16,074 bases of DNA from Oligoflexus sp. Its GTDB lineage: Bacteria > Bdellovibrionota_B > Oligoflexia > Oligoflexales > Oligoflexaceae. Positions within the stretch are counted from its first letter, which is position 1, and the number at the start of each line of letters is the position of its first letter. Position numbers and translations under genes: made by a program. Below the pieces are notes generated by a model, which searched no databases, was not told the origin of the DNA, and worked only from the letters and a program-made list of their open reading frames with translations. Shown here one piece after another: positions 1 through 16,074 of this stretch. Location: assembly GCA_041736305.1 (NCBI GenBank), contig JBGSTX010000059.1, forward strand, positions 1-16,074. The letters are read 5' to 3'.

Positions 1-139
1 TACGCCTATTTACGATTTTTGATACGATGGCTTCTTTGAATTCTTTGGAATAGGTCGACCGTTTTCCCACTTGTCTGTTCTTGCTCGCCCGCTTTAAGTT
101 AAATCTGAGTTAAGCGACAGGTACCGTGAAACAGGGGGG
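1..139 (-). mobile_element. Left end of a probable IS3-family-like insertion sequence extending beyond the left window edge
   Basis: A transposase-like N-terminus reads off the window edge (2..70, minus). The + strand at 114-139 (GCGACAGGTACCGTGAAACAGGGGGG) resembles, from memory, the GCGACAACTAnCCTGACACAGGGGG-type terminus of some IS3-like elements. The exact boundary is uncertain. Confidence 0.5.
2..70 (-). CDS. Transposase N-terminus (HTH_Tnp_1-like), partial, runs off the window
   Basis: Manual translation from GTG at 70 gives MGKRSTYSKEFKEAIVSKIVNRR, with no stop before the edge. It matches the 'R..YS.EFK..IV' start typical of IS3 OrfA proteins. Confidence 0.6.
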   Translation of the reverse strand, partial: MGKRSTYSKEFKEAIVSKIVNRR

Positions 140-253
140 AATAGCCCAGTCATAAAGTGTAAAAGGATTTTTTTTTCGAAAGGTTTTCGGCTTTTACTAG
201 GCATTTTGACTTAAGAGATGTAAGGGCTCTTTATAGTTTCGGAGGGCAGAAGA

Positions 254-1465
254 ATGAGCCTGATGTCTACATCGTTGAATCCCTATGCTGCCCTCGCTTG
301 CATTCTTGAGGAAAGCTCACTCTTAGCCTCGACGCGCCTGCCCCTTGCTAAAGCTTCGCAACGCATTCTGCGGGAGTGTATTTCTGCACCTTCCGATCTT
401 CCTCTCAGCGATCGCGTTGCGAAGAACGGAATCGCTATCTCCTGGCGCGATGGGGCCATGAGTTGGTATGCGGCAGGGCAGCAGACAGCTGGAGCAGCAG
501 CGAGCCAGCTGCTAGATCCTGAAGGAGCGATCGAGGTCGTCTCCGGCGCCATTCGCCCTCGAGGCACCGATACAGTTATCCCTTACGAGTATCTGGAAAA
601 GCTGACGGGAGGTTGGCAGCTCAGAGCTGGTTCCACCCTCAGTAAGAGTCACGGTATACAACGTCGAGGCTGTGATCATCGCCGGGGCGATGTTTTGCTT
701 TATCCGATGACCCTATTGCAAGCACCAGAACTCTGCCTCCTCGCTATCTTGGGTCTAAGCGATGTCGCCGTCACATCGATTCCTCGCGTAGGTTTGATCA
801 GCAAAGGGGGAGAACTTGTGCCTTGGCACACGGACCCACTGCCGCATCAAACGCGTGAGAGTAACAGCTTGGGGGCCGAGATTTGTCTTCGTGCCCACGG
901 TTTTTCAGAAATTGTGCGTTACCATGCTTGTGATGATGAAGCAGATTTCGAGCAGGTTGCGGGTGAAGCGTTCGCCACTTGCGATCTTGTCGTTATCAGC
1001 GGTGGCGTCAGCGAAGGCGTGCGGGATACAGTTCCTTATGCCTTACGCAGGCTCGGAGTGCGTGAAATCTTTCATCAAGTAGGACAGGCTCCTGGTAAAG
1101 GTTTCTACTTCGGGAAAGCTGGCAATTGTTTAGTTTTTGCTCTACCTGGTCAAGCGATTGCTGCAATGATGAGCCTTCGTCGCTATGTTGTTCCTGCACT
1201 TGCAAAGCTTGAAGGACGCTCTTTACCTGGACTGAGCCTCAAGCTTTTAGATAGATCGGAAGCCGATGATCGGCTTGAGCTTATGCTGCCCTGCAGTCTT
1301 GAATTCGACCATCACGGCCAGATGCTAGGGCGCATCTGCTCGACGCGACATTCAGCGGATATAGCCTCGCTTCGGGAATCCAGAGGCTTTGTAGCCTTGC
1401 TCCCGCGCGAGCAAGCCTACGAGCCTGGCGAGGTGGTTCCCTACTACCCCTGGGCGCCGCTCTAA
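254..1465 (+). CDS. moeA: Molybdopterin molybdotransferase MoeA/gephyrin-E family protein, divergent at several conserved motifs
   Basis: 403 aa, GGAGG RBS at 241-245. Collinear MoeA motifs: DLPLSDRVAKNGIAI, SGAIRPRGTDTVIPYE, PRVGLISKGGEL, RESN, DLVVISGGVSEGVRD, QAPGKG, VFALPGQ, HSAD. Confidence 0.85.
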   Translation: MSLMSTSLNPYAALACILEESSLLASTRLPLAKASQRILRECISAPSDLPLSDRVAKNGIAISWRDGAMSWYAAGQQTAGAAASQLLDPEGAIEVVSGAIRPRGTDTVIPYEYLEKLTGGWQLRAGSTLSKSHGIQRRGCDHRRGDVLLYPMTLLQAPELCLLAILGLSDVAVTSIPRVGLISKGGELVPWHTDPLPHQTRESNSLGAEICLRAHGFSEIVRYHACDDEADFEQVAGEAFATCDLVVISGGVSEGVRDTVPYALRRLGVREIFHQVGQAPGKGFYFGKAGNCLVFALPGQAIAAMMSLRRYVVPALAKLEGRSLPGLSLKLLDRSEADDRLELMLPCSLEFDHHGQMLGRICSTRHSADIASLRESRGFVALLPREQAYEPGEVVPYYPWAPL

Positions 1466-1572
1466 AATTTTGGATGCTCTTCAGCTAAAGATGTCACTTC
1501 ATTTTGTAAGCTTGGGGGGTTAAGTCTAGTTCAAGCAGATAGAGAGACCAAGACCGAGATTGGAGTCTGAAG

Positions 1573-1983
1573 ATGGTACAACTGTGGGCACTCATTCTAG
1601 TCTTTTGGAGTCAAATTGTGATGGGTCAGGATATGCACTCGCAGATCACGCGCGAAGAAGCCACCGAAGAAGCACTGCGTCTGGTTCTCAGCGATAGCAG
1701 TAGCCCGGAGTCGCCTTTAGCCATCGTCCGCGCTTGTTTCGGCGCGAAGGCATTGAGTGATAAAGCTGCGCGCTTGTTACTGAAAGAGCAGCTCGAGAAG
1801 AGCAGCACCCGTTTCTCGCTCTATACCGGAACCGAAGAGAATATACCCTCGCCTGAGTTTGGGGAAGACCCTGAGGCGAACTGGATTTTTCTCCTCGAGA
1901 TACCAAGCTTATCCGATCACTACTTTTGGATCGTCATCAATAAGAAGCGCGAGCGTGCTTCGAGCGTTTACGGTTTCAACTGA
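1573..1983 (+). CDS. Hypothetical exported protein (136 aa)
   Basis: GGAG RBS at 1562-1565. Hydrophobic N-terminus MVQLWALILVFWSQIVMG resembles a signal peptide. No family recognised. Confidence 0.7.
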   Translation: MVQLWALILVFWSQIVMGQDMHSQITREEATEEALRLVLSDSSSPESPLAIVRACFGAKALSDKAARLLLKEQLEKSSTRFSLYTGTEENIPSPEFGEDPEANWIFLLEIPSLSDHYFWIVINKKRERASSVYGFN

Positions 1984-2071
1984 AGGGGAAGGGGAAGAGA
2001 AGGGAAAAACGCGACCTCATCTCAAACAAGACTTGGCCGCGATTTTAGAATTTTGGCTTTCCGATTCTTGC

Positions 2072-2527
2072 TCAGGGAGCAGGAGCGGCTTCTGTTCCGT
2101 TACCTGTTACCGAAGCTGGATCAGTATTGATGCCGAAGTCGACCACTTCATTTTTACGAATGACGTCGATCAGTTTGACGACCACTTCGTAAGGAGTTTT
2201 GGCATCGGCACTGATATTGGCCGCCAGATTAACTCCCGGCTTCTTCTCACGTTCGGCACGGATCCTCGGGGCGATCTGGTCGAAAGCGAGCTCTTCACCA
2301 TCCATGAAGAGTTTGCCTTGGTTGTTAATAGCGAAATTCAGCGTCTTTTCGTCAGGCTTGATAGGTAGCGCTGACTCAGCTTCAGGTAGCTTCAACTCAA
2401 TCGCTTTGTTAGCAACCAAGGAAGCGGTAACCATGAAGATAATTAGAAGCACGAGCATAATGTCGACCAGTGGGGTCACATTGATGCCGGAAATCTCTTC
2501 TTCGTTGTCAGATATACCAGAAGCCAT
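2072..2527 (-). CDS. exbD: Biopolymer transport protein ExbD/TolR
   Basis: EISGINVTPLVDIMLVLLIIFMVT (conserved TM Asp), I.ADAKTPYEVVV. The start is placed at ATG 2527 because an AAGGAG RBS lies just upstream. Confidence 0.93.
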   Translation of the reverse strand: MASGISDNEEEISGINVTPLVDIMLVLLIIFMVTASLVANKAIELKLPEAESALPIKPDEKTLNFAINNQGKLFMDGEELAFDQIAPRIRAEREKKPGVNLAANISADAKTPYEVVVKLIDVIRKNEVVDFGINTDPASVTGNGTEAAPAP

Positions 2528-2559
2528 GCTACGCACTCCTTATTCAGTCTAGATAAAAG

Positions 2560-2580
2560 AAAAGCCAAAAGCCAAAAGCC
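2560..2580. repeat. Heptanucleotide tandem repeat (AAAAGCC)x3 in the exbB-exbD spacer
   Basis: Three perfect copies at 2560, 2567 and 2574, followed by a degenerate TAAAACC. Confidence 0.8.
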
Positions 2581-2601
2581 TAAAACCAGCGCACATTGAG
2601 T

Positions 2602-3279
2602 TTATGAATTAACGCGCTTACGCGAAGTTTCCGGAAGATAGTCGTCACCAAGTCCAGCCACCAAAGTGTTGATCATCGCCTGAGCGTCAGTCGTGAGAAC
2701 TTTGATACGGCGTTGGAAGTAGTTGAAGGCGATAACAGCTGGAATCGCAACCATCAGACCGACCGCAGTTGCAACCAAGGCTTCGGAGATACCAGCCATA
2801 ACCACCTGGGCACCACCAGCAGGGTTGAGTCCAAGATCATGGAAAGCTTTGATAATACCGAGAACGGTACCGAAGAGACCGATAAAGGGAGCGTTGTTGC
2901 CCAAAGTCGCGAGGACCACCAGACCGCGGTCGAGGTCTTTGCGCTGACGCATGAGGTAACCGTGCATCGCTTCTTGCATCGAGTTGATGCCGGCTTCACG
3001 GTGCGTAACGCCTTCAAGAGCTACTTTAGCTTCAAGGCTGTTAGGGTACTTACCGCAGAGATCTTGAGCCGAAGAAAAATCGCGGACGCGTAGAGTACGG
3101 TAAAATTCTTCTATTGTTTCTTGTTTCAAACGAGTCTGGCGCATGAAGTACCAGAAGCGTTCGATGCCGATCGCAATCGACACGACACTGAGGATGATGA
3201 GCAGCCAGAGTATCCATTCTGTACCCAACAGAGTCATGTTGAGTAGCTGCTCGACGATGTTGAATCCTTTGTGTTCCAT
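2602..3279 (-). CDS. exbB: MotA/TolQ/ExbB proton channel protein
   Basis: LATLGNNAPFIGLFGTVLGIIKAF and AGISEALVATAVGLMVAIPAV motifs. TAAGGAG RBS. Lies between tonB and exbD. Confidence 0.93.
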   Translation of the reverse strand: MEHKGFNIVEQLLNMTLLGTEWILWLLIILSVVSIAIGIERFWYFMRQTRLKQETIEEFYRTLRVRDFSSAQDLCGKYPNSLEAKVALEGVTHREAGINSMQEAMHGYLMRQRKDLDRGLVVLATLGNNAPFIGLFGTVLGIIKAFHDLGLNPAGGAQVVMAGISEALVATAVGLMVAIPAVIAFNYFQRRIKVLTTDAQAMINTLVAGLGDDYLPETSRKRVNS

Positions 3280-3402
3280 GTTCCGCTCTCCTTAAGCTGT
3301 CTCCTGACCTTCACTGATCGTGAGAAGGGTCCAGACGTTTAATAATGCTTACTACCGATCTCAGCCTTGGAAGGCAGAGGAAAAAGTAGAAGAAACCTCA
3401 GT

Positions 3403-4131
3403 TTAACCGGCGAGTTTGAAATCGACCTGAACTTCGCGCCCGACGACTCGAACCGGCTGCCCATTGCTCATGCGTGGAGCGTACTTCCACTTTTTCACAG
3501 CTTTACGTGCATCGCGTTCGAACATGTTGCGCGGGCTTGCATCGACGACTTCGACATTCTCCACGCGACCGTCTTCGGCGATATCGAAACGAACGAGAAC
3601 CCAACCTTCGATACCTTTGAGACGAGCTTCTTCAGGAAACTCAGGATTGACTCGCTCGATGGGTTCGGCATTGGCCGAAACACCGTCGCTGCCATCGGTA
3701 TTGCTGGTGCCGGTACCGACTATGCCGCCGGTGGGATCGTCACCAAAACTCTGAGGGAGATTGTTGGCCACTTCTTCTTCGGGTGGCGCGGGCTCTTCTT
3801 TCGGAGGATCTTTGACGATCGCTCGAGCTGCAGTTTTCTTCTTGGGTTTAGGCTTAGGCTTAGGCTTAGCAATTTCCACAACCTTAGTTTGAGTAATGTT
3901 GGGATTGCCATTGGGGTTGGACAGGATGCGGACTTTGGTAACGCTAGCTTTCTCGACTATGGGCTCACGCATGGAGTCTTTCCAATGCATGATCGCCATG
4001 CTGGCGAAATGGAGACCAACCGAAAGGACCACGGCTAACCAGGTCATGTTGCGATCGATGCCAACTTTGAGATTTTTGAATCTCGAAAGATGTCCAGGGG
4101 ACGCAGGAGCGGTGCTTGAATTGGATTCCAT
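3403..4131 (-). CDS. tonB: Energy transducer TonB
   Basis: N-terminal TM with SxxxH (SVGLH), KP-repeat/Pro-rich linker, and a TonB C-terminal domain (PEFPEEARLKGIEGWVLVRFDI..DGRV....V....P...F...A..AV..W.Y.P). Confidence 0.92.
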   Translation of the reverse strand: MESNSSTAPASPGHLSRFKNLKVGIDRNMTWLAVVLSVGLHFASMAIMHWKDSMREPIVEKASVTKVRILSNPNGNPNITQTKVVEIAKPKPKPKPKKKTAARAIVKDPPKEEPAPPEEEVANNLPQSFGDDPTGGIVGTGTSNTDGSDGVSANAEPIERVNPEFPEEARLKGIEGWVLVRFDIAEDGRVENVEVVDASPRNMFERDARKAVKKWKYAPRMSNGQPVRVVGREVQVDFKLAG

Positions 4132-4242
4132 TCTGGCCTCAGTTACTGGTCTCAGTCAAAAAGGTAGATTCTGGATAGATTCCAGATATTTCCCCCATCA
4201 GCTACCCGTTCTACACGAGCACGCCGACCAACTACACACTTG

Positions 4243-4317
4243 CTTTCGTATCGATTTATAGTCGTCTACATCAAGTCAGGGTAGGGGTTACCCTTCCAGC
4301 CGACTATACACCGAAAG
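4243..4317. other. Nested imperfect inverted repeat (possible structured RNA leader or operator) in the tonB/kup divergent intergenic region
   Basis: Three nested pairings: CTTTCG(4243-4248)/CGAAAG(4312-4317), TATAGTCG(4257-4264)/CGACTATA(4301-4308), AGGGTA(4278-4283)/TACCCT(4289-4294). Confidence 0.5.
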
Positions 4318-4497
4318 GGATTAAAAGGTTGACTAGAATAAGCGATATCGAGAAATATTGGCTCTTCGTTCGTTCATCTAGCCCAGAGATTTTTTCGATC
4401 TCCCTAGGTGATTAAAAGCTATGCTCTTAGGGATTTGAGGGCCTTTATACCTTGCTGAGAATAAAGTGCCAAGTCGAAATTTTGGAGGAAACCCTTC

Positions 4498-6396
4498 TTG
4501 GGCGTCGGTGACAAAGACGAGGAATCGCATAGTAGTCGTTATTTATTCAAGCTTAGTCTGGGCGCGCTCGGCATAGTATTTGGAGACATAGGAACCAGTC
4601 CTCTTTATGCACTACGGGAATGTTTTCACGGTCATGCGGGACTCGCGGTCACCCACGATAACATTCTCGGTATACTCTCGCTCGTCGTCTGGGCTCTTAT
4701 AATTGTCATTTCCCTCAAATACGTTCTCTATGTGATGCGAGCCGACAATCGCGGTGAAGGCGGAGTCTTAGCCCTCATGGCTCTCGCGCATCCCAAGGCT
4801 ACACCCGATCGCGGAGATCCGCGCAAGTTCCTTATCTTTATCGGTCTTTTCGGAGCGTCCCTCCTCTACGGCGACGGCGTGATCACGCCCGCAATTTCAG
4901 TTCTTTCAGCGGTTGAAGGTCTCGAAGTTGCCACGCCATTCTTCAAACCATACGTGGTGCCTATAGCCGTCGTGATACTCGTCCTTCTATTTTTACCCCA
5001 ACGTTTTGGAACGGACCGGATAGGAAAAGCTTTCGGTCCTATCATCACAGTTTGGTTTCTTACCTTGGCGGTCCTCGGTATTCGCAATATAGTCTATAAT
5101 CCTCACGTTTTTCAGGCCGTAAACCCCTACTACGCATTTCACTTTTTCATAGCCAACGGTTGGATCGGGTTTCTTGCACTAGGTACGGTATTCCTCGTGG
5201 TTACCGGCGGCGAAGCCCTCTACGCTGACATAGGACACTTTGGGCGAAAACCAATCAACTTGGCCTGGTTTTTTGTGGTTTTACCCTGTTTGCTTCTCAA
5301 TTATTTAGGTCAAGGAGCCTTGTTGCTGCGGGATCCATCTGCCGTTGAGAATCCATTTTTTCGCATGGCCCCCGCTTGGGCGACCTATCCTCTGGTGATT
5401 CTCTCGACTATGGCTGCAATAATTGCGTCGCAGGCTTTAATTTCGGGAACATACTCGCTGACGCAGCAAGCGATTCAACTGGGCTATCTACCGCGGCAAA
5501 AAATTAAGCATACCTCCAGTCACAAGATTGGTCAAATTTACGTCCCTACCGTCAACCTCATGATGCTCCTCTCTACTGTTGGTCTGGTCCTGCTTTTTCA
5601 ATCATCGAGTAATTTGGCTGCCGCCTATGGTTTGGCTGTGACGGCTACGATGGTTATTACAACCATCCTGATCTACTTTGTGGCGCGTGATCTCTGGGGC
5701 TGGCGCCCCTGGGTTGTGAGCTTGATCACTCTCGGATTCTTCGTCATCGACCTTGGCTTTTTTCTCTCAAACCTGCTTAAACTCCTGCAGGGTGGCTGGA
5801 TACCCCTCGCTCTCGGGATCGCTATTTTCACCTGCATGACGACCTGGCGAAGAGGTCGATACATTCTTGCCCAACGTCTGAAACAAAAAGCTCTGCCGGT
5901 CCAGCTATTCATCGACGAAATCGACCGCCAAGCTGTTCACCGAGTTCCGGGAACGGCAATTTTTATGACGAGTGTCCCTTCGGCAACCCCTCCTTCACTG
6001 CTTCATAATCTGAGGCATAATCACGTTCTCCATGAGCAGACGGTTCTTCTCACAGTTGTGACCGAGTCGATACCCTACGTCGCACCTGACGAGCACGTCG
6101 AAGTACGTGAGGTCTACACAGGCATCTATGCAGTCCTCATGCGCTACGGCTTTATGGAAATACCGGACGTGCCGAATTCCTTAGGGCGGAGTCTCAATCC
6201 CTATTTTGAATTTTCGCCGGAAAAGGTCACCTATTTTCTCGGTCGCGAAACGCTTATCTCAACTGAACGTCCGGGCATGGCTCGCTGGCGTGAGCGCATC
6301 TTCGCCTATATGACAAAAAACAGCCAAAAAGCGACAGACTTCTTCCAGCTGCCTGCCGATCAGGTTTTCGAAATCGGTATCGTCGTCGAACTTTGA
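4498..6396 (+). CDS. kup: Low-affinity potassium uptake transporter Kup
   Basis: LGIVFGDIGTSPLYA, RADNRGEGG, YGDGVITPAISVLSAVEG, TGGEALYADIGHFG, LAAAYGLAV, YFLGRE. TTG start with GGAGG at 4484-4488. Confidence 0.97.
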   Translation: MGVGDKDEESHSSRYLFKLSLGALGIVFGDIGTSPLYALRECFHGHAGLAVTHDNILGILSLVVWALIIVISLKYVLYVMRADNRGEGGVLALMALAHPKATPDRGDPRKFLIFIGLFGASLLYGDGVITPAISVLSAVEGLEVATPFFKPYVVPIAVVILVLLFLPQRFGTDRIGKAFGPIITVWFLTLAVLGIRNIVYNPHVFQAVNPYYAFHFFIANGWIGFLALGTVFLVVTGGEALYADIGHFGRKPINLAWFFVVLPCLLLNYLGQGALLLRDPSAVENPFFRMAPAWATYPLVILSTMAAIIASQALISGTYSLTQQAIQLGYLPRQKIKHTSSHKIGQIYVPTVNLMMLLSTVGLVLLFQSSSNLAAAYGLAVTATMVITTILIYFVARDLWGWRPWVVSLITLGFFVIDLGFFLSNLLKLLQGGWIPLALGIAIFTCMTTWRRGRYILAQRLKQKALPVQLFIDEIDRQAVHRVPGTAIFMTSVPSATPPSLLHNLRHNHVLHEQTVLLTVVTESIPYVAPDEHVEVREVYTGIYAVLMRYGFMEIPDVPNSLGRSLNPYFEFSPEKVTYFLGRETLISTERPGMARWRERIFAYMTKNSQKATDFFQLPADQVFEIGIVVEL

Positions 6397-6402
6397 TTTC
6401 TT

Positions 6403-6442
6403 GCTCGGCCAATTTTCACGAATTGGTCCGACGAGCTTCCTT
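6403..6442 (+). terminator. Possible intrinsic terminator or stem-loop after kup
   Basis: GCCAATT(6408-6414)/AATTGGT(6421-6427) stem with outer GCTCG/CGAGC pairing. The 3' tail (TTCCTT) is only weakly U-rich. Confidence 0.4.
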
Positions 6443-6476
6443 AAAGTATTTATTTTAGGCAAAGTTTTTTCCTTTC

Positions 6477-6496
6477 TTTAATCCTTCTTAATCTTT
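6477..6496 (+). promoter_or_regulatory. Tandem direct repeat TTAATC(C/T)TT with a 10-bp period upstream of the ATPase cluster; candidate transcription-factor site
   Basis: TTTAATCCTT (6477-6486) and CTTAATCTTT (6487-6496), about 60 bp upstream of the ATPase start. Confidence 0.35.
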
Positions 6497-6556
6497 CGCC
6501 ATTATGGTCCCGCAAGCGTCTGCAGCAGGCTTTGTCCAGCGGATACGGGGATAATT

Positions 6557-9500
6557 ATGAACGCCAAAAAGCAAGCGATCGAAATTTTAGAAAATGGTGA
6601 GCCAGAGTATGCCTGGGATCTTGTTCATGCGGTGCCAGGCCGAGCACGTTATAGAATTTACGCGCTCCGTCAAAATCAAGATCTGAGCGCCCGACTAGCT
6701 CTACGCATGCGACGTGAGAAAAAGGTTCTGAACGCTCAGGTGCGCTGGCAGACGGGTTCTGTCATTATTGAGCACCCGCTTGAATCGACCATTACACCCG
6801 AGGACCTGAACCTTTGGTTGAGTGAAAGCGCTGATATGGTCATCTCCAATAGCGCTGATATAGACCAGGAAAAAGTCGAAGAAAGTATTCATGCAGCAGG
6901 TGGGAGTGCGAGTTGGGCGCAGCTTGCACGGGACGAGCTGCTGAAAAAATTAGGTGTCGAAGTACTCCAAGGAGTTTTGCCGGGTGAGCTCGAGGAGCGA
7001 CGGGAGCGCTTTGGATCGAATCAAGTTGAGGAAGTGGAAAGGAGTTCGCGTTGGTTGATTTTTCAACGCCAATTTGCAAACTCACAGACCGGCCTTTTAG
7101 CGGGTGCCGCGGGCCTCTCGCTGCTCAGTGGCGGCGTTTTCGATCTCGTCATGATTGGCGGTGTCCTGGTAGCCAACGCCTATATAGGCTATCTCTCTGA
7201 GACTCATGCCGAAGAGGTCATTCATTCAATAGGCAAACTTGAGCCAAGCGAAATTCAAGTCATCCGCGCCAGCGAGCGGACTTCAATTCTAGATCATGAA
7301 TTAGTCGTCGGGGATCTCGTTTATCTCGGTAGCGGCATGGTCCCTGCGGATCTTCGTTTGATCGAAAGCAAAGGACTTATGGTCGACGAATCCCCGCTCA
7401 CGGGCGAATCGATGCCGGTCTCGAAGCATGCTGGAGCCATAGACGCGAGCCGTTTGCACACGATCAGCGATTTGAGCAATATGGTTTTCCGCGGCAGCAT
7501 CATCACCTCGGGCCAGGGTCTGGGAATAGTGGTAGCGACAGGTGAAGCCACTAAGATAGGTGAAGTTCGTCGGCTCGTGGCCAATACTCTGCAAAAAGCG
7601 TCGACGCTCGACAAAGATCTCGGAGATATTGGTAAGCAGACTATCGTCTTTTCTAGCCTGGTTTGCGGAGGGGTTTTCCTCATCGGCTTGGCGCGTGGTC
7701 ACCGCTGGCTCGACATTCTCAAAACTTCGATTTCTCTGGCAGTCGCCGCGGTTCCAGAAGGATTGCCTACCATCGGAACTACGACGATGGCGCTCGGAGT
7801 CTCAAGCCTCAAGCGGCGGAATGTTCTCGTTCGGCGATTGAACGTCATGGAAACTCTGGGCAGTGTGCAGGTCCTCTGTTTGGATAAGACCGGAACTTTG
7901 ACTCTCAACGAAATGGTGGCTTCCGAAGGGGCCTTCGGTCTTCAAGCATGGACTGCTGACAAGCTAGTCGCGAAAACCCATAAAAAAGATATGCCGCGGA
8001 CCACGGAGCAGATTACGGCCCGAACCTGGAGTATGGTCGCTTCACTCTGCAACGACTGCGAATGGCTCGCGGCGGTGAACGGCGATCCAGCTCGGTGGAG
8101 CGGATCGGCAACCGAAAAGGCCCTGATCGAGCTCGTCGTTGCGATGGGCAATGACCCTCTCGCACTCAAGACAGCCTTCCCTCGTTTCAAAGTCAGCTAC
8201 CGAACCGAAGAACGCCAGTACATGGTTACTTACCATAACCGTGCTGGATCGGATAAGAATTTTGCTGCGGTTAAAGGTAGCCCAGAGCAGCTCATTGGCA
8301 TGTGTGACTGGTACCTCGATCAGGGTGAAGTGAAACATCTCGACGACGAATCGCGGGAAAAAATCGTCAGCCAAAATCAAGCGATGGGTAAGAAGGGGCT
8401 GCGAGTCTTAGGTTTTGCTTACCTCGAAGGCGAAGCCATCCGTTCCATCCAGGATGAGAGACTCATCTGGGTAGGACTGGTCGGACTCATGGACCCCATG
8501 CGAGAAGGAATGGCTGAGCTCATCGGTCAGTTCCACCGTGCCGGGATCAAGACTATTATGATGACGGGTGATCAGACTTCCACGGCAAAAGCAGTCGGTA
8601 AAGCGCTCGGTTTCGGACGAGACGGCCAAAAAATCAAGACTGTTGATGCACGTCGCTTGCAACATCTCAGCCTCAAAGAAATTGGCGAGATCGCTGACGA
8701 TACCCAAGTCTTCTCACGGGTCAGCCCGACCGACAAGCTGCGCATCGTCCAAGCCCTCCAAGAACGAGGACTCATCGTCGCAATGACAGGCGATGGCATC
8801 AACGACAGCCCGGCCCTTAAAGCTGCCCACGTTGGCATCGCTATGGGTTTTCAAGGAACCTCAGCGGCTAGGGAATCAGCTGACATCGTTTTGAAGGATG
8901 ATAATCTGCAGATCATTTTCCATGCGATCGAACATGGCCGTGCTATCCACAGCAATCTGCGTAAATCGATTAAATACCTTCTCGCCACTAATCTTAGCGA
9001 GATTCTCCTGATGCTCGCTTCGGTCGCATCCGGTCGCGCTGCTGCGCTGAACTCCATGCAACTGCTCTGGATCAATCTCTTGAGCGACGTTCTTCCGGGC
9101 CTGGCTCTCGCTCTCGATCCACCGGCGCATGATGTGATGTACCACAATCCGCCTGATCCCCAGGCTGAGATACTGCCGCTCGAAACCAAGAAGGCACTTT
9201 TCGTCGAAGGTAGTCTCATCGCAGCTACAGCTTTCTTCGCTCATCGGCGTGAATATGATCGGGGAGATGTAGGCAGTGCCGGAACAGTAGCTTTTGTTAC
9301 GCTTACCACGTCGCAGATTTTGCATACTCTTTCCGCTTCGGCCGACCAAAACGGAATCATCCGTGGAGGCTGGCCGAAGAATAAGAGATTGTACGGAGCA
9401 ATGAGTTTGGCGGGTGGGACTTTGGCTCTAGGTACTCTTTCGCCATGGTTCCGTCAGTTGCTAGGAACTTCGCCTCTCAATCGAAAACAGTGGTTCGATG

Positions 9501-9580
9501 CCCTGCTTCAGGGTATATCGCCTCTTGTATTCAATGAAGCTCTTAGCTATTTTTCAGGTCGTGAACTGCGAACTCAGTAG
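6557..9580 (+). CDS. P2A-type (Ca2+/cation-transporting) P-type ATPase with an N-terminal HMA2-like domain
   Basis: TGES, VAAVPEGLP, CLDKTGTLT, KGSPE, MTGD, TGDGINDSPAL, TM5 ATNLSE, TM6 LLWINLLSD. The N-terminal extension LVHAVPGRARYR...TGSVIIEH has no CxxC. Confidence 0.93.
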   Translation: MNAKKQAIEILENGEPEYAWDLVHAVPGRARYRIYALRQNQDLSARLALRMRREKKVLNAQVRWQTGSVIIEHPLESTITPEDLNLWLSESADMVISNSADIDQEKVEESIHAAGGSASWAQLARDELLKKLGVEVLQGVLPGELEERRERFGSNQVEEVERSSRWLIFQRQFANSQTGLLAGAAGLSLLSGGVFDLVMIGGVLVANAYIGYLSETHAEEVIHSIGKLEPSEIQVIRASERTSILDHELVVGDLVYLGSGMVPADLRLIESKGLMVDESPLTGESMPVSKHAGAIDASRLHTISDLSNMVFRGSIITSGQGLGIVVATGEATKIGEVRRLVANTLQKASTLDKDLGDIGKQTIVFSSLVCGGVFLIGLARGHRWLDILKTSISLAVAAVPEGLPTIGTTTMALGVSSLKRRNVLVRRLNVMETLGSVQVLCLDKTGTLTLNEMVASEGAFGLQAWTADKLVAKTHKKDMPRTTEQITARTWSMVASLCNDCEWLAAVNGDPARWSGSATEKALIELVVAMGNDPLALKTAFPRFKVSYRTEERQYMVTYHNRAGSDKNFAAVKGSPEQLIGMCDWYLDQGEVKHLDDESREKIVSQNQAMGKKGLRVLGFAYLEGEAIRSIQDERLIWVGLVGLMDPMREGMAELIGQFHRAGIKTIMMTGDQTSTAKAVGKALGFGRDGQKIKTVDARRLQHLSLKEIGEIADDTQVFSRVSPTDKLRIVQALQERGLIVAMTGDGINDSPALKAAHVGIAMGFQGTSAARESADIVLKDDNLQIIFHAIEHGRAIHSNLRKSIKYLLATNLSEILLMLASVASGRAAALNSMQLLWINLLSDVLPGLALALDPPAHDVMYHNPPDPQAEILPLETKKALFVEGSLIAATAFFAHRREYDRGDVGSAGTVAFVTLTTSQILHTLSASADQNGIIRGGWPKNKRLYGAMSLAGGTLALGTLSPWFRQLLGTSPLNRKQWFDALLQGISPLVFNEALSYFSGRELRTQ

Positions 9581-9602
9581 CTCGTAAGAAAGGCAAGATG
9601 TC

Positions 9603-9899
9603 ATGTTCAAATCTTCCCGTTTTAGCTCAGGATTTCTACTAGGTTTTGGTGCAGGATTCGTATCCCGCGATTTGATGTCGACAAATAACAGCATGATGCG
9701 TCCTGTGGTTAAGGGATTTATCCGAGCTGGGACCACTCTTATTGAAAAAAGTAGAGAATCGGTTGCTCACATGTTCGAGACTCTCGAAGATTTGCTGGCC
9801 GAAGTAAGGTCTGAGAAAGAGAAGCCGACCGCCCCCGCTGAGCCAGTCGTGGCTCAAGCAAAGACGCACGTAAAAGTTAACGTCAGCAAAACTTCTTAA
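9603..9899 (+). CDS. DUF5132-like small membrane-anchored protein
   Basis: Gly-rich hydrophobic N-terminus (GFLLGFGAG), then RPVVKGFIRAG..LIEKSRESVAHMFETLEDLLAEVRSE, which resembles the DUF5132 consensus as remembered. Ala/Pro/Lys-rich tail. Confidence 0.7.
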   Translation: MFKSSRFSSGFLLGFGAGFVSRDLMSTNNSMMRPVVKGFIRAGTTLIEKSRESVAHMFETLEDLLAEVRSEKEKPTAPAEPVVAQAKTHVKVNVSKTS

Positions 9900-9911
9900 G
9901 GGGCTTCTCCA

Positions 9912-10424
9912 ATGTCTTACACCGCGAGAGTTGTCCATAGGACACCAGGTCGCCTTCGCCTGCAAATGGAAGGGAGCGATCTCACAGATACGGCGCTTCG
10001 GGAGACCATGGTTCAGCTGCAAAGCTATTCTATGTCTCAGCGAGTCAAAGGTAATCTCTTGACTCGCACGATCGTACTAGAGAGTGATAGTGATGGTTCG
10101 TTAGAGAAAGTCCTGGATCAGGCAAGTGAAGCTGGTGTTTTGGAAATAGGGCCGCAGATGCCACTCGCACAGGAAGCCCGGACTCCTTCTATCCGCGATC
10201 TCGTCATCTCATTTCGTGAAAAATGCGACAGCTTTCTGAAAGAAGTTAGTGGCAATTCTCTCGATCTGAAGTCGGCCACAGCGTGGACGCTGGCGGGTTT
10301 AGGGGTCAAGCAGAGTCTATCAGGGAAGTTTCTGCCAGCGGGCATGACGCTGGTGATTTATGCTATGGGCATGCTTCAATTAGATGAGATGGATAAGATT
10401 AAAAAAGAGCAAGCTGAAGCCTGA
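9912..10424 (+). CDS. HMA2-like domain protein with a C-terminal hydrophobic segment
   Basis: N-terminal VVHRTPGRLRL...VKGNLLTRTIVL. C-terminal DLKSATAWTLAGLGVKQSLSGKFLPAGMTLVIYAMGML is a likely membrane hairpin. Confidence 0.75.
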   Translation: MSYTARVVHRTPGRLRLQMEGSDLTDTALRETMVQLQSYSMSQRVKGNLLTRTIVLESDSDGSLEKVLDQASEAGVLEIGPQMPLAQEARTPSIRDLVISFREKCDSFLKEVSGNSLDLKSATAWTLAGLGVKQSLSGKFLPAGMTLVIYAMGMLQLDEMDKIKKEQAEA

Positions 10425-10435
10425 TTTTTTTTATA

Positions 10436-10494
10436 CCGATTTAGTCCCCTATGGCTTATAATAAGTATAAGCCAACAAACGGGGAATAAATTGG
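10436..10494 (+). promoter_or_regulatory. Extended stem-loop/palindrome overlapping a TATAAT box and the RBS and TTG start of the downstream gene
   Basis: Perfect 9-bp IR TGGCTTATA(10452-10460)/TATAAGCCA(10466-10474). Outer arm CCGATTTAGTCCCC(10436-10449) pairs with GGGGAATAAATTGG(10481-10494), with one mismatch and one G-U. TATAAT at 10457-10462. Confidence 0.6.
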
Positions 10495-10940
10495 ACTGCT
10501 TTATCCATCAGAGCTATGGTCGAGTTCGCATCCGTGTGCCAGCACTTAAAGATGCAACTCAGCGGACCCAAGCGCTTATGAAAGCGCTGAGTGATTTGAA
10601 GGGCGTTCGGAAAATAACGATTAGCGAAATCACAGGCAGCGTCGTCATCCACTATGATCCCTCGCGACAACAGGTAGCCTCGATACTGAAAATATTTCAT
10701 TCCCAGCGGCTTCTGATGAATGTCGTCGGGTTTCCACGGAGTTCGCATCTCTTTCCACTGAGTAAACCTCAGGCGAGACCGCTCCAGCAAGGCGAGGAAA
10801 AAGCGCAGAATCAGCCACTCCCCATGGATGCCTGGCTAAGCGCTGCCGTCCAGCAAGCAGGAAGAGTCATATTTATGAACCTCGTTGAAGCAGCCTTTCA
10901 AAAGACGGGTCGCTTGCTCCTCCGACGGATGTTCAGCTAA
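10491..10940 (+). CDS. Stand-alone HMA2-like domain protein
   Basis: FIHQSYGRVRIRVPALK...LKGVRKITISEITGSVVIHYDP, with an amphipathic C-terminal helix. TTG start with GGGGA upstream. Overlaps the 3' end of the convergent GT2 gene by 8 bp. Confidence 0.75.
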   Translation: MDCFIHQSYGRVRIRVPALKDATQRTQALMKALSDLKGVRKITISEITGSVVIHYDPSRQQVASILKIFHSQRLLMNVVGFPRSSHLFPLSKPQARPLQQGEEKAQNQPLPMDAWLSAAVQQAGRVIFMNLVEAAFQKTGRLLLRRMFS

Positions 10941-11925
10941 GGCCAAGCGGCTTAGGTTCAGGCTCTGAATTATCCCTTCCAACAATGGCACTGACAAGAT
11001 AGAGGGGGCGATCTCGAACTTCGTCGTAGACGCGGGCGAGATACTCCCCTAAGACCCCCAGCATCAGCATATGCATGCCGCCAATAAATGTGATAATAAC
11101 GAAAAGTGAAGTCCATCCCCACACGAAAGAGCCGACATGGCCGAGCCGTGCAATGATCGCTGCTATTCCGAGTAGCAAAGAGCCCACAGCCATCAGCAGA
11201 CCCATTCCCATGCAAAGTCGGAGCGGCAAATTTGAAAAGCTGACGATAGCATCGAAAGCTAGCTTAAGCATTTTTAAGAAAGGGTATTTGGTTTCGCCGG
11301 CGAAGCGTGCTTCGCGATCGTAGTAGACTTCGGTCTGTTTGAAACCTAGCCACGAAAAAAGACCACGGATATATCGATTTCTCTCGCGCAGACGTCGAAA
11401 GGCGCGCAGTACTTTGCGATCGATAAGACGGAAATCTGCAGAATTTACTGGAGCCCGGATGTCAGCGAAGCGGCTTAGAATATGGTAAAAGCTGAGAGCC
11501 GTATACTTTTTGAAGGCAGTATCGACTTCGCGACTCCGTCGCACAGCATAGATCAGCTCGTATCCTTCGCGCCACTTCTGAGCCATTTCCACGATCACTT
11601 CGGGAGGATCCTGAAGGTCGGCATCCATAGTGATAGTCGCCTGGCCTCTCGCATAATCGCAACCCGCCGTCAGAGCCATCTGGTGGCCGAAGTTTCTTGA
11701 GAGGCGCAGGGCCTGGAAACGCCCGTCGCGGCGACAGAGATCTTCCATCAGCTCAAAGCTGCGATCCCGGCTACCATCGTCCACGAGTATGACTTCAGCA
11801 GCTGCATCGAGCTTTTCCATGACCCCGTGAAGGCGCCGATAAAGCTCCTCAAGTCCGCTCTCTTCGTTATAGACAGGAACTACAATGGAATAGACAGGAG
11901 ACGAGCCCTTGGGCAATGACTGCAT
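10933..11925 (-). CDS. Family 2 polyprenyl-phosphate glycosyltransferase (GtrB/ArnC/YkoT-like)
   Basis: SIVVPVYNEE, VDDGSRD, LSRNFGHQ.A..AG, MDADLQDPPE, DFRLIDR, R.AGETKY, two C-terminal TM helices, LGEYLARVY.EV..RP.Y. Confidence 0.93.
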   Translation of the reverse strand: MQSLPKGSSPVYSIVVPVYNEESGLEELYRRLHGVMEKLDAAAEVILVDDGSRDRSFELMEDLCRRDGRFQALRLSRNFGHQMALTAGCDYARGQATITMDADLQDPPEVIVEMAQKWREGYELIYAVRRSREVDTAFKKYTALSFYHILSRFADIRAPVNSADFRLIDRKVLRAFRRLRERNRYIRGLFSWLGFKQTEVYYDREARFAGETKYPFLKMLKLAFDAIVSFSNLPLRLCMGMGLLMAVGSLLLGIAAIIARLGHVGSFVWGWTSLFVIITFIGGMHMLMLGVLGEYLARVYDEVRDRPLYLVSAIVGRDNSEPEPKPLGLS

Positions 11926-11941
11926 TCTGAACTCACATCAT

Positions 11942-11970
11942 TTGACAGGTCATCAGTTATTTTCTAGACT
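11942..11970 (+). promoter_or_regulatory. Sigma70-type promoter for the GT-C gene
   Basis: TTGACA (11942-11947), 17-bp spacer, TAGACT (11965-11970). GGGAG RBS at 11993-11997 before GTG 12004. Confidence 0.65.
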
Positions 11971-12003
11971 CTCGGCTCCTCTTGACCAGACTGGGAGACC
12001 TTC

Positions 12004-13896
12004 GTGCGCAAGCAACTTGGATCTTGGATACCCTATCTCGCCGTGGCTGCGTTGCTTGTGTATTTTATGACACAGAGCGTCTTGATGCTGCAGAGCTTTG
12101 AGGGATGGTATACACGCCCGCCGCTCTGGGATCAAGCTTCGCACGTATTGGATGCAATACATTTTTCGCAAGCTTTTCGGACGTTTAGTCTACAAAAATT
12201 CTTCGTGCAGCTGCATAATAGCTCGATGTGGCCTCCGGTAATACCCCTTTTACAGGCGCCTTTTCTCCTTATCTTCGGTGAATCTTTTATCAACGTGCGC
12301 AATTGGATAGCTTGGAGTTCGATTCCAGCCGTCTTGATGGTGGCCGCAGTAGGCTGGCGATCGCATCGACGTTTTGGACTTTTCGTTGGAGCCTGGGCTG
12401 CAGCTCTGATCGCGGTGAGTCCTATGTTTCTCGAGTTCTGCCTGCAGGAGATGATGGAAGTTCCGGGGATTATGCTCAGCATGCTTACCCTCTACTTTTA
12501 TCTGAGCTTCCTGCAGTCGAATAAGCCTCAGCATTGGCGGGCGACTTGTCTTTCAGGGATCGTCTTGTTTTTTGCTAAATTCAACTATGCGGTCGCCGTG
12601 ATGCTACCTATCGTCGTCTGCGAGTTTTGCCGGCTGGCAAGTTTCCGCTGGCAGATATTTAGTGCGGTCTGGGCCTTTGTGCGCGATACGCGCTGGCGCT
12701 CGTCTTTTACGATTTTTGTGTTGGCCTATGTGCTCTTTCTCTTCGGAGTTCACCTCAGTGGAGGGCTACATTTCAAGCTCTTTGGCCGAAACGTAACTCT
12801 GGTACGAGCCTTTGGGAATCCGGTCTATATCCTCCTCATCATCCTCTTGGTCAGAAATCTTATCGTCAATCGGCCACTGATTAAGTACTACGCCCAGAGC
12901 ATTTGGCAAGCAGATGAACCGGTGCGTTCGCTGCTTCGCTTCGTCTTTCTTCCGGCGGCTGCTTGGATGCTTTACCCGCCTTTTTTCTCGACCTTCTTTA
13001 TTTTTATCTTTAGCGAGAAAACGCGCCATTCTTCATTTTTCTCGATGGAGACTCTGACGTTTTATCCAGGAGCTTGGTTAGAAGTCTATGCACCGCATCC
13101 CCTCATCGGGGTATTCACCCTAGGCAGTCTGTTTGTTTTGGCCTATTTTTGGCGCAAGCTGCCTCTCGCCACTCGATTTTTATTGGGGATGACGCTCTTC
13201 AATCTCTTTCTGACGATTACCCACCCTAACTACCAGACCCGCTATTTGCTCACGACAGCGCCGCTCATCTTCCTAGTCTCCGGCTTGGCCATTGCCCATG
13301 GGCTGGAGTTCTTGCTGCTAAGGTCCTCCTCACGCGTTGATGCCTATCTTCTGCGGCTGGCACCCCTCCTTACTTTAGCTATTTTCATAGGTTTTCCTCC
13401 GCCGCGGGGCTATCTCTTGGACGTCTTCAATAAGTTTTCGCATGAGACGGCGATGGAGGCGGTCTTTGCCGCTGTTTGCCAAGAGGCTGCAAAAGTTGAA
13501 CGGAATACTTTCGTAGGATTTTCGACTTTTGTAGCACCAGCTAGCATTGCCCTCCGTTGCTATCAGGATATTCCGGAAATGCGCCGTTCGCAGATGCCTA
13601 CGGCCATAATAAGTCACGGGTTTCACGGAGAAAAATCGGCCAAAGCTATATTGGAAAGCCGGCGGATTGAACAGTATTTCGTGGTGGATTATAGTGGCTA
13701 TCCGATCCAAGTAGGGAGGGAACAGGAACCCCACCTCATAGGACCTATGCGGGAATTGCTGCCCCAGAACCCCGATTATGAGAGCTTTGAGCTTTTGGAT
13801 CAAAGTCCGACAGGGCTTAAAATCACTGTATATCGCTTGAAATCACTGGGTCTTGTCTCGGTAGGAGCTGCAAATGTTGGCGGAGTGTCGCTTTAG
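12004..13896 (+). CDS. Polytopic GT-C fold glycosyltransferase (ArnT/PMT_2-like)
   Basis: 630 aa with many TM helices. First-loop acidic motif LWDQASH, then WPP, EMMEVP, FAKFNY and YQTRYLL. Divergent from the GT2 gene. Confidence 0.75.
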   Translation: MRKQLGSWIPYLAVAALLVYFMTQSVLMLQSFEGWYTRPPLWDQASHVLDAIHFSQAFRTFSLQKFFVQLHNSSMWPPVIPLLQAPFLLIFGESFINVRNWIAWSSIPAVLMVAAVGWRSHRRFGLFVGAWAAALIAVSPMFLEFCLQEMMEVPGIMLSMLTLYFYLSFLQSNKPQHWRATCLSGIVLFFAKFNYAVAVMLPIVVCEFCRLASFRWQIFSAVWAFVRDTRWRSSFTIFVLAYVLFLFGVHLSGGLHFKLFGRNVTLVRAFGNPVYILLIILLVRNLIVNRPLIKYYAQSIWQADEPVRSLLRFVFLPAAAWMLYPPFFSTFFIFIFSEKTRHSSFFSMETLTFYPGAWLEVYAPHPLIGVFTLGSLFVLAYFWRKLPLATRFLLGMTLFNLFLTITHPNYQTRYLLTTAPLIFLVSGLAIAHGLEFLLLRSSSRVDAYLLRLAPLLTLAIFIGFPPPRGYLLDVFNKFSHETAMEAVFAAVCQEAAKVERNTFVGFSTFVAPASIALRCYQDIPEMRRSQMPTAIISHGFHGEKSAKAILESRRIEQYFVVDYSGYPIQVGREQEPHLIGPMRELLPQNPDYESFELLDQSPTGLKITVYRLKSLGLVSVGAANVGGVSL

Positions 13897-14022
13897 ACGG
13901 CAGTAAAACTTGACGCGACAGCGGAAGTGGCTTAGAACGGCTTAGGCCTAAAGGCGTCTCTTTGGCTGTTGTTGGTCTTAGTTGCTGTGGAATGGGACTC
14001 GCTGATGTTGCCAATTAACCCG

Positions 14023-14592
14023 ATGAAATTCTTGCCTGTATTTCTTATGACAGCGCTTTGCACCGGTTCAGGTGCGTGCTCTTCAAAAAAGCAGCCCGCA
14101 GCCCCGACCTACGCCGAACCTCCACGAATCTTCGATAAAGATTTACAACCCTTCCTCGATCGCTATGTGATGGAAGCGGAGGCGCGCGGCGTTCCCGTTG
14201 ATAAAGTTGCGATGAAAGAGTTGCGGCAGCTTGTCTGGTCGAGTGAGATTCCACAGGGATTCAGCAAGACCAGCATCAATCTCGGGCGCTGCACAAAGCT
14301 TAATAATACCAATGCCGATCCGCGGCTTCGCTATCGAATCATTCAGATTACCAAACCCAACGCACTGAAGATGGCCGGGCCCATCATGCTCGACGATGTT
14401 ACCTTACGCTCGGTCGTGTATCATGAGCTTGGCCATTGTCTTCATAATTTTGAAGGTCACCGACCCGCGGGAGACGATGCGATCATGAGCACAGGTCTGC
14501 CTGCGACCCGCGCGACTCGGATGGACGAGCTGGTTGAAGAACATTTCATGCTTATGTCAAAAAAATCGACCGAGAATCTTAAGCCGTTCTGA
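14023..14592 (+). CDS. Lipoprotein zinc metallopeptidase, metzincin/matrixin-like
   Basis: MKFLPVFLMTALCTGSGAC lipobox-like signal, VVYHELGHCLHNFEGH zinc motif and downstream AIMS (Met-turn). Alternative start at 14005. Confidence 0.7.
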   Translation: MKFLPVFLMTALCTGSGACSSKKQPAAPTYAEPPRIFDKDLQPFLDRYVMEAEARGVPVDKVAMKELRQLVWSSEIPQGFSKTSINLGRCTKLNNTNADPRLRYRIIQITKPNALKMAGPIMLDDVTLRSVVYHELGHCLHNFEGHRPAGDDAIMSTGLPATRATRMDELVEEHFMLMSKKSTENLKPF

Positions 14593-14595
14593 GAG

Positions 14596-14635
14596 GAAGT
14601 CGGTAGAGCCTGAGAATCTCAGCCTACCGACCTTC
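14596..14635. terminator. Hairpin between convergent genes, probable bidirectional terminator
   Basis: GAAGTCGGTAG(14596-14606) pairs with CTACCGACCTTC(14624-14635), with inner CTGAGA/TCTCAG. It fills most of the 51-bp gap. No clear U-tract. Confidence 0.6.
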
Positions 14636-14643
14636 GAGTATCC

Positions 14644-15303
14644 CTACTTCACGTCAAATCTCTGCGGAAATGCCTCACGATAATCCTGAGAAGCCAGTTG
14701 AATCACCTTTAAAGCCTCGGCTCTATTGTAGACTGCCGGGATCAGCGTTTTCCGTTCGCCATCACCTGGCAGGTCCTTGTAGGTAAGGAAGTAGTGCTTC
14801 ATCCGCGCCAGGATTTTGGGGGGGCATTCGTCGAGATCATTGAGGTCCCCGTAGATCGGGTCGTCCTTAAGAACGGCTATGATCTTATCGTCTACTTCAC
14901 CCCGGTCGATCATCAAGAGGCCGCCGATCGGTTTGGCCTGCAGTAAAAGGTCGCCGTGAGTAATCGGACGCTCGGTCAGAACGCAAATATCCAATGGGTC
15001 CATATCTCCCAGCAAATTCTTCATGCCCGTCTTTTCTGCGGCTAGGGTAGCTACCCGCTGACTGCAGTAAGTCTGCGGCACGAAGCCATAGAGGGAGGGG
15101 ATAATATTCGAAAATTTTTGCGGTCGATCGATGCTGAGATATCCTGAATCCTTGTCGAGTTCGTACTTAACGGTGTCCGTTTGGACGATCTCGATATAGA
15201 CATTCAGGTAGGAAGCGTCCTTTCCTTGCATGGATATGCCGTGCCAAGGATGAGGTCTAAAGTTCTGCTTCAAGTAGCTCAGCAGGTCAGTAAAGTCGTT
15301 CAT
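14644..15303 (-). CDS. ppa: Soluble inorganic pyrophosphatase, family I
   Basis: HPWHG, IEI...D.VKYELDK.SG...IDR, YGFVPQT, GDMDPLDICVL, DDKIIAV, YF..YK. Start placed at ATG 15303, with a GGAGGAG RBS upstream. Confidence 0.95.
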   Translation of the reverse strand: MNDFTDLLSYLKQNFRPHPWHGISMQGKDASYLNVYIEIVQTDTVKYELDKDSGYLSIDRPQKFSNIIPSLYGFVPQTYCSQRVATLAAEKTGMKNLLGDMDPLDICVLTERPITHGDLLLQAKPIGGLLMIDRGEVDDKIIAVLKDDPIYGDLNDLDECPPKILARMKHYFLTYKDLPGDGERKTLIPAVYNRAEALKVIQLASQDYREAFPQRFDVK

Positions 15304-15347
15304 ATTAACTGGGACTCCTCCATAGGACGCAAAGGGGAGAAAAGGAC

Positions 15348-15692
15348 TTAACGAGGCTGTGCCTTCAGCCAAGCTAGAAATAGCACACCATCGGGACTGT
15401 CCTTCCACTCCGGCTGTCCGTAGGGCATATAACCCGAACTTACCGCAGCTTCAACCTGATCCCGCTGAAGAATTATTTCTTCTGCTGTTTCGAGACTGAC
15501 TCCGCCCGAAGCGTAGCCTGAATTGTGGCAAGGCGTGCAATTGCTTTCGACTATAGGAGCAACGTCTGCGTAGCTTGGAGGCGGATTTTCTTCGCTGCTT
15601 TCTCCACCCAACACGCGAGCGTACCCTATTCCAGACAGGCCTAGACCAAGAAGTAGCAAAGCAGGGGAATGATTACGAAGTCTTATGTTCAT
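15348..15692 (-). CDS. Small exported monoheme c-type cytochrome
   Basis: Signal peptide (PALLLLGLGLSGIGYA), CTPCH heme motif and candidate distal Met in GYMP. The VAPIVESNC..CH....SGGVSL pattern resembles planctomycete-type cytochrome c domains. GGAGG RBS before ATG 15692. Confidence 0.85.
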   Translation of the reverse strand: MNIRLRNHSPALLLLGLGLSGIGYARVLGGESSEENPPPSYADVAPIVESNCTPCHNSGYASGGVSLETAEEIILQRDQVEAAVSSGYMPYGQPEWKDSPDGVLFLAWLKAQPR

Positions 15693-15714
15693 GATGGTCC
15701 TCCCATTTTGAACT

Positions 15715-15743
15715 ATCATGGTAAGCCTTGAAGCCGCTGTCAA
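15715..15743 (-). promoter_or_regulatory. Sigma70-type promoter for the cytochrome c gene (possibly also ppa)
   Basis: Minus strand TTGACA (15743-15738), 17-bp spacer, CATGAT (15720-15715). Confidence 0.55.
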
Positions 15744-15785
15744 GTCACGGCTCCTCAAGACTTCTTCAGGAAGGAAGGCATTAGA

Positions 15786-16073
15786 TCAGTCGAGCTCTCG
15801 GATCTGTGGCTGTTGCTCGCGGATATGGGTGTTCATTGCGGTCTTGCAGGCTGCACTCAGTTTCTCCTTCCCACTCATGAGACAGGTCTGCTGAGCTTTC
15901 AAGAGACGTTTTTCGGCCTCGAGACTAGGACAGAGCTCGTGTAGTTCGCTCTTGCAGCTGTTTTGTACATTTTGAAAACTCTGGTGAAACTTGTCCCAGG
16001 CGGCAGCATTCTTCTTGAGAAACTCCCGGCAGTCGGCGTCTTTTACCTGCTCGGCATTGAAATGCAGACAAGT
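15786..16073 (-). CDS. Cysteine-rich repeat protein (GLG1/Cys_rich_FGFR-like), 5'-truncated by the window edge
   Basis: Manual translation: TCLHFNAEQVKDADCREFL...SCKSELHELCPSLEAEKRLLKAQQTCLMSGKEKLSAACKTAM...ELD*. Shows the C-x7-C ... CL-x6-LSxxC pattern and a partial preceding repeat. Confidence 0.7.
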   Translation of the reverse strand, partial: TCLHFNAEQVKDADCREFLKKNAAAWDKFHQSFQNVQNSCKSELHELCPSLEAEKRLLKAQQTCLMSGKEKLSAACKTAMNTHIREQQPQIRELD

Positions 16074-16074
16074 C

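Follow-up and report, generated by a model that had tools for sequence, protein, structure and literature searches.

The operon and its domains

Four genes lie on the + strand at 6557-10940 of the window (the whole stretch of 16,074 nucleotides analysed here), separated by gaps of 22, 12 and 66 bp; the co-oriented, closely spaced set described in an earlier note is correct in coordinates, strand and spacing (Table 1). They encode a P-type ATPase, a DUF5132 protein and two small proteins built on the HMA_2 domain. In the literature, cited here and below from excerpts of the sources, HMA_2 is the CoBaHMA domain and is tied to intracellular Ca-carbonate biomineralisation. Pfam annotation of the ten flanking ORFs gave MoeA, ExbB, TonB, Kup, GT2, PMT_2 and a soluble pyrophosphatase, with no Feo or Fur gene adjoining the cassette; adjacency to Kup is not conserved.

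Table 1. Genes and fused domain of the cassette (window coordinates).
Feature	Position	Strand	Description
P2-type ATPase gene	6557..9580	+	1007 aa; SERCA/PMR1-like, N-terminal CoBaHMA extension
N-terminal CoBaHMA (HMA_2) domain of ATPase	6620..6799	+	residues about 22-80; H24, R29, R31
DUF5132 protein gene	9603..9899	+	98 aa; Gly-rich hydrophobic helix, long acidic helix, disordered tail
CoBaHMA (HMA_2) gene, third in operon	9912..10424	+	170 aa; three C-terminal helices, last hydrophobic (138-157)
CoBaHMA (HMA_2) gene, fourth in operon	10491..10940	+	149 aa, TTG start; conserved C-terminal helix region

A six-frame search of the source assembly (5.02 Mb, 92.7% complete) returned three HMA_2 matches and one DUF5132 match, all four within the 4.4-kb operon. 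This clustering exceeds chance, since the genome's only matches all fall in the operon and relatives also keep the gene order. The four-gene order is retained at 9/12 related Oligoflexales loci; of the remaining three, two run into a contig end past DUF5132 and the third is a variant. At 80 DUF5132 loci from genomes other than the source, the pump is a P2-type ATPase in 46 and a FezB-like P1B ATPase in 24, with none in view in 10. An HMA_2 gene of the 170-aa type lies directly 3' of DUF5132 at 73 of the 80, and a 149-aa-type gene is present at 25 of the 46 P2-type loci. The neighbourhood survey for P2A, DUF5132 and HMA_2 genes that the earlier note had suggested recovers a conserved arrangement, and the kit recurs with a SERCA-like pump in many bacterial phyla. 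One and the same kit serves both P2 and P1B pumps, in agreement with the proposal that ferrosome-type accessory genes accompany a SERCA-like pump.

At the level of Pfam profiles, the earlier domain assignments hold for the DUF5132 protein (36 bits, cut-off 25) and for the two small HMA_2 proteins (42.2 bits over profile positions 8-152 of 154 in the 170-aa protein; 41.3 bits over residues 6-59 in the 149-aa protein; cut-off 30), but the ATPase N-terminus stays below the 30-bit cut-off (24.8 bits for the protein, residues 22-80; 27.7 bits in six frames). HMA_2 is nevertheless found in 33/37 kit-linked ATPases at E <= 0.01, DUF5132 in 72/72 kit DUF5132 proteins and HMA_2 in 71/71 kit partner proteins checked. 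The H-x3-G-R-x-R motif, noted earlier as a module of the two small proteins that is also fused to the pump, is indeed present in all three HMA_2-bearing proteins: H24..G28 R29 A R31 in the ATPase, H9..G13 R14 L R16 in the 170-aa protein and H6..G10 R11 V R13 in the 149-aa protein. Across 37 kit-linked ATPases R31 does not vary, and conservation is 90% or higher at H24 and R29; all 71 sequences of the 170-aa family share R14 and R16, and ten orthologues of the 149-aa protein all share I5, H6, Q7, G10, R11 and R13. The AlphaFold2 model of the 170-aa protein (pLDDT 87.6) has the order beta0-beta1-alpha1-beta2-beta3-alpha2-beta4, followed by helices at 94-112, 119-136 and 142-169. The extra beta0 strand, the conserved His and the basic residues are all shared with the CoBaHMA family.

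The HMA-like folds invite the idea that these proteins bind the transported metal and pass it to the pump. The 149-aa protein does give a weak HMA match (PF00403, 22 bits) and weak CopZ/MerP-type NCBIfam matches. Such a role is highly improbable, as CxxC is absent from all three HMA_2 domains and Cys is scarce (one in the 170-aa protein, one in the 149-aa protein, none within ATPase residues 1-120). P2-class Ca2+ pumps, moreover, are not known to use chaperones.

The pump and its ion site

The ATPase carries AVPEGLP and CLDKTGT together with the Pfam domains E1-E2_ATPase, Cation_ATPase_N, Cation_ATPase_C, Cation_ATPase and Hydrolase, which upholds its original reading as a P2-type pump. Its best NCBIfam models are PMR1-type (536 bits, cut-off 798.3) and SERCA-type (451 bits, cut-off 703.4), so that no NCBIfam equivalog cut-off is reached. 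The closest solved relatives are SPCA1 (8iwp, 2.5e-118), LMCA1 (6zhf, 1e-113) and SERCA1a (about 1e-104). Both Cation_ATPase_N and Cation_ATPase_C occur in 37/37 kit-linked ATPases. In the tree, all 52 kit-linked P2 ATPases group in a single clade (SH-like support 100), separate from the 13 kit-less P2 paralogues from Oligoflexales genomes.

Residues E401, N812, E815, N840, S843, D844 and Q920 of the ion site are kept in this clade. The first six columns (E 50/52, N 49/49, E 49/49, N 49/49, S/T 49/49, D 49/49) are those we take to be equivalent to SERCA E309, N768, E771, N796, T799 and D800. In M8, Q replaces SERCA E908 in 44/47 kit-clade rows and also in 10/13 kit-less paralogues. It is these conserved residues that would suggest Ca2+ as the substrate. 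DKTGT, PEGL and the M4/M5/M6 ion ligands are common to this pump and the P2A Ca2+-ATPases (SERCA, SPCA1/PMR1, LMCA1). The pump differs from these in its added CoBaHMA domain, which takes up about 110 residues at the N-terminus, in the Q at the SERCA E908 position, in its sub-cut-off NCBIfam scores and in having partner-protein genes as near-obligate neighbours.

Relationship to ferrosome, PacL and ccyA systems

The ferrosome preprint describes, in the excerpts available, FezB and CtpC as carrying an R-rich motif at the N-terminus, and fez clusters as containing R-rich and GxxxG proteins; the earlier note's statements on ferrosomes and PacL agree with these source texts as excerpted. A comparison set of 20 Desulfobacterota regions, retrieved through HMA_2 matches, contained six whose ATPases show the signature published for FezB (D[YF]SCA in M4, HNxxT in M6). 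These ATPases have an HMA_2-type N-terminal domain like that of the pump studied here. A small Gly-rich protein is encoded upstream of four of the six, matching Pfam DUF6110 at 22.4-28.6 bits, with only one of the four above the cut-off of 26; three are near-identical and the four are therefore counted as two lineages. Downstream of three FezB-signature ATPases lies an HMA_2 protein (43.8-47.3 bits). The DUF5132 family aligned to the FezA-like DUF6110 proteins with hhalign at 95.3% (E 2.2e-8, 84 columns) and 92.7%, against 0.09% for an HMA_2 family (A4) as control; the template holds four sequences from two lineages, and hydrophobic plus charged-helix composition can raise such scores. The sequence comparisons indicate that the accessory kit and that of ferrosomes are homologous, beyond the likeness in outline that had been pointed out before. 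In both kits the small membrane protein is Gly-rich and has an acidic helix, free HMA_2 proteins are present, and the pump has an HMA_2-type N-terminus. They differ in that (i) the pump here is P2-type (PEGL, Cation_ATPase_N/C) with SERCA-like oxygen-ligand sites, whereas FezB is P1B-6; (ii) the small protein belongs to DUF5132 rather than DUF6110; and (iii) the present set lacks neighbouring Feo/Fur genes and reported granules.

The DUF5132 protein is modelled by AlphaFold2 (mean pLDDT 73.3) as helices at 6-26 and 32-72 followed by a disordered tail, its sole hydrophobic stretch being residues 7-21 (FSSGFLLGFGAGFVS). P34, E59, E62, D63, A66 and E67 do not vary among 72 family sequences. It has no direct Pfam match to DUF1490 or DUF6110; at E <= 1 only DUF5132 and a weak DUF3213 appear. 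The mycobacterial PacL (DUF1490) proteins of P1B-ATPase effluxosomes, likewise encoded beside a P-type ATPase, are reported to be related to DUF6110 proteins, neighbours of P1B-6 ATPases (10.1101/2021.10.01.462712). Homology of DUF5132 with DUF1490 is therefore a chain, its DUF5132-DUF6110 step tested here and its DUF6110-DUF1490 step taken from excerpts of that paper. In PacL as in the DUF5132 protein, a Gly-motif helix at the N-terminus is followed by an acidic cytoplasmic helix rich in Ala and Glu and then by a disordered tail. According to the excerpted text, PacL self-associates through a transmembrane GxxG motif, and there is experimental precedent for its acidic helix binding the pump N-terminal domain (a 'metal-binding domain' in the mycobacterial pumps), a mechanism that, by analogy, would be compatible with the residues conserved here. 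The DUF5132 protein is thus a candidate PacL/FezA-like scaffold. PacL systems differ in their P1B-type pump, where the pump here is P2-type, and in lacking the two additional CoBaHMA proteins. PacL1 also has a metal-binding tail (10.1101/2021.10.01.462712, in excerpt), which would lend something to a metal-delivery role; the DUF5132 tail, however, has no His/Asp-rich or other C-terminal metal-binding motif.

In Microcystis, according to the excerpted report, ccyA and a Ca2+/H+ exchanger are bordered by two DUF5132 and two CoBaHMA genes, several of which are co-expressed with ccyA. The pairing of DUF5132 and CoBaHMA beside a Ca2+ transporter is the same, but the transporter there is a CAX exchanger and the host a cyanobacterium, whereas here it is a P2 ATPase fused to CoBaHMA in an Oligoflexaceae bacterium.

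Proposed organisation of the pump

We propose, with somewhat better than even confidence, that this conserved operon encodes a SERCA-like (P2A-like) pump, most likely for Ca2+ or a similar divalent cation, organised by a PacL/FezA-type scaffold. The DUF5132 protein would anchor in the membrane and self-associate through its Gly-zipper helix (residues 6-26), and its acidic helix (E59, E62, D63, E67, E71) would bind CoBaHMA domains on the face that bears the conserved His and Arg residues. Among these partners would be the domain on the pump N-terminus; its binding would keep the pump stable, gather it into clusters or regulate it, and the pump would remove the cation from the cytoplasm. The same face is present on both free CoBaHMA proteins, which also have a C-terminal helix of hydrophobic or amphipathic character; on the cytoplasmic side of the membrane they may assemble on this scaffold as well, or compete for it. 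In favour of this reading, a Chlorogloeopsis protein (L045:6491-7063) is a natural fusion of DUF5132 with the C-terminal portion of the HMA_2 profile.

The same His/Arg residues could instead serve anionic lipids. A published CoBaHMA hypothesis (a preprint, in excerpt) proposes a regulatory role, possibly with such lipids rather than a protein helix as partner of the basic patch; the N-terminal domain would then be a lipid-gated regulator of the pump, with the free CoBaHMA proteins and DUF5132 acting on membrane composition and not binding the pump. Conservation of these residues in all three CoBaHMA-bearing proteins fits this, as does the net charge of +12 on the 149-aa protein, which has no strongly hydrophobic stretch. 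We regard it as quite unlikely: it leaves unexplained the near-obligate pairing with DUF5132, the invariant acidic helix of DUF5132 and the precedent of the PacL helix.

Which membrane would hold a scaffolded pump is a separate matter, as the sequence appears to fit a plasma-membrane platform and an intracellular organelle alike. An intracellular cation store bounded by lipid, the calcium-type equivalent of a ferrosome, might be built and loaded by the four proteins, the P2 pump filling its lumen while DUF5132 and CoBaHMA proteins shape or mark its membrane. Support comes from (i) homology with the fez kit; (ii) the ferrosome preprint, whose excerpts report that isolated ferrosomes are enriched in FezA, FezB and FezC and that fezBC deletion abolishes them; (iii) the Microcystis genes around ccyA, Ca-carbonate arising inside a compartment there; and (iv) the modelled hairpin-like hydrophobic and amphipathic C-termini, which would suit membrane shaping. 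We nonetheless consider such a store unlikely. PacL proteins, which belong to the same superfamily, act by the excerpted account in the plasma membrane and not in an organelle; no carbonate, phosphate or exchanger gene was found by Pfam among the ten flanking ORFs of the window, where the Kup neighbour is not a conserved one; and none of the sources consulted reports inclusions in Oligoflexus.

A four-gene operon around a P2-type pump

The four co-oriented genes at 6557-10940 are separated by gaps of 22, 12 and 66 bp and encode an ATPase, a DUF5132 protein and two HMA_2 proteins. A six-frame search of the source assembly (5.02 Mb in 392 contigs, 92.7% complete) returned three HMA_2 matches and one DUF5132 match, all inside this operon; their location, together with the ORF and Pfam checks, shows that the gene set, gaps and domain types described from the sequence in the earlier note were right in every detail checked. 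The profile matches expected there were likewise obtained over cut-off: Cation_ATPase_N and Cation_ATPase_C on the pump, DUF5132 on P0002, and HMA_2 on P0003 and P0004.

Features of the window and of loci fetched from other genomes (L numbers)
Feature	Position	Strand	Evidence
P2-type ATPase, 1007 aa	6557-9580	+	ORF listing, translation, Pfam
DUF5132 protein P0002, 98 aa	9603-9899	+	ORF listing, translation, Pfam
HMA_2 protein P0003 (hairpin type), 170 aa	9912-10424	+	ORF listing, translation, Pfam
HMA_2 protein P0004 (second type), 149 aa, TTG start	10491-10940	+	ORF listing, translation, Pfam
Kup gene	4498-6396		
Inverted repeat	6408-6430		
GT2 glycosyltransferase gene	10933-11925	-	
MetK gene beside P2 ATPase	L031:2814-4013, L081:12597-13787, L069:5622-6815, L071:5377-6582, L045:2043-3227, L102:6828-8084, 10 more loci		
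DUF445 membrane proteins in P2 loci	L063:6607-7839, 7 more		
Protein of ~238 aa in P2 loci	L073:8920-9633, 9 more		
Fusion of two kit products, 190 aa	L045:6491-7063		
Cyanobacterial P1B-like ATPase with DUF5132 and HMA_2	L084:5594-7828, 23 other loci (L041-L096)		
CPC-type P1B ATPases near P2 cassette	L120:8021-10279, L091:12887-15190, L131:6033-8243		

Ten flanking ORFs were scanned with Pfam. Those identified upstream are MoeA, ExbB, TonB and Kup; on the downstream side are GT2, in convergent orientation, PMT_2 and a soluble pyrophosphatase. No exchanger was found among these ten ORFs and no phosphate or carbonate gene in the window. Kup was considered as a member of the unit and rejected, as a homologue occurs in only one related locus and lies there 3.3 kb from the ATPase. 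The Kup stop is closely followed by an inverted repeat, GGCCAATT..AATTGGTCC, and the sequence from there to the ATPase start is AT-rich. This repeat may terminate the Kup transcript, giving the ATPase operon its own promoter. A consensus scan found no promoter between Kup and the ATPase, and in a scan of 6300-11100 for promoters and terminators nothing usable rose above shuffled background. The GT2 gene and the 3' end of the fourth gene share 8 bp (10933-10940), which leaves no terminator space between them. An Rfam scan of the window and eight orthologous loci yielded tRNAs only and no riboswitch.

The ATPase carries the motifs CLDKTGTLT and AVPEGLP and the Pfam domains E1-E2_ATPase, Cation_ATPase_N (45.7 bits), Cation_ATPase_C (108.3 bits), Cation_ATPase and Hydrolase. 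With DKTGT, PEGL and the P2 domain set all present, its assignment to the P2 type stands. Both Cation_ATPase_N and Cation_ATPase_C were found by Pfam in 37/37 aligned ATPases that are kit-linked, that is, lie beside DUF5132 or HMA_2 genes, and HMA_2 itself in 33 of them. The nearest solved structures are human SPCA1 (2.5e-118), Listeria LMCA1 (1e-113) and SERCA1a (~1e-104). The top NCBIfam models are PMR1-type and SERCA-type Ca2+-ATPases, with neither equivalog cut-off reached (TIGR01522, 536 vs 798.3; TIGR01116, 450.9 vs 703.4).

The Ca2+ sites of SERCA in M4, M5, M6 and M8 comprise residues that we take to be E309, N768, E771, N796, T799, D800 and E908. Mapped through this numbering and the printed SPCA1 alignment, the equivalent residues of the window pump are E401, N812, E815, N840, S843, D844 and Q920; at six of the seven positions (E, N, E, N, S/T, D) the residue is that of SERCA or a conservative substitute, and the M8 position is Q, not E. 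Among the kit-clade alignment rows D443 is kept in 52/52 and E401 in 50/52, the following N, E, N, S/T and D positions in 49/49 each, and the M8 Q in 44/47. Since this Q also occurs in 10/13 kit-less paralogues (P2 pumps that have no such neighbours), it is not a marker of the kit clade. The two M5 positions are S and A in SPCA1 in the printed alignment, and the window pump thus retains SERCA 'site I' ligands that are absent from SPCA1. We infer from these features that the pump probably exports Ca2+, or a similar divalent cation, from the cytoplasm.

Partner proteins and their likeness to Fez and PacL proteins

HMA_2 (PF19991) is the domain published as CoBaHMA and, in the literature text available, first described in calcyanin. 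P0003 (42.2 bits) and P0004 (41.3 bits) pass the gathering score of 30 bits; the match at the N-terminus of the pump (residues 22-80) scores 24.8 or 27.7 bits, below that cut-off. All three copies contain H-x3-G-R-x-R, none contains CxxC and residues 1-120 of the ATPase are devoid of Cys; the hallmarks of CoBaHMA (a His before β1, conserved basic residues, no CxxC) are therefore found in each. R14 and R16 are invariant in the 71 sequences of the P0003-type family, every one of which matches HMA_2 in Pfam, as are H6, R11 and R13 in ten P0004-type sequences; the N-terminal domain of 37 pumps has an invariant R31, with H24 and R29 conserved to 90% or more. P0003 was modelled by AlphaFold2 (pLDDT 87.6) with strands at 3-11, 14-20, 44-48, 53-57 and 77-79 and helices at 26-39 and 61-73. 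This is a ferredoxin-like fold extended by an N-terminal strand β0, an extension described for CoBaHMA in the text available, and is followed by three helices, the last hydrophobic. Foldseek with this model gave no match in the PDB at E <= 0.001, with HMA domains appearing weakly in the list (2xmw at rank 24, 1mwy at rank 50).

The available parts of the ferrosome preprint describe FezB as a P1B-6 ATPase marked by D[Y/F]SCA in M4 and HNxxT in M6, place an 'R-rich' N-terminal motif in FezB and related P1B pumps, CtpC among them, as well as in further proteins of the clusters such as FezC (annotated HMA), and report small GxxxG membrane proteins, such as FezA, in fez clusters. From Desulfobacterota, 20 regions were retrieved in which a frame of 700-800 aa begins with an HMA_2 match. 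The exact FezB signature is present in the pumps of six, and variants such as DYSCV and DFGCA occur in others. The HMA_2 scores of FezB-signature N-termini, 22.8 and 26.6 bits, lie below cut-off; the proteins encoded downstream reach 43.8-47.3 bits. Small upstream proteins in four of these six loci, from two lineages, score 22.4-28.6 bits on DUF6110, one of the four passing the 26-bit cut-off. Comparison by hhalign of the DUF5132 family with these four proteins, a small template of 4 sequences from 2 lineages, gave 95.3% (E 2.2e-8, 84 columns), and 92.7% (E 4.2e-7) with a deeper alignment; an HMA_2 family, used as negative control, gave 0.09%. Both small-protein families share a hydrophobic helix rich in Gly, a [KR]-P turn and a further helix whose end reads E-D-L-x-A-E-x-R.

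The HMA_2 scores and the hhalign results indicate that the CoBaHMA domain is the counterpart of the 'R-rich motif' of fez clusters and that the DUF5132 protein is a remote FezA-type protein. The kinship with the ferrosome accessory kit that had been proposed for this operon is upheld by the same data. Fez clusters combine a small GxxxG-type membrane protein with R-rich (CoBaHMA) proteins, and the window cassette has both. FezB is a P1B-6 pump with D[YF]SCA and HNxxT, whereas the window pump has PEGL and P2 domains; pump class is what differs between the two kits. Among the 12 best matches in each of five genomes with a P2 cassette there was no D[YF]SCA-type ATPase.

P0002 scores 36 bits on DUF5132 (PF17195, gathering score 25), a domain found by Pfam in 72/72 aligned small proteins. 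Its AlphaFold2 model consists of helix 6-26, which contains the sole hydrophobic stretch, FSSGFLLGFGAGFVS, helix 32-72 and a disordered tail. P34, E59, E62, D63, A66 and E67 do not vary across the 72 sequences, and conservation of G10, G14 and E71 is 90% or more. The layout of PacL proteins, with an N-terminal Gly-motif helix, an acidic A/E helix and a gene beside a P-type ATPase, is found complete in P0002. No direct Pfam match of P0002 to DUF1490 or DUF6110 was obtained at E <= 1; the homology of its family to PacL-like DUF6110 proteins is at profile level. In the text available, PacL1 (DUF1490) is a scaffold/chaperone that stabilises CtpC in membrane microdomains, and DUF1490 is related to DUF6110, whose genes adjoin P1B-6 pumps (10.1101/2021.10.01.462712). 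The accessible part of the 2026 EMBO J paper reports that PacL proteins self-associate via a transmembrane GxxG motif, that PacL2 binds the N-terminal domain of CtpG by split-GFP, and that replacement of PacL2 E55, E59 and E71 by Ala weakens binding and destabilises the pump.

A natural fusion of two neighbouring kit products occurs in the Chlorogloeopsis fritschii PCC 6912 record, with DUF5132 at residues 37-80 and an HMA_2 part from the C-terminal helical end of the profile (positions 89-152). Taken together, the layout and invariant acidic residues of P0002, the His and Arg residues of the CoBaHMA copies, the PacL data and this fusion suggest that the acidic helix of the DUF5132 protein would dock onto the basic face of CoBaHMA domains, including that of the pump itself. 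The Gly-zipper helix would then drive clustering. We place first the reading of the cassette as a pump organised by such a scaffold and consider it somewhat better than an even prospect. The complex prediction for P0003 with P0002 scored 0.02, which speaks neither for nor against binding.

Distribution, gene order and pump phylogeny

Matches to the pump at orthologue level (E <= 1e-160, 37-65% identity) were found in 13/40 related genomes: 8/13 of the same genus, 3/8 of other genera of the family and 2/19 of other families of the order. The order ATPase, DUF5132, hairpin-type HMA_2, second-type HMA_2 is complete in nine of 12 related loci, and two stop at a contig edge right after DUF5132. In L023, on the same contig as L031, a SAM-synthetase gene stands between ATPase and DUF5132 and the remaining 1.6 kb holds no fourth gene. 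The loci of relatives include one titled Oligoflexus tunisiensis strain Shr3. One genome of the same genus (G009) has three ATPase-DUF5132 cassettes on three contigs (L002, L016, L025), with pumps 58-65% identical to that of the window. A candidate ATPase lacking the N-terminal domain, in related genome G038, was rejected as its reading frame stays open to the contig end.

For a wider survey, the DUF5132 alignment was searched against one genome per GTDB species and ORFs of the best 80 loci, a sample biased to relatives of the query, were scored with HMMs built from Oligoflexales alignments. Seventy of these loci show an ATPase, P2-type in 46 and P1B-like of ~750 aa in 24, all of the latter from heterocystous or other filamentous cyanobacteria; in the other ten none is in view. 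The hairpin-type HMA_2 gene lies directly downstream of DUF5132 in 73/80. The neighbourhood of P2 ATPase, DUF5132 and HMA_2 thus recurs, as the idea of a dedicated gene set had implied. By record title the 46 P2 loci fall in eight phyla, with three unplaced: Pseudomonadota (17), Thermodesulfobacteriota (10), Bdellovibrionota (9), Acidobacteriota (3), and Actinomycetota, Cyanobacteriota, Myxococcota and Nitrospirota (one each). Among 301 Desulfobacterota genomes sampled, 53 have an HMA_2 match, which in 25 opens a frame of at least 1000 aa, the size of a P2 fusion; both such cases fetched (L120, L131) are PEGL pumps with an adjacent kit. A tblastn search of plasmids with the Chlorogloeopsis kit ATPase did not place the Fischerella NIES-4106 ccyA region among the matches listed, and the N-terminal domain is covered by only 1/25 of these (Microvirga sp. 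VF16).

Other genes accompany the kit in some P2 loci. A full-length SAM synthetase (MetK) gene, absent from the window, directly follows the kit-linked ATPase in 16/46, in Oligoflexales, Chlorogloeopsis, Nitrospirota, Nitrosomonas, Desulfomonile and gammaproteobacterial MAGs; a 4-nt overlap of the ATPase stop with the MetK start codon is frequent. Eight P2 loci encode DUF445 membrane proteins. A ~238-aa protein with no Pfam match occurs in ten, and its gene is flanked by those for the hairpin HMA_2 protein and the ATPase in the loci examined (e.g. L073, L081, L044).

In a tree of 97 ATPases, made with FastTree only, with long branches flagged and named reference sequences left out, all 52 kit-linked P2 pumps form one clade with SH-like support of 100. 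Outside it lie the 13 P2 paralogues of Oligoflexales genomes that lack the kit. FezB-signature pumps cluster with the cyanobacterial P1B-like pumps (support 93), of which 6/22 rows bearing the DFATG motif were taken in.

Pump platform or cation store

The cassette is real, widespread and uncharacterised, and joins three known systems around a different pump class. Parts of what is one kit of small P-type ATPase partners have been described in three separate literatures: ferrosomes (FezA, FezB, FezC), mycobacterial effluxosomes (PacL with CtpC, CtpG and CtpV), and CoBaHMA and calcyanin in Ca-carbonate-forming cyanobacteria. Gaschignard et al. 2024 reportedly place CoBaHMA in membrane transport proteins, and that work may list P-type ATPase fusions. 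In the searchable literature text the kit is tied to P1B heavy-metal pumps or a CAX exchanger; the accessible parts of the PacL papers link PacL-like proteins to P1B pumps. The term 'ferrosome' is absent from the 2026 EMBO J PacL paper, and both 'ferrosome' and 'DUF5132' from the 2026 PacL review. DUF5132 was met in the searched literature only in the Microcystis preprint, and CoBaHMA in five papers; DUF5132 neighbours or P2-type fusions may be listed by Gaschignard et al. 2024 or in supplements to the ferrosome and PacL papers. What appears to be new here is the pairing of the kit with a monophyletic, SERCA-like P2 pump lineage of many phyla. Its presence on this lineage as well suggests that the kit is a general pump-organising module, independent of the cation moved.

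According to the available text of the Microcystis preprint, ccyA and a Ca2+/H+ exchanger have as neighbours two DUF5132 genes and two genes for CoBaHMA proteins, one of these of CoBaHMA-DUF454 type; several of the neighbours are co-expressed with ccyA. The kit therefore has a published Ca2+ context besides those of iron and zinc/cadmium. This bears on a second reading, in which the SERCA-like pump, the FezA/PacL-like scaffold and the membrane-tethered CoBaHMA proteins would build and load a lipid-bounded cation store inside the cell, the equivalent of a ferrosome for calcium (alkaline-earth) ions. The homologous systems differ in site, PacL acting in the plasma membrane whereas Fez proteins belong to an intracellular organelle. 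As the cassette sequence bears no marker that separates platform from organelle, the scaffold-organised pump is ranked first and the store, which we judge improbable, second. Were the store real, such compartments would be widespread and so far unnoticed, given a cassette in at least eight phyla by record title, and would offer a transporter-level mechanism for bacterial intracellular Ca biomineralisation. The cassette is a tractable system for asking what decides between plasma-membrane platform and organelle.

Some loci bring the kit together with P1B pumps. Three Desulfobacterota loci hold, within a few kb of the P2 cassette, CPC-type P1B ATPases whose N-terminus bears an H..GRxR / HMA_2 domain. 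One kit may thus serve two pumps, by analogy with the PacL kit for which this is reported in the accessible part of the 2026 EMBO J paper. The cyanobacterial P1B-like ATPase (~750 aa) paired with DUF5132 and HMA_2 has LDFATG in M4 and NNGST in M6, the Cys and His of FezB being absent. The genes that precede it code for 350-490-aa proteins, of which the two scanned, from L084, each carry 2-3 HMA_2 stretches.
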